Positions 1 through 64,000 of a stretch of DNA of 64,000 bases are shown in pieces; the first letter of the stretch is position 1, and every line of letters starts with the position of its first letter. The notes beneath the pieces were generated by a model. The model saw nothing but the letters and a program-made list of their open reading frames with translations, was not told the origin of the DNA and made no database searches. This stretch comes from an uncultured Poribacteria bacterium (lineage in GTDB: Bacteria > Poribacteria > WGA-4E > WGA-3G). The position numbers and the translations under genes are program-made. Where the stretch lies: contig CATQHZ020000001.1 of assembly GCA_958296135.2 (NCBI GenBank), positions 4,512,001 through 4,576,000 of the forward strand, in the 5' to 3' direction.

Positions 1-475
1 GAAGCACCAGCGGCTCTCGATATTTTTCCGGTAACTCCGCGATGGCTTTTCGGAGCGCGTTGTGGAGTTCCTTGCGTTCAAGCACCACATCGGGTTGATA
101 AGAGACATCGGCGGGCGCACTGGCGATGCGGTTCTCTGCATCCGCCGCTGCATCGCCCGGCTCCCCCTCGCTCACCGTGTTATCCACCCAATGCCGGCCA
201 CGGCGGCCGCGGTCGCGGAGCTCGTTTTTGCACAAGTTCGACGCAATGTGATACATCCACGTGTTAAATTGCGCGTGCCCCGGCTTGTAACGAGGCGCCG
301 CTTGGAAAATGCGGATGAACGTCTCCTGAGCCAAGTCCTCCGCACTGTCTCTGTCACCGATGAACCGCGCGATAAAATTGATGAGCGGCTGCTGATGTCG
401 ACGGACTAAGAGCGTAAACGCGCTCTCATCACCTTTCTGAAAGCGTTCCATTAATTCATCGTCTAATTCAGGCAT
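1..475 (-). CDS. ECF (sigma-70 family) RNA polymerase sigma factor, 3'-truncated by window edge
   Basis: Not in the ORF track. Manual translation from ATG 475 (RBS GGAGG): MPELDDELMERFQKGDESAFTLLVRRHQQPLINFIARFIGDRDSAEDLAQETFIRIF...FNTWMYHIA..., ending AIAELPEKYREPLVL (ECF regions 2 and 4). Confidence 0.92.
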   Translation of the reverse strand, partial: MPELDDELMERFQKGDESAFTLLVRRHQQPLINFIARFIGDRDSAEDLAQETFIRIFQAAPRYKPGHAQFNTWMYHIASNLCKNELRDRGRRGRHWVDNTVSEGEPGDAAADAENRIASAPADVSYQPDVVLERKELHNALRKAIAELPEKYREPLVL

Positions 476-554
476 CAGTTCCCTCCATCGGTGCTTACTA
501 TCTTATTATACACCTAACTACCGATTTAGTTGCATTTTTTTACATCTGCAGAAC

Positions 555-584
555 TTGACCTCGAAACGTTTTTCATGTTATGAT
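555..584 (+). promoter_or_regulatory. putative sigma-70 promoter
   Basis: TTGACC-18 nt-TATGAT with extended -10 TG, upstream of the O-methyltransferase. Confidence 0.5.
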
Positions 585-654
585 GAAAATCGCGCAAAGA
601 TGATAGCGAATTTTATCATATATACCCCAAAATGTCAATTTTCTGGAGGGAACT

Positions 655-1224
655 ATGTTTGAACAAGTTTTACAAGAAGTTGAGACGCAATGTCGGGAAG
701 AACGCATCCCGATGTTAGGGCCCGAAAAGGCGGAATTTCTCGCCGCCCGCGTAGAAAAGGCCAAACCGACGCTGATTGTGGAGTGCGGGACAGCCATCGG
801 CTACTCCGGACTCTGGATGCTGCGCGTATTGAAGCGGCTCGGCTCGGGACGCTTGATAACGGTGGAGATAGATGCAGACCGGGCACATCGCGCGCGTGAC
901 AGCTTCAAACGTGCCGGCGTGGCAGACCTGGTTGATTCGCGCATCGGCGATGCACAAGAAGTGCTGAAAAGCATTGACACCCCGGTCGATTTTTTGCTCC
1001 TTGACAACAACTTCAGCAACTACTTTCCCTGCTTCCAAGCGATTGAATCGCGGTTAACGAACCCAGCCACGGTCCTCGCGGACAACGTCGGCATCGGTGC
1101 CAATGATATGGCAGATTACCTCGCGCACGTCCGCGACCGGTATGAGTGCGAGACACACTGGTTTGACATTGACTTGCCGTGGGTGAAACAGGACGCGATT
1201 GAGGTGAGTAGTTATCGGCGGTGA
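655..1224 (+). CDS. O-methyltransferase (Methyltransf_3 family)
   Basis: VECGTAIGYSGLW SAM motif, LITVEID, DFLLLD, LADNV; RBS GGAGG. Confidence 0.9.
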   Translation: MFEQVLQEVETQCREERIPMLGPEKAEFLAARVEKAKPTLIVECGTAIGYSGLWMLRVLKRLGSGRLITVEIDADRAHRARDSFKRAGVADLVDSRIGDAQEVLKSIDTPVDFLLLDNNFSNYFPCFQAIESRLTNPATVLADNVGIGANDMADYLAHVRDRYECETHWFDIDLPWVKQDAIEVSSYRR

Positions 1225-1229
1225 GCAAA

Positions 1230-1256
1230 TAGGCGCGCTTGCAACGCGCGCCTACC
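1230..1256. repeat. REP-like palindrome (TAGGCGCGC...GCGCGCCTAC class)
   Basis: Inverted repeat ending in CTAC; relatives near 8510, 10825-10880, 28950, 35171-35224 and 50740. Confidence 0.75.
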
Positions 1257-1285
1257 AGGGTTTATGAAGCCCTACCGAGGATAGC

Positions 1286-3955
1286 GTGATGAGGACTTAC
1301 ATGAAATACGATTTTACCGATATTGCACGGCTACCTGCGCCAGGTGACAACGTTGCTATCGCGACGCAGCGGTTGGAAGCTGGCACCCAGATTCGCCACA
1401 ACGACAGCTCGTTTCGGCTGTCACACACGATTTTAGAGGGGCATCGTTTTGCCATCCAGCCTATCGCTGCGGAAGCACCGTTGCTGTCCTGGGGATTGCC
1501 GTTCGGTTTTGCCTCGGGCGCGATTGCCCCCGGCGATTACGTCTGCAATCAGAAGATGATTCAGGCGTTGACGATTCGGAACCTCGATTTCGCGCTGCCG
1601 GCGAGCCCCAATTTTCGCGATGCCATGGCGCCTTATACCCTAGACGCGGCAAAATTCCGCGCGGGACAGCAGGCGGCACGTTACGAACACCAACGCGCTT
1701 TTCTCGGCTATCCGCGGCCGGGGAAGCGCGGTGTCGGCACGCGGAACTACATCGTCGTGATGGGTACAACGTCGCGCACTGCCAGTTTTGCGCGACAACT
1801 CACCGATAAGTTTGCTGGCGTTGCCGAAGCGTACCCAAACATCGATGGCATCGTCGCCGTGGCACACACCGAAGGCGGCGAGAGCCAAAAACCGAATAAT
1901 CTGGAGATGCTCCTCCGAACCCTCGCCGGTTTCACCGTGCATCCGAACGTCGGCGCAATACTCCTGGTTGACTACGGGACTGAATCCGTTACCAACGAGA
2001 TGCTGGCGAACTACATGGCGCGCGAGGGATATGAGACAGACAATGTGCTTCACCAATTCTTTCACTTGCAGGGAAGTTTTGACGCGGACTTAGCCGGTGG
2101 GGCGGAGATTCTCAACAGCTGGCTTGAGAAAGTCAACGCTGTTGAACGAACAGCGCAACCGTTGGAAAAACTCAAAATCGCGTTGCAGTGTGGCGGTTCG
2201 GATGCGTTCTCCGGCGTCTCTGGCAACCCGCTCGCCGCTTATGTCGCGAAGGAGGTAATCCGTTACGGTGGGTGTGCCAACCTCGCGGAGACTGATGAAC
2301 TCATCGGCGCGGAGGCGTATGTGCTGCAGAATATCTGCGATCTGCCCACAGCGCGCAAATTCCTCAACACGATTGAGGACTTCAAGGAGCGAGCCGGGTG
2401 GCACGGACATTCTGCAGAAGGGAATCCATCGGGCGGCAACAATTTCAGGGGGCTCTATAACATCGCTATTAAGTCCATCGGCGCAGCGATGAAGCGGCAC
2501 CCGGATGTCTGCCTCGACTATGTCATCAACTACAGCGAGTTGATGGAAAAGCCAGGCTACTATTTCATGGATAGCCCCGGCAACGATTTAGAGAGCATCG
2601 CCGGGCAGGTGGCATCCGGGTCCAACATGATTTTCTTCGTGACAGGCAACGGCTCCATCACCAACTTCCCCTTCGTACCGACGATTAAGATTGTGACAAC
2701 AACGGGACGATACGAGATGCTGTCAAACGATATGGATGTGAACGCCGGTGAATATCTCGATGGCACGCCGATGGATGAACTCGGTGAGGAGATGCTAGAA
2801 CTGACGGTAGATGTCGCATCCGGCACGCGTTCGGTGGGCGAAAAAGCGGGGCATTCGCAAGTCTCGCTGTGGCGCGATTGGAAGCAGACAGGGCCCGCGG
2901 ATTTGGCTCCGGCACTGGAAGCATCGGCGTTGAAGTCAGGTGAACCGGTTGCAATTGGAACCGAGGCAGCAGCAACTCCCGCTGCCAAACAGACGTTCCG
3001 CGCCTTCCAAACAGCAGCCGGATACAGAACCGAGCAGCTCGGGCTCATCTTGCCGACAAGTCTCTGTTCCGGGCAAATTGCACAGATGATTGCGCATCGT
3101 TGCAACGAAAAAGGTATCGGCAAGGAGAAGGGTATCTCCCGATTTGTGGCACTGCCGCACACGGAGGGGTGCGGCGTTTCCAGTGGGCGTTCCGAGGAAA
3201 TTTACACCCGCACGATGATAGGCCACCTCACGCATCCATCCATCGCGCTCGGTTTGCTCCTCGAACACGGATGCGAGAAAACGCACAATGACCAGGTGCG
3301 CCACGACATCCTGCAACTCGGCATCTCTCCAGAACGATACGGCTGGGCAAGCGTGCAACTCGATGGCGGCATTGACGCTGTCATTGAGAAGGTGCAAGAC
3401 TGGTTTGAGGATACCCTCGTCAAGCAACCGAAGAACCCTGTCGTTGACGCGGCATTGGCGCACCTCTGTATCGGTATGATGTCAACAGGCGAATGCCCCG
3501 AAGGTTTGGCGGCGTTAACGCACACGATTGTCCGTGCAGGCGGAACCGTTGTCGTGCCAGCGAATGCGACGTTTCTTCCAGCACTGCACGCGCCTACCCC
3601 GACATTGGCGTACGGGCAAGCTGTCGAAAAGCCAGGGTTGCATATCATGGAGACACCGACAGACCAGCCGACAGAGACGTTGACTGGATTGGCCTCAACC
3701 GGTGTTGCACTGACACTGGCGCATGTCGTCGGTGCGCCGCTCCAATCGCATCAGATGGTGCCGCTCATTCAGTTGACTACCGACACCGCCACACAAGATA
3801 AATATGGTGACGACATGGATCTGGCTACCGATGATGTGGCAGCGATGCTGGCATGCGTTCTGGAGGTGGCTTCGCGTCGCTATACGCCAAAACTGCACGG
3901 CAAGGGGAACACGGATTTCCAATTGACGCGCGGGTTATTGGGGATTTCAATGTAA
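1286..3955 (+). CDS. UxaA/GarD-family sugar-acid dehydratase, extended form with a second partial dehydratase module
   Basis: N-terminal SAF domain (DNVAIA...GHRFA), VGTRNY, HTEGG, QCGGSDAFSG, GNPSGGN; second HTEGCG and LEHGCEK block. Start may be ATG 1301. Confidence 0.88.
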   Translation: MMRTYMKYDFTDIARLPAPGDNVAIATQRLEAGTQIRHNDSSFRLSHTILEGHRFAIQPIAAEAPLLSWGLPFGFASGAIAPGDYVCNQKMIQALTIRNLDFALPASPNFRDAMAPYTLDAAKFRAGQQAARYEHQRAFLGYPRPGKRGVGTRNYIVVMGTTSRTASFARQLTDKFAGVAEAYPNIDGIVAVAHTEGGESQKPNNLEMLLRTLAGFTVHPNVGAILLVDYGTESVTNEMLANYMAREGYETDNVLHQFFHLQGSFDADLAGGAEILNSWLEKVNAVERTAQPLEKLKIALQCGGSDAFSGVSGNPLAAYVAKEVIRYGGCANLAETDELIGAEAYVLQNICDLPTARKFLNTIEDFKERAGWHGHSAEGNPSGGNNFRGLYNIAIKSIGAAMKRHPDVCLDYVINYSELMEKPGYYFMDSPGNDLESIAGQVASGSNMIFFVTGNGSITNFPFVPTIKIVTTTGRYEMLSNDMDVNAGEYLDGTPMDELGEEMLELTVDVASGTRSVGEKAGHSQVSLWRDWKQTGPADLAPALEASALKSGEPVAIGTEAAATPAAKQTFRAFQTAAGYRTEQLGLILPTSLCSGQIAQMIAHRCNEKGIGKEKGISRFVALPHTEGCGVSSGRSEEIYTRTMIGHLTHPSIALGLLLEHGCEKTHNDQVRHDILQLGISPERYGWASVQLDGGIDAVIEKVQDWFEDTLVKQPKNPVVDAALAHLCIGMMSTGECPEGLAALTHTIVRAGGTVVVPANATFLPALHAPTPTLAYGQAVEKPGLHIMETPTDQPTETLTGLASTGVALTLAHVVGAPLQSHQMVPLIQLTTDTATQDKYGDDMDLATDDVAAMLACVLEVASRRYTPKLHGKGNTDFQLTRGLLGISM

Positions 3956-3958
3956 TTG

Positions 3959-4130
3959 CTGTTCCCTGAAATCGCGACATATCTGGACAAGTCCGTATGA
4001 GTCTGTCCGATTTCTAAAGTTCCTGCTTCAGCACTCACCGCCTCCGAGTCACACCAGGTGTGCCTACTATGAGGTCTGACACGAGCTCCACAGGCGTTTT
4101 ACCTCTCCGTCAAACCAGCGGCGAGGGTTC
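3959..4130 (-). ncRNA. putative omegaRNA scaffold of TnpB copy 1
   Basis: Conserved 3' region after tnpB (ACGCCTGTGGAG...GAAGCAGGAA...TCGGACAGAC/CTTGTCCAG hairpin) shared with copy 2. 5' boundary approximate. Confidence 0.65.
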
Positions 4131-5189
4131 CAAATTCCTTGCAGCGTTCAAATCGCGGTCGATGCGCAACCCACAGTCACTGCAGTGATAGTCACGTTCC
4201 GATAACGTGAGGGTATCCTTCTTATGTCCACAAGCACTGCACGTCTTCGATGAAGCGAACCACTGAGAGGCTTCCTCAATCCGCAACCCTAATGCCGTCG
4301 CTTTCGTTTTCAGCATCGCTAGAAATCCCCCGAGTGCTGCGTCTGATAATGCCTTCGCCAAACGCCGGTTTTTCATCATACCTTTCACGTTCAGAGATTC
4401 GATACCGATTGCTGAGACACCTTTCACAATCGCCGTGCTTGCTTTGTGATGCGCGTCTTCGCGGATGCAAGCGATACGATAGTGGATACGAACAACACGT
4501 TCCTTCTTCTTCCACCAATTCTGACTACGATAGACTGAACGACTTAGGGCGCGTTGCGCACGGCGGAGTTGACGCTGATAACGGGCCAAGGCGCGTGGGT
4601 TTCCAAAGGTACGTCCATCAGAGCAAGTGGCGAGGGTGTTGATACCTACATCGATGCCCACGGTAGGCAACCCGCGTAAATCGGGTTTGGCTCGGGGCGT
4701 GGTTTCGACGAGCACCGATGCAAACCAACGATGCCCTCGCTTCTTGATAACAACGCGCATCACGTCGCCTTTGAACCGTAATGCTTCAAACGTCCGCACC
4801 CAGCCTATCTTCGGCAGGTAAAGCCGTTTACCTTCACATTTTATCGCATTGCGTTTATTGTCAACGCGAAACGATTGTTTACCCGACTTCCGCTTATACT
4901 TCGGAAACTTGGCGATTTTGTTTTTCCACCGTTGACACGCCGTGTTAAAATCATCGAAGACATGTGATGCCACGCGGGCGATGAGCGGTTTCTGCCATTC
5001 AAACTGTGTGTCTTTTACGGCGTTAAACCGAGTGCGCAATGTGCGGCCGTTCCGCCATTCGCCTGCTGTCAAGCCCGCTTTGAAATCGGACAAAGCATAG
5101 TTATAGACGAAGCGTCGGAATCCGGCATGCTGATGGAATTGTTGAACCTGCGCCACAGAGGGCCGCAAGGCAATATGATGAGTTTTCAT
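4110..5189 (-). CDS. tnpB: RNA-guided endonuclease TnpB
   Basis: RuvC GIDVG / GIESLNV / DRDLNAA intact; Zn finger CSACG...CSDCG; N-terminal HTH_OrfB. Confidence 0.95.
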   Translation of the reverse strand: MKTHHIALRPSVAQVQQFHQHAGFRRFVYNYALSDFKAGLTAGEWRNGRTLRTRFNAVKDTQFEWQKPLIARVASHVFDDFNTACQRWKNKIAKFPKYKRKSGKQSFRVDNKRNAIKCEGKRLYLPKIGWVRTFEALRFKGDVMRVVIKKRGHRWFASVLVETTPRAKPDLRGLPTVGIDVGINTLATCSDGRTFGNPRALARYQRQLRRAQRALSRSVYRSQNWWKKKERVVRIHYRIACIREDAHHKASTAIVKGVSAIGIESLNVKGMMKNRRLAKALSDAALGGFLAMLKTKATALGLRIEEASQWFASSKTCSACGHKKDTLTLSERDYHCSDCGLRIDRDLNAARNLEPSPLV

Positions 5190-5392
5190 CGTGTGTTCCC
5201 GTATGCTGTGTGTCGCCTATATCATAAGGTGGGCAAAAGGTTTGTATCTCCCGTAGACGGGAGGACATACCGAAACACTTCGTATAGCACTTATGTTGGC
5301 GTTTATCACGATAAATCCGCTTTTATCACGATGTGTCTCGATTTTCGGGGGCTAGGAACGTCCTCCCAGATTGGCCACCTCTGTATTGGCTC

Positions 5393-6454
5393 TTACAACG
5401 GCAACGCAATCGGCGCGCCGATTTCAGAGGAGCGATACGTCGCCTCCGCCAATTCAATTCCATCGCGGCCGATGCGGCCGTGCGTTGTCGGCTGTTCCTC
5501 GCCGGCGATGCATCGGAGCCAATGATGAATGCTGGCCCCTTTGGCGGCGACACCCCAATACCGTTGCTCGCGCTGCGCCGCCGACATATTGCGATAGGTA
5601 TCATCGTCCGGCACCGGCGCGGTGAACTCTGCCGTTGATGCCATATCGTGTGTTTTCCACCGGAGCCCATGCCGTATGAGTGTCGCGGAACCGTTGCTTG
5701 TGACGAGGCCATTCCCGCTATTGCCAATCTCCGCCGCCCAACTCTTCATCATCATCCCCACGCCGCCGTTTTTGAAGTGCACGGTGAGGACAGCGTTGTT
5801 TTCCACAGCAGCGTCAGGTGCCGGATATGTGCCGCCGAGAGGGACATAGCTGGTGACACCGTAAACGGAAGTGGCAGGCCCATAGAGCCACAGCCAGATA
5901 TCAAGGTGATGAATCGCTTGCTCCACTAGCATCCCGCCGGATTCCGCCTTGACAAATAGCCACGGGTGTCGTTCCGGCGAAAACCAACCGACCTGGTTGG
6001 AATACGCCATCTGCAAGGTGCCGAGAGTGCCATCGTCTAGCAATGCCTTCAGTTTTTGATGCCCCGGGTCAAAGCGCATCATATATGCTACCATGAGGAG
6101 GACATCGGCGTTCTCCGCGGCGGCCACCATCTCGTCGCCCTCGGCGACGTTGCAGCACATCGGTTTCTCCATGAGGATATGTTTGCCTGCAGCTGCCGCG
6201 GCCAGCGTGATGTCGCGATGGGGACGGGGATGCACGCACACGTCTACCGCGTCAATATCCTTTCTATCGAGGAGCGCGCGGTAATCGGTATAAGCATCCG
6301 CACCGAATCGAGCCGCTTGTTCGGTGGCCGATGCTGCGTTAATGTCGGCGATAGCGACGATGTCGGCGCGCCGTGTCGGTTCTTCGTAATATGGGGCATG
6401 GAGGCTTCGGAAAATGCCGCCGCATCCAATAATGCCAACGCTGATTTTGTCCAT
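5393..6454 (-). CDS. Gfo/Idh/MocA oxidoreductase
   Basis: GIIGCGGI, HILMEKPM, GGMLVEQAIHHLD. Confidence 0.92.
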   Translation of the reverse strand: MDKISVGIIGCGGIFRSLHAPYYEEPTRRADIVAIADINAASATEQAARFGADAYTDYRALLDRKDIDAVDVCVHPRPHRDITLAAAAAGKHILMEKPMCCNVAEGDEMVAAAENADVLLMVAYMMRFDPGHQKLKALLDDGTLGTLQMAYSNQVGWFSPERHPWLFVKAESGGMLVEQAIHHLDIWLWLYGPATSVYGVTSYVPLGGTYPAPDAAVENNAVLTVHFKNGGVGMMMKSWAAEIGNSGNGLVTSNGSATLIRHGLRWKTHDMASTAEFTAPVPDDDTYRNMSAAQREQRYWGVAAKGASIHHWLRCIAGEEQPTTHGRIGRDGIELAEATYRSSEIGAPIALPL

Positions 6455-6505
6455 GGGATGTCTCCTATTTTAGGGATTGCGAGGGACAAGCCCTCGCACT
6501 ACGGA

Positions 6506-7246
6506 CTACGGGCCACTTTTTTTGCGCAGGAGGGGCGGTGGGCTCTCATCCTCCAAGAGTGCAAGTGCTTCAGCGATAATCTCGTGTTGCAAAGCCGGAT
6601 TATTCGGTTCGCCGAGCGGGTGCCCGAATGGATACGGCACCAACAGCGCACGCGGCGGTTTCACATGCCTCGCGATGCTCTCAACAAGCGCAACAGAGAC
6701 CGTGGAGATGCCGACTTCTTCAACCGCACGTTGGATCAGGCCTACAGACTGATTGCACACCGGTCAAACCGGGGTCAGGAACGCAGCGTCCACGCCATCA
6801 CCTTTGAGAAGCCGCGCGACTTCCGGGGCAGTCTCATCAATTAGCCGTTGCGGTTTCACAATGGAGCCCATGAAACTGAAGTGTCTGTGATTGAGGCACC
6901 CGATTGTGCCATCGCGTTCTAGCTCGCGGAACCTGTCTAGCGGAAAGACGAGGTTCGCGTCAAGTTTGGTATCGCTGGTATCGTAAGCACGGCTTTGATG
7001 CGCGATAGCGACGCTTTGCGTTTCAACGGTGTTCGGTATTTCACGATATGAACAATCGCCGCCCGAGATGGTTTCATCGAAAGGCGGTTGCTCGTCTAGG
7101 TAGAAACCGGCAGTAGTCACCAGCGCGACGCGGCACCCGCTCAGCGGCAAACGGAGCGGCGCGTGCGGGACGGTGTCATACCTTTGATAGCGGTAAGCCT
7201 TCATAAAAAGACGTAAACGGAGACTCAGTTCGTTAAAAGATGCGAT
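6506..7246 (-). CDS. GrdB/PrdB-like (glycine/sarcosine/betaine/D-proline reductase B family) selenoprotein, Sec at TGA 6764-6766
   Basis: ORFs 6764..7294 and 6506..6760 are in frame and join as AAFLTPV-U-PVCNQSVGLIQRAVEEVGISTVSV...KPPRAL.VPYPFGHPLG; N-part ALVTTAG...GDCSYR...DANLVFPLDRFREL. Start uncertain. Confidence 0.85.
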
Positions 7247-7280
7247 GGGTTTACCTCGTTTGTTGTAGCTGCCTTGGCTC

Positions 7281-8306
7281 CTAGCCGTTCGCAAAAATGA
7301 GGCGGTTTCTATTCTGGCACGGCAACTGGACTGTCTCTCCCGTTATCCCGCTCTCAATCGTGGCGAATCCGATTTCGTTGACAGCGGTATAATCGTCACG
7401 CGCGCAGTCGGGAAGCGCGCCGCCATCAAGGTAATCGCTAATCTGTTTGTAAGCGATTTTGAAAGGACTGGCGTTTTCGGGAAGCCCGAGCGGGGCGTTG
7501 TCAATGACTTTTCCATCTTTCTGCACAACCGTGCCAGAGTAGAAGCCTGTATTCACTACGCCTTCACTGCCGAGAATATCCACCGAAAATCCGCCGCGCG
7601 CCCCATGATTTCCGACGTGGAACCCCATAACGCCGCTTGAAAAACGGATAGTAGCACCGACAATCGCGGGTTCCGGTTCGTAAGGCGCGGGGACATTCCC
7701 ACCGCCTTTCACGTAACCGGTTACCGAACCCGGGTCATAGCCTGCAAACTGGCAGATCATGTCGGTGGTGTGGATGGCAAACGACAGTACACCGCCGCCG
7801 CAGTAGCCGATGACGCTTTGCACCTCGCCGATGAGGCCATCTCGGATAAGCGATTGGAGCCGGATGAGATGTGGGCCCCAGTGCCGCGTGTAATCAACAA
7901 CGATGGGGATGCCTTTTGCGTCTGCGCCGGCTGTCATCGTGTCTACCTCTTCAAGCGAACAACCAGCCGGCTTTTCAAGAAAGATTGCCTTGATATCCGC
8001 CGTCAGGACGTTCTGCATTACTTTGAAATGGTGGGGGCCACGCACACAGACAGCGACAATATCCAACTCTTCGCTCTCCAGCAGCTGGGTGTCAGTTTCA
8101 TAATAATTGATGGTGCCATCTGGAAAGGCCGGACCCCACGTCTGTTGAAACTCGGTTTGGCGTTCGGTGGACATGTCTGCCACTGCCACCAATGCGGTTG
8201 TCTCACAAAGCCGGATGCCGCCCGCGTGGCAATAGGGATATGGTTCATCGGGGGTTGAATAGCGGGAGGCGATGTTGCCTAACCCAATAATGCCGACACG
8301 ATACAT
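7281..8306 (-). CDS. Gfo/Idh/MocA oxidoreductase
   Basis: GIIGLGNIA, IFLEKPA, AIHTTD; RBS AAGGAG. Confidence 0.9.
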   Translation of the reverse strand: MYRVGIIGLGNIASRYSTPDEPYPYCHAGGIRLCETTALVAVADMSTERQTEFQQTWGPAFPDGTINYYETDTQLLESEELDIVAVCVRGPHHFKVMQNVLTADIKAIFLEKPAGCSLEEVDTMTAGADAKGIPIVVDYTRHWGPHLIRLQSLIRDGLIGEVQSVIGYCGGGVLSFAIHTTDMICQFAGYDPGSVTGYVKGGGNVPAPYEPEPAIVGATIRFSSGVMGFHVGNHGARGGFSVDILGSEGVVNTGFYSGTVVQKDGKVIDNAPLGLPENASPFKIAYKQISDYLDGGALPDCARDDYTAVNEIGFATIESGITGETVQLPCQNRNRLIFANG

Positions 8307-8645
8307 TGGAATTGCTCCTTTGTTCGGAACGTGTTGCTATGGCTATGAATTATACCACAAAAATGTTTCGGTTTGCAACTGCAAATTACCAGGGGCATTT
8401 AGTTGTCCCATCTCTGTCGTTTGAGATGAGTTCGCCGCATCGCAAACAGTGGACATCTCTGCAGCGTCATGGCGGCGTGACAGGTTGAGACCGGGCACCG
8501 GGGAGGTTGCGCGCGTCCAAAGCGCGCCTACGGAGTTGAGTCCGCGTTCGTCCTGAAGATATATAGAGTCTACCTCAATTCTATACCAAATGTCAACTTT
8601 TTTCCAACCGAAAACGAACGCATCCGGCGTATTTCATAAAATCTC

Positions 8646-8675
8646 TTGACAGAAAACCGTTTTTTAGGGTATAAT
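8646..8675 (+). promoter_or_regulatory. sigma-70 promoter
   Basis: TTGACA-18 nt-TATAAT. Confidence 0.7.
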
Positions 8676-8768
8676 TAATGTGGAAATGATGCAGGATATC
8701 TGTCAGTGTCGTTGCTGATGCCGGGGCAACGCAACGACGCGTTTTTTCGGCGTAACGGAGGTAAAATT

Positions 8769-9476
8769 ATGGCAACAACGAATTTGAAACAACGGATTCG
8801 CAACGGAGAACATGTCTACGGCGTTTCTGTCTCAATGACGACATCGCGCGACGCGCTCGCCGCTCGGATTGAGGCGGGCGGCTACGATTTTGTCGCCGTC
8901 GATAGCCAACATTCGGCACTCAGTGAAGAACGGCTCGTTGCATTTTGCAACGTGGCAGATGAATTGGACATCCCGGTCAACTTTCGGATTAAGCATACCC
9001 GGAACGCTTACCTCATCGGGAACTACCTCGACCTAGGTCCCGCCGGCATCGAGGTGCCGCAGGTGGAACTCGATGCGACGGTGGACGAAGCAGTCGCCGC
9101 TTTTTACTATCCGCAGCAGGGGATTCGCAGCTGGGGCGGCGGCGCGCGCAAAAATTCTGCCGGCCGCGAACGGCTCGAATACGCCGACTGGTGGAATAAT
9201 TACGGCGTGCTTTGGATGCAGATTGAATCGATTGAGGCGGTAACGCATGCCCGGCAGCTTGCCAAACCCGGCGTGGATTGTCTCTCCTTCGGGCCCGCCG
9301 ATTTGACGTTCAGCATTGAGAGCCACCCACATCACGCACTCCAAACGGTGGATGCGTGCGTGCAGTATGTCGCAAGCGCGTTGGAGGAGAGCCCCACCAC
9401 CGTCTGCTTCCGGAACGGCAGCCCGAACACCCGTCAAAAGTATGCGGACATGGGTGTCACCGTGTTTTTAGAATAA
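8769..9476 (+). CDS. HpcH/HpaI aldolase/citrate lyase family protein
   Basis: GYDFVAVDSQH, YLDLGP.GI.VPQV, YYPQQGIRSWG, MQIES, FGPADL; ATG 8769 follows GGAGG. Confidence 0.88.
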   Translation: MATTNLKQRIRNGEHVYGVSVSMTTSRDALAARIEAGGYDFVAVDSQHSALSEERLVAFCNVADELDIPVNFRIKHTRNAYLIGNYLDLGPAGIEVPQVELDATVDEAVAAFYYPQQGIRSWGGGARKNSAGRERLEYADWWNNYGVLWMQIESIEAVTHARQLAKPGVDCLSFGPADLTFSIESHPHHALQTVDACVQYVASALEESPTTVCFRNGSPNTRQKYADMGVTVFLE

Positions 9477-10795
9477 TGAACTACGCACTCATCAGCAAGG
9501 TTATAGGAGACAGAGACCGGGGAAAACTGCGGGAAGGCGCGCGCCGGCTGGCGAAAATGGCGCATAAATACGGCATCCCGATAACATGGGCCATGGCCGC
9601 CGATACCGCCAGAACCTTGGCGAAGGACCTCACCGCATGGCACAACGAATCTGGCGATGAACCGTTGCTCATGGTGGACATCAAGCCGCTGTGGGACGCG
9701 AGCTGGCAGCACCACGTAGCGCGAGGGCAGGCCCCTCGCGATGCCTCAACCCAAACGCAAAACGGAGCGCGAGGGCCTGGGCCGGCCGGCCGCGCCCTTC
9801 CCATCGGGATAGAAACGGAATACCTCGCAGAACATCTCGTCAACATGCGGGAAAAGTTGCCGAAGTTCATCACAGCGGAGTGGGGCAAACTGACGCGGGC
9901 GATGCCGTGGGCGGAGCCGGGCACCGCAGGCGCAGTGTGGAAACATCACGTCCTACTTCACGCTTTGGAAAAAGCCGGGTTTCAGTGCCTCTGGGGATAC
10001 CATCACGAAAATGCCGAGACTGATAACGGCGCGCCTTTCGGATGCTTTTATCCATCGGCGGAACAGCACAACTTCAGCGCGCCATCAGCAGACGGGATAG
10101 TCGGTATCCCGTATCAATCACCACCGATAGAAAATGTCCGCGCCGCGCTTTTGAACGATACGCCGCTGCAGCAACTCAATATCTATCTGGAGAATTGCGC
10201 ATGGAACAGGTGGCTCGGCTACGTCGAACATATCAACGCGCTGGAAGTTGCAGAACTCGGAGAAGAGACGCTAGAACGGCTGGATGCCTATTTCGCTCAC
10301 GTCGCTGATGCGGAAACGATGAAGGTAGTACCGCTACCCGAAATGGTTCGCGATTACCGGACGAACTGCCAACGCACTGAGCCCACCTTTCTCCTTTATC
10401 GTCAGGGAACCGGGGAGTGTGCAACCGCAAAAAAAGCGGTTTTTTACTACGATGCTGAGTGTCAACTCACCTTCACCGAAGGCACAATGGAGCCGGTCGA
10501 AATGAAAAACTACGTCTCGCCACGGGGCGACGCGGCGATTGATGGTGCGGAGTATCATTTACCGAAAATAACGCAACTGCTGCCAACTCGACAGCGTTCG
10601 GAATTGCGAATCGCCTTGACGTTGGAATCGACAAAGGCGATGCCCTACGGCGTGGCGATTTGGGGAGACCACGGGGGATTGCGCCTCGCCAAGTCTAACG
10701 CCGAAGCAGTAGCATGGATAGGCGAACATCTGTTGTTCGCGCGCCTCGCCTTGCAACCCGGCAACAACGCATTTGAAATTATTTTAACGATTTGA
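9476..10795 (+). CDS. hypothetical protein, possibly polysaccharide-deacetylase/glycoside hydrolase-like barrel; contains a REP-derived insert
   Basis: ATG overlaps the aldolase stop (TAATG); HKYGIPITWA, LWGY, GAPFGCFYPS. Confidence 0.7.
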   Translation: MNYALISKVIGDRDRGKLREGARRLAKMAHKYGIPITWAMAADTARTLAKDLTAWHNESGDEPLLMVDIKPLWDASWQHHVARGQAPRDASTQTQNGARGPGPAGRALPIGIETEYLAEHLVNMREKLPKFITAEWGKLTRAMPWAEPGTAGAVWKHHVLLHALEKAGFQCLWGYHHENAETDNGAPFGCFYPSAEQHNFSAPSADGIVGIPYQSPPIENVRAALLNDTPLQQLNIYLENCAWNRWLGYVEHINALEVAELGEETLERLDAYFAHVADAETMKVVPLPEMVRDYRTNCQRTEPTFLLYRQGTGECATAKKAVFYYDAECQLTFTEGTMEPVEMKNYVSPRGDAAIDGAEYHLPKITQLLPTRQRSELRIALTLESTKAMPYGVAIWGDHGGLRLAKSNAEAVAWIGEHLLFARLALQPGNNAFEIILTI

Positions 10796-10916
10796 AAATC
10801 ACACGCACAACAATTCTGGGAGGCGCGCGCAGCTTGAAACCGCGCACGGATGAAGCTGCACGCTTACAAAACGCGCCCACGGGGTTTGTTCTGCGGCCGT
10901 CCTAAGGACTAAAAAA

Positions 10917-12149
10917 ATGGAAAAAGTTTTAGGTTTAAAATGCCGAGAATGTGAGCGGAGATATCCCAAAGAACCGCTCCACGTCTGCGAATTCTGTTTC
11001 GGACCGTTGGAAGTTGACTACAACTACGAAGTCATCCAAAAGTCCATATCCAGACGCTCTATTGAGCAGGGACCGGAAAGCCTGTGGCGATACGCCGCTC
11101 TCCTGCCGATTGATGAAGAACCCACTGCCGGGCTCCACTCCGGCTTTACGCCGCTCATTCACGCGAAAAACCTGGGCGACGCGCTCGGCGTGCCGGCACT
11201 CTATATCAAAGACGATTCAGTCTGCTACCCGACGCTCTCTTTCAAAGACCGGGTGGTGGCGATTGCGCTAAGCAAAGCGAAGGAATTCGATTTCGACACC
11301 GTCTCGTGCGCGTCCACCGGCAACTTGGCGAATTCTGTCGCAGCGCACGCCGCCATCGCCAATCTGAACTGCTACATCTTCATCCCCGCCGATTTGGAAC
11401 TCGGCAAAGTGGTCGCGTCGCTCGTCTACGCGCCCACCGTCGTCGGCATTATGGGCACCTACGATGAGGTAAACCGCCTCTGCAGTGAGATTGCAGGCGT
11501 ATACCCATGGGCGTTCGTCAACATTAACATCCGGCCCTTTTACGCCGAAGGTTCTAAAACGCTCTGCTTTGAACTCATCGAACAGTTAGGGTGGGAAGCA
11601 CCAGCCCACATCGTCGCACCCGCCGCCGGTGGCTCGCTCGTCACGAAAATCGGCAAGGCACTCAAGGAATTCCATCTGCTCGGATTAATTGATAAACCAA
11701 ACACCAAAATACACGTCGCGCAAGCGAAAGGGTGCGGGCCGATTGTTGACACGCTGAAAGCAGACAGCGATTTTGTCAAACCTGTCAAGCCGGACACCAT
11801 AGCGAAATCGTTAGCGATAGGGAATCCGGCGGATGGCATCTACGCCGCCGATACGGTTCGGAACTCCGGCGGCGCAGGCGAGCACGCAACCGATGAAGAC
11901 ATTATTGATGCCATAAAACTCCTCGCCGCCACCGAGGGAATTTTCACCGAAACAGCGGGCGGAGTCACGTTGGCTGTCACAAAAAAACTAATTGAGAGCG
12001 GCCACATCAGCCGGGACGAACGCGTTGTCGTCGCTATCACCGGCAACGGGCTCAAAACGGTGGAAGCACTCGAAAACCAGACGGAGGCACCGCACATCAT
12101 CGCACCACAGCTGAATGCCTTCCGGAAATTGATGGCGACGGTTGCATAG
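10917..12149 (+). CDS. thrC: threonine synthase
   Basis: CRECE...CEFCFGPL, PTLSFKDR (PLP Lys), ASTGNLANS, ITGNGLK. Confidence 0.93.
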   Translation: MEKVLGLKCRECERRYPKEPLHVCEFCFGPLEVDYNYEVIQKSISRRSIEQGPESLWRYAALLPIDEEPTAGLHSGFTPLIHAKNLGDALGVPALYIKDDSVCYPTLSFKDRVVAIALSKAKEFDFDTVSCASTGNLANSVAAHAAIANLNCYIFIPADLELGKVVASLVYAPTVVGIMGTYDEVNRLCSEIAGVYPWAFVNINIRPFYAEGSKTLCFELIEQLGWEAPAHIVAPAAGGSLVTKIGKALKEFHLLGLIDKPNTKIHVAQAKGCGPIVDTLKADSDFVKPVKPDTIAKSLAIGNPADGIYAADTVRNSGGAGEHATDEDIIDAIKLLAATEGIFTETAGGVTLAVTKKLIESGHISRDERVVVAITGNGLKTVEALENQTEAPHIIAPQLNAFRKLMATVA

Positions 12150-12266
12150 GCCCTGTAGGCGGGAACTCCAGAACTCGATGTTAGAAGAATCAAGACAGGG
12201 AGAATGCGCCTACTGGCACCTGAGACGAACCCAATCTACGATGGGGAATGTGGCATAACAGACATC

Positions 12267-13355
12267 ATGATAAAACCGAAACCCGGCATCGAAACCATCC
12301 AACCGTATCAGGGCGGTAAACCGGTCGAAGAAGTCCAGCGCGAATTGGGTATCGCTGACATTATCAAGTTGGCATCCAACGAAAACCCGCTGGGGCCCTC
12401 GCCGTTAGCGGTGCAAGCCATCGCGGAAAATGCAACACAGGTGCATCTCTATCCCGATGGCAACGCCTACTACCTCAAGGCAGAACTGGCGAAACATGTA
12501 GGCGTTTCAGCCGAGCACCTGATTCTAGGGAACGGCTCCAACGATGTGCTGCAACTCGTCGGGGAAGCATACCTCGCACCCGGCGATGAGGCTATCTACG
12601 CGGCGGGGGCCTTCATCGTCTATCACCTCGTGACGAAAATTTGCGGCGCGACTGCAGTTGTCGTCCCGATGCAGGACGATACACACCACCTACCGGCGAT
12701 GGCGGCAGCAATCACGAAGAAAACGAAGGTTATCTTCATCGCCAATCCGAACAACCCTACCGGGACGATGGTAACAGCGGACGAAACGGCGGCGTTTATG
12801 GCACAGGTGCCAGAAAACGTGCTCGTCGTTTTCGACGAGGCCTACTACGAATACGTCACGCGCACCGATTATCCGCAGACGCTGCCTTACATCTTGGAAG
12901 GACGCAACGTCCTCATCACGCGCACTTTTTCCAAGATTTACGGGCTAGCGGGACTTCGCATCGGTTACGGCATCGCGCCGCCGGCGATAGGTGAAACGCT
13001 GAATCGCGTGCGGCAGCCCTTTAATTGCAACTTGGTGGGACAGGCGGCGGCACGTGCCGCCCTCAAAGATACCGCGCACGTCCAAGAGAGTCAGCGGCAC
13101 AACGCAGCGGGAAAAACTCTCTTGGACAACGCGCTTGACGAGCTCGGGGTGGGTTATATCCCAACCGAAGGCAATTTTATTATGCTGCATCTGAATAACT
13201 CGGGGGCCAGCATCGCCAACGCGTTGATGAGAAAAGGTGTCATCGTCCGTCCGATGGCAGGCTACGGTTATCCTAATGCGATTCGAGTCACGATTGGCAG
13301 GCAGGCGGAAAATGAGCGGTTCATCGCGGGACTAGGAGAAGCGATAAGGCGATAG
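12267..13355 (+). CDS. hisC: histidinol-phosphate aminotransferase
   Basis: KLASNENPLG, ANPNNPTG, DEAYYEY, RTFSKIYGLAGLRIGY. Start may be 12204. Confidence 0.95.
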   Translation: MIKPKPGIETIQPYQGGKPVEEVQRELGIADIIKLASNENPLGPSPLAVQAIAENATQVHLYPDGNAYYLKAELAKHVGVSAEHLILGNGSNDVLQLVGEAYLAPGDEAIYAAGAFIVYHLVTKICGATAVVVPMQDDTHHLPAMAAAITKKTKVIFIANPNNPTGTMVTADETAAFMAQVPENVLVVFDEAYYEYVTRTDYPQTLPYILEGRNVLITRTFSKIYGLAGLRIGYGIAPPAIGETLNRVRQPFNCNLVGQAAARAALKDTAHVQESQRHNAAGKTLLDNALDELGVGYIPTEGNFIMLHLNNSGASIANALMRKGVIVRPMAGYGYPNAIRVTIGRQAENERFIAGLGEAIRR

Positions 13356-13487
13356 GTGAAGAACACCTGACGTTTCAAGTCACTCATCGCCGTAGCGCGA
13401 GGGAAAACCTGTCCCTCGCCACAACGAACGCGGCAGACATGCCCCCACGATACGAACTCATTTGCAGGAAACCCTAAAACGAAAACT

Positions 13488-14594
13488 ATGAAAGAAATCC
13501 TCCAAATCAGCAACAAACGGCCCACCCGGAAAATTAGCGTGGGCGATATCCCCATCGGTGGCGGCAGTCCTATCTCTATCCAGACGATGACGACAACGCT
13601 GACGCACGACATCGATGCTACGCTCGCGCAGGTAGAACGATGCGCAGCGGCAGGCGCGCAGATTGTCCGGGTCGCTGTCCCGGAACAGAAGGATGCGAAC
13701 GCGCTCAGCACGCTTGTCAAACGCGCACCGGTGCCAATCGTGTCGGACATTCATTTCAATTACCGCTATGCGCTCGCCGCGGTGGACGCAGGCATCGCGA
13801 AGGTGCGCATCAACCCCGGCAACATCGGTAGTGAAGAACGGATTCAACAGGTGTTGTCTGCCGCCAAAGCGGCGAATATCCCCATTCGCATCGGGGTAAA
13901 CGAAGGTTCGCTTGAGAAGGACCTGTTGGAGAAATACCCCTCGCCGACAGCGGACGCACTCGTTGAGAGCGCGATGCGGCACGTCAAGATCTGCGAGGCA
14001 CACGATTTCAGGGACATCGCCATCTCCGTCAAATCCAGTGATGCGCTGCGGATGATAGCGGCGAACCGGATGCTCTCGGCAAAGGTGCGTTACCCGCTGC
14101 ACCTCGGGGTGACAGAAGCAGGCACGCCACGGCGCGCGCATGTCAAATCGACGCTTGGCATCGGCACACTGCTGTTGGAAGGCATCGGCGATACCATCCG
14201 CATCTCTATCACAGGAGACCCGGTTGAAGAAGTCTTGACAGCGAAGGAGCTCCTGCGGACCCTCGGCATGGCGGAAGATATGCTTGATGTCGTCTCCTGC
14301 CCCTTCTGTGGACGGGGAGACCCCGAGGCAGATTACGAGAACATCGTCTCCATGGCAGAGGAACTCCTGGAAAAACACGGCATCAAAATCCCAGTGGCGG
14401 TGATGGGGTGTGAAGTCAACGGACCGGGGGAGACCCGCAATGCTGAAGTCGGCATCCATCTCGGTGGGAAGGAGCTCGCCGTGCTGAAGGTGCGCGGCGA
14501 ACGGGTGAGGACGTTCCGCGGCAAAGCCGAAGTCAATCCGCAGTTTCTGGCAAATGCGTTGTTAGAAGCGGCGCAGCAATTACAAAAAGGTTAA
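13488..14594 (+). CDS. ispG: 4-hydroxy-3-methylbut-2-en-1-yl diphosphate synthase
   Basis: DIHF, RINPGNIG, RIGVN.GSL, HLGVTEAG, CPFCGR, MGCEVNGPGE. Confidence 0.96.
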   Translation: MKEILQISNKRPTRKISVGDIPIGGGSPISIQTMTTTLTHDIDATLAQVERCAAAGAQIVRVAVPEQKDANALSTLVKRAPVPIVSDIHFNYRYALAAVDAGIAKVRINPGNIGSEERIQQVLSAAKAANIPIRIGVNEGSLEKDLLEKYPSPTADALVESAMRHVKICEAHDFRDIAISVKSSDALRMIAANRMLSAKVRYPLHLGVTEAGTPRRAHVKSTLGIGTLLLEGIGDTIRISITGDPVEEVLTAKELLRTLGMAEDMLDVVSCPFCGRGDPEADYENIVSMAEELLEKHGIKIPVAVMGCEVNGPGETRNAEVGIHLGGKELAVLKVRGERVRTFRGKAEVNPQFLANALLEAAQQLQKG

Positions 14595-14847
14595 CTGCTA
14601 CGCCGTAGCACGAAGCCTTGTCCCTCGCGCTCTTCGCAGATGCACGAACCGAACGGACGACAGATTCAGGATACACTCTGCTTCTTGCTGTTCGGTGACA
14701 ACCGCAATGAGGGCATCAATTTTCGCATCCTGCCGATCGGCGCGCGTCGCCCAGTCACATCGGGCATCCACCTCGCGAAACAGCTCAGCAGTATGCTCCT
14801 TAATCAACTCAATCTGCTCGAAGGAAAAAATAAACTCCCTCAAAAAA

Positions 14848-16518
14848 ATGCATTTCCTTCAAAAATCTATCAAATCCATCGTTATCCAGACCGGGGCTTT
14901 AGGGCTATTTTTCTTCGGATACCATAAATTCCTGGGCTACGCGATGCGAGAGGCATCGATTAACATCGGCGCAGTGAAATTTAACAGCCATTTCGTGCCG
15001 CTTTATGCCGAACCGCGCGTCGATTTGCATTGGTGGCTCTTGCCTGCTATTCTCGTGTGCATCGGGTTTCTGGTAATCTGCCGGAGGTATTTCGTCACGG
15101 ATGAGGCAGACGACTTGGGATTTCGACACGGCTCAAGCGCAGTTGAAAACCGCGCCTACGGGGGAATGAGTGCGACATTTGAAAACCGCGCCTACGGGGG
15201 ACGTTCGCCACTTATCTGGATAGCTGTTGGCTGCTTCATCGTCATCCACATCAGCATCGCGCAGATTGATGGGTATCGCGAGAAGGATGATGGGGAACGG
15301 ATTTTGGCTCTTTTGGAGCCTTACACGCGCACGTCCCTGGAATACTACGGGGACGTGCCGCGGGTTGATGAGAAGGGCCTCCGCGGATTTTTGCGGGGCT
15401 ACAGCGAACCGGCGTTTTTCAATACGCTCTCCGGGCACACCCGCACGCATCCACCGGGGGGAGTGATATTTTTGTGGGGTGTCAGCAAGTTATTCGGCTA
15501 TAACTTGGTATCAGCATCGCTGGTATCAATTCTGTTTACAGCGTTGACAGTCATCCCGATTTATCGGCTGGGGACGCGGCTTTACGGAGAGAAAGTTGGG
15601 CGATACGCGCTCGCGCTCTTCCTCATCACGCCGAACTTTGTCATGTTTACCGGCACGTCGATGGACGGCCCCTTCAGCGTCTTTCCTATCCTCAGCCTCT
15701 ATCTCTTCTACAAAGCCATCGCTTTGCATCCACTCAAGACGGGACTTCCTTCCGCCGCACCGACAGAACGCGATGAGCATCGAGTGGAGTTCCTCTACCG
15801 TTTCTTTACGGAAAAGCGGCGGAATCGGTTGAAGGAGATTCGGCAGCAGTTACGAACGTGGAACGTCTATAGCTTGCTGACAGGGATTTCGCTGGCCCTC
15901 GGCATGTTCATGACGTATTCTACCGTGGTTATCGGAATTTTTCTTTGCGTTTTGACGTTGTTGCCCGTTGCGCGCTTGGAAAGCGAGCCCGCCGGGAATT
16001 GGCGCGGCAACTTCGTTCGGCATACGAAAGTGCTGTTGGTAGCAGGCGCGGGGTTTGTCGCGTTTTATCTACTGCTCTTCGTGCTGACAGGGTTCCGGCC
16101 GATTGAGGCACTCTGGGCAGCAATTAAGAAAGATGAGGCGGGAATGGGCACCGGATATGAAAGCATTGAGCGATATTTCCATATCAGCTTCGCAAATCTG
16201 TTCGCGTTCCTAATCGGCGTTGGCCTCCCGATAACGACTGTTTGGCTGCGGCAATTAGTGAAGACAGCGCGCGCCTGTAGGGAAAACGGAACGAACGACA
16301 CGTTTGTCATCGGCTACGTGATAACGCTCCTCTTCTTTGCCTTTTCAACGCTGTTCACGATGGAGGTAGAACGCATCTGGATTTTCATGGTGCCGTTTCT
16401 GGTTATCCCCGTTGCGAGATATCTCACGGAGCGGCCCCGCGCGGATTTCTATTGGGTGGCGGGGATGTTGGTTGTCCAACTGATTGTGTCTGAGGTATTG
16501 CTGTATACGTATTGGTAG
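14848..16518 (+). CDS. multi-pass membrane GT-C glycosyltransferase (GT39/PMT-like)
   Basis: Many hydrophobic helices, THPPG, SMDG, EVERIW; REP-derived insert at 15137-15201. Confidence 0.75.
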   Translation: MHFLQKSIKSIVIQTGALGLFFFGYHKFLGYAMREASINIGAVKFNSHFVPLYAEPRVDLHWWLLPAILVCIGFLVICRRYFVTDEADDLGFRHGSSAVENRAYGGMSATFENRAYGGRSPLIWIAVGCFIVIHISIAQIDGYREKDDGERILALLEPYTRTSLEYYGDVPRVDEKGLRGFLRGYSEPAFFNTLSGHTRTHPPGGVIFLWGVSKLFGYNLVSASLVSILFTALTVIPIYRLGTRLYGEKVGRYALALFLITPNFVMFTGTSMDGPFSVFPILSLYLFYKAIALHPLKTGLPSAAPTERDEHRVEFLYRFFTEKRRNRLKEIRQQLRTWNVYSLLTGISLALGMFMTYSTVVIGIFLCVLTLLPVARLESEPAGNWRGNFVRHTKVLLVAGAGFVAFYLLLFVLTGFRPIEALWAAIKKDEAGMGTGYESIERYFHISFANLFAFLIGVGLPITTVWLRQLVKTARACRENGTNDTFVIGYVITLLFFAFSTLFTMEVERIWIFMVPFLVIPVARYLTERPRADFYWVAGMLVVQLIVSEVLLYTYW

Positions 16519-16642
16519 TCTGTCTGAATCAGGATAGACAAGATTTCAGGATTTTTCCGGATTAGGAACTGTTCGCGCGATGAAACTCGCTTAGGGCTGA
16601 CGAACCTAAAGCGGGCCCTTCCTAACGAATCGGTATAAAACA

Positions 16643-17788
16643 TTGCGGATTATTTACGTCATCGATTCCATGACAAAAGACGGTGCCGAATCGCAGTTAC
16701 ACAAGAACTTAGCGCGGTTATCACCAGCCCGGTATGAGGCTTACGTTGTGCTGAGCCGTGCCATGGGAGCACGCGCAGACAAACTTGCCGCCATCCCCTG
16801 TGTGCAAGAAGTCTCCCCCATTGTGCCGGAAGGCAAACGCGCGACGCTCCTCGAAAAAGCGTTCATCTTGGGCGGCATTGTGAAGGCACTCCAGCCGAAC
16901 CTCGTGCATAGCTGGCTGTGGTACTCCAATTTTCTGTGCGGCTTCTCCCGAAAACTCGGTTTTTGGAGAAGCGTGCCGTTCATCGCATCGCAACGCGGCG
17001 ATTACCACGCGAGATACGGTAAACTCCGGCTCTGGTTCACTGAAAAATTCATCTACCACACCGCGGATACCTTGCTGACGAATTCGGAACACATTCAGCG
17101 AAGCCTCTGTCAACGGTACCCGGACAAAAAGATTTTTGCTATCCCCAATCTGCTGGAACTACCGGATTGTAACGACAGTTTGCTATATCTGTCCGATGCG
17201 CGCGACTCAGACGAAAAACGGATTGTGAGCACCGGGAGATTCGCACCAGAGAAGGGGCACCGTTATCTCATAGAGGCGTTAAGTTTGCTCAAGGAAGCGC
17301 GCTTACAACGCATGTCTACCGGGGAAAGCGCATTAACGTGGCGATGCACATTCCTCGGCGAAGGCGAATTGGAGGCGGAACTGCGCGGGCTCGCAGCGAA
17401 ATATCACATCACCGAACAGATGGCGTTCCCAGGCTTTTGCGACGATGTGTTCCCCGTGCTTGCGACAGCTGATGCCTTCGTGCTTCCCTCTCTACACGAG
17501 AGCTCGCCGAACGCCTTAATCGAGGCAATGGGCATCGGATTGCCGTGCATCGCATCGGAAGTGGGCGGCATCCCAGACCTGATTGAGGACGGGAAAAATG
17601 GGCTCTGTGTCCCGCCAAAAGAGCCTGAAGCGTTGGCGGCGGCACTGCATCGGGTGTTGACTGAGCCAGACTTTGCGCGCGAACTCGGCAGAAACGCGCG
17701 ACTGACTATCCAGCAGAGATTCAACAACGACGAATCTATCCGAAAACTGGAAGAGATTTATAGGACATCCGCGGCACGAACCCCGTAG
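16643..17788 (+). CDS. GT4 glycosyltransferase
   Basis: GAESQL, GRFAPEKGH, FVLPS.HESSPNALIEAM, VGGIPDLI. Confidence 0.92.
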   Translation: MRIIYVIDSMTKDGAESQLHKNLARLSPARYEAYVVLSRAMGARADKLAAIPCVQEVSPIVPEGKRATLLEKAFILGGIVKALQPNLVHSWLWYSNFLCGFSRKLGFWRSVPFIASQRGDYHARYGKLRLWFTEKFIYHTADTLLTNSEHIQRSLCQRYPDKKIFAIPNLLELPDCNDSLLYLSDARDSDEKRIVSTGRFAPEKGHRYLIEALSLLKEARLQRMSTGESALTWRCTFLGEGELEAELRGLAAKYHITEQMAFPGFCDDVFPVLATADAFVLPSLHESSPNALIEAMGIGLPCIASEVGGIPDLIEDGKNGLCVPPKEPEALAAALHRVLTEPDFARELGRNARLTIQQRFNNDESIRKLEEIYRTSAARTP

Positions 17789-17894
17789 GCGCGATTTCAA
17801 ACCGCGCACAGTCGCACCGTCACCACCGGTAAGAACAGATTTCCATATCTGTCCCTATGACAACGTCAATAACAGCTATACGAAGAGAAATGGG

Positions 17895-18833
17895 ATGACA
17901 CAGAAAACGTTAACGAACGCCTCGCGACTGACAAAAAACGTCATCGCATCGGTAGTCTGTTTATCAGGGATGCCTTTCCTCATTCGGGAATGGCTGTGCC
18001 GTGATAAGGTGACGATGCTGATGTATCACGATGCGAAGCCAGCGGTGTTTCGGAAGCATCTCGCCTACCTCTCGCGGCATTACACCCTTATTTCGCTAGA
18101 TAGACTCGTTGATGCCATCTACCAATCGGATTTCTCGCAGCTGCCGCGGAAGAGCATCGTCATTACCTTTGACGATGGACATGCAGGTAACTTCGCAATG
18201 CTGCCGATTTTCAAGGAATTCGGCATTCGCCCGACGCTCTACGTCTGCACACAGATTATCAACACGCATCGGCACTTCTGGTTCAAAATCACCGGGCAAT
18301 CCAAGCGGGACAAAGCGCGGCTAAAGAAAATGGCGAATTCAGAACGCTTGGCGCGACTCAAGCGCGATGCAGACTTTGAACCGGAAAAGGAATTTACAGA
18401 ACGGCAGGCTCTCAATCTGGACGAATTGACAGCGATGGCACCGCACGTTGATTTGCAACCGCACACCCAATTCCATCCGATTTTGCCGCGCTGCACAGAG
18501 ACTGAATGTGAACAAGAAATTCTCGGAAGCAAGCAGGATTTGGAACGGCTTTTGGGAGAAACGTGCAACCATTTCAGCTATCCGAACGGCGATTATTCGG
18601 CGCGCGAGATTGAGGTTGTCAAGACGGCAGGCTTCCGTTCCGCACGCACGACAGAGATTGGGTGGAACACACCGAGAACTGTCCCGTATCACCTGAAGGT
18701 TATCCCCATGACAGATAACGCAGGCCCTATCCTCTTCCGCGCCGAGTTGACTACAATTCCGCAGCGGCTTTTTCGGCTGTTTGCGGCGCTGATGTCATTG
18801 CAATTTGCGGGACTGACGCAGAACGCCCGCTGA
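17895..18833 (+). CDS. polysaccharide deacetylase (NodB/CE4)
   Basis: LMYH, ITFDDG, HTQFHP, FSYPNG. Confidence 0.9.
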   Translation: MTQKTLTNASRLTKNVIASVVCLSGMPFLIREWLCRDKVTMLMYHDAKPAVFRKHLAYLSRHYTLISLDRLVDAIYQSDFSQLPRKSIVITFDDGHAGNFAMLPIFKEFGIRPTLYVCTQIINTHRHFWFKITGQSKRDKARLKKMANSERLARLKRDADFEPEKEFTERQALNLDELTAMAPHVDLQPHTQFHPILPRCTETECEQEILGSKQDLERLLGETCNHFSYPNGDYSAREIEVVKTAGFRSARTTEIGWNTPRTVPYHLKVIPMTDNAGPILFRAELTTIPQRLFRLFAALMSLQFAGLTQNAR

Positions 18834-18857
18834 CAGAAAATTGATTCGTCCTGAGAC

Positions 18858-18886
18858 TTGACAACAAAAACGGTTTTCGTTATTAT
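18858..18886 (+). promoter_or_regulatory. sigma-70 promoter
   Basis: TTGACA-17 nt-TATTAT upstream of the LamG gene. Confidence 0.6.
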
Positions 18887-18917
18887 CTCTCTATACAATT
18901 CCAATAGGAGGAAAATC

Positions 18918-19706
18918 ATGAAATATTTATCGCTAATTTTAATGCTCGCCGTGGTCTGCAGCACTTACGCGTCGGCGGATTTGCTGGAAGGGCTCGTGCT
19001 TTACATGCCCCTTGATGAAGGCAGCGGCACGAGCACCGAAGACTTTTCGGAGAATGGGTTCACCGGTGAACTCAACGGCGGTGCAAACTGGGTAGATGGC
19101 AAATTCGGGAAGGCTCTCCAATTCAGCGCGTCTGCTGATTTCGTCGCCGTTGCAGACCACGAGGCATTTCACATCGAAGGGGCAATCACGCAAGCCGCGT
19201 GGATTAACCTCGACCGGCTGCCGAGCGCGCACGCCATTATCTTCGGCACCCGCGCGGGAGGTGGCGGCAGAAACATCGGATTCGGATTCGGCACAAATCC
19301 AGCAAACGGCATTAAGGTCTGGACGAACGGTGCCGGCGGTGGGTTCTTGGACATCAACGACAACGAAACCGCGCTGGACACCGGCAAGTGGTATTATCTC
19401 GCCTATACCCATACCTCGGATAACAACGGGCTGGTGGAAATCTACGTTGATGGCGAACTGACACACGCGCAGGATTCCAACAATCCAGTCGCGCCATCGG
19501 AGACAACGAGTAGCATCCAGATTGGCACCTGGTCAGGAGAAGCATGGCCGGGTATCGTTGACGAAGTCCGTCTTTGGAACCGTGCGCTCTCCGCTGACGA
19601 GGTGAAAGAGAGCATGGAGTTGGGGATGGCAGCATTCTTCTTAACCGCTGTCGATCCGCAAGACAAACTTGCCACTTCGTGGGGCAACATTAAGCGACTG
19701 CGTTAA
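18918..19706 (+). CDS. secreted LamG-like (concanavalin A-like lectin/glucanase) protein
   Basis: Signal peptide, WVDGKFGKALQF, W.YLA.T, IYVDG, GIVDEVRLWNRALS, C-terminal KLATSWGNIK; RBS AGGAGG. Confidence 0.92.
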   Translation: MKYLSLILMLAVVCSTYASADLLEGLVLYMPLDEGSGTSTEDFSENGFTGELNGGANWVDGKFGKALQFSASADFVAVADHEAFHIEGAITQAAWINLDRLPSAHAIIFGTRAGGGGRNIGFGFGTNPANGIKVWTNGAGGGFLDINDNETALDTGKWYYLAYTHTSDNNGLVEIYVDGELTHAQDSNNPVAPSETTSSIQIGTWSGEAWPGIVDEVRLWNRALSADEVKESMELGMAAFFLTAVDPQDKLATSWGNIKRLR

Positions 19707-19900
19707 ATCAAAATCGCATACCTTTCAACAGCGTCACAGAGAGTTCCTTTCAGTCAGAAAGGAGTTCGTCAGTCGGGCTCGCCCGAGCCCGACTCCGCTC
19801 ACGTGCCGCTGTCATTCGCACCCTGCAGTAAGGGCAGATTTCTCTCTACCCGCAAGTCAAAATACCCCGTTTCTTTGAAGCCATCCAACAGGAACAGAAT

Positions 19901-20542
19901 GTGACAAACTGGCACCGCGCTTACATTCAAAACGCACAGCGCGAACTAGCACGCGGCACAACGCGCAAACAGAGCCACGCGCTGAACCTTAAGGCCGCTG
20001 GCAAAAAAGTCCTTGATGTCGGTTGCGGCGCGGGAAATCTTCTTACTGTCTTCGCTAACGATTCGCCCGAACTCCTCATCGGTGTTGATGTAGATGCGGT
20101 TTTCTTGGCACACTGTAAGCAAGTCGGCGTGCCATTGTTTCAAGCCGCGCTGCCACATTTGCCCTTCGCAGACGAAACGTTTGACCTGGTTACTTGTTTC
20201 CTCGTGATGCCGCATGTCCCCGATGACACAGAGGCGTTAAAGGCACTCGCGCGCATCTTGAAACCCGGCGGCACCCTCGCCATCTCTGGACACGGAATGG
20301 GGTTCCCACTCGGGCACCTGAAACGCTTGAAACCGAAACCGCTCCTCATGTATCTCGCCACCCTGATTTATAGCATTACCGGGAGAAAATGGATGCGTAA
20401 CACGCTGCAAAACGATAAGCAGATGTGCGATATTCTCAAGGGCATCGGTGTGGTACCGGAGATGCAGTTTTGCACGAAAAAGACGCTAGGGTGCGTCAGC
20501 ACGTATTGGATTCGGGGAACTAAGATTACCGGAAGAACGTAA
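19901..20542 (+). CDS. class I SAM-dependent methyltransferase
   Basis: VLDVGCGAG, LPFADETFDLV, RILKPGG. Confidence 0.9.
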   Translation: MTNWHRAYIQNAQRELARGTTRKQSHALNLKAAGKKVLDVGCGAGNLLTVFANDSPELLIGVDVDAVFLAHCKQVGVPLFQAALPHLPFADETFDLVTCFLVMPHVPDDTEALKALARILKPGGTLAISGHGMGFPLGHLKRLKPKPLLMYLATLIYSITGRKWMRNTLQNDKQMCDILKGIGVVPEMQFCTKKTLGCVSTYWIRGTKITGRT

Positions 20543-20598
20543 TGATGAACGACACAAGCCGCACTACATAACCTATGAGCATCTCGTCAAATGTAGAC

Positions 20599-21831
20599 TT
20601 ATCTGGAAACCTGTGCAAAGTCTACGAGTCTCTGTTCGGTCAGCGGTTTCCTGCTTCTTCCGCGCACACGCGGGTTCTGATGCCAGCCTACCAAAGTAGG
20701 TGTTACAGCATCTCCACAGGCGTTTTGGCTCTCCTCAGTGCTTGAGGCGAGCTGTCGAAGGTTTATAGCGGCGTTAACGTCTCTGTCCTCTACCAATCCG
20801 CAGATACCGCAGTGGTATTCTCTGTCCTTGAGCGTCAGTTTGAATTCGCCACGTTTGACGTCTCCACAGGAACTGCATCGCTGTGTTGACGGCCAGAACT
20901 TATCTGCCGACACAATGCGGATGCCGCGCCACACCGCCTTGTATTTGAGTTTGACGAGGAAGCCGCCAAGACTTGCATCGGCGAGTGCCTTGCTCAGCTT
21001 GCGGTTCTTCATCAAACCTTTCACGGTGAGGCTTTCAATCCCAAGTGCAGAGATGCCTTGCAGGATGCGATGTGTCACCTGATGATGGGCATCGGTTCTC
21101 ACATTGGCGATACGGGCATGCAGGCGGGCGAGGCGTTCCTTCGCCTTCCACCAGTTGCGGCTCAGGAACGTCTTGCGGGCGAGTGCCTTATTGGCGCGGC
21201 GTAGTTTGCGTTCATTGACGCGCAAGGCACGCGGATTTTCGTAGACAGTGCCATCGTCCATCGTGGCGAGGGCAGAGATGCCGACATCACAACCTGCGGC
21301 GGGCAGTGCTGACGTGTCGGGCGGTTCCGGGACATCAACGTCGACGAGGATGCTGAGATACCAACGATGTGCGATTCGCTTGACGAAAGCACGGCGAACT
21401 TCACCTGTCCATCGAGGCGGTTCATGCAACCTAACATTACCTATAATCGGAAGGACGACGTGTTTACCGTCCTCCGTCATTTTGACAGTATTGACACCAT
21501 TATCAATCTGGAACGCAGGGGCAGACTTATGCGTCTTCCGTTTGGGCGCACCATTCTGTCCCGATTTGTATCTGGCGATAGCATCACCGAAGGAGTGGAT
21601 AGCATTCTTGCCTGCGTTTTGAGAACACGCGGCGAATTCGGGGAACACCTCGCGCTTCCGTGAGTTGAAGATTTTCTTCAAATCGTAGAGAGAGTTACGG
21701 CGGTCGGCGTTCCAATCAGCATGCGCGGCATTATAGGCGGCGCGTGCGAATTGCACATGCAGGTTAAATGCCTCGACCTGTTCCTCAGTTGGATGGAGTG
21801 CTATCTTCTGGGCTCGTAGTGCCATAGGCAT
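20599..21831 (-). CDS. tnpB: RNA-guided endonuclease TnpB
   Basis: GCDVG / GIESL / DRDVNAAINL, CSSCG...CGICG; C-terminal tail runs over the omegaRNA region. Confidence 0.95.
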   Translation of the reverse strand: MPMALRAQKIALHPTEEQVEAFNLHVQFARAAYNAAHADWNADRRNSLYDLKKIFNSRKREVFPEFAACSQNAGKNAIHSFGDAIARYKSGQNGAPKRKTHKSAPAFQIDNGVNTVKMTEDGKHVVLPIIGNVRLHEPPRWTGEVRRAFVKRIAHRWYLSILVDVDVPEPPDTSALPAAGCDVGISALATMDDGTVYENPRALRVNERKLRRANKALARKTFLSRNWWKAKERLARLHARIANVRTDAHHQVTHRILQGISALGIESLTVKGLMKNRKLSKALADASLGGFLVKLKYKAVWRGIRIVSADKFWPSTQRCSSCGDVKRGEFKLTLKDREYHCGICGLVEDRDVNAAINLRQLASSTEESQNACGDAVTPTLVGWHQNPRVRGRSRKPLTEQRLVDFAQVSR

Positions 21832-21835
21832 CACC

Positions 21836-21929
21836 GTTCGCCGTTGTTTTTCCTTCCTACTAAGGTAAGGTGGAGGTGAGAGACACGGCGGGATGCCGCG
21901 CTTAGTAGGTCTCACCTCCCAACGGCAAC
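21836..21929 (-). ncRNA. structured 5' leader RNA of tnpB
   Basis: Four complementary segment pairs, including perfect 10-bp and 9-bp helices that cross each other. Confidence 0.55.
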
Positions 21930-21932
21930 TAT

Positions 21933-21961
21933 ATTATACCACAAATCCAAGCCGAATGCAA
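21933..21961 (-). promoter_or_regulatory. element-encoded promoter for tnpB
   Basis: TTGCAT-17 nt-TATAAT with extended -10 TG. Confidence 0.7.
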
Positions 21962-22005
21962 GTCAAAATGCACACTGCTAGATTAGGGTAGGTTATCCTA
22001 GTATC

Positions 22006-22845
22006 TCATAGAGTTATCGCCACTGCACCGAGCCCTAAAGCGACGCAGTAATATGAAAACACCGAGAATTTGCCGCGGTTGAGCATTATCAATAGAAACC
22101 GTAATGCGAGATAGCCCACAACAAACGAGGCCAGCATCCCACCGCCGATAATATGGAGAGGTATCGCGGTATCAACGACATCGCGCATTTTAAGCACCAC
22201 CGCGCCGAGGATGGCAGGAATAGAGAGCAGGAAGGAGTATTCCGCCGCCGTTTTCGCAGAAATTCCGCACAAGAGTGCTACCGAGATAGTCGCGCCTGAA
22301 CGCGAGATGCCGGGCGTAATCGCGCACCCTTGCGCAATGCCGATAAGCGGCGCATGCCACCACCGGAGTGATGTATCCGCTGCTCCTGGTCTGCCGCTGC
22401 CGTTTTTCCCGCAGACGCGCGTTGGAAGCGCGCCCTCGCGCCGCAGCCGAGGCAATTGGAGAACCCCGCCCGTGACAATTAACATCACACTCACCAGCCA
22501 CACCTTCTCAAAAGCGGATTCTAGCGTATCCTTAAACAGCACGGCGATGAGCCCCGTCGGCACTGAACCGAGCAAAATCAGCCCGATAAACTTCAGTTCA
22601 GGTTGCTGCAGGTCGCGCCGCGCAACGGCCGCAACACCGCCGCTTATTAAAGTGCCGATAGCACTACGATAGACGACGAGGACAGCGGCGAGCGTGCCAA
22701 CGTGAAGCATCACGTCAAAGAAGACGAGCGGTTCACTCAAGCCGAGGAACGCCTGCGCAAGGACAAGGTGCCCGGAACTGCTCACGGGCAAAAATTCGGT
22801 CGCGCCTTGTAAAATGCCGAGGAGAATTGCTTCAAGAAATGTCAT
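22006..22845 (-). CDS. uppP: undecaprenyl-diphosphate phosphatase (C-terminus supplied by the IS end)
   Basis: QGATEFLPVSSSGHL, LHVGT, PGISRSGATI, YSFLLSIPAILGA. Confidence 0.95.
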   Translation of the reverse strand: MTFLEAILLGILQGATEFLPVSSSGHLVLAQAFLGLSEPLVFFDVMLHVGTLAAVLVVYRSAIGTLISGGVAAVARRDLQQPELKFIGLILLGSVPTGLIAVLFKDTLESAFEKVWLVSVMLIVTGGVLQLPRLRREGALPTRVCGKNGSGRPGAADTSLRWWHAPLIGIAQGCAITPGISRSGATISVALLCGISAKTAAEYSFLLSIPAILGAVVLKMRDVVDTAIPLHIIGGGMLASFVVGYLALRFLLIMLNRGKFSVFSYYCVALGLGAVAITL

Positions 22846-23062
22846 CGTTTTTGTATTGTCGCCAAGCGTTCGGTTAGGTTTTCTCCGCAGGGCAGCCGTG
22901 TTTACGTATCGGGCTGACGCTGCGGATGCCTTCGCTAAGTCCAAGGTAATATCATAGCAGTTTTTGCAAAATTATGCCAGCACAATTACGCCCGTTCTCT
23001 ATTCGGGCATCGGGCGAATAGAGACATCCGCCCTTACAGAACAGTGGCGGCCTCAAAAAAGA

Positions 23063-23091
23063 TTGACACTATTCCTTATATATGCTAAAAT
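23063..23091 (+). promoter_or_regulatory. sigma-70 promoter
   Basis: TTGACA-17 nt-TAAAAT with extended -10 TG. Confidence 0.7.
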
Positions 23092-23121
23092 AGTATCAAT
23101 AAACTGAAGGAGGCATACAAT

Positions 23122-23898
23122 ATGCGCAGAAATCTAATTGTGTTCGGGCTTGCAGCGGTGTGCATTTTCGCTGTCAGCCTCGCATACGCCGTGGAAGAAG
23201 GCGACATCCTCGTTTACTACTCCTTTGATAAACTGAGTGGGAATACCTTCGAGGATGGCTCCGGCAACGGCAACGATGCAGAGTTAGTCGGTAAAGGTTC
23301 GCTAGTTGACGGGCCATTTAACAAGGCTGTCCATTTGAACGGCGGCATCGTCCAAATGGAGGCTAACGATTTTATCGTGCCTATCGGCGAGAAGGGCGAA
23401 ATCACGATGGAGGCCTGGTTCTACCTGAACGAGCACGCCTCTTACGACGGTATCATCTCCATTGAAGCCGCAGCCGGCGGCTGTTGCGAATTCCGCACGA
23501 TGGTGAACCCGGGCTTCAATCCGTTCTGGGATGCCGGGCACCACGCCGATAAACAGTTGGGCAACTTCCAATTTGAAGAGGACGAATGGTATCACTACGT
23601 GTTAGTCGCCGATGGCAAAGACGGGAAAATTTACGTCAACGGCGAATTTATCGGGGCGCAGCCGGAGAATTTCAAATGGCCGAAGTTCAAAGAGGCAGCG
23701 ATTTACATCGGCGCAGGTGAAAACCCAAACCTTCACAAAGTGGAGGACGCGATTATTGACGAAGTCGTCATCTACGCCAAAGCGTTGACGGAAGACGAGG
23801 TTCGCGCTTCAATGGAGCTGAGCGTGCCGGTTGTGCTCGCTGTTGAGGCGAACGACAAACTGGCAGTTACGTGGGGCTCCTTGAAATCCCGTTTTTAA
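23122..23898 (+). CDS. secreted LamG-like protein
   Basis: Signal peptide, YYSFD, ITMEAWF, WYHYV, IIDEV.IYAKALT, C-terminal KLAVTWGSLK; RBS AAGGAGG. Confidence 0.92.
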   Translation: MRRNLIVFGLAAVCIFAVSLAYAVEEGDILVYYSFDKLSGNTFEDGSGNGNDAELVGKGSLVDGPFNKAVHLNGGIVQMEANDFIVPIGEKGEITMEAWFYLNEHASYDGIISIEAAAGGCCEFRTMVNPGFNPFWDAGHHADKQLGNFQFEEDEWYHYVLVADGKDGKIYVNGEFIGAQPENFKWPKFKEAAIYIGAGENPNLHKVEDAIIDEVVIYAKALTEDEVRASMELSVPVVLAVEANDKLAVTWGSLKSRF

Positions 23899-24016
23899 AG
23901 TCCCGAATCATGGCAAATGCCTTTATGCAGGGCAGCATCACCTGCCCTGCTCTGCTTAGGCTCGGACGAGCCCGAAATACAAACGGAAATTGTTGTGAGA
24001 CTAGCGAGGAGACATT

Positions 24017-24418
24017 ATGAAATTCGGATTTTTATCCAAAATTTTTGAAGGGGCCTTGAGCATTGAAAAAACATACAACGAATGCGACAAGGCACTCAGC
24101 GAACTGAGGGCATACAATCAGAAACGGAAGGCGGCGAATGGCACCCTATCCCCCGAAGAAAAGGCGGAATTGGATGCAGTCGTCAACACCGCGATTGAGA
24201 ATGCCACCCGCATCATTGATAAAGAAGGCGAACGGCAGTGGCCAGGTGTCTTTCGGGAAATGCACAAGAACCTGGCGGACATCTATTTGGAACTAGACCG
24301 GCACGATAAGGTGCGCGAGGCGTGTGAACGTCTGCAGGCCTACGGGACGGTGGGCAAGCAATTCGCCGACGAAGTGATGCAGAGTCTCAACGAGAAAGAG
24401 GAAAACGAGTCTGCATAG
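24017..24418 (+). CDS. hypothetical alpha-helical (TPR-like) protein
   Basis: RBS GAGGAG; helical pattern MHKNLADIYLELDR. Confidence 0.75.
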   Translation: MKFGFLSKIFEGALSIEKTYNECDKALSELRAYNQKRKAANGTLSPEEKAELDAVVNTAIENATRIIDKEGERQWPGVFREMHKNLADIYLELDRHDKVREACERLQAYGTVGKQFADEVMQSLNEKEENESA

Positions 24419-24419
24419 G

Positions 24420-26414
24420 GTGGGCGAAATGGAATTCCTGAACCCTGCCGCGTTCTATCTGCTAGGCACGATTCCGATTGTCGTGGCACTCCATTTCCTG
24501 AAACTGCGCCGCCGTGCCTACCGCGTACCGAGCCTCATGCTGTGGCACACCATCGCTGAAGATAGGCAAGCCAATGTCCCCTTCCAACGCCTCCGGCACA
24601 TCTTGCTGCCGCTGCTGCAGATGCTATTTTTGTTGATGCTGACGCTGAGCGTGGCGCGTCCCGCCGTGCGCCGCGCAGGGTTCATGCACGGAAAAGCGAT
24701 TCTCATCGTTGACAATTCCGCCAGCATGCAGTCAAATGAACTGGGACAGACACGGCTTAAAATGGCGAAGCAGGCGGCCCAAGAACTTATCCAGCAGATT
24801 TCCGCGAGCGGCGGCATGATGGTGCTAGTAACGCACGCCGCCGAAACGCATATCCAACAAGCGTTCACCACAGATATGGCACAGCTGCGCCGTGCGATAG
24901 AAACTATCGCGCCCACCGCCGCTGTCGGGAGTCCGCGTGCCGTCTTCGATGCCGCCGCGCACTACGCAGATTCATCCCAAGATAAAGTCTTCTTTATCAG
25001 CGATAATTTCAAGACGCTTCCCGATACTGCCTTGCCGCTCCATAGAATCGGTGTCGGCACTGAAGCGGAGAACATCGGCATCGTGCAATTCAGTGTGGAA
25101 ATGGCGAACACCCCTCGCGGCAAAGCGTATACCCTCCTCGCGGGCATTCAGAATTTCACCGATACCGACAGAGAGGTGAAGGCCTCACTAGCATTAGCCG
25201 CTCCTTTAAACACTAGCACCAAGAACGTAGGCATCGCCAACGGTGATGACGGCTCCCGCAGAGAGAGTTTCTTTGCTCAAGAAACCCTTACCGAACGCCT
25301 CGCGAACTACGAAAAACCTTTTGATGACAAGGTTGTCTCCATCCCAGCAGGGCGAACGCAATCGGTGCTGTTTTCTGGCGATGCAGCAGGGTTGGAGGGA
25401 CAGGTTATCAGCGTCCGCCTTGAACTCACAGACGATTTTCCGCTGGATAACACTGTATCCTCGCTCCTCCTTCCGCGGCCGCCGCTCCACATCCTACTCG
25501 TCAGCGACAGGGAGCTCTCTCTGCTGACGCACCTTTTGAAAACGCACGGAGAACATGTGGAAGCGCGCCAGGTTTCCACAGATGCTTATCACGGCAGCGG
25601 CGATGCAGATGTCACCCTTTTCGACAGGTTTTCGCCTGAAAACGTCCCGACAGGGAACGTTATTTTTCTCAATCCGCGCGAGACATTGCCATTTGGGACA
25701 GACGTTGAAACGGACACCGCCGCCGCGCGCGTGATTTCAGAAGATAAAACGCACCCGCTCATGCAAGGTGTATCACTGATAGGGCTGCAGGTGAGCGAAG
25801 CATCGCACAGGGAATTGCCTATCTGGGGACGTTCGCTTGTGGAAACGGAGAAGGGTTCCCTGATCTGGGCTGGCACTGAGGCTGATAGGCAGATTCTCGT
25901 CTTTGAGTTCGATGCCTTCACGCCGGAAATCTCTGCCTTCGCGCTGACTATCCCGGCAGCACCGCTGTTTATTTATCACACTTTGGCGTGGTTTGAAGCG
26001 GGGACAGCACCCATTCAGCCGCTTTCGGACAGATATGGACAGCAGGCCTTACGTCACGCCTTCCGCACCGGCGAAAGTTTGAGGATGGCGTTTCCGTCAA
26101 CGGCGCGCATTCACGTACAGAAACCTGATGATACCCGAATTGAAGTGGACACCGGCGTGTTTACGCAAACAGACATGACAGGCATTTATACCGTTTTGGT
26201 TGAAGATACGCCGGTTGAACGCTTCACGGTAAACTTACTTGACGCGGCGGAGTCTACACTCTCACCACCCCTCACCACATCAGCAGAGACAGAACGGGCA
26301 ACTACGGACGCGCCTTTGCAACCTGTCACGCAGGAGGTGTGGCGGTGGCCGGCGGTTTTGGCGTTCGCGCTGCTGCTGCTGGAGTGGGGAGTTTATCACC
26401 GAAAATCTGAATAG
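24420..26414 (+). CDS. BatA N-terminal + vWA domain membrane protein
   Basis: FLNP...IPIVVALHFLK, MIDAS motif VDNSASM, FISD, C-terminal TM LLLLEW. Confidence 0.88.
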   Translation: MGEMEFLNPAAFYLLGTIPIVVALHFLKLRRRAYRVPSLMLWHTIAEDRQANVPFQRLRHILLPLLQMLFLLMLTLSVARPAVRRAGFMHGKAILIVDNSASMQSNELGQTRLKMAKQAAQELIQQISASGGMMVLVTHAAETHIQQAFTTDMAQLRRAIETIAPTAAVGSPRAVFDAAAHYADSSQDKVFFISDNFKTLPDTALPLHRIGVGTEAENIGIVQFSVEMANTPRGKAYTLLAGIQNFTDTDREVKASLALAAPLNTSTKNVGIANGDDGSRRESFFAQETLTERLANYEKPFDDKVVSIPAGRTQSVLFSGDAAGLEGQVISVRLELTDDFPLDNTVSSLLLPRPPLHILLVSDRELSLLTHLLKTHGEHVEARQVSTDAYHGSGDADVTLFDRFSPENVPTGNVIFLNPRETLPFGTDVETDTAAARVISEDKTHPLMQGVSLIGLQVSEASHRELPIWGRSLVETEKGSLIWAGTEADRQILVFEFDAFTPEISAFALTIPAAPLFIYHTLAWFEAGTAPIQPLSDRYGQQALRHAFRTGESLRMAFPSTARIHVQKPDDTRIEVDTGVFTQTDMTGIYTVLVEDTPVERFTVNLLDAAESTLSPPLTTSAETERATTDAPLQPVTQEVWRWPAVLAFALLLLEWGVYHRKSE

Positions 26415-26465
26415 GAACACGGGCGGATCTGAACGAAATCCGCCCTTACGATGGAGACATCCGCC

Positions 26466-27062
26466 TTAATGTGCCTCAACGCTTATCAATGCGAGGATCT
26501 CCTCAACCAATACCGCTTTCTGCTTCGCGCCGATAAAACTGCCAACAACCTCCCCGTTTTGGAATACGATGTAGGTAGGCGTTGCCCGAATCTCATATTC
26601 TGCAGTTTTCGCCGGCTGGGTGTTGACATCCAACTTGACGACAGCGAACGTCTCGCGATGCTCTGCCGCCACTTCCGCTACAATCGGCTTCATCAACTGG
26701 CACCATCCGCAGAACTCCGATTTGAATTCAACAACGATCGGACGTTCAGAACCTAACACAACGCTGTCAAACGTCGCATCGGTGACTTCAAACGGGATGC
26801 CGGAAGTTTCGCCGAAATGCCTCGCAACCAGCACCAAGTCTAGGATATTGACGATGTCGTCACCATTCAGGTCTGGGTTGGGGCTCTCATCCGCAGTGGA
26901 TGTCTCGCCAAAGTGCGCGGCGACGAGCGTCAAATCGAGGCCATCTATCATTCCATCGGCATTCAAATCGAGGCGCGCGACGTTGGCATCATCCGCGTAA
27001 CTTGTGCTTAACATTCCTAACGTAAAACTGAGCGTTAGGAAAAAATAAATTAAGGTTTTCAT
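26466..27062 (-). CDS. secreted thioredoxin with N-terminal dockerin-like Ca-binding repeats
   Basis: Signal peptide; DLNADGMIDGLDL and DLNGDDIVNILDL; CGWC; IRATPT. Confidence 0.88.
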   Translation of the reverse strand: MKTLIYFFLTLSFTLGMLSTSYADDANVARLDLNADGMIDGLDLTLVAAHFGETSTADESPNPDLNGDDIVNILDLVLVARHFGETSGIPFEVTDATFDSVVLGSERPIVVEFKSEFCGWCQLMKPIVAEVAAEHRETFAVVKLDVNTQPAKTAEYEIRATPTYIVFQNGEVVGSFIGAKQKAVLVEEILALISVEAH

Positions 27063-27167
27063 CGTTAGGTTTTCTCCATTTTTACACGGCGAGGGACAGA
27101 CCCTCGCACAAGGTTTTCATCGTTAGGTTTTCTCCATTTTTACACGGCGAGGGACAGACCCTCGCAC
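27052..27167. repeat. perfect 58-bp tandem duplication (REP + RBS + start of the thioredoxin gene)
   Basis: 27052-27109 is identical to 27110-27167. Confidence 0.9.
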
Positions 27168-28219
27168 TACGAACAGCGAGCAAGAACGGACGAGCCAAAG
27201 TGCTCGTGCCACTCCTTGATTGCCGCTGGAATAGCTTGGAGGTTTTCAATCGTGGTTTGGAGCGGGATGGCGCACTCCGGGCCGATGAGCGGCACGCCTG
27301 CCTCCAGATTTCTCACAACCTCCGCTTTCACGTCCTCCGGCTCCTTCGCAAACAAAGTCTCGGGGTTATTGATATTGCCGACGAGGGCAATCCGATCCTG
27401 AACAATGTCCATCGATTCCTGTGGTTTGTTTTTGGAATCGTAGTGGAAGGCAGCCATCCCGGTTTGCGCGATGTATTCCATCCTATCAACGGTGCGGCCA
27501 CAGATGTGCAAGATCAGCGGAATCGGAATGCGTTCGACAAATTCAATGTGCAGGTCGCGGAGGTAGCGGTGGTAGTACTCGCCGCTGACTAGGTCCCCGG
27601 TGGCGTGGTCTGGGAGAGTGAGCGCATCCGCGCCTGCCTCAATCTGCGCAATGCCGAACTGCACAGTGGCTTCCTTCATCCGGTCTAACGCGAGTTTGGT
27701 TTTGCCCGGGTCATCGAGAGACAACAACAAGAAGGGCTCCACGCCGAAGCAGTGGTATCCGAGCGACCAGGGCCCCATCGTCTTCCCAATCACGACGACT
27801 TCATCGCCGTATTCCTGCTTCAGAATCTTAATCGCATCCAACACGCATCGCGTATCCGGGTGCGTCAAGAAATCGTCAGGAATTTTGATATCGTCTACAT
27901 CTTCCCAAATCGGCTCGCGCATCCGCACCGTCGGCCAGTTATCCTTTTGCTCCCACTGAATGCTGCAACCGAGGGCACTCGATTCTTGGACGATGGTGAA
28001 GACCGGCATGATGGTATCAAAGCCGAGCTCGGTATAGCCGGTAGCAGCAAGGCGCGCCATCAATTCAGGTTCGCGATTCGCTTGCGGGAAAGGCGCATCC
28101 ACCAGATCCATCAACTCCACCGTGGCGACAGAAGTCGGGTTACAGACAGGTGTCCGGTCAGTAGGTTCGTTGCGAAGTGCGGCAAGCACGCGTTCGCGGC
28201 CGGTCATCGATTTTTGCAT
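27167..28219 (-). CDS. MtaA/CmuA-family methyltransferase (uroporphyrinogen decarboxylase superfamily)
   Basis: MTGRERVLAAL, MGPWSL, QIEAGAD, ILHICG, LVGNI, GPEC. Confidence 0.88.
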   Translation of the reverse strand: MQKSMTGRERVLAALRNEPTDRTPVCNPTSVATVELMDLVDAPFPQANREPELMARLAATGYTELGFDTIMPVFTIVQESSALGCSIQWEQKDNWPTVRMREPIWEDVDDIKIPDDFLTHPDTRCVLDAIKILKQEYGDEVVVIGKTMGPWSLGYHCFGVEPFLLLSLDDPGKTKLALDRMKEATVQFGIAQIEAGADALTLPDHATGDLVSGEYYHRYLRDLHIEFVERIPIPLILHICGRTVDRMEYIAQTGMAAFHYDSKNKPQESMDIVQDRIALVGNINNPETLFAKEPEDVKAEVVRNLEAGVPLIGPECAIPLQTTIENLQAIPAAIKEWHEHFGSSVLARCS

Positions 28220-28230
28220 CTTCGGTTACC

Positions 28231-28866
28231 TCATAACTGTTGGCTCGGCGCGGCGAGGACACCGCGTGCCGCTTCCATCTCCGCCTCACGGAGGACGACA
28301 CGGACGTTCGGCGCGCGGACTAACAGCAATCCCACTAGTGCGTCGTGCGGATGCCCACACGCGAAAGCGACGGTGTCACTGCTGTCTTCAACACGTGCCA
28401 TCTCTCCCAATTTCATCAGGCCCCCAGCAATAGCCGAGACCCGCCGTGCAGCACCGCGTCCCTCGCCTTCTGCCGCAACACGATAGATGCCGGTTCCAAC
28501 AGAATCCACCGTGATAGTCAGCCGCGATTTCTTATCTAGCGTTTGCAAAGGACGCTGTTCAATCGGGCTACCCTGGGCGAATTTGCATGCCGCTAAAAAG
28601 ACGCGCCGGCACGCCGCTTCATGTCCCGCACCGCAGTGAAAACAGAGCCGTCCATCCGGCGTTTCTTGCATGCCGCCAAGCGTTTTCATCGCCTGCACGA
28701 TGGACTGAACCCGTTCGTGCGAGCCTTCAACTCGGCTGTAGGTATGCACGAGGAAGGCGGGCTTGCCATCGCGTTGCTGGCGGTATAACGCGAGGGTGAT
28801 GTCATAGAAATGCAGATCGATCGGCACAAGTTCAATGCGCCTCCCGATGTCAACGACGCGTCTCAT
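28231..28866 (-). CDS. conserved hypothetical protein
   Basis: Co-oriented and tightly linked to the mtaA-like gene; two CG..H motifs. Confidence 0.75.
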   Translation of the reverse strand: MRRVVDIGRRIELVPIDLHFYDITLALYRQQRDGKPAFLVHTYSRVEGSHERVQSIVQAMKTLGGMQETPDGRLCFHCGAGHEAACRRVFLAACKFAQGSPIEQRPLQTLDKKSRLTITVDSVGTGIYRVAAEGEGRGAARRVSAIAGGLMKLGEMARVEDSSDTVAFACGHPHDALVGLLLVRAPNVRVVLREAEMEAARGVLAAPSQQL

Positions 28867-28992
28867 AGTTTTGGATTTCCTAGCGGTTGTTTGGCTTCTC
28901 CTTGGCTGAGAGAATTCAACGTTATTAGGTTTACGGCGAACGAGCCGGCTAGGCGCGCGTCCAAAGCACGCCTACCCGGCAAAAATCGCGCA

Positions 28993-29973
28993 TCAATAAT
29001 TGACAAGATAATCATACGCCTTTTCAGAGACGCGGCGGAGGATGTTAGCGCGCCGCGTCACCCAAGCACCGAAAGACTGATACCGATTCCGCCGGTTCGT
29101 CTTGGTCCTATCTTGAATCATGCCGGTAAAGACATACGGGCGCGTTCTGCCTCTCGAATCCTTGAAAACCAAGATGCCGCTGTCCGCTACCAAGCCGTAG
29201 ACCGTGCCGGTCTTGTTATAAACCTTGACTGATGCGGGGATACGAGTCTTTTTGTAGATGTAATCCCCGTTCGGCAGCTTGAGGTACCACTTCATTTTCT
29301 CCGAATAGGGGAGGTTGCCGTTCCACAACTGCACATAAAACCGATTCAAATCATGCGCGGAAGTCATGTTCCGATACGTGCGTCCCCCTGCCGGGATATA
29401 CTCAACAATCCGGGTCTGCTGAAAATAGGGATAGTTCACTCTCAAGATGCGCTGCACTCGCCGCGGGCCGCCGAGCAATCGGATAAAATAGTTAGTCGCC
29501 GGGTTCGAGCTCTTCTGAATCATCAACCGCAGCTGCCGCCGGTTTTTATCGGTGTGCACTTTCCGCCGCTGCTTCACTTCGTGAAAATAAGCCAGCATCA
29601 CGAAGTTTTTGATGAGCGAGGCGGCCATCATCGGCCGGTCTTCATTAATGGAGACGACCTTTTTCTGCCGGGATAAGTCATAGACGACGAAACTCGTCCG
29701 CTCGGTTGAGGCTAACTGGCGGCTCCGCCGATATTTTTTGATGTATCGATCGATGCTTGCTTCCAGCCGCGAATCTAAGGTGCTCGCGCGCAACGCGCCA
29801 GCTGGAAGGAAGCACGCTGTCAGGATGACAAGGAGCGCGGAAAGATACCTTTCAGGCCTCCAACAAACGTTCACGCTTTGTCGTAGGGCGCACAGTTTGT
29901 CGGTGCACATTCGGATGATTGCACGTCCTATCATGTTAAATTTCATTCCTCTTTTTGTAGAAATTCGCCTCAT
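28993..29973 (-). CDS. serine hydrolase, class A beta-lactamase-like
   Basis: SxxK (ASLIK), SxN (SSN), KTG motifs. True start probably downstream of 29973. Confidence 0.87.
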   Translation of the reverse strand: MRRISTKRGMKFNMIGRAIIRMCTDKLCALRQSVNVCWRPERYLSALLVILTACFLPAGALRASTLDSRLEASIDRYIKKYRRSRQLASTERTSFVVYDLSRQKKVVSINEDRPMMAASLIKNFVMLAYFHEVKQRRKVHTDKNRRQLRLMIQKSSNPATNYFIRLLGGPRRVQRILRVNYPYFQQTRIVEYIPAGGRTYRNMTSAHDLNRFYVQLWNGNLPYSEKMKWYLKLPNGDYIYKKTRIPASVKVYNKTGTVYGLVADSGILVFKDSRGRTRPYVFTGMIQDRTKTNRRNRYQSFGAWVTRRANILRRVSEKAYDYLVNY

Positions 29974-30064
29974 TTTTTACAAGGCAAGTGTTTCACAATG
30001 GACGAGAGAATGCCCCTCGCCATGCCAAAACCGCCCTTTTGACTTGTGGGCTGATATAGCAAAA

Positions 30065-31591
30065 TCACTCCGCAGCGACAAGTGGCAATTGATAGCAGGC
30101 AGCCTCCCGGTCGTTCCGCACGAGCAGATAGGGGGCTGCGAATGCCGGTGTATTCCACGTCCTGCCTTCCAAGGCAGTGAAACGCGCGAGCTCCACGAGT
30201 GCCGCCGGATTCGGTTCTATCAGCACCACATCGCCGGACTCCGTTAGCACCAAAATGACACCCTCAACAGAGAGGACTTGTCCGTGCCCATACCGGCCAC
30301 GCTTCCACTGCCGCTTGCCATCTGCAAGATTGAGACAGACGAAAATGCCATCGTCCAGTCCATACAGGTACCCGCCATCATGGAGGACAGTAGTGAATTT
30401 TGCCTTGAGATATATCGTTTCCCATAAAAGTGAAACGTTAAATTCCCCGGCCGGGTTACGTTCGACCTGGAATAGTTTCCCGCCGACTCCGTAAGCGGTT
30501 GAGACGAAAAGCCGGTCACCGGGAAGAGGAAGCGGCTGCGAAACGCATTCAGCCTGCCCCGCTGGCACCCAAGGCTGTTTCCAAAAAAGTTCACCAGTCG
30601 CGGGTTCATGCGCAGTGACGAGGCCCTGATTGAAAATCACAAGCTGTTCTGTGCCAACTAACGTCGTTAAAAACGGCGAACTATAGCCGGTGCTCGCCCG
30701 ATATCCCTGCCAGACGACTTTGCCGCTCTCCTTGTGATACGCCACCGGGCCGCCCGCACTGACGATAACAAAGTCACCGAAAACAAGCGGCGAGATACTC
30801 ACACCCCAATCCGGCGGCTCCGCGGCGTTCTCCTCAAAAATGTTGGTTGTCCAGAGCGGTTCCCCTGTCTCAAAATCGAGGCAGTTGAAGATGCCGGTTG
30901 AACCAAGGGTGTAAACCCGATTGCCTGCGATTGTGGGTGTAGCGCGCGGACCGATTCCGGCGAGCGCGGAATCATATCTGCCACGGTCGCGATGGCTCCA
31001 CTTTACTTTACCAGTCATCAATTCATAACAGACGACCTTTTCCCATTCGCCTTCTTGTTCCTGTGTGATGGCAGAATCTCCGACCACGGCAAACGCAGAC
31101 CAGCCTGCACCGATGGGTTGCCGCCAAATGAGTTCAGGCGGATGCTTCTCCCAATCCTGCTCCAAGCGGATGCCTTTGATAACAGCATTCCGGTCAGGTC
31201 CGAGGAATTGCGGAAAATCTGTCCCTAAGGTGAGTGTGCCTGTTGTGTTCTCAATTGTGACACTTTCCACCGGTTTGCTTCCCCATCGCCATTCAACTAT
31301 CGGTGTGAGATCGCCGCTAACGCCTGTAATTCGGAAGAGGATGCCGAAGATGCCGAGGCAGACGACAACAACTAACAGCGAGAGCAGTCTCGCACGCCAT
31401 GGCAAACGTGAAAGCAATAAGAGCCAGAGCACTCCCAGAACAAGGGAGAAAATCAGGATGAAAATTGTTAGGAACACTTTGCTTTCGCGTTCCGCTGCAT
31501 CCACTCCCCAAAGCACGCCGATGGCTATACCGACGAGAATTCCGATGATGAGCAGCGGCCACCAGCGCGCGCGTTTCTTGGTGGTATCCAA
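30065..31591 (-). CDS. membrane-anchored PQQ-like beta-propeller protein
   Basis: Three N-terminal TM segments, FPQFLGPDR, repeated G...W blades, GPRATP, TWNTP. Confidence 0.88.
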   Translation of the reverse strand: MDTTKKRARWWPLLIIGILVGIAIGVLWGVDAAERESKVFLTIFILIFSLVLGVLWLLLLSRLPWRARLLSLLVVVVCLGIFGILFRITGVSGDLTPIVEWRWGSKPVESVTIENTTGTLTLGTDFPQFLGPDRNAVIKGIRLEQDWEKHPPELIWRQPIGAGWSAFAVVGDSAITQEQEGEWEKVVCYELMTGKVKWSHRDRGRYDSALAGIGPRATPTIAGNRVYTLGSTGIFNCLDFETGEPLWTTNIFEENAAEPPDWGVSISPLVFGDFVIVSAGGPVAYHKESGKVVWQGYRASTGYSSPFLTTLVGTEQLVIFNQGLVTAHEPATGELFWKQPWVPAGQAECVSQPLPLPGDRLFVSTAYGVGGKLFQVERNPAGEFNVSLLWETIYLKAKFTTVLHDGGYLYGLDDGIFVCLNLADGKRQWKRGRYGHGQVLSVEGVILVLTESGDVVLIEPNPAALVELARFTALEGRTWNTPAFAAPYLLVRNDREAACYQLPLVAAE

Positions 31592-31734
31592 GAGAAAGCC
31601 TCCCTAAACGTGAAATGTTTTGTCTATAATAACATTTTTTGCTAAAATTTGTCAAGAATAATTTTTCTCAAAAATGCTTGACACCATACGCCAAAACAGG
31701 TTATCATAACTCCAAGCATATACGGAGGTTTCTC

Positions 31735-32367
31735 ATGCCGAACATTGAAAAAGTTTTTGACTCACCCGGCCCGCAACCGAACGGGATGCAAGCCACCGAA
31801 GCAGGGCTCTGGATACTGGACCAGGGCACAAACGAAGTCCACCTCGTCTCTTACGAAGGCGTTGTCCAAAAGACGCTCGCTACCGGCTCTGATAGAGGCA
31901 GCGGGATTACCGATACAGGCACGGCACTCTGGCTGGCATCAACCTACAGTTGTGAGATTCTTTCTGCCGATCCAACGGATGGAAAGACGCTTGCCTCGTT
32001 CGCCACACCTGGTGCAGGGAAGACAGGCGCGCACGGGTTAGAATGGCGCGACGATAAACTCTGGATGGCAGTGCCGCCCGCCGCGACGATTTACCAGGTC
32101 AACGCCGACGACGATTTCGCGGTGATTCATACGCTCCCCGCGCCCGGCGACAGACCTCACGGTATCGCATGGGTAGGCGATGAACTCTGGTGCGTTGAAA
32201 CGAACCATCGCGCTATCTTTCAACTCGAGCCAGCGGACGGCAGGCACCTGAACAAGATTGAGATTCCGGAACCGCACCCGGAACCGCACGGGATGACATA
32301 TTGGGACGGCTATTTCTGGTACTGCGATGCGCATACAACCGCTGTCTGCCGAGTCGCATACCCGTAG
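31735..32367 (+). CDS. beta-propeller protein (glutaminyl cyclase/Vgb-like)
   Basis: Repeated PxG(I/L/M)xW.G..LW blades; ATG after GGAGG. Confidence 0.8.
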   Translation: MPNIEKVFDSPGPQPNGMQATEAGLWILDQGTNEVHLVSYEGVVQKTLATGSDRGSGITDTGTALWLASTYSCEILSADPTDGKTLASFATPGAGKTGAHGLEWRDDKLWMAVPPAATIYQVNADDDFAVIHTLPAPGDRPHGIAWVGDELWCVETNHRAIFQLEPADGRHLNKIEIPEPHPEPHGMTYWDGYFWYCDAHTTAVCRVAYP

Positions 32368-32397
32368 GGCGAGGGACAGGCCCCTCGCCTCACATCG

Positions 32398-33225
32398 ATG
32401 ATGAAAACAACTATCGGCCGACTTCTCAACATGGGCAAAAACTGCGCCGCTATGAACATGGCAATGGACGAGGCGATTTTGCTCTGGCAAAAAGAACAGC
32501 CGCGTCCGACGTTGCGTTTTTACGATTGGGCGCGGCCGGCGTTCAGTTTCGGCTATTTTCAAGATATCGCTGCGGAAGTTGATGTGGCAGCCTGCCGTGC
32601 AGATGGGATTGAATTGGTGAAACGGATGACAGGCGGCGGCACTGTGGTGCATGGATGGGAGCTTACCTATACCCTAACCCTCCCGCGCGATTCCAGACCG
32701 GCGAATGCAGCGTTAAAAACCTCGCCTACGGGTACAGGAGAGATGGCTGTTTCGGAGGCGTATCAACAGATTGGGGAGTGCCTCGTGGCGGCGATAACGC
32801 AACTTGGCATTCCCGCGCAACGGCACGGCGACGCGGCTGAGGTTTCCGATGCACCAAATATCTGCCTAACCCAACCTGCGAAACACGATGTGCTGCTCAA
32901 CGGTAAGAAGGTAGCAGGCGTTTCGGTACGGCGCAATCGAAACGCGATGATGTTTCAAGGGTATATCTCGTTGGAGATGCCGCCGGATGCCATCCTAGCA
33001 CGCATATCAAAACGCCACGAAAGCCAGCAGATGGCGTGCGAAAAGTCAACGGCTATCAATGCAGAGGGACACGCAATAACGAGAAGCACGCTCATCCAAG
33101 CGATTTGTGAAACGTTGCAACTCGGAATTGCGTTTCCATCAGGAAAACTATTACCAATTGAACGTGAGCAGGCGGCGGTTCTAGCGAAAACCAAATATGT
33201 CACCGACGCGTGGAATTTTAGATGA
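32398..33225 (+). CDS. lipoate-protein ligase A / octanoyltransferase family
   Basis: NMAMDEA, LRFYDW, RMTGGG.V.H, GKKVAG. Confidence 0.9.
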   Translation: MMKTTIGRLLNMGKNCAAMNMAMDEAILLWQKEQPRPTLRFYDWARPAFSFGYFQDIAAEVDVAACRADGIELVKRMTGGGTVVHGWELTYTLTLPRDSRPANAALKTSPTGTGEMAVSEAYQQIGECLVAAITQLGIPAQRHGDAAEVSDAPNICLTQPAKHDVLLNGKKVAGVSVRRNRNAMMFQGYISLEMPPDAILARISKRHESQQMACEKSTAINAEGHAITRSTLIQAICETLQLGIAFPSGKLLPIEREQAAVLAKTKYVTDAWNFR

Positions 33226-34265
33226 ACCAGAGTCAGACTGTCCTCATTCCGCCCGGCGGGTTTATCATGGGCACCGATATTGAGGCCTTTTACGGCACTG
33301 CCCTAGCGAATTCGGCGCATGCCAAACTGGATGAGGCACCGATGCACATCCGTTTTTTGGAGGCATATCGGATAGCGCAGTATCCGGTGACAAACGCCGA
33401 ATACGCCGCGTTTGTCAAAGCGACGCATCATCCGCCGCCCGCACATTGGAAAAACGGAATACACAGCCCGGACGCTGCCAAACTCCCAGTCGTCCAAGTC
33501 AGTTGGCATGACTGCAACACGTATGCACGGTGGGCAGGCAAGCGGTTGCCAACCGAGGCGGAATGGGAAAAGGCGTGCCGCGGTCCCGATGGACGGATTT
33601 ATCCGTGGGGCAATGCGTTCGCCGAATCACCCGAACTGACGCAGATTTTGACATCGCACCTCACACCCGTGGGCAGTCGTCCAACGACAGCAAGCCCTTA
33701 CGGAGTCCACGAAGCCGCGGGGAATGTGTGGGAATGGACAGCGGATTGGTATCAGCCGTATGCTGGCACAAAAACGGCGGCTGTGCCGAAACATAAAACG
33801 CTGCGGGGTGGTTCGTGGTTGGAAGTGCGCGATGGCACGGCGAAACGCTATTTTCGGTGCGCAAATCGGCTGCACGCGCCACCCGACTACACCGCAGGCA
33901 ACATCGGATTCCGATGTGTGCAGCCACTGCCGCCGGGACAGAACTACGCCGTCCATGTCCCGACAGCAGCACTCACGGATTATGTCAAGCAACACAAACA
34001 CCGCAATCTCACGCTGATTCAGAAACGGGCCCTCCGCAACAGCATCAAAGACAGCGGGATTGCGTTGCTCCTCATCGGCGGCGGCACTTATGCTTATATC
34101 GTGAGGCCGGATGTGGTGTTAGGTGCGGTAACAGCGGGAATTATTGGGCTCGGGTTCCTCTTCAGTGCAGGTGTGAATTTTTGGCGGCGATGGCGCGCGC
34201 AACAGAGGATAAACCAAGTCAACTCGGAACATTTCCTACTTGACAAAAATTCAGATTCACGGTAA
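33222..34265 (+). CDS. FGE-sulfatase (SUMF1) domain protein with two C-terminal TM helices
   Basis: YPVTNAEY, RLPTEAEWEKA, AGNVWEW, RGGSW, IGFRC. Confidence 0.92.
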   Translation: MNQSQTVLIPPGGFIMGTDIEAFYGTALANSAHAKLDEAPMHIRFLEAYRIAQYPVTNAEYAAFVKATHHPPPAHWKNGIHSPDAAKLPVVQVSWHDCNTYARWAGKRLPTEAEWEKACRGPDGRIYPWGNAFAESPELTQILTSHLTPVGSRPTTASPYGVHEAAGNVWEWTADWYQPYAGTKTAAVPKHKTLRGGSWLEVRDGTAKRYFRCANRLHAPPDYTAGNIGFRCVQPLPPGQNYAVHVPTAALTDYVKQHKHRNLTLIQKRALRNSIKDSGIALLLIGGGTYAYIVRPDVVLGAVTAGIIGLGFLFSAGVNFWRRWRAQQRINQVNSEHFLLDKNSDSR

Positions 34266-34268
34266 AAT
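34240..34268 (+). promoter_or_regulatory. sigma-70 promoter
   Basis: TTGACA-17 nt-TAAAAT. Confidence 0.65.
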
Positions 34269-34307
34269 CTTTGTAAACGCAAGGTTCGCTCTATACGGAG
34301 GAAAACG

Positions 34308-35156
34308 ATGAACCCGCTAAGTTTAGAGCACTGTTTAACCGATACGGAAAAACAGCAATTTGAAGAGAACGGCTTCTTGGCCGTTGAGGATGCCATCCCA
34401 CAGGAAATGGTTGAGCGGCTGCTCGCCGCGGTAGATAGGGTGGGCGCGGCGCATCTAGGCGCAGAAACACTCCCCGCCGATGCACACTTCAACCTCCTGG
34501 ATTTCGTCGGCAGGGACGAGGCGTTTATTGAATTGCTAGATTGGCACACGACGTTCCCGAAGGTGTGGGGCATTTTAGGCTGGAACATCAAACTTTACCA
34601 CTCGCACCTGATTGTCTTGCCGCCGCTGCCCCCGGAAGAACGCGATAAACCGAAACGCCTCGGCTGGCACCAAGATAGCGGCCGCCTGAACATCGAACTG
34701 GAAGGTAACCCGCGGCCGCGCGTCTCGCTGAAAGTAGCCTATTTCTTGACAGATACATCCGTGCCGGGACGCGGCAACTTCTCCGTGGTGCCCGGCAGTC
34801 AGAAGTGGAATAGCCTAGAAATGCCAATGGAAAAAACGGTCGACCCCGAGAACGCGACCGCTGTCTTCGCGAAGCCGGGAACCGCTGTCTTTTTCGACCG
34901 GCGGCTGTGGCACGCGGCGGGACGAAATACGTCTGACATCACGCGCAAGGTGCTTTTCTACGGCTATAGCTACCGCTGGCTGCAGCCGCGCGATAACATG
35001 ACGGTAGCGCATTTCATGGAACGTTCCGACCCGGTTCGCCAGCAGATTCTGGGCAAAAGCACCGGGGGCATGGGTTATACCTCACCCGGCGAGAAAGATG
35101 TGCCGCTCCGCGCATGGATACAAGAGCACCTCGGTGCAGAAGCAGTCGCGCGCTAA
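34308..35156 (+). CDS. phytanoyl-CoA dioxygenase (PhyH) family
   Basis: FEENGFL, WHQD, VVPGS, LWHA, R. Confidence 0.92.
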   Translation: MNPLSLEHCLTDTEKQQFEENGFLAVEDAIPQEMVERLLAAVDRVGAAHLGAETLPADAHFNLLDFVGRDEAFIELLDWHTTFPKVWGILGWNIKLYHSHLIVLPPLPPEERDKPKRLGWHQDSGRLNIELEGNPRPRVSLKVAYFLTDTSVPGRGNFSVVPGSQKWNSLEMPMEKTVDPENATAVFAKPGTAVFFDRRLWHAAGRNTSDITRKVLFYGYSYRWLQPRDNMTVAHFMERSDPVRQQILGKSTGGMGYTSPGEKDVPLRAWIQEHLGAEAVAR

Positions 35157-35722
35157 CCAGAAATAACCCAGTAGGCGCGCTTTCAAAGCGCGCACGAACG
35201 TCAGCATACGCGATCCGCGCCTACCAAGTCGTTCCGCGTAAACTGTCATGTCAGGAGGTAAAAATGGAGACGCAACAAACCTACACTGCTCATATTGAAC
35301 ACCACGGCGAGTGGTGGATTGGGTGGATACTGGAAGTCTCTGGCGTAACGTGTCAAGAACGGACACGAGAGGACGTTCCTAGCTTCCGAAAATCGAGACA
35401 CATCGTGATAAAAGCGGATTTATCGTGATAAACGCCAACATAAGTGCTATACGAAGTGTGACTGTGTTGGGCTCGGTCGAGCGTGCAGTGTTATTCGGGA
35501 GACCGAATAACACCTCTTCGGCTCAGCAGATCGTGCAGTGTTTTTTGTAATAACAAAAAACACATCTTCGGAAACCGGTTTGGAAACCTTTGCAAACCTG
35601 CCTACACGAGCTGCAGCAGCGTGTATTCACGCTCGCCTACACGCCCGCCCGCCAATGATATCACCGCCAGCGCATTGCCCACCCTAGTGATATAGGCGAA
35701 ACACGGCACACGGGAAGATCTC

Positions 35723-36802
35723 ATGAAAACGCATAATATTGCACTGCGCCCGACAACGGCACAGGTTCAACAATTTCATCAGCACGCGGGATTCCGCCGA
35801 TTTGTCTATAACTACGCTTTGTCCGATTTCAAAGCCGGCTTAACTGAAGGCGAATGGCGGAACGGCCGCATACTGCGCACTCGGTTTAACGCCGTAAAAG
35901 ACACGCAGTTTGAATGGCAGAAACCGCTCATCGCCCGCGTGGCATCACATGTCTTCGATGATTTTAACACGGCGTGTCAACGGTGGAAAAACAAGCTGTC
36001 CAAGTTTCCAAAGTATAAGCGGAAGTCGGGTAAACAATCGTTTCGCGTCGACAATAAACGCAATGCGATAAAATGTGAAGGTAAACGGCTTTACCTGCCG
36101 AAGATAGGCTGGGTGCGGACGTTTGAAGCGTTGCGGTTCAAAGGCGACGTGATGCGCGTAGTGATTAAGAAGCGAGGCCCTCGTTGGTTTGCATCGGTGC
36201 TCGTCGAAACCACGCCCCGAGCCAAACCCGATTTACGCGGGTTGCCTCCCGTGGGTATCGATGTCGGTATCAACACCCTCGCCACTTGCTCTGATGGACG
36301 CACCTTTGGAAACCCACGCGCCTTGGCCCATTATCAACGTCAACTCCGCCGTGCGCAACGCGCCCTAAGTCGTTCAGTCTATCGCAGTCAGAATTGGTGG
36401 AAGAAGAAGGAACGGGTTGTCCGTATCCACTATCGTATCGCTTGCATCCGCGAAGACGCGCATCACAAGGCCAGCACGGCGATTGTGAAAGGTGTCTCAG
36501 CAATCGGGATAGAATCTCTGAACGTGAAAGGCATGATGAAAAACCGTCGTCTTGCGAAGGCATTGTCGGACGCGGCACTCGGGGGATTTCTCTCCAAGTT
36601 GAAGACGAAAGCACAGGCACTTGGCGTGCATATTGAGGAAGCCTCTCAGTGGTTCGCTTCATCGAAGACCTGCAGTGCATGCGGACATAAAAAGGATACC
36701 CTCACGTTATCGGAACGTGACTATCACTGCAGCGACTGTGGATTGCGGATAGACCGCGATTTGAACGCTGCAAGGAATTTGGAACCCTCACCGCTGGTTT
36801 GA
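35723..36802 (+). CDS. tnpB: RNA-guided endonuclease TnpB
   Basis: 359 aa, nearly identical to 4110..5189; RuvC D-E-D intact. Confidence 0.95.
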   Translation: MKTHNIALRPTTAQVQQFHQHAGFRRFVYNYALSDFKAGLTEGEWRNGRILRTRFNAVKDTQFEWQKPLIARVASHVFDDFNTACQRWKNKLSKFPKYKRKSGKQSFRVDNKRNAIKCEGKRLYLPKIGWVRTFEALRFKGDVMRVVIKKRGPRWFASVLVETTPRAKPDLRGLPPVGIDVGINTLATCSDGRTFGNPRALAHYQRQLRRAQRALSRSVYRSQNWWKKKERVVRIHYRIACIREDAHHKASTAIVKGVSAIGIESLNVKGMMKNRRLAKALSDAALGGFLSKLKTKAQALGVHIEEASQWFASSKTCSACGHKKDTLTLSERDYHCSDCGLRIDRDLNAARNLEPSPLV

Positions 36803-36954
36803 CGGAGAGGTAAAACGCCTGTGGAGCTCGTGTCAGACCTCAATGTAAACGCATTTCAGTGTGTTTCGGAGGCAGTGAGTGTTGAAGCAGGAACTTTAGA
36901 AATCGGACAGACTCATACGGACTTGTCCAGATATGTCTCGATTTCAGGGAACAG
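36780..36954 (+). ncRNA. putative omegaRNA scaffold of TnpB copy 2
   Basis: Conserved with copy 1 apart from one internal hairpin. 5' boundary approximate. Confidence 0.65.
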
Positions 36955-37061
36955 GCATTGCTGGAAACGCTCAAAATCACGCTGCTTGAAATCTTAGCGT
37001 ATGACGCGGAGCAAGCACGTCAATCGGGTTGAGCCCACTGTTCCGGATAACGGCTGCAGTG

Positions 37062-40000
37062 CTACGGAGAAAGCGTCACCATTCCGTTCGCAGCAAGATG
37101 AAATGTCCCTTCTTGGATGAAGTTATCCAAGAGGGGACGCATCCGCTGCACCAGCGTCCTCCCTGTCGATTTGTAACCCAAGAGTTTACCGGCTTCGGTG
37201 ACGAGAGCATCCGGCGGCATGGCACCCTGTGCCTCAAGCACCCTTTTCATCGCTTCCGCGATTTCTTCATCGCATATCCACTCAATAGTGGGGTTTTCTC
37301 GTCGGCGCACCTGAAGCTCGCACGCCTCAACACGCCACAAGAAGTCGCCTCTGCGCAGCATTCGCCGATTTGCCTGCCGCTTCCGCTGCGCTTTCAAGAT
37401 GCCTGCCTCAATTGCATGCTTAATTCTCGCGCCAGCTCGCTTGACTCCCCACAGGGAACGAATTCGCAGGACCACGGCATCAACATGGACAGGGCCCTCA
37501 ACCGCTACTACCTGTTCCACCGCTATCGCAAGTTGGGAAGCGTCTTGCTCCGGTAACGTGCCGCGGATCGGGATGCCCAAGTCTGCGCATTCAACGTATG
37601 AAGTTGGTGCCGGTAGTGGCGGAGGCGGTGCCGGTCTGCTTTCCTCAGGCGGCGCCTCAGGGAGAATTTGAACGGGTTGTTCCGGAGGCGGTTCTTCAGG
37701 TATTGCGATTTTGGCGCGTTCTACCGCCGATAACAGCCGCTGTCCCGTTTCTGCACGATGACGGTACCAATCAGTAGACCAGATGCGATGAATCTTCCAT
37801 CCTAATCCCTCCAGCACTTGCTGCCGCAGCCTATCCCTATCTCGCGCCACAGGCGAACTGTGATACCGCGCGCCATCGCATTCAACGCCGAGAAGATACC
37901 GGCCCGGGGCACCCGGGTCTGTCACGGCAAGATCGATGCGGTAGCCCGCGCATCCCACCTGTTTGCTAACCGTGTAGCCGTGGTTCGTGAGGAATTCATA
38001 GACTGCGTCCTCAAACGGCGAATCAGTGTCGCCGCCTGTCGGCATCGCAGTTTGCAAGTTCCGATTTTCGGCATAATCCAAGAAGGTTTTCAGGGCCCGC
38101 ACGCCGAAAGGGGCACTCTCATCGATGTGCAGCTCGGCAGCACGGAAATTGGAGAAGACGACGCACCGCTCCCGCGAGCGCGTGATGAGCACGTTCAAAC
38201 GGCGGTGCCCACCTTCTTGGTTGAGCGGCCCGAAGTTGCGATGGAGCCGTCCTGTCCCATCCTTTCCGTAGCCGATGCTGAGGAAGATGGCATCGCGTTC
38301 GTCGCCCTGAATCGTCTCCAGATTCTTGACGAAGAAATGTTCGTCACGGGTACTGGCGAAGAAGGTCTCCATCTCTGGCTGCTGACGCAGCTGGCGCTCC
38401 ACCTCATCAAGAATCGCTTGTTGCTGTTTGCTACTGAAGGTGCCGACTCCGAGGCTTTTGTCCGGATAGTCCCGAAAATGCTGAAAAGCGGCTTGCACGA
38501 CAGCCTTCGCCTCTTCCCGATTGGCGGCGCTGCGTCCCCGGTCGTAAGTTGCATGCGGCAGATAGACAAACTTCAGTCCGAGGTGCTTCACATCTTCAAG
38601 CGGCGAAGGAAAGATGAGCAGGTTGTTGTCATAAAATTCTTGATTGGAAACGGCGATGAGCGACTCGTGCCGACTGCGATAGTGCCACTTTAACGCCTTC
38701 GTCGGAAACGCTATTTTGCAGAGGTGTAGAATGCTCTCCACATCAACGAGCGGGATGATGCCGTCTTCATCGTCCGTCTCGGTGTCGTCAACGATGCTGT
38801 CGAAAAAACGGGTGGGTGGCAGCTGGCGCGTATCGCCGATGACGACAGCTTGTTTGCCGCGTAACAGCGCGCCGAGCGCGTCCTCTGGCCGAATTTGACT
38901 CGCCTCGTCAAACACGATAACGTCAAAGTGGAGCAGACTCGGGTCGCAGAATTGCGCGACAGAGAGCGGGCTCATCATAAAGCACGGCTTGATTTTTTGG
39001 ATTAAGCCGCCGACGGTGGACAGCAGTTTTCGGATGGGCATGTGGCCGCGCTTGCGGTTAAATTGCCCTTGGAGAATGCCGACTTCGGAGTCGCGGGACG
39101 CGCCATCGATAAGCCGCGGGCGGTTTTGATGCAACCGAGCGACAAGCCGTTGTTGATTCAAGGTGAAGGAAGCACTGTCGTGCGCGCGAAAATCCGCAAT
39201 CTTTTTTTCGTGCAAGTCGCGGCTGAACCCTTGCAGCGGCAGGCGGCTCATGAACGCCTCGTGGAGGAGCGCGTCGGCGAGGTTCCCCTCAAAACAGGCA
39301 CCGAGGTCTGCAGGTTCAAGTGCCTCAATGTGTTCCAAAAGCGGCTTCGCAATCGTCTTTTCGCACGCTTTCCGCCGCATCATAAACTGTCCCCAAGCGG
39401 TAAGTTGCGAACGCGCGTGCCGCCACATGTCAAGCCGCACGCGGAGTTCCGTGAAGGAAAGGTTTTCCGCAGACTCTCCAAAGAGCCGCGTTGCATCGGT
39501 ACCGAGACGTTGAAAGAGCCGATTGCGCTGCGCCACGAACTCGTTTTCGGCGGCGGTAATTTGGGCGACAAGCGTCTCGATTTGCTTGCGCGAGATGCCT
39601 GCGTTAACGATGTCCACGGCATCTTCCCTCAAAGAGCCATCAAGCAGACAGCCGCGAAATTCAACAATCCATTCGGCAAATGCACGAAGTAAGTCTACGT
39701 CGCTATTTTCGCCGAGCCAGTGTTCGCCGAAGAGTGAGCGGCCAGCTTGTGTCAAGGCTTGCATCTCTTTTCGCAGCATGATGCAGTGCGCCAATTCCCC
39801 CAGGTCTGCAATAAGCACTGCCGGTTTTCGGGGTGCGGCTGCTTTGTAAAAACTTCGGAATTCACGGTTGATGAACCGGTAGCGGCTGTTCAAGAGGCGC
39901 AACCAACTAGCAGACAAGACTTTATACTCGTCAAGCAGACCGGCGACATCTTGTGTGAGCGCGGCTGGTGTAAACTTTGCGTTAGCCGCGGCAAGTGCAT

Positions 40001-41756
40001 TTTGCATAGCCTCAACCCCGGCAATCAACGTTGCTGCGTCTGCATTCTGCCGGTCCCACGCCGGATTCAACAGCATGTCGCGTGCAACGGGCATGGCTCT
40101 TCTCATCACGTCGGCACCTTGCTTCGCGCGAGAGAGTGTGGCGAGGGTATCAGGAAGGCGAAGTCCGCCTATATCAACGAGAGGCGTGAACGCCGCTTCT
40201 AGCGTATCCAACGCGTCCCCGCAGGTATCAATCAGCGTGTTAATTTCTCCTTCCACGAGTGGGGTGATAACACCGGGGGCGCAGCCGCGCCACGGGTGCT
40301 CCGCAATTGGCATTACGCGCGGCAGCAGCGTCGCCACATTCTCAAGTTGCAACTTCGCCGCGTCCCAATCTCCCCGGTCGCTTTCAGATGGGTTCTTGAA
40401 CCGCACCCGCATCATCTCGCGTCCGACGTTCTCGAAATGTCGCCGTGCGTTCTCCCGAATCCCGAACAGCGTATAGGGCGACTTCCCTGTCTCGCCGATA
40501 GGTTCATGCACTGCGTTGACATACGCATTGAGCTCCGCCTTCTGTGAATCGACTTTGGAAAAGAGGCTGTCCGCTTGATTTAGCCGCGGCGGCTGAGACG
40601 AGAAGACCCGTTCCAACTCTTGCAACACCTCGCGTTTATTGGACTTGTGGCTGTGCAATTCCAAACAGAAGTCACCGAGCCCCACCCGGTCCAGCCGGCT
40701 TTTCACTACTTCCAATGCGGCCATTTTTTCACTGACGAACAGGACATTTTTGCCAGCGGCGAGCAGTTCGGCGATGATATTGGTAATCGTTTGGGATTTA
40801 CCGGTGCCGGGCGGGCCCTCAACTACCAAGTTCTTGCCGGTTTTAATGTCCTCAATGACAGCAATCTGCGACGAATCCGCATCCATGACGTGATAGAAAT
40901 TCTCGCTGGCTTGCGTGTCTACCTGTTCCGGTTGAAACCCGCCGCTGCCCCCTATCCCGGTTGTCTCGCCAAAAATCGTTCCCAGTAGCGGATGGGTATC
41001 CACGGCCCACGCTTCGGGCTCCAAATCTTTATACATCACAAATTTGGTGAAACTGAAAAAATCGAGGTAAATGTCCGGCACAACGCGCCAGTTTTCCCGC
41101 CCGGATATTGCATCGTTAACAGCCTGAAAATAGGCATCAATACCCGCCTTGTCTTCGGGCGTTTCGAGCGTCGGCAATGCCACGTCTTGCTCCGCCAGTT
41201 TTGCCTCCAGAGAGAGATTCGGGGATAACTCCGCGCCACTCCAGCAAAGATTGAATCGCGTTCGCACCTTCTGGCGTTCCAATTCAACAGGGATGAGAAT
41301 AAGCGGGGCACGATGCCTACTCTCAGCACTCGCGCTCTCTGTCCACTCAAGAAAGCCGAGGGCGAGATACAGGACAGAATACCCCTGCTCATTAAAGACA
41401 GAACGCGCCTGCTGATGAATGTAATACAACCGCTTCTGGAGCGCCTCTTTGGACAACTCTGTCTGCAAAAGCCGGTCGGTGTGATGTTCCGCGGGTTCGG
41501 TATCTTCCAACCACGGCATCGGTGCAGCCTCATCCTCTTCAAACTCGGATGCCGCCTTTTCAGAAGGCTTGAATTGCATCGTCCGTTCACTGAGAACGAG
41601 GATGTCAAAAACCTCTCTCGGGATTTCGTCGATGACCGGGATGCTCCGTCGCCTGCTTGGCCGGAAATTGAGGAGACGGTTCCGGCCTGTCAAGTCGAGG
41701 AGGTTTTCCCGTGCTGCCTGCAGTTGCGCGGCAATGGTTACGTTTCTATTTTTCAT
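37062..41756 (-). CDS. DUF4011 + SF1 helicase + Vsr-like/REase + DUF3320 protein (Hhe-like antiphage candidate)
   Basis: LLDLTGRNRLLNF, GPPGTGKSQTI, FDEASQ, HYRSRHESLI, LETIQGDERD, RLNVLITR, SPFE...YRIDL...ECDG..YH...RDRLRQ..LE..GW...RIWSTDW. Confidence 0.9.
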   Translation of the reverse strand: MKNRNVTIAAQLQAARENLLDLTGRNRLLNFRPSRRRSIPVIDEIPREVFDILVLSERTMQFKPSEKAASEFEEDEAAPMPWLEDTEPAEHHTDRLLQTELSKEALQKRLYYIHQQARSVFNEQGYSVLYLALGFLEWTESASAESRHRAPLILIPVELERQKVRTRFNLCWSGAELSPNLSLEAKLAEQDVALPTLETPEDKAGIDAYFQAVNDAISGRENWRVVPDIYLDFFSFTKFVMYKDLEPEAWAVDTHPLLGTIFGETTGIGGSGGFQPEQVDTQASENFYHVMDADSSQIAVIEDIKTGKNLVVEGPPGTGKSQTITNIIAELLAAGKNVLFVSEKMAALEVVKSRLDRVGLGDFCLELHSHKSNKREVLQELERVFSSQPPRLNQADSLFSKVDSQKAELNAYVNAVHEPIGETGKSPYTLFGIRENARRHFENVGREMMRVRFKNPSESDRGDWDAAKLQLENVATLLPRVMPIAEHPWRGCAPGVITPLVEGEINTLIDTCGDALDTLEAAFTPLVDIGGLRLPDTLATLSRAKQGADVMRRAMPVARDMLLNPAWDRQNADAATLIAGVEAMQNALAAANAKFTPAALTQDVAGLLDEYKVLSASWLRLLNSRYRFINREFRSFYKAAAPRKPAVLIADLGELAHCIMLRKEMQALTQAGRSLFGEHWLGENSDVDLLRAFAEWIVEFRGCLLDGSLREDAVDIVNAGISRKQIETLVAQITAAENEFVAQRNRLFQRLGTDATRLFGESAENLSFTELRVRLDMWRHARSQLTAWGQFMMRRKACEKTIAKPLLEHIEALEPADLGACFEGNLADALLHEAFMSRLPLQGFSRDLHEKKIADFRAHDSASFTLNQQRLVARLHQNRPRLIDGASRDSEVGILQGQFNRKRGHMPIRKLLSTVGGLIQKIKPCFMMSPLSVAQFCDPSLLHFDVIVFDEASQIRPEDALGALLRGKQAVVIGDTRQLPPTRFFDSIVDDTETDDEDGIIPLVDVESILHLCKIAFPTKALKWHYRSRHESLIAVSNQEFYDNNLLIFPSPLEDVKHLGLKFVYLPHATYDRGRSAANREEAKAVVQAAFQHFRDYPDKSLGVGTFSSKQQQAILDEVERQLRQQPEMETFFASTRDEHFFVKNLETIQGDERDAIFLSIGYGKDGTGRLHRNFGPLNQEGGHRRLNVLITRSRERCVVFSNFRAAELHIDESAPFGVRALKTFLDYAENRNLQTAMPTGGDTDSPFEDAVYEFLTNHGYTVSKQVGCAGYRIDLAVTDPGAPGRYLLGVECDGARYHSSPVARDRDRLRQQVLEGLGWKIHRIWSTDWYRHRAETGQRLLSAVERAKIAIPEEPPPEQPVQILPEAPPEESRPAPPPPLPAPTSYVECADLGIPIRGTLPEQDASQLAIAVEQVVAVEGPVHVDAVVLRIRSLWGVKRAGARIKHAIEAGILKAQRKRQANRRMLRRGDFLWRVEACELQVRRRENPTIEWICDEEIAEAMKRVLEAQGAMPPDALVTEAGKLLGYKSTGRTLVQRMRPLLDNFIQEGTFHLAANGMVTLSP

Positions 41757-41787
41757 GATTTCCTATAAACATGTTCCCCTTAATCCG

Positions 41788-42390
41788 TTGTCCCTCGCAA
41801 AGCACTGAACCGCCCCACAGGCACTGAACGGCAAAAACGTCTGCTTCACCGTAGCGCGAGGGCCCGGCGATCGCGAATCGCCGAGGGTTCCCCTCGCAAA
41901 GCAATGAGCATCAAACACGTCCGCAGCACCATCCCGCAAAGCACTGAACCCCGCGCCCAACAAGCACTGAACGGCAAAAACGCACGCAGCACCGTAGCGC
42001 GAGGGCCTGTCCCTCGCAAAGCAATGAGCATCAAAAACGCACGCAGCACCAGCCCGAAAAGCAATGAACCCCGCGCCTAACAAACGCAAGCCTTTTAGAC
42101 CGGCGACTGCGAGGGACAGGCCCTCGCACTACGGTGGAAGGCACGCGGCACCTGCGAGGCACAGGCCCTCGCACTACGATGGAAGGCACGCGGCGACTGC
42201 GAGGCACAGGCCCTCGCACTACGATGGAAGGCACGCGGCGACTGCGAGGCACAGGCCCTCGCACTACGGTGGTACGGGCACGTAGGAGAGACCTCCCGGT
42301 CTCGACTCCCTGGCAGACTCGCACTACGGGGGTACGGGCGCGTAGGAGAGACCTCCCGGTCTCGACTCCCTGGCAGACCCCTCGCACTAC
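41788..42390. repeat. mosaic REP array 1 (includes about 4 x 45-bp and 2 x 60-bp tandem units)
   Basis: GTAG-footed palindromes GCGAGGG...CCCTCGC and GAGACC-TCCC-GGTCTC. Confidence 0.9.
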
Positions 42391-42400
42391 GGTGGGAGCA

Positions 42401-43588
42401 CTACCAATCCGCCTTCCTATTATCCCACAGATGCGCGTTGACAGCCTCCTCGTTCAACTCGGTGCCCCAGCCGGGGCGCGTCGGGGTTCTCATGAAGCCG
42501 TCCACGATTTCCGGGGGGTGCGTCGTCAAATCGTCTTTCCACGGGACATCGTCAATGTCTATCTCCATGATTCGCACGTTCGGTAGCACAGCGCAGAGAC
42601 TCGCGCTCATGAAGGTGGCAAGGTGGCTGTAGTAGTTGTGCGGCGCAACGTTGAGTTGATACACCTCCGCCAAATCACCAATTTTCTTCGACTGCGAAAA
42701 GCCGTTCCACGGCACGTCTATCATAAAGACATCGGCGGCGCGCGCTGCAAAATAGGGGAGATAGTCGCGCATGTAGTAGAGATTCTCGCCGGTGCAGAGC
42801 TTCGTCGTCGTGGAATCCTTAATCTGACGGATGGCTTCGGGCGAATACATATCAATCTCTAACCACAGAAGCTCGAACGGTTCCAATGCCTTAGCGATGC
42901 GCATGCACGCCTCAGGCTTAAAGTTGAAGTTGAGATCGAGGTTGATGCCGACATCCGGGCCGACAGCATCGCGGAACGTGCCGATTAAGGTGACGATATG
43001 CCGCAGCAGTCCTGGGGTGACGTTGCCATCGGTAGTGCCCTGTCCGCCGCCGAAACCACTGAAGTAGACAGAGGCCGGGTCGCCGGGGACGACGATATTC
43101 GTTTTGAGCGCGGTGAAGCCTTTCTCAACGACTTCGCGGCCGAGCGCGGCGATGTCGTCCATCGTCCTTAACGGCGGCACGCCGATGAGTTCAAAATTGC
43201 GAGCACGCGAGGAACCACAGTGGGACCAGTAGACTCGGACTTCGTCACGGGTGGGCCCGCCAAACAATTCCACGACAGAGATGCCCAACGCCCTCGCTTT
43301 GATATCGACGAGAGCACATTCTATGCCGGCGATTGCCTTCGCGGCGATGCCGCCGGGGCTCTGCCGGGAGCCACGGATCATGTCCCAAAATCGCATTTCA
43401 TACGCACCCGGGTCCCGTCCGATGAGCAAAGGCGTTAAGTCTCTGATAGTTCCAACTACGCCGTTGGGGCTTCTGCCATCGCTACATTCGCCGTAGCCGG
43501 TGATGCCTTCGTCGGTTTCAACCTTGACGAAAATCCAAGGCCGCCAGCCAGCATCGACGATAAAGGTTTCAATATTGGTAATCTTCAT
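42401..43588 (-). CDS. mandelate racemase/muconate lactonizing enzyme family (galactonate dehydratase-like)
   Basis: VKVETDEGITGYGE, GFTALK, GENLY, APHN, PGWG.ELNE. Confidence 0.9.
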   Translation of the reverse strand: MKITNIETFIVDAGWRPWIFVKVETDEGITGYGECSDGRSPNGVVGTIRDLTPLLIGRDPGAYEMRFWDMIRGSRQSPGGIAAKAIAGIECALVDIKARALGISVVELFGGPTRDEVRVYWSHCGSSRARNFELIGVPPLRTMDDIAALGREVVEKGFTALKTNIVVPGDPASVYFSGFGGGQGTTDGNVTPGLLRHIVTLIGTFRDAVGPDVGINLDLNFNFKPEACMRIAKALEPFELLWLEIDMYSPEAIRQIKDSTTTKLCTGENLYYMRDYLPYFAARAADVFMIDVPWNGFSQSKKIGDLAEVYQLNVAPHNYYSHLATFMSASLCAVLPNVRIMEIDIDDVPWKDDLTTHPPEIVDGFMRTPTRPGWGTELNEEAVNAHLWDNRKADW

Positions 43589-43648
43589 CGCTTTCTCCTT
43601 CCATTCGGATACAGAAATCCGCCCTTACAGTCTAACAGAATTTTCTCC

Positions 43649-43737
43649 GGTAGGAGGGACATCCCTGTCCCGATTTCTCCAGTAGGAGGGACATCCCTGT
43701 CCCGATTTCTCCAATAGGAGGGACATCCCTGTCCCGA
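43649..43737 (+). repeat. three tandem REP units (GTAG-GAGGGACA-TCCC-TGTCCCGA)
   Basis: Three near-identical about 31-bp units; a fourth copy at about 50678-50702. Confidence 0.9.
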
Positions 43738-43769
43738 TATAAACACCATCAACCCCAGGACGACTCCCC

Positions 43770-44768
43770 CTACCGGGGATATAGGTTTACAACTTCTCCT
43801 CGCCGATTCGATTCAAGGAGCGCATCGCAGATGCGCATCGTATTCACCGCGACGTTCGGCCAGTGTTCCTCAAGTTCTCCGGATTGCACGATGTCCGAAA
43901 ACCGCTCTATCATGGCGACTTCCTGAATGCATGTGCCGGTTTCGTGTTTGATGTTATCCGCACCGTGGATCCAGAATCGCGCCGCTTCTTCAGTTTTCGG
44001 CACGGTGAAATCGTCACAGACGATGGACGCGCGCGTGCCAGCAACCTCAAACCATTTGCGGAGCGCGGTATCAAACCCGCAATCCAGTGTGGCGATGCGT
44101 TCATCGTCAAACCAGAGGATGCCCGCGAGGTTAAAATCCACCCCGACTTTGTAGCGCGCCGTAGCAAAAACTTGCGTCGGCATCTGCTCATAAGCCCAGA
44201 GAATTGCGCGGACGCAGTAGTAACCCAAATCGCCGAGGCTGCCGCCAGCGAATTCCTTCATCGCGCGGATGTTGCCGGCAGGAACGGTATCCCAATTGAA
44301 CGTGAAAGCGGCGGTGACTCGGCGGAGTCGGCCTAACGTGCCATCGGAGAGTTTCTGCTTCATCGCAGCGGTGCGTTCGTGATGCACCCACATGACTCCA
44401 TCCATGAGTTGCACGCCGTTTTGGCGGCACGCATCCGCCATCGCAATAGCCTCACTTGCGTTCGCGGAGAGCGGTTTCTCACAGAGGACATGCTTGCCGT
44501 GTTCAGCCGCCTTGATTGTCCATGCCGCGTGGAGTGACGGCGGCAGCGGGATATAAACGGCATCAATTGTTTCGTCGGCGAGAAGCGCGTCGTAAGTGCC
44601 GTAGGCGTGTGGGACGTTATGTTTTGCTGCCCAGGCACTCGCGCGCGTCTCTTCACGACTCGCGACTGCAATAAGTTCCGCGTTCCGGGCGAGATGGAGC
44701 GCGCGGGCGACTTTCGTGGCAATATTCGCTGTGCTGAGGATGCCCCAGCGGATTTTCGGCGTTCGCAA
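43770..44768 (-). CDS. Gfo/Idh/MocA oxidoreductase (xylose dehydrogenase-like)
   Basis: IRWGILSTANIA, HVLCEKPL, GGSLGDLGYY; TTG 44768 after GGAGG. Confidence 0.92.
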   Translation of the reverse strand: MRTPKIRWGILSTANIATKVARALHLARNAELIAVASREETRASAWAAKHNVPHAYGTYDALLADETIDAVYIPLPPSLHAAWTIKAAEHGKHVLCEKPLSANASEAIAMADACRQNGVQLMDGVMWVHHERTAAMKQKLSDGTLGRLRRVTAAFTFNWDTVPAGNIRAMKEFAGGSLGDLGYYCVRAILWAYEQMPTQVFATARYKVGVDFNLAGILWFDDERIATLDCGFDTALRKWFEVAGTRASIVCDDFTVPKTEEAARFWIHGADNIKHETGTCIQEVAMIERFSDIVQSGELEEHWPNVAVNTMRICDALLESNRRGEVVNLYPR

Positions 44769-44996
44769 TGACGTTCTCCTCCGTATATCTGTCATCGCCG
44801 ATGGCAATGACTACGTTATTGGTGCTAAGCCAGACAGATACGGACATCTGTCCTTACACGTGGCGCAACAACTCAAAGTCGTCATCAGGTTTCGGTTGCG
44901 ATATTTTAGGTTTGAGGGAAAGTATACAAGATAATTGAAAATAAGTCAAGCAAGGCGCGACTATCTCCAGAGGCATTTAGTTTTCCGCCCCTTCAC

Positions 44997-45119
44997 CGTA
45001 GGGCGAGGGCCGTTACGCCGAAACGTTGTCATCTGCTGTCGAGCGTGTAGGCGTTCTGTTTACAGAACTACTGCAGATGAGCTGCAGCCTCGCTGCAGAG
45101 ATGTCCACTGTCCCTCGCC
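44997..45119 (+). repeat. REP with doubly nested loop insertion
   Basis: GTAG-GGCGAGGG[...]CCCTCGCC enclosing the 50-nt module also seen near 52946, 59212 and 61554, plus a further insert. Confidence 0.75.
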
Positions 45120-45216
45120 ATGCTCCGATTGTTACAGAACGGTAGTCACGCTATTAAGAAACAGGTTGCCCTATTTCGCTGAATTGCTTCATGAAAAAAT
45201 GTGTCACAAAATGTTG

Positions 45217-45245
45217 TTGACAAAAAATGAAAAATAGGGTATCAT
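45217..45245 (+). promoter_or_regulatory. sigma-70 promoter
   Basis: TTGACA-17 nt-TATCAT. Confidence 0.65.
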
Positions 45246-45294
45246 TTTATTTTGATTTACGAGGACATGTCAATTCAACGGAGCAGAGGTTGCA

Positions 45295-45909
45295 ATGAAC
45301 GTGAAATGTCTACACCTTCTATTGTGTGGGCTGCTGAGCGGTGCTTTCATCGCTTGCGATGCCCCGAATTCCCAAAAACGTGCGGAAGAAACGCTCGTTT
45401 TTAACGTCGATGCGACACTCCTCGAACCTGCAATAACAGATACGACGCTCAACATCACGATGGCTGCGCCGAAGGAATGGAAAAAAATTGACGATGCGCT
45501 GTTGGCAAAGGTGATAGAGCAAGTCGCACCGCATCTTAGGCAAGAGTTTGAGCTCGCACCGCGATGGATTTTCATGAACGTGCGTTCGCGCGCGATGTGT
45601 ATCGTATCACAGGTGAACGGCGTAGAGATTGCGCCGGACGACACCTTATTAGAGACGCAGGAGTCTGCCTACCGCGATGCCTTTCCAGAGGCAACGGTGG
45701 AGCGGGCAACTTTTAGAAAAGATGCTTTCCGCATCCATCAACTGATGGTAAGTGCTCCCGATTTTGTGCTGATTAAACTGATCTGCGATGCGCCGGAAAC
45801 CCTCATTTTCGAGGTGGATTACGTCGTGCCGAAGGCGGTTTATGCAGCGGAGCTGCGTGCCATCGAATCATCGCTCGGTTCTATCCATGTGAGAACCGAT
45901 TCACCTTAA
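45295..45909 (+). CDS. hypothetical lipoprotein
   Basis: Lipobox FIA-C; RBS GAGG. Confidence 0.75.
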   Translation: MNVKCLHLLLCGLLSGAFIACDAPNSQKRAEETLVFNVDATLLEPAITDTTLNITMAAPKEWKKIDDALLAKVIEQVAPHLRQEFELAPRWIFMNVRSRAMCIVSQVNGVEIAPDDTLLETQESAYRDAFPEATVERATFRKDAFRIHQLMVSAPDFVLIKLICDAPETLIFEVDYVVPKAVYAAELRAIESSLGSIHVRTDSP

Positions 45910-45926
45910 AACCTAAGGAGAACCTT

Positions 45927-46220
45927 ATGCTGACAAAAATTTCAGCTGCACTGCTGATTGTCGCGATGCTGTGTGTCATCGGCTGTGCGGCGCATATCCA
46001 CAAAGTGGGTAACGGCGCGCAAGGCACAGAACTCATGGCGGAGCGGCAATGGTATGTCCTGTGGGGCATAGTCCCAATTAACGATGTTGATTCACACGCT
46101 ATGGCCGCAGGGGCTACCGATTACGAAATTGTAACCGAGTACACCCTGATTGATGGCATTATCAACGTCTTCACCGGGGCCGTCACAGTTCAATGTCGGA
46201 CGGTGGCTGTTCAGAAATAA
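45927..46220 (+). CDS. Bor/Iss-like small lipoprotein
   Basis: Lipobox VIG-C, QWYVLWGIVP, DGIIN.FT...RTV.V; RBS AAGGAG. Confidence 0.78.
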   Translation: MLTKISAALLIVAMLCVIGCAAHIHKVGNGAQGTELMAERQWYVLWGIVPINDVDSHAMAAGATDYEIVTEYTLIDGIINVFTGAVTVQCRTVAVQK

Positions 46221-46275
46221 CCGTTCGCGGATTCAGGAGGTAAAGCCTGTGTCCATTGGCGCGGGCTTTGCTTCT

Positions 46276-47400
46276 CTACCGCCGCGATGCCATATCAAAC
46301 CCCACCGCCGCCACCAGCACGATACCTTTAATAATATCCTGCCATGAAGCATCCATGTTCGCCATGCTCATCCCATTGTTGAGGCTCTCCATAACGAGCG
46401 CGCCTAAAAGGGCACCGAAAATACTCCCGCGTCCCCCCATCAGACTCGCCCCGCCGATAACGCACGCGGCGATGGCATCTAATTCAAGCAACCGCCCTGC
46501 CTCCGGGCTCGCACTGCCGACGCGCGCTGTCAGCACAACGCCAGCAATCGCCATCAACGCACCCATCGTCGCGAAAACGCGAAGCGTAATGCCTCGGACG
46601 TTGACACCAGAGAGATATGCCGCCTCCGCATTCCCGCCGACAGCGTAGACATAACGGCCGAAACGGGTGCGGTTCGCAATAAAATGGAAGACGAACGCAA
46701 GCCCAAACAGAACACACACCGGAATCGGGATACCTTTGTGCGCATTCATGACGGCAACAAACGCTACGATAAGCAACACTGTGCCACCCATTCTCATCAG
46801 AAACATGAGCCGAGAGGATGGAGAACTATCGCCGGAAAGCGGAGTGAATGCGTCAAAATCGGATGATTGCCAAATCCGCACAACAACCACAACCACGGCA
46901 ATTAGCATTAACCCCCACCCAACTGACTGCGGCAGGTAAGCGTTACCGATTGACTTTAACCAATTGTCCGGTAGGAGAATGGTTTCTCCTCTCGTGAAAG
47001 CTAACATCAAGCCGCGATAGACAAGAAACCCGCCTAAGGTGACGATAAACGCCGGCACGCGCTGATACGCCACGAGGTATCCCTGCATCAGTCCCATCAG
47101 GATACCCAGGCAGATGACAGCGAGGAGCGTCAACACAATCGGTTGCCCCCACCAAACGTGCAGAATCGCGGCGACAGCACCGAGTAAACCGGAACCAAAT
47201 CCAACGGAGAGATCGATGTTAGCAGACACGATTACCAGCACCATCCCTACGGCAAGGATGGCCGTCACCGCCGCTTGGCGCGAGAGATTGGATAGATTTC
47301 GGGTGCTGAGGAAGGTGCCGCCTGTCAGCAACGTGAAAATTACCCAGACACAAACGAGGGCAATTACCATCGCATACAGGCGGAAATGTGTAAATCTCAT
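46276..47400 (-). CDS. sugar ABC transporter permease (XylH/GguB-like)
   Basis: IDLSVG, PAFIVTLGG, RFGRYVYAVGGN.EAA.LSG, ELDAIAACVIGG. Confidence 0.92.
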   Translation of the reverse strand: MRFTHFRLYAMVIALVCVWVIFTLLTGGTFLSTRNLSNLSRQAAVTAILAVGMVLVIVSANIDLSVGFGSGLLGAVAAILHVWWGQPIVLTLLAVICLGILMGLMQGYLVAYQRVPAFIVTLGGFLVYRGLMLAFTRGETILLPDNWLKSIGNAYLPQSVGWGLMLIAVVVVVVRIWQSSDFDAFTPLSGDSSPSSRLMFLMRMGGTVLLIVAFVAVMNAHKGIPIPVCVLFGLAFVFHFIANRTRFGRYVYAVGGNAEAAYLSGVNVRGITLRVFATMGALMAIAGVVLTARVGSASPEAGRLLELDAIAACVIGGASLMGGRGSIFGALLGALVMESLNNGMSMANMDASWQDIIKGIVLVAAVGFDMASRR

Positions 47401-48164
47401 TTTGGTGCAAACAGCGCAGCAAAATTCTCTGACGTTATCTTCCCGATTTCCGCTACCGTAGTGCCGCGGAGTTCCGCTATCTTTTCGGCGACAGCGCGGA
47501 CATACGCCGGTTCATTCCGCTTCCCGCGCCACGGCTGCGGCGCGAGCCAAGGGCAGTCCGTCTCAATAAGAAGCCTATCGGCAGGCACTTCCCGCGCCAC
47601 GGCGTGAACATCTATCGCCTTCGGATACGTCACAATGCCGCCGATGCCGATGTATACATTTTCAAGCGCGAGGCATCGGTGCATCAATGCCACGCTGCCG
47701 GTAAAGCAGTGCATCACACCGAACGCCCCATCGTCCAGTGCTTCCAAAATAGGCAAGATGTCGTGATACGCCTCGCGGTTGTGAATGACGATAGGCATAC
47801 CCCGGTCTGCCGCCATTTCAAGTTGTTCGGCAAACACCTTTTTTTGCGCTTTGGGTGTTGAGTGGTTGCGGTAGTAATCCAACCCCATCTCGCCGAACGC
47901 CAGCACTTTGGGATGTTGCGTGAGGTTAGGAATGTCAAGGAGTTCCGCGCGCGTCGCGCTTTCAGCATTGTGGGGATGCACGCCGACAGTGGCGTAGACG
48001 TTGTGATATTCGTCTGCCAATTCGGCGGCGGCGAGGCTGGTTTCATAATCGATGCCGATGGCGAGGATTTTTTCAACGCCAGCCTTCCCTGCGCGCCTGA
48101 TGACAGCGCGCCGGTCTTTGTCAAATTGAGACATTTGGATGTGCGTGTGTGAATCAATGAACAT
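47397..48164 (-). CDS. tatD: TatD family nuclease
   Basis: DSHTH, GVHPH, GEMGLDY, IHNREA, MHCF, ETDCP, RNEP. Confidence 0.95.
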   Translation of the reverse strand: MFIDSHTHIQMSQFDKDRRAVIRRAGKAGVEKILAIGIDYETSLAAAELADEYHNVYATVGVHPHNAESATRAELLDIPNLTQHPKVLAFGEMGLDYYRNHSTPKAQKKVFAEQLEMAADRGMPIVIHNREAYHDILPILEALDDGAFGVMHCFTGSVALMHRCLALENVYIGIGGIVTYPKAIDVHAVAREVPADRLLIETDCPWLAPQPWRGKRNEPAYVRAVAEKIAELRGTTVAEIGKITSENFAALFAPK

Positions 48165-48291
48165 ATTTCTCTCATCCGCGAGGCGTTCAATAACGGTTGT
48201 TGCGGCAAGGACGTATCTCTACGGAGAATCGCCATCAACGTCTTTTAGTCCTGTTCAGACTGCAAATGCCTGTCAAGGCCGAAAGCCGTTG

Positions 48292-48726
48292 CTAACTGAG
48301 CAGATTCATGTCCATTACCTGAAAATGCCGGTCGAAGCCGAAAGCGGTAGTGATAGTCTCATTTTTACAAACCACAAAACTGGTGCAGTCTGTAAAGGAA
48401 AGCCGGGTAGTGTTACGTTCCCGAAAAAGCTGTTCCGCATCGTCAAAAATTTCCTGACTCATTCTTACCAATTTCAACTCTTCCCGCGCGAGAATGTCGT
48501 TGATAAAGTCAAGAAATTGGACGGCCATTGCGTGGTGCACGTCATATCTGAGTCGGGTGACTGTTTCATCAATGACGTAATCTGTTGTCACGAGCCGTAT
48601 GTCCAATCACTTTAATTCAGCGTAAATTTCCAGCGCAGTGTTATGATGCCGGTCTTTCGGATTCGCCCGCGCAATCCACGCGCCCGCATCAACAAAAATC
48701 GGCGAACCTATCTCAACAAAATTCAT
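48292..48726 (-). pseudogene. vapC: VapC (PIN-domain) toxin with in-frame TGA at 48607-48609
   Basis: MNFVEIGSPIFVDAGAWIA...D.HH...AELK*LDIRLVTTDYVIDE...SFTDCTSF...FGFDRHF. Confidence 0.85.
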
Positions 48727-48752
48727 GCTTTTGCATCCCTTTCGTTAAAAGG

Positions 48753-49874
48753 CTAGAAATCATCGGGAACGACATCGTGGTTGATAGAACCATCGGTGGC
48801 TGGCCCGGGCGGCAGAGTCGCGGCGAGTTCTGCCATCTTTGCAAACGCCGCGACTCCCTTCTCGTAGCCGCTCGCGATGCGGGCCCGCCGCTCTTCAAGC
48901 GTTTCCGCACTGATGTCAAGGTGCCTCACAAGAGATGCATAACGACTTACGATGCGCACCGCTTGTCCAAGGAGGCCTACAAACACCGCGCGGTGACTCC
49001 GATTATCGTAGCCGAAGTCATTGGCTATCTGCCGATAGTTGCACGCCTTGCGATACGCCGCACAGCGATGACGCAGCCGATGGAGTTCACGCAGAAAATA
49101 GCCGTAGTGGGCAATGGGAACCTGCCGGTAATACAAGATATCCAAGAAACAGGCAAGGGTATCTTTCCCCTCCAGCGTCCGTCGTTGCTCCACCGGCACT
49201 AACTTTTTGAGTTCCGGGATGTTCAGCGCGTCGATGCAGAGCGTGCAAAGACTTGACACCAGCGCGTCAAAATCCCGCAGCTCGTCGGGTGCCGGGAGTG
49301 TCAAATCGGCGATGTAATGCTCCTCGTCCGGGTGCGGCGGCAGCAACAATTGCCAGCCGAGCCGTTCATAACACGTCGCGCGCAGCTCGTAATATGCCTC
49401 CCGAAACCGGTGCTTCGCTTTATCCAAATTGCCATCCCGATAGCGGCCGTCCCAAATGTAGAGCCGATAATACTCCTCGCTCACGCCGTAAGCCCCGTTC
49501 TCGCGGCCGTTCGGCGGAATGTTGTGTGCGCGCCAATGCAGCTGCTCTTCATACGGCACCCTGCTCAGATACCCCAACAAGACTGTCACTTTGTCCTCGT
49601 GGTAACTGTCAATTGGCATATTCCACTGATAATCACAGACGAGCGACATCGGCCAGAGCGTATATGTCTCCGTGTCTTGCCGATATTTGTCTAACACCCG
49701 TTTGTCAAAATCGACGAAAATAGGATTGTTAGAGATGCCAATCGTCGGATAAAACACCTCTTTTAACTCGCAGGTGTGCGTGATTTCGTTCCCGTTTTCG
49801 TCCACGCCGATGATGAAGTCAACGTACCTGTCCGGGGGAGCCGGGGTATCGGTGAATCTGATTGTCGGTTTCAT
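48753..49874 (-). CDS. hypothetical protein with an antitoxin-like C-terminal tail
   Basis: RBS AGGAGG; ends ...PPGPATDGSINHD 26 nt before vapC. Confidence 0.75.
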   Translation of the reverse strand: MKPTIRFTDTPAPPDRYVDFIIGVDENGNEITHTCELKEVFYPTIGISNNPIFVDFDKRVLDKYRQDTETYTLWPMSLVCDYQWNMPIDSYHEDKVTVLLGYLSRVPYEEQLHWRAHNIPPNGRENGAYGVSEEYYRLYIWDGRYRDGNLDKAKHRFREAYYELRATCYERLGWQLLLPPHPDEEHYIADLTLPAPDELRDFDALVSSLCTLCIDALNIPELKKLVPVEQRRTLEGKDTLACFLDILYYRQVPIAHYGYFLRELHRLRHRCAAYRKACNYRQIANDFGYDNRSHRAVFVGLLGQAVRIVSRYASLVRHLDISAETLEERRARIASGYEKGVAAFAKMAELAATLPPGPATDGSINHDVVPDDF

Positions 49875-49942
49875 CTTTATATCACCTCCTTACAATTATG
49901 ATAACAGACCGGGGGCAGGTTTGGCAATCGAAAAACAACCCG

Positions 49943-50653
49943 CTACATCAACGGCGTGCGGATAACGGCTTCAAGCGTGTGTGCGCGGGGCGGCTGCGTT
50001 ACCAAAAACAGAATCAGTTCTGCTACATCCTCCGGCAGCGTCAGATGTTCAATCACATCATCAGGATGGTTCTCGCGGCGCATCCGGGTATCCACAGGAC
50101 CGGGACAGACGACAGAGGCTTTCACGCCGTGCGGCCGCCCCTCGTTATTTGTCGTCTCCGTGAAACCGACGACAGCGAATTTAGAGGCGCAATACGCACC
50201 ACCGTTGACATGCCCAGACTTGCCGGAAACAGAGGAGACGTTGACGATATGCCCAGCCTGCTGCCCGCACATCAGCCCGAAGACAGCTTGGGTGCAGAGG
50301 AAAACACCCTTGAGGTTCACCGCCATCGTCACATCCCAATCTTCTTCCCGAATTTGCGGAATCGGGTTGTGAATCGCCACGCCAGCATTGTTGACGAGGA
50401 TGTCCACCTTGCTGAAGGTATCAAGCGTCTGTGCTACCATCGCATCAACGGCCGTTTTATACTGGACATCCGTTGGAATCGCGAGGGCGCGCCTGCCGAG
50501 GGCCCGCACCTCTTCCGCAACAGCGGCTATTTCGGTACCCGTCCGAGCGGCGAGGACGATGTCGGCACCCGCTGCCGCAAAGGCTAACGCGGTGGAGCGG
50601 CCGATGCCGCGCCCGCCGCCGGTAATCATCGCAACACGGTTTTCAAGTTTCAT
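49943..50653 (-). CDS. short-chain dehydrogenase/reductase
   Basis: TGGGRGIG, LVNNAG, YCASK. Confidence 0.95.
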   Translation of the reverse strand: MKLENRVAMITGGGRGIGRSTALAFAAAGADIVLAARTGTEIAAVAEEVRALGRRALAIPTDVQYKTAVDAMVAQTLDTFSKVDILVNNAGVAIHNPIPQIREEDWDVTMAVNLKGVFLCTQAVFGLMCGQQAGHIVNVSSVSGKSGHVNGGAYCASKFAVVGFTETTNNEGRPHGVKASVVCPGPVDTRMRRENHPDDVIEHLTLPEDVAELILFLVTQPPRAHTLEAVIRTPLM

Positions 50654-50757
50654 GAGTGTCTCCTATATTCATCGAGCGGTAGGAGGGACATCCCTGTCCC
50701 GATAGACACCCCATCGAGACTAAGAGGGCTCGCCTACTGCAAGCGCGCCTACAGACT

Positions 50758-51843
50758 CTATGCAATTTGATACGCTGAAAGCTTCGCTTTATCAAACAAA
50801 ATACCGTGCCCCGGCCGGTTCGGCGGCGAGAAATGGCCGTCCTTCAGCGTCAACGTCTCTTCCAGCACCAGATCTAGCGATGGAATATATTCCACGAAAA
50901 GCGAATGCGGCACCGCAGCAGAAAGATGCACGTGCAAATCCATCAAGAAATGCGGCGATACCGAGAGCCCGAAACATTCCGCTGTGTGCGCAACCTTCAT
51001 CCATTCGGAGATACCGCCAACGCGCACCGCATCCGGCTGCAGGATATCCGCAGCACCCTGAGCAATATATTCCTGAAAGACAAATTTATTGTAGAGCGTC
51101 TCCCCAACAGCAATCGGGATAGTCGTCTTCTCGCGCAGGACAACGTGGCTATCTACATCGTCCGCCTCAATAGGCTCTTCAAACCAGAAGAGCCCCGCGT
51201 CTTCCACACGGCAAGCCAATTGAATCGCCTCGCGGGCGTTCCACTTCATATTCGCATCTATCATTAGGTAAGGTGCCTCGCCGATGGCCTGCCGGACCGC
51301 GTGCACGCGCGCCACGTCTTCGTGGAGGCTGTCACGCCCTACCTTCATTTTTATCCCTTTGAAGCCCGCTTCTACAAACGTTACCGATTGCCGGACGAGC
51401 GCCTCTTCGGAAAGGTGGAGCCACCCGCCATCGGTGTTGTAAACCGGCACCGATGCCCTCGCACCACCGAGGAGCTGGTAGAGCGGCAATTCGGCACGCT
51501 TCGCCATCAGATCCCACAACGCTATGTCCACTGCCGCCATCCCCAAACCCACGATGCCGCCCCTACCAACCCAATGCGTCTCCATCCACATCCTCTGCCA
51601 GATCCTGTCAATGTTCGCCGCATCCTCTTCCAAGAGAATCGGCGTGAGATAGGCATCCATAATCTGCTTAATCGCTGCCCCACCCTTGCCGATAGTATAG
51701 GAAAATCCGGTGCCTACCACACCATCAACATCTTCAATCTCAATGAACGGAAACTCCATAGAGACGAACGCTTGGATGGCATCAACGCGTTCAACTTGCG
51801 GCGGAATGTCGTAAAGCGCGGTGCGGACTGCTCTGATTTTCAT
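50758..51843 (-). CDS. mandelate racemase/muconate lactonizing enzyme family
   Basis: GFSYTIG.GG, KMKVG, IDAN, FEEP, VGE, QPD, SPH. Confidence 0.92.
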   Translation of the reverse strand: MKIRAVRTALYDIPPQVERVDAIQAFVSMEFPFIEIEDVDGVVGTGFSYTIGKGGAAIKQIMDAYLTPILLEEDAANIDRIWQRMWMETHWVGRGGIVGLGMAAVDIALWDLMAKRAELPLYQLLGGARASVPVYNTDGGWLHLSEEALVRQSVTFVEAGFKGIKMKVGRDSLHEDVARVHAVRQAIGEAPYLMIDANMKWNAREAIQLACRVEDAGLFWFEEPIEADDVDSHVVLREKTTIPIAVGETLYNKFVFQEYIAQGAADILQPDAVRVGGISEWMKVAHTAECFGLSVSPHFLMDLHVHLSAAVPHSLFVEYIPSLDLVLEETLTLKDGHFSPPNRPGHGILFDKAKLSAYQIA

Positions 51844-51883
51844 GCGTCCTCTCCCACAGTAAGCGCAGTTTGAATCCGCGCCG

Positions 51884-52756
51884 TTATGCACCCAAATTGC
51901 CGGTCATCTTCAACAATCTCTCGATACAAATCCGAGAGGCTTCCTCTCCCGCTTCCGAGAAGGCTTGCCCCGCCGGCCGGTTGAGAATAGCATCATCGAT
52001 TTTGAGCGACGGCCGCCAGTGCGTTTCCAAGCAGAGATGCCCCTCATAACCATCATTGACGAACGCTTGGAGCTGCCCCTGCCAATCAATAATCCCATCG
52101 CCGACAGGCACAGACTCCATCTCGCCGGTATCAGGGTTTGCACCCGCATCCTTGAGATGCGCATGGATCATCGTCGGTTTGAGACGATTGTAGGCATCCG
52201 GATAGGGAGTTTCACCGGCCCTCGCATGCGCCTCATTCGCAGGATCCCAGATGGCGCGCACGCTCGGCGAGTCGATCTCCTCAATAAACCGCGCCGTCAG
52301 CTTAGCCGTGCTGAGAGAAGTCGTCGACTCATTCTCCATGCCGAGAATAATGCCTTCGCCATCGGCTATCCGCCGCGGTTCATCGTAAGCGGCGATGAGC
52401 TCATCCCAACGCACCTCCGTCTCCCCGGTATCCCAAAAAACAAACGTGCGGATGAGGGAGGTATCAAACGCTTTCGCCGCACGGACGCAGCCCTTCAAAA
52501 TGTCCAAATGCTCCTTCCGCTCCGCCGCATCGTCCATATCGCATTTGAAAAACGGCGAGGCAATACCGATAATCTCAATACCGGTGCCATCAAGTAAGCC
52601 CCGCATCCGGCCGATGTCTGCATCAGTGAGCTCGTGGGGCAGTTTATCCCACACCGAACGGATTTCGATGGAATCAAGGTTAAATTCTTTCACAAAATTG
52701 ACTACGGTGGCGAAGTCTTGCGAGACTTCGTCACCAATCACGCCGAGTTTAAACAT
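51884..52756 (-). CDS. sugar phosphate isomerase/epimerase (xylose-isomerase-like TIM barrel)
   Basis: MENE, WDPAN, HAHLKD, VGDG.IDW, LETH. Confidence 0.9.
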   Translation of the reverse strand: MFKLGVIGDEVSQDFATVVNFVKEFNLDSIEIRSVWDKLPHELTDADIGRMRGLLDGTGIEIIGIASPFFKCDMDDAAERKEHLDILKGCVRAAKAFDTSLIRTFVFWDTGETEVRWDELIAAYDEPRRIADGEGIILGMENESTTSLSTAKLTARFIEEIDSPSVRAIWDPANEAHARAGETPYPDAYNRLKPTMIHAHLKDAGANPDTGEMESVPVGDGIIDWQGQLQAFVNDGYEGHLCLETHWRPSLKIDDAILNRPAGQAFSEAGEEASRICIERLLKMTGNLGA

Positions 52757-52842
52757 AGTTGTGCTGGCTCCTATAAACATTGCTAAGGTTAATGATATGA
52801 GATAATAGCATGGAATAGGATTAATTGCAAGTTTTTTCTAGC

Positions 52843-53726
52843 CACCGTCCCCTCTCCCCGCCACGCGAAAGAGGCCCCTTTTCACCGTCGCGCGAGGGAA
52901 AACCCGGCGAGCGCGAAAGAGGCCCCTTTCACCGTAGCGCGAGGGCCGTCACGCCGAAACTTTGTCATCTCTGCCGCCTCGCTGCAGAGATGTCCACTGT
53001 CCCTCGCGATCCTCCGACCCACAAAAAACGCCCCTCTCACCGCAGCGCGAGGGAAAACCTATCCCCCGCGAAGCCCCTTGATAGACCGCAGCATGGCGCA
53101 GCACAGGACCGCGCCCTACGGACTAAGGCGCATTTTAACTGACGGGCCCTTTTCACCGTAGCGCGAGGGCCTGTCCCTCGCGATCGTCCGAACCACACGA
53201 ACCCGCCCCCTCGCACCGTAGCGCGAGGGCCCGGCGAGCGCGAATCGCCGAGGGTTCCCCTCGCGATCTACCGACCTACACAAAAAACAACAGAAGCCCC
53301 AGGACTTCGGGCCTCTTCTCTGCAGATCGATGCATGGCGAGGGACAGGCCCTCGCCCTACGGTAGAAGGGGCCCTTTTTACCATCGCATGGCGCAGCACA
53401 GGACCGCGCCCTACGGACTAAGGGCCCTTTCACCGAAGGCCCCTTTTCACCGTAGCGCGAGGGCCTGTCCCTCGCGATCGTTCGACCACACCAAAAACGC
53501 CCGAAACCCCGGGACTGCGGCCATCTTCTCTGCAGATCGATGCATGGCGCGGCACAGGACCGCGCCCTACGGACTAAGGCGCCCTTTTTACCATCGCACG
53601 GCGCGGCACAGCACCACGCCGTACGGACTAAGGCACCTTTTTACCATCGCGCACGAAAAAAACAGCCGCAGCCCCAAGGGGCCACGGCCGTTTTCTACAT
53701 CGCGAGGGACAACCCCCGCCCTACAT
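52843..53726. repeat. mosaic REP array 2
   Basis: Many GTAGCGCGAGGG...CCCTCGCG units facing GGCGCGGCACAGGACCGCGCCCTAC units, with recurring linkers. Confidence 0.92.
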
Positions 53727-56700
53727 CTATTTCACCTGCTTTTTCACAGCACCGAACGTCGTCAGCATCCGATTCGCCGCAGAGACAGGCCCCCGCAACA
53801 TCCGCATCGCCAACGTCACCGGCCGGCCATCAAACGCGACTTCCTCGATCTGATAGTAGTACTCAACACCCGGCTTCGCAGACGTATCCGTAAACGTATA
53901 TGTCTGACGCTCGCCCGTTGTGCCAGCACCCGCAATCAGCGCAGGATTCAGCAGCGTGAAACCGCTGTCGCGTTTCTCGCTGCGGCGCAGGTTAAAACCA
54001 GCATTGTCGACTTCAGACTCCGTCGTCCAGGTTAAGACAACCGCGCCGGCTTCATTGTGCATCACCGAGAAACTTGACAACTCCACCGGCAAGGCACCGC
54101 CTTTCCGATACCCCGGCGTGCCGATGTCCTCAGCATGCCCATAATGGAGGGCTGACACGGCGAGTCGCTTGACGTTCGATGCCAGAGCCCAACTCGCACG
54201 CTGCTTCCCTTTCAGTGCAACGCCTTTGTCGTAACGCCGAATCAGCGAACTCCGAACACCTGCCTCGGCACTCACCGGTAACGCCCACGCCGGTGCATCT
54301 TTCGTCCGACGATTGCCATCAGTGTTGCCAACCTCGTCTACGAGGTTACCGTTGCTATCGGTAAGTTTCAGGTAGAACCCTTCCGCGCTCAGGAACGTAT
54401 CCCGCGCAGTCTTAATGCGCAGGTTCCGCTGATGCAAATCCAACAGGTTGTAAACCCGTTCAGCAGGAAACGCCGTGCTTGATGACGCACGCGCCGGCCC
54501 CGCAACAATCAGCAGCGTCTGATTCGGTTGAATCACCTTCGCCTGCAACGTCAACGCCACAATCGGCCGCCCTACCAAATCTTCCGAATCCACATTCTGG
54601 AACTCCAGTTCCCACCGGTTCAGGTTGAGTGCCTCGGTTTTGGATTTATTATACAACTCTATCCACTGCGGCAGTGTTCCACCACCCGAATCAAACATCA
54701 CTTCGCTGATGGTGATACTGCCTTTTGGTGTGGCAGCCCCCGTTTTGAGGGCACCATTCGGATACCCCGGTGTGCCACCCGTCGCCGCAGACTTCGAGAC
54801 AGTCCTGTCATAGCCGATACCGGTGAAGGCGGCTTCCGCCCAGGCATCTTTGTGGTAACCCACAATATCTGCCTTGGCACGCTGCCAGACCTTACCGGAG
54901 CTGAGGGCCCCTTCGGTATCACCACCGGGAGCTTCACGCACTTGCAACGGCCAGACGTATGTATCATAGTCCCCTGTCTGCTCGCGAACGAACGCATCCG
55001 TGTCACTGCCACCGCCACCGGCGACATCGACAAATGCCTCGTTCATACCGAGTTTCTCCTTCGCGTTGCGCAGAATCAACAGGAACTTCCCATCATCCGG
55101 CAAGGATAGCTTCTCATCCACTAAAAACGCATGCGACAACCCTTTCTGCTCGCCACCGGCGAGAGACGTTTTGTCCGGCGAGGTACTCACCAGCAGCAAC
55201 AGCCCATTCGCCGGCACGCTCACATCCGGGAAAATAATCAGCGACGTATCTTCCTTCTTGTCATCTTGCACGACACTGAGCTCCCAGTCTTTCAAGGAGA
55301 CAGCCGAACCCGTGACATTCCGCAATTCCAGCCAGTCATTTGCAGCACCGCTGCCATTGCCGAACTCGTTGAAAACAACCGGACTGCGAGGCACCTCGGA
55401 GGCAGGAGCCTTCGGCGAAGCCTCCTCGGGGAAAAACGGCACAACCGGTATCACCGGTGTCTCCCGGACGAGCGGCGGAATCTCACGTCCAGACGTATCT
55501 CGCAACGGCACCGGATCTGCAGGCGGCACCGAGGCCGGCGCAGCACCAGACGCAACAGCAGGAGCCGCTGTCCCAGACTGCTGCCCAGTCGGCGCACCTC
55601 GCGGCCCAGACAGCAATATCGTCCCTGCCGGCACCTGTGTCTTGACAGAGGGGACAGCCACCGTCTCTACCACCGGATCCGTGGCGGCCACCGTATACGC
55701 GAAGGTGACTTTCGTCGAATTCGTGTCTTCCGCCGCCATCCAAACAGCATGCCGCGCATTGGCTAACACCTCTTCACCCAGATACAACACCACATACGGC
55801 GGGTTCGCCCCTTCATACCGCAGATGCTCCTGGGTATACGTCACCACCACTTCAATCTTATCTCCGAGGGTATGGGCACCCGCGGGGGGCGCAACAATCT
55901 CCGGCGGTTCAACCACGCGCAACGGGGCAACCGGCACCGTTTGGACTACCGGCGGAACATCCGGGTCTAACGCCGGCACCGAGGCCGGCGCAGTGCCAGA
56001 ACCCACCGCAGGCGCATCTGTCCCAGACTGCTGCCCATCAGCCGCACCTACCCCAAACAGCAATATTGTCCCTGCCGGCACCAGTATCTTGAAAGAGGGC
56101 ACAGACACCGACTCTGCCACCGGATCCGTGGCGGCCACCGTATACGCGAAGGTCACCCGGGTCGAAGCCGCGTCTGCCGCCGCTGTCCAGACAGCATGCC
56201 GCGCATTTGCCGGCACCTGTTCGCCCAAATACAACACCACATACGGCGGGTTCGCCCCTTCATACCGCAGATGCTCCCAGACATACGTCCCCGCCACTTC
56301 AATATTATCTCCGACGGTATAGACACCGGCGGCGGGCGCAACAATCTCCGGCGTACCCACCACGCTATCCACCGGCACCGTTAACGTATTCGATACCTTA
56401 CTAAGGTTGCCCGCGATGTCCATTGTGGCACCGGCGGGAACCTGAATCGTCACATCGCCCTGAAACTCGCGGGCGGGCGTTATCCGCGCTTTGTAAACCA
56501 AGAACGATGCCGAATTCTTCGCCTCCCCAGGCTCATGCCCACCGGGATAAGAAGGATGATCAAGGGGCAGATAAGAAGGATGATCAGTCTCCCAATTAGG
56601 AACAGCGTACTTCTGTGCTGCACGATGGTCGAGCCCAATGTAAACCGGGGCATCAACCGTCCAATCCAGCGAATTCCCAGCTGCATCGGTGATGACGATG

Positions 56701-57779
56701 TCCTCCGCGCCAAACGTCGTCCCGATTTCCTCGGCGATGGCAGTCCTACTCGTCGCGGAGGGATGGTTCGTAAAGCGGAATTCAACTTCAAACGCGCCGC
56801 CCTGCGACACCGATTCCGTAACCCCTGCCGTAAAAACTGTCCTAGGGGGATCGGATACACTAGAATCCAGGTTGACTATCGCGTTGCGCCGATCCTCGGT
56901 GTGCGTCCCCCCGTTCTTTATCAAGCCAGCAATCCACACCGTCGGCTTGATGGCATCCACAAGGTACTTGGCGTACGCCTCGGCGGCTGCCCTAGCAGCA
57001 GCAGCATCATAGGTGGCTCTCCCAGTGCCGTACCTAGAATCCCCATCCTGCCATTCGGGGAGCGTAGGCTTGTTGGCCAGAAACCTCCGAAGATGCGTTT
57101 CAAAAGGGTTACGAATGGGAAAATAATTCAAGTTCGGAGCCGGAGGAACGTGGGTAAAACCAACACGATCCCAATTGTTGTCATCCAGGTCTTTTACGTG
57201 CTTCGCGCCTGATGACTTAATCGAGATATTCCAATTAGCGTCACGGGTATTATGCCACATATTTTGGTTATCAATAGTGATGTGACCGAACTCCCGATCT
57301 CCCGCTTGCACGGTGTATCGGAAAGTGAGCGTCTCGTCTTCGTCAGTTCTATCCGCATCGGTGAGTACAAGCTCCGGTTGCACGGAGCCGAACCAACCTT
57401 GCAGCCGCAGCGTCACACCCTCATCGGCTTTGACAGGTTCATTAAACGTCACCTGAATTTGAACCTCGTCGCCTAAGCCGTGAAAGCCGACTTCCAGGGC
57501 ATTGTCCAAATTCACCTCGTCCGGAAGGGCCCAGCCATGCGTGTGCACCAATTCGCATGCGCCCGTGTAAGTGTCACCGAAGATGAAGTGATGTTCGAAA
57601 CACTCTTGGCGCACCTTGTGATAGCGGGACTTGCCGGTACGGGGTCCCGCCAGCAACTTCACCGGGAAATCTGCAGGAGCTGCCAGCTCCGGTCCTTGCG
57701 CGTCTGTCGGTGTTCCGAGCATCAAAACTATCCCGACGACGAACAGCAAACCTAAGAAAAAAACGGAATATCTTTTCAT
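53727..57779 (-). CDS. large secreted protein: Ig-like regions, 149-aa tandem repeat, two lamin-tail domains, LPVELSSF C-terminal module
   Basis: Signal peptide; VFNEF...DWLELRN and ITISEVM...QWIELYN; 447-bp internal period; C-terminal RMLTTFGAVK; RBS GAGGAG. Confidence 0.88.
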   Translation of the reverse strand: MKRYSVFFLGLLFVVGIVLMLGTPTDAQGPELAAPADFPVKLLAGPRTGKSRYHKVRQECFEHHFIFGDTYTGACELVHTHGWALPDEVNLDNALEVGFHGLGDEVQIQVTFNEPVKADEGVTLRLQGWFGSVQPELVLTDADRTDEDETLTFRYTVQAGDREFGHITIDNQNMWHNTRDANWNISIKSSGAKHVKDLDDNNWDRVGFTHVPPAPNLNYFPIRNPFETHLRRFLANKPTLPEWQDGDSRYGTGRATYDAAAARAAAEAYAKYLVDAIKPTVWIAGLIKNGGTHTEDRRNAIVNLDSSVSDPPRTVFTAGVTESVSQGGAFEVEFRFTNHPSATSRTAIAEEIGTTFGAEDIVITDAAGNSLDWTVDAPVYIGLDHRAAQKYAVPNWETDHPSYLPLDHPSYPGGHEPGEAKNSASFLVYKARITPAREFQGDVTIQVPAGATMDIAGNLSKVSNTLTVPVDSVVGTPEIVAPAAGVYTVGDNIEVAGTYVWEHLRYEGANPPYVVLYLGEQVPANARHAVWTAAADAASTRVTFAYTVAATDPVAESVSVPSFKILVPAGTILLFGVGAADGQQSGTDAPAVGSGTAPASVPALDPDVPPVVQTVPVAPLRVVEPPEIVAPPAGAHTLGDKIEVVVTYTQEHLRYEGANPPYVVLYLGEEVLANARHAVWMAAEDTNSTKVTFAYTVAATDPVVETVAVPSVKTQVPAGTILLSGPRGAPTGQQSGTAAPAVASGAAPASVPPADPVPLRDTSGREIPPLVRETPVIPVVPFFPEEASPKAPASEVPRSPVVFNEFGNGSGAANDWLELRNVTGSAVSLKDWELSVVQDDKKEDTSLIIFPDVSVPANGLLLLVSTSPDKTSLAGGEQKGLSHAFLVDEKLSLPDDGKFLLILRNAKEKLGMNEAFVDVAGGGGSDTDAFVREQTGDYDTYVWPLQVREAPGGDTEGALSSGKVWQRAKADIVGYHKDAWAEAAFTGIGYDRTVSKSAATGGTPGYPNGALKTGAATPKGSITISEVMFDSGGGTLPQWIELYNKSKTEALNLNRWELEFQNVDSEDLVGRPIVALTLQAKVIQPNQTLLIVAGPARASSSTAFPAERVYNLLDLHQRNLRIKTARDTFLSAEGFYLKLTDSNGNLVDEVGNTDGNRRTKDAPAWALPVSAEAGVRSSLIRRYDKGVALKGKQRASWALASNVKRLAVSALHYGHAEDIGTPGYRKGGALPVELSSFSVMHNEAGAVVLTWTTESEVDNAGFNLRRSEKRDSGFTLLNPALIAGAGTTGERQTYTFTDTSAKPGVEYYYQIEEVAFDGRPVTLAMRMLRGPVSAANRMLTTFGAVKKQVK

Positions 57780-58214
57780 TGAAAACTCCTCTTAGAAAAA
57801 TGAAATAAAATAAATAAAGGGTTTCAGCCGCCCCGATTGCGGCGGCAATGTTGTGAAAAGTTCACAAACGAAATCGGGAGAGCCGCCTCCGTCGCCGCCG
57901 GCGGTGCTGAGGGCAGAACAAGAGCACCGTGGTACCCACCCCACGGTGCTCCCGTCCTGGCTCTGCATTCCAACGTGGGAGAGAGAATTTCCCAGGACAA
58001 CGCTTGTGAGCCCTGAAAAGCCAACGGTGAGTCAGGGTCGGTAGCGTGCAACGCGAAGAGCCCCTTGGAGGGGTTCCCAGGATGGGACTCCAAGCGGCAT
58101 TGTGAGTCGCGCGCGCGAACCGGGTAGCGCGCGGCAAACGCGCGCTGGGGATCGTGTTGGCATTCAGAGCGGGGATATCCCCCCGGAGCCCCTTCCTGCC
58201 GAGAGCGGCAAAGG

Positions 58215-58373
58215 TTAACGGGTGTAAAGTAATGGGGGGGGGGTGATTCGGGCGAGGGCATCATCAACAGGACGCGCAAACGTGGATACGGCGCGCAGCC
58301 GCGGTGGCTGCAGCGTAGCTTTCACGGATGTCTGCAGGCGAATCGAAGGATCCATGCGAAATCGAGTGTTCAC
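58215..58373 (-). CDS. putative 52-aa leader peptide containing a C10 tract
   Basis: AAGGAG-7 nt-GTG; MNTRFRMDPSIRL...ARITPPPLLYTR*; below the ORF-track cutoff. Confidence 0.55.
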   Translation of the reverse strand: MNTRFRMDPSIRLQTSVKATLQPPRLRAVSTFARPVDDALARITPPPLLYTR

Positions 58374-58429
58374 GTTTGTGCTCCTTTTTCGTAGCGTTAA
58401 ATTCTATGCCCAATCAAATCGATATATAT

Positions 58430-58458
58430 AGTATACCACATTTTTGTGCGTTTGTCAA
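58430..58458 (-). promoter_or_regulatory. strong sigma-70 promoter for leader + lamin-tail gene
   Basis: TTGACA-17 nt-TATACT with extended -10 TG. Confidence 0.75.
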
Positions 58459-58518
58459 ATTAAAAATGTGATTTTTTTAGATGCTATCATTTTTTCACAT
58501 TTTTGTCAAGAATTTTCT

Positions 58519-59443
58519 AGGGGCCCTTTTCACCGTCGGCCCCTTTTCACCGTAGCGCGAGGGCCCGGCGATCTCCCTTCAAAACGGCCCTTTTAACCGT
58601 AGCGCGAGGGCCTGTCCCTCGCGATCTCTCGATCCCTCAAAACGGCCCTTATTAACCGTAGCGCGAGGGCCTGTCCCTCGCGATCTCTCGACCGATAAGA
58701 AAGGCCCCCTTTCACCCTCGCGCGCGGGAAAACCTGTTCCTCGCGAACCCTCTTGATAGACCGATGCATGGCGCAGCACAGGACCGCGCCCTACGGAACT
58801 AAGGGGCCCTTTTCACCGACGGGCCCTTTTCACCGTAGCGCGAGGGCCTGTCCCTCGCGATCGTTCGCGCGACAAGAAGGGCCCCTTTTCACCGATGCAT
58901 GGCGCAGCACAGGACCGCGCCCTACGGACTAAGGGGCCCTTTCACCATCGCGCAAGAACCTGTCCCTCGCAATCCCTCTTGATAGACCGATGCATGGCGC
59001 AGCACAGGACCGCGCCCTACGGAACTAAGGGGCCCTTTCACCATCGCGCAAGAACCTGTCCCTCGCAATCCCTCTTGATAGACCGATGCATGGCGCAGCA
59101 CAGGACCGCGCCCTACGGAACTAAGGCATGCATGGCGCGGCACAGGACCGCGCCCTACGGAACTAAGGGGCCCTTTTCACCGACGGCCCCTTTTAACCGT
59201 AGCGCGAGGGCCGTCACGCCGAAACTTTGTCATCTCTGCCGCCTCGCTGCAGAGATGTCCACTGTCCCTCGCGATCGCTCGACCGACACGAAAAACACCC
59301 GAAACCCCAGGGCTACCGCCATCTCCGTTGCGGATCGATGCATGGCGCGGCACAGGACCGCGCCCTACGGACTAAGCCCCCTTTTCACCGATGCATGGCG
59401 CGGCACAGGACCGCGCCCTACGGAACGCAGCGCGGTCCCCCTT
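58519..59443. repeat. mosaic REP array 3
   Basis: Same unit classes as array 2; about 95-bp tandem units at 58891-59125. Confidence 0.92.
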
Positions 59444-59914
59444 TTAACCATCCCCCGCAATCCCCCGCGCAAGAACATAAGCATCTTGACCAGGGCCATA
59501 ATAATTCTTGCGCAGGCGACAGATGCGAAATCCAAATTGCCGATAGAGAGAATGCGCCGCTACATTCGCAACATCTACCTCCAAAAAGACCTGGGTTCCG
59601 CCGTTCGCCGCAATAATTTCCAATGTCGTAGCGAGGAGATATTTCGCAAGCCCGCGCCGCCGATATGCAGCAGCAACGGCGAGATTGAAGAGATGTCCCT
59701 CATCACAGACTATCCGAAACACCACGTAGCCGACGATGCATTCGTCAAGCCGGGCGACATAAAAATGCTCGTTCGGCTTCGGGTTGCGAAGCCCCATTCG
59801 GAAATAGGATGCGTGCCACGGGGACGTGAACGCCTCGTTTTCAATCTCCATCACCTGCTGCAAATCTGCCGGTTGCATCTTCTCGAAAACCACGGCTGGA
59901 AACGGATTTTCCAT
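59444..59914 (-). CDS. rimI: ribosomal protein S18 N-acetyltransferase
   Basis: IE..AFTSPW, NLAV...YRRRGLAK.LL, FLEV...N..A..LY..FGF....RKNYY. Confidence 0.88.
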   Translation of the reverse strand: MENPFPAVVFEKMQPADLQQVMEIENEAFTSPWHASYFRMGLRNPKPNEHFYVARLDECIVGYVVFRIVCDEGHLFNLAVAAAYRRRGLAKYLLATTLEIIAANGGTQVFLEVDVANVAAHSLYRQFGFRICRLRKNYYGPGQDAYVLARGIAGDG

Positions 59915-59986
59915 GGTGAGGCACCAATGAACGTTGAAAAAATAGCAGCGAGCACGGAGTTATCGTCAGGCGAAGTCCACAAACAT

Positions 59987-61336
59987 TTATTTCGCCAAAT
60001 TTCGTGCTTCTTTGAACTTCCGCTTTGCGAATTGTCCCCACTCTTTGAGTTTCTCGTTGCGGAACCCCGGGTCTTTCCATTCGGCGGTGGCGAACTGCAT
60101 CGCCTCTTCTTCGGAGAGCGGCATCTGCGTGAGGACGGCTATGGCTGCCTCGCGCTTCGCCGCGTCTTTGCATGTCCCAATCGCCTTCCACGCGTTCCCC
60201 AGGTCTTTGTGCGAATCAATGATAAGCACGCCGAAAAGGTCGTTGACGATATCCCACCGAGCCCCGCCTTTCTTCGCATCGTATTGGAACGGCGTGAACC
60301 CGAGCGTGAACGGATTTGTCACGATGCACCGGTCCCCGAGTTTATCGTAGAGCGCGGGGAGCACACTTGCGCGGTTCAACCCGCCTGCCCACGTCGGGCC
60401 CTCCGGATCCGTGTCCGGAAGCATCCAGAGTTTTTGGCCGCGCTCAGAAAGGACAAATTCGATGAACTTTCGCGCCACCTCCAGATTCGGCGCGCCTTTG
60501 AGAATAGCGATCGAGTCCGGGTTGACGACGGTCCCATCACTCGGCATGACGTACTTAATTTTATCGGCACCGACAACGACAATCTGTCCGTATGCGTAAA
60601 AATCAATCGCCATCCCATAAATGACCTCGCCTGTCACCACGTCTTTCGGAATAGCGTTTGCCCCGGCAGAGAATCTTCGCACGTTCCCGCCGATTTTTGT
60701 GAGGAGCGCGAACCCATCTTCCCACCCGTGGGTTTGGAGAATGATTTCATACATCATGTGCGCAGAGCCGCTCTCCCTCGGGTCAGCCGCACCGATTTTA
60801 CCGCGCAACGCTGGCGCACCTAAATCCTGCCACGCTTCTGCCGCCGGGAGCCCAAGCAGCACTCGCAACTCATCGTTGGACATAATGCCGAAACTTGATA
60901 ACGCCGCGCCATACCACTGATACTCCGCATCGTAAACCGGAATACCGTGGAAGGATTGCGGAATCTGTTCCAGTTGTGCCGCCGGCAGTTTGTAGGGGCT
61001 CAAGAGGTTTTGCGATGCGAGACGCAGGTAACTGTCGGTGCCGCCACCGAAAAACAGGTCGATGCCGATGCCTTCGGGGACGCGCTTAAACTCCGAGTCG
61101 ATAAACCGGTAGTTAGAAGAGGTGCCGCCGACATCGCGCCAATCGACTTCAACGCTCCTGCCGGTCTGCGCTTGATACCACTTCTTGAAATTTTTATCAA
61201 ATTCCGTCTGAATGCCCTCCGAGTGCGGTGAGATGATAATGAGTTCATCCCGTGCAAATAGGGCAGTGGGCAGTGCTAGCAGACAGAACATTATTCCGAT
61301 TAAGCACTCCAGCGGAGTGCAATGTCTATAGAACAC
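59987..61336 (-). CDS. ABC transporter substrate-binding protein (Fe3+/AfuA-like family)
   Basis: Signal peptide, ISPH, DLFFGGG, ADPRESGS, PDSIAILKGAPN; RBS AAGGAG. Confidence 0.88.
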   Translation of the reverse strand: MFYRHCTPLECLIGIMFCLLALPTALFARDELIIISPHSEGIQTEFDKNFKKWYQAQTGRSVEVDWRDVGGTSSNYRFIDSEFKRVPEGIGIDLFFGGGTDSYLRLASQNLLSPYKLPAAQLEQIPQSFHGIPVYDAEYQWYGAALSSFGIMSNDELRVLLGLPAAEAWQDLGAPALRGKIGAADPRESGSAHMMYEIILQTHGWEDGFALLTKIGGNVRRFSAGANAIPKDVVTGEVIYGMAIDFYAYGQIVVVGADKIKYVMPSDGTVVNPDSIAILKGAPNLEVARKFIEFVLSERGQKLWMLPDTDPEGPTWAGGLNRASVLPALYDKLGDRCIVTNPFTLGFTPFQYDAKKGGARWDIVNDLFGVLIIDSHKDLGNAWKAIGTCKDAAKREAAIAVLTQMPLSEEEAMQFATAEWKDPGFRNEKLKEWGQFAKRKFKEARNLAK

Positions 61337-61371
61337 AGGTTTGATTCTCCTTTATAATTTTTCCTAACAAC

Positions 61372-62262
61372 AGCCCCTTTTAACCGTCGCGCGGCCTGTC
61401 CCCCGCGAACCCCTTGATAGACCCAAGCATGGCGCAGCACAGGACCGCGCCCTACGGACTAAGGGCCCTTTTCACCGACGGCCCCTTTTAACCGTAGCGC
61501 GAGGGCCCGGCGATCTCCCTTCAAAACGGCCCTTTTAACCGTAGCGCGAGGGCCGTCACGCCGAAACTTTGTCATCTCTGCCGCCTCGCTGCAGAGATGT
61601 CCACTGTCCCTCGCGATCTCTCGACCGACACGAAAAACACCCGAAACCCCAGGGCTACCGCCATCTCCGTTGCGGATCGATGCATGGCGCGGCACAGGAC
61701 CGCGCCCTACGGACGAAAGGGGCATTTTCACCGACGGCCCCTTTTAACCGTAGCGCGAGGGCCTGTCCCTCGCGATCTCACCCGCCACCAAACATACCCC
61801 TTTTAACCGTAGCGCGAGGGACAGGCGAGCGCGAATCGCCGAGGGTTCCACTCGCGAACCCCTTGATAGACCGACGCAAGGCGAGGGCCTGTCCCTCGCG
61901 ATCTCACCCCCAAACAAAAAAACACCAACAACCCGAAAAAACGATTTCATCGGCAGACCGCAGCACGGCGAGGGACAGGCCCTCGCCCTACGGACTAAGG
62001 GGCATTTTCACCGAGGCATGGCGCGGCACAGGACCGCGCCCTACGGACTAAGGGGCCCTTTTAACCGAAGCATGGCGCGGCACAGGACCGCGCCCTACAG
62101 ACTAAGGGGCCCTTTTAACCGACGGGCCCTTTTAACCGTAGCGCGAGGGCCTGTCCCTCGCGATCTCACCCGCCACCAAACATACCCCTTTTCATCGCAG
62201 CGCGAGGGAAAACCCGGCGAGCGCGAATCGCCGAGGGTTCCACTCGCGAGCGTCCTACAGGC
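61372..62262. repeat. mosaic REP array 4
   Basis: Same unit classes; shares an about 180-bp block with array 3. Confidence 0.92.
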
Positions 62263-62444
62263 GCGACACAATCGCCGGCATCTTCCACACAAGAACGATA
62301 ATGCCAACAAGCAAAATAAGATACCACACGATTAAGGTTCGGATGCGCGTCCGCTTGAAGATGGGACGCCGCGGGCGTTGCAATTTCATCAGAGCTCCTT
62401 GCACGATTGGAAACCGCGCTTACCAGGGGTGCAAACCTCAAGGT

Positions 62445-63476
62445 TCAAGCCCGTTTCTTCCACGGGGTTGAGATTCCGTGTTTGACAGCTTTGATGCTAG
62501 AAATCCCGTAATCGAAGACTGTCTCGATATTGAATTCAAAGCCTTCGTAGCCGACTTTCTCGCCGGCACGCGGCAATCTGCCGAGCAGCATGAGGATAAA
62601 GCCGCCGATAGTATCACACCGGTTCGTGGCGATGCCGATGCCTAATTCAAGGTTGACATCGGCGATGGCGGCACGTGCATCAAGCCGCCACGCACCTTTG
62701 CCGAGTTTCTCAACGCGCGGCGCATCGCGCTTCCGATTCCCAGCTATCTCGCCGACAATCTTCTCTAAAATATCGATTAATTCGACAAACCCGACGCAAC
62801 TGCCGTGCTCGTTAATCACGATGGCAACCGGCATCTCAGACTGCCGCAGCTCCTCCATCAACTCGATAGCCGGCTTCACTTCCGGCACATAATACACCTC
62901 CCTCACGAAAGAGGAAAGATCCTCGAAATGCTGGCCGGTTGCAAGCACCTCCACGGTGTTGATGACACCGAGGAGCCAGTCAATCCGTTCGTTATAGATA
63001 GGAATGTAACGGTAGTTGAATTGATGATAGAGCTCGCGGACTTCTATAGAGGACGAAGCCAAAGTCAAGGCGACTATCTCCGACAGCGGCACCATCACTT
63101 CGCGCGTCGTCCGTGTTGTCAAAGAGAAGACAGCGCGTAGCAACTGCGCCTCCTTTTCCGGAAACGCATCGATGTTCTCTAATAGCAGTTTCCCGAGCTG
63201 CTCGCGCGAGGGAGTCGCACTCCGTTTTAACCCGCCGAAGAACCCGCGCTTCTGCTGCTTTACCTCCTGTTCGTCATAGACAACAAGCGCGTCAGAGTCA
63301 ACGAATTGAACGTTCGCGCCTTCCTGTTTACCCGGTTCAAGCGCAGGATTCTTTTTCTGTTCTGGATTTTGGGATTTCATATCGCTCATATCGCTCATAG
63401 TTCGCATATCTCGCAAGACAAGTATTTTTCCGTGGGAAACGGGCGGAGACTTAACGACATCCGCCCTGACAGACAC
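62445..63476 (-). CDS. CBS-pair + CorC/HlyC domain protein
   Basis: REVMVP, YYVPE.K, VINEHG..VG.V...DILE.IVGEI, DTIGGF...LGRLP. True start probably about 63379-63406. Confidence 0.88.
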   Translation of the reverse strand: MSVRADVVKSPPVSHGKILVLRDMRTMSDMSDMKSQNPEQKKNPALEPGKQEGANVQFVDSDALVVYDEQEVKQQKRGFFGGLKRSATPSREQLGKLLLENIDAFPEKEAQLLRAVFSLTTRTTREVMVPLSEIVALTLASSSIEVRELYHQFNYRYIPIYNERIDWLLGVINTVEVLATGQHFEDLSSFVREVYYVPEVKPAIELMEELRQSEMPVAIVINEHGSCVGFVELIDILEKIVGEIAGNRKRDAPRVEKLGKGAWRLDARAAIADVNLELGIGIATNRCDTIGGFILMLLGRLPRAGEKVGYEGFEFNIETVFDYGISSIKAVKHGISTPWKKRA

Positions 63477-63599
63477 AGGCTGTGCACGCGCTCCGAAAAC
63501 GCCGCCCGCCTTAATTACCGAAACTTCGTTAGAGGCTTAATAACTACAAAGAGCTCTCCTCCTGATGAAAACGCAAACCGGCGCGCTAAGGTTTCAGAA

Positions 63600-64000
63600 T
63601 CACGCGAAAGCAGTGAGCGTCAACTCCGTCTTCCCGCCGAGCCCCGCGACCACGGGGAACGTGCGTTCCGCCGGTTTGCCACCCTTTGGCACATACCGGA
63701 CTCTCGGCGAAAAATAGGCATAAAGCGCGGTGTTGCGCGGATTCGGCGAGGCATTCGGGCCTGAGCCATGCACCATGAGGCTATGGAAAAACAGGGCACT
63801 GCCAGCGGCAAGCGGCACATCCATTTGCTGTTGGGCCACATCCTGCCGCTCTGTCAACGCTGCATCTTGTTGGCGCGCGATGTTCCCCCATTCCTGCATG
63901 CCCCACAGATGGCTCCTCGGAATCACCTTGAAACAGCCGTTCTCCGGCGTTGCCTCGTTGAGCGCAAGACTCACCGTGACAAGGTGCGGCGGTTCCATCG
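63600..64000 (-). CDS. PhyH-family dioxygenase, 5'-truncated by window edge
   Basis: AL.EATPENGC..VIPRSH, FFHSL.VHGS..N.S...R. Confidence 0.88.
   Translation of the reverse strand, partial: MEPPHLVTVSLALNEATPENGCFKVIPRSHLWGMQEWGNIARQQDAALTERQDVAQQQMDVPLAAGSALFFHSLMVHGSGPNASPNPRNTALYAYFSPRVRYVPKGGKPAERTFPVVAGLGGKTELTLTAFA

Follow-up and report, generated by a model that had tools for sequence, protein, structure and literature searches.

A promoter-proximal, covarying RNA fold predicted ahead of tnpB and unrelated genes in Poribacteria

Ahead of a tnpB gene in the window (the whole stretch of Poribacteria DNA that was analysed, 64,000 nucleotides) lies a predicted 5' UTR of about 100 nt, whose structured domain of about 90 nt very probably belongs to a real family of promoter-proximal RNAs folding on the sense strand. 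As judged from the aligned sequences, the fold is a three-way junction of P1, P2-P3 and P4, in which a pseudoknot of 8-9 bp ties the internal loop between P2 and P3 to the loop of P4. Our preferred explanation is a cis-acting leader that would control the stability and translation of its mRNA and might be bistable. Taken whole, this explanation has about even weight; its broader core, that the leader acts in cis on stability or translation, is probable.

Table 1. Features of the window copy of the leader and of the insertion element around it
Feature	Positions	Strand	Remarks
Left end of the element	22035-22020	minus	begins GGGCTCGGTGCAGTGG at 22035, where upstream similarity ends among 21 copies aligned with their flanks
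Promoter-like region	21961-21933	minus	TTGCAT 21961-21956, 17-nt spacer, extended -10 TGgTATAAT 21941-21933
P1, 5' strand GUUGCCGUUG	21929-21920	minus	core GCCGUUG 21926-21920, at the predicted RNA 5' end
P2, 5' strand GGAGGUGAGA	21919-21910	minus	10 bp with UCUCACCUCC
Pseudoknot, 5' strand CCUACUAAG	21909-21901	minus	in the P2/P3 internal loop; 9 bp with CUUAGUAGG, crossing P2
P3 hairpin CGCGGC-AUCCC-GCCGUG	21900-21884	minus	CGCGGC 21900-21895 with GCCGUG 21889-21884
P2, 3' strand UCUCACCUCC	21881-21872	minus	partner of GGAGGUGAGA
P4 hairpin	21870-21852	minus	CCUU 21870-21867 with AAGG 21855-21852; 11-nt loop
Pseudoknot, 3' strand CUUAGUAGG	21864-21856	minus	inside the P4 loop
J4/1, A-rich junction strand	21851-21847	minus	AAAAA here; UAAA in most relatives, one A invariant
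P1, 3' strand, proximal copy CAACGGC-G-AAC	21846-21836	minus	one bulged G against GUUGCCGUUG
P1, 3' strand, distal tandem copy GAACGGUGA	21839-21831	minus	contains AACGG; occupies the usual Shine-Dalgarno position
tnpB	21825-20599	minus	408 aa from the conserved ATG 21825-21823; OrfB_IS605, Cas12f1-like_TNB and HTH_OrfB_IS605 domains
Right end of the element	20640-20559	minus	finishes ...UAUGUAGUGCGG at 20559; from the alignment of 13 family-A 3' ends

All pairings of the window copy are read on the minus strand between 21836 and 21929. The first-pass annotation had listed four pairings, including a 10-bp helix crossed by a 9-bp helix, and all of them are present; it had placed the fold just after TATAAT, and indeed this hexamer occupies 21938-21933 with the first paired base 3 nt further on. 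The nested fold of 116 nt has a minimum free energy of -50.4 kcal/mol, compared to -31.97 ± 3.65 kcal/mol for 200 dinucleotide shuffles (z-score -5.05, 0/200 shuffles equally stable), a figure that excludes the pseudoknot, as ViennaRNA energies leave out pseudoknots and tertiary contacts. Two elements were absent from the earlier list of pairings, namely the fifth helix P4 and the tandem repetition of the P1 3' strand.

The genome (5.19 Mb in 4 contigs) contains 21 copies of the leader together with its promoter, which share 80-100% identity. They fall into three variants, between which P2, the crossing helix and P4 have changed in a compensatory manner: P4 reads CCUU/AAGG in the variant of the window, and AACCU/AGGUU and CACCU/AGGUG in the other two, while the pseudoknot strands are complementary to their own partners in 3/3 variants. 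A covariance model built from ten of these copies (R1) recovers all 21 and finds matches in 30 other genomes, i.e. in 31 of the 151 genomes of the phylum when our own is counted.

We then examined base pairing in two alignments. Among the 52 hits of the first (50 distinct), 91.4% of the cells hold standard pairs compared to 71.7% after shuffling, and in the alignment of 85 hits obtained with a second covariance model, R2 (83 distinct), the values are 92.2% and 65.2%; 0/500 shuffles reach the observed value in either case, although these controls overstate the significance, since the alignments were fitted to the nested fold, the sequences are related and copies from the same genome are not independent. 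Sliding the partners by 1-3 columns leaves 37-49% of the cells paired in the first alignment and 35-45% in the second. Both sides have changed in 30/39 and 33/34 pairs, respectively. In the R2 alignment the P1 core is 94.3% paired and all seven of its pairs have changed on both sides, P2 is 97.0% paired with 8/8 modelled pairs covarying, P3 97.2% with 6/6, and P4 94.4% with 4/4; the outermost three pairs of P1 are 64.5% paired. The six inner pairs of the pseudoknot, which lies outside the nested model, reach 90.8%. This is further supported by an alignment-free test over 28 distinct strand combinations, in which cognate pseudoknot duplexes have a mean energy of -11.1 kcal/mol compared to -5.1 kcal/mol for 2246 non-cognate pairs. 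Thus, all five helices covary among homologous leaders.

The crossing helices had been suspected to be mutually exclusive, a suggestion that the comparison does not bear out: P2 (97%) and the pseudoknot (91%) are kept paired, with compensatory changes, in the same sequences, and are therefore read as a pseudoknot and not as alternatives. The position of the pseudoknot 3' strand within the conserved P4 loop also fits simultaneous pairing, and we infer that the two helices form together as a contact between a hairpin loop and an internal loop. The candidate for an alternative pairing sits instead at P1, with its tandemly duplicated 3' strand. Among the 2364 cells of the R2 alignment G-U pairs outnumber A-C oppositions by 149 to 31, which indicates that the strand that folds is the sense strand, i.e. 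the one coding for tnpB. An integron attC-like single-stranded DNA site was considered and rejected, as each unit has its own promoter and the G-U asymmetry favours the coding strand. Outside the helices few positions are fixed. The U after P3 and the A before the pseudoknot 3' strand are each conserved at 96%, a junction A at 100% and one C of the P3 loop at 98%, so that about four unpaired positions in all reach at least 95%. The P3 loop is otherwise variable (4-6 nt, often GCAA in relatives) on a stem of 5-6 bp, and the junction strands measure 0-1 nt on two of the three sides.

We next compared the leader with known RNAs. Rfam 15 (4227 models) gives no match at the leader when positions 20000-22600 of the window are searched at E up to 10; the sole match in this region is sR28 at 20322-20353, with 11.9 bits against a gathering score of 39. 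Among the models compared are those for HEARO, RAGATH-18, IS605-orfB-I, group I introns, riboswitches and the HDV, twister and hammerhead ribozymes. Likewise, twenty diverse members (36,115 nt) searched at E up to 1 show no match on the motif, and two snoRNA matches elsewhere in these loci are due to chance. Together with the covariation in every helix, this bears out the proposal of an undescribed structured 5'-leader RNA. ARAGORN finds 0 tRNA or tmRNA genes in 21700-22100, and a tRNA-like element was rejected on this result. The group I intron core of an IStron exceeds 200 nt and lies at the 5' end of the element; the domain described here measures about 90 nt and has no Intron_gpI match, in agreement with the first-pass view that it is too short for such an intron.

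Two classes of RNA are known from elements of this kind. IS605-orfB-I and its sibling motifs, which come from comparative screens of intergenic regions, are structured and lie upstream of IS605-type orfB (tnpB) genes, a position that they share with our leader. IS605-orfB-I is RF03065, present in Rfam 15 according to PMC11701678. Its covariance model matches neither the window leader (E up to 10) nor the twenty members (E up to 1), and the leader, unlike IS605-orfB-I, also heads genes other than tnpB. The omega RNA or reRNA of TnpB is likewise structured and pseudoknotted and stems from the same kind of element. It is, however, found at the 3' end of tnpB, overlaps the right end of the element and carries the guide, whereas the leader sits behind a promoter at the 5' end, offers no place for a guide at the edge of the transposon and also occurs without TnpB. 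As the first-pass annotation had noted, it is thus not one of the known 3'-end TnpB RNAs: the structure at 21836-21929 is upstream of the start codon at 21825, and the right end is at 20559, where the region listed in Table 1 is the presumed omega-RNA scaffold. Guide RNAs of IS607 TnpBs derived from RAGATH-18 are the subject of PMC11061315, and RAGATH-18 has no match in 20000-22600. The open-access literature on TnpB contains no description of a structured tnpB 5' leader that we could find, nor did we find in the open-access literature a report joining Poribacteria with TnpB or with an RNA motif.

With regard to function, the nearest precedents are 5' structures that control translation of a transposase, namely the IS200 tnpA leader hairpin and the fold-back inhibition of IS10. 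Like these, the leader is a cis RNA structure in the message of a mobile element that could hide the ribosome-binding region and so hold a harmful protein at a low level. The IS200 and IS10 structures are simple hairpins confined to single elements, whereas the leader combines a junction, a pseudoknot and a duplicated P1 strand and also precedes non-transposon genes. With regard to architecture, the purine riboswitch is a junction riboswitch with a loop-loop contact and strand exchange at P1. The leader shares with junction riboswitches the P1-closed three-way junction, the contact between arms and a candidate alternative pairing of the P1 3' strand near the start codon, but its contact is a helix of 8-9 bp between an internal loop and a hairpin loop, and few of its unpaired bases are conserved. 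By analogy, the leader appears closest in function to the transposase-throttling leaders of IS200 and IS10 and in architecture to the junction riboswitches, while apparently being a member of neither group.

The order of the crossing strands raises a further possibility. P2-5', PK-5', P3, P2-3' and PK-3' follow one another as do the P1/P2/P3 crossing strands of HDV-like ribozymes (A, B, nested hairpin, A', B'), and the many copies per genome beside unrelated genes are typical of small ribozymes. The motif could accordingly be a stand-alone or processed RNA, either a self-cleaving ribozyme or a stable small RNA derived from the mRNA 5' end, with a role as insulator or as a trans-acting molecule. 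HDV-like ribozymes are nested double pseudoknots with a 3-bp P3, an L3/P1.1 element and a catalytic C in J4/2. The leader differs in that an outer P1 encloses the whole, the nested hairpin has 5-6 bp and a variable loop, and both P1.1 and the conserved position of the catalytic C are missing; few of its unpaired nucleotides are conserved, and Rfam ribozymes give no match at E up to 10 (window) or 1 (members). In addition, the motif starts at its own promoter, leaving nothing upstream for a cleavage to remove, and is followed by no terminator. We consider a processed or stand-alone RNA quite unlikely, and the specific candidate of an HDV-like ribozyme was rejected, on the 5-6-bp nested hairpin, its variable 4-6-nt loop and the lack of a match to an Rfam HDV family.

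Of 83 distinct upstream regions in the family, 63 have a -10-like hexamer whose end lies 6-8 nt ahead of the P1 core. The TG that marks an extended -10 occurs in 54 of the 83, and 50 show a -35 that matches at four or more of its six positions. Each instance is thus predicted to lie directly behind its own sigma-70-type promoter. The promoter of the window copy was not called by a simple promoter scan, as its -35 matches at only 3/6 positions. The predicted transcription start is at about 21926, the first base of the 7-bp P1 core, and the poor conservation of the outer three P1 pairs may be due to the RNA starting at this core. A location always directly behind the promoter would also be expected of an RNA that modifies RNA polymerase after initiation, in the manner of put- or EAR-type processive antitermination, allowing read-through of operons or inserts; some instances moreover head multi-gene defence clusters, with more leader before the first gene. 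Most instances, however, are separated from the start codon of a single gene by a short and constant spacing, which points to translation, and Rfam shows no likeness to known antitermination RNAs. An effect on the polymerase is therefore very unlikely in our view.

The window copy resides in an element extending from 22035 to 20559 (1,477 bp), with tnpB as its only gene. Upstream lies an uppP/BacA open reading frame (22006-22944, with a BacA Pfam match), whose last ~30 nt run into the element. The genome has 36 TnpB matches; its two Y1-transposase matches are both weak, and neither adjoins a tnpB. L030, a copy that shares the right end and whose TnpB is 86% identical, carries an open reading frame with a resolvase domain directly upstream of tnpB, which, when read through one in-frame TGA after codon 25, comprises a MerR-like HTH and a serine recombinase. 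This combination is the kind that defines IS607. L030 is without the structured leader but has the promoter core TGTGGTATAATATAG. The window copy is without tnpA, and from its gene content the element is a non-autonomous, tnpB-only insertion sequence. A protein search with its TnpB against a collection of named genomes returned two loci, both in one uncultured Poribacteria MAG.

As the motif lies inside the left end of an insertion sequence and is common to two TnpB families with similar termini, it could alternatively be a DNA-level signal, a single-stranded structure or left-end repeats used by a transposase or another recombinase. Comparative methods alone cannot separate single-stranded DNA from RNA structure, as stated in PMC5737381. 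Nevertheless, among tnpB copies with this right end a single neighbouring recombinase gene was found, and it encodes a serine recombinase. These enzymes act on double-stranded DNA. Furthermore, the motif starts at least 100 nt inside the end and after the promoter, the same motif heads genes with no surrounding insertion sequence, and the constant distances that it keeps from the promoter and the start codon are characteristic of a transcript. A role as a DNA signal is highly improbable.

R2 matches are present in 85/151 genomes of the phylum, our own included, with about 630 matches in all (150 listed and 480 more) and up to 36 per genome. One family (f1) accounts for 79 of 99 genomes and a second (f3) for 5 of 26, compared to 0/25 in seven other families; at the genus level 55/57 genomes of g3 and 22/38 of g2 are positive. 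Among the sampled genomes of the family to which the window belongs, 27/41 are positive (own included), while the other sampled genomes of its genus give 0/2 in the family sample and 0/1 in the phylum sample. By these matches the leader module is found in one order of Poribacteria, in two of its families. In viral contigs the pattern GGTGGCACTRCNAAGC occurs in 108 stretches, and the covariance model recognises a true instance in one of 80 loci (L178, 57 bits), so that the other viral pattern matches look like chance; a second (class-I) pattern has 0 matches in these contigs. The instance in L178 precedes a broken methylase-like open reading frame and an HNH open reading frame.

To describe the genes behind the leader we classified 117 entries, made up of the 21 own copies, loci from the R1 and R2 searches and 40 regions from five genomes; this set is not random, and at least five entries duplicate one place, leaving about 112 distinct. 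The entries comprise 54 intact tnpB genes, 17 broken ones and 46 other genes (about 41 distinct). The TnpBs belong to several families and are 28-46% identical to the TnpB of the window. The other partners include four N6_N4 or D12 DNA methyltransferases (Type II methyltransferases by PADLOC), AbiTii, one T5orf172 protein, about 15 small proteins of 103-145 aa with signal-peptide-like N-termini, and proteins without assignment. In one genome three leaders occur within 20 kb of a defence island that contains a cNMP-binding TIR effector, a Type I/IIG methylase, HNH, SNase and ThsB-TIR. The presence of the same motif before methyltransferase, AbiTii, T5orf172, secreted-protein and defence-island genes argues for a leader module of general use, without restriction to TnpB.

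This conclusion is further supported by the TnpB families themselves. The window-type variant (92-100% identity to a 171-nt query of leader plus promoter) precedes two TnpB families with 42-46% protein identity, in 11 and 10 copies, whose right-end RNAs have only the last ~20 nt in common. In the same genome a third TnpB family (eleven-odd copies, two of them in the window) has no such leader. A leader that is swapped between TnpB families and missing from a third points to a portable module carried by insertion elements and not to a partner of the nuclease. The first-pass annotation had also offered a second TnpB-associated ncRNA. Such an RNA would work with the nuclease as a tracrRNA-like or decoy molecule. 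A tnpB gene, intact or broken, does follow the leader in 71 of the ~112 examined copies. The idea is, however, largely refuted by the gene partners, ~41/112 copies preceding unrelated genes, and is at odds with the leaderless third family and with the exchange of the leader between families with different guide-RNA regions; it is scarcely credible.

We then turned to the 3' part of the leader. The P1 3' strand occurs twice, head to tail, as CAACGG-CG-AACGG in the window copy and as CAAACUGG-AACUGG, CGCGAU-A-CGCGAU, AACGGAU-AACGGAU or CGUGAU-A-CGUGA in other lineages. In 88/108 distinct leaders, 5 nt or more are repeated exactly at an offset of 5-7 and are complementary to the 5' strand, compared to a mean of 2.1 and a maximum of 6 leaders in 100 tail shuffles; most of the other 20 have imperfect repeats. 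The end of the distal copy is separated from the start codon by a median of 6 nt (range 4-13), and in 82/96 distinct tails the start codon is aligned at the 3' end of the leader. Where the start codon abuts the motif (82 cases), a 4-nt Shine-Dalgarno core between -18 and -4 is seen only 4 times. The first-pass annotation had set an AUG 4 nt past the last pair. An ATG is indeed found at 21831-21829 in the window copy, but most sister copies have ACG there; the start codon common to all 21 copies is 21825-21823, 6 nt further on and in frame.

Constrained folds in which the P1 5' strand pairs with one or the other copy have similar energies. The proximal-distal difference is -0.23 ± 2.06 kcal/mol, 65 of 94 leaders are within 2 kcal/mol, and the proximal copy is favoured in 49 and the distal copy in 39. 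The region from -13 to +3 around the start codon is more open in the proximal state of these folds (77% unpaired) than in the distal state (43%). The window copy, with G at 21926, favours the proximal register (-14.8 compared to about -10 kcal/mol), whereas most sister copies, with A at this position, favour the distal one (-14.4 compared to -8.9 kcal/mol). Of 100 positions at which the proximal and distal copies are unlike, 34 remain complementary to the 5' strand, 25 being expected by chance, which is weak independent support for distal pairing; the distal region is not in register in the alignment. The three defence-island instances keep the repeat and then have 50-130 nt more leader and a canonical Shine-Dalgarno sequence (AGGAGA, AGGAAA or GGAGG), so that the distal copy cannot in all leaders serve to cover the ribosome site. 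Bistability of the leader through its duplicated P1 strand is a tentative proposal from these modelled folds, and we regard it as possible rather than probable.

Based on these observations we propose how the leader may work. The RNA would start at, or within ~2 nt of, the first base of P1, so that its 5' end would be clamped in the 7-bp stem. P1 would close the three-way junction, whose arms, P2 plus P3 and P4, would be held side by side by the pseudoknot, with the A-rich strand (UAAA) closing the junction; such a compact 5'-terminal domain could protect the message. Pairing of the P1 5' strand with the proximal copy would leave the initiation region open, and pairing with the distal copy would cover it. 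The choice of register may then set or switch the translation of costly gene products such as TnpB. Transcription itself, the effects on stability and translation and the two-state behaviour are all inferred from the features described above.

The register could also be set by a signal. If the leader is a sensor, akin to a riboswitch or responsive to a protein, the P1 register would be selected by a bound small molecule or by a factor from host or phage, such that selfish and anti-phage genes answer one signal. The architecture resembles that of a junction riboswitch, with a P1-closed three-way junction, a long-range loop contact and an alternative pairing for the P1 3' strand, a few unpaired positions are nearly invariant (96-100%), and the gene partners are functionally coherent as mobile or defence genes. 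On the other hand, a binding pocket would have little space, with about four conserved nucleotides outside the helices and only 0-1 nt in two of the three junction strands; the P3 loop varies, no ligand or protein partner suggests itself, and the motif mostly abuts the start codon without a separate expression platform. We regard a sensor as doubtful. The widest form of the idea, a Poribacteria 'master leader' in which one bistable pseudoknotted 5' module behind hundreds of selfish and anti-phage genes would read a shared signal (infection, stress or a host factor) via the P1 register and was captured by insertion sequences, is speculative and somewhat more doubtful still.

With about 630 model matches in 85 genomes, the leader represents a well-supported new RNA fold, part of what appears to be a portable promoter-plus-leader cassette common to the insertion elements and defence genes of one lineage, in which the leader, set at a constant distance from the start codon, takes the place of the Shine-Dalgarno sequence. 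TnpB is the ancestor of Cas12 and a genome-editing tool, and in the open-access literature we found no description of how its expression is controlled. The leader offers a clean system to study how translation or stability may depend on a pseudoknotted domain at the RNA 5' end and on a helix strand present in duplicate, and is a candidate part for the control of toxic genes. If it is true that the module senses a signal, the expression of transposons and defence genes in these bacteria would be placed on a common switch.

The left end of the tnpB-only element (window 22035-20559, minus strand) lies within the 3' end of an upstream uppP/BacA ORF (window 22006-22944, minus strand), to which the element provides its stop codon and roughly the final 10 codons. 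This ORF retains a full-length BacA Pfam domain, spanning residues 39-305 of 312. In three copies of the left end, an identical insertion of ~100 nt with inverted repeats, possibly a small mobile element nested in the larger one, separates the terminal ~60 nt from the promoter. The extended -10 core of the promoter, TGTGGTATAAT, recurs exactly at window 8349-8359 on the minus strand. A terminator-like hairpin lies ~60 nt outside the right end of the element, between tnpB and a convergent methyltransferase gene (19901-20542).

Only one tnpA-like gene was found adjoining a tnpB copy with the right end of the window element, namely at L030, the same-genome copy whose TnpB is 86% identical. Apart from a single in-frame TGA that follows codon 25, its frame stays open over 220 codons; the gene is either a pseudogene or read through.

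Two further TnpB genes in the window belong to a third family (368 aa, about 45% identical). The 5' region of both genes is short and apparently unstructured, and neither was matched by the covariance models of the leader.

Features within the window and at the compared loci.
Feature	Position	Strand	Remarks
Overlap of element left end with uppP/BacA ORF 3' end	window 22006-22035	-	
Left-end copies with ~100-nt insertion	G000:C1 near 3122277, 4732776, 203089		loci L008, L009, L017
Terminator-like hairpin	window 20482-20497	-	GACGC-ACCCUA-GCGUC, then UUUUU
tnpA-like gene	L030:876-1538 (G000:C1 about 3725943-3726605)		MerR-like HTH and serine recombinase
Third-family TnpB gene	window 4125-5189	-	
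Third-family TnpB gene	window 35723-36784	+	
Dense defence island	L274 (G066:C1:5000-24999)		on 140-kb contig
Leader motif on IMG/VR contig	L178:328-430	-	78.7-kb contig; 57 bits
Two leader matches	L101:866-972 and 1501-1607		

In another genome, three strong and two very weak instances of the leader are found in a dense defence island that encodes a T5orf172-HTH protein, a cNMP-binding, Pycsar-like TIR effector, a 1000-aa Type I/IIG methylase, HSDR_N, SNase and HNH proteins and a ThsB-TIR protein. One true instance of the motif is present on an IMG/VR contig classed as viral, where it precedes an incomplete methylase-like ORF, of which the N-terminus is present before the frame breaks off, and an HNH-type ORF. 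As seen at three further loci (L101, L081 and L123), units of a leader and a small ORF can be arrayed head to tail in a cassette-like manner, every unit having its own promoter and a secreted-looking protein of 117-134 aa.
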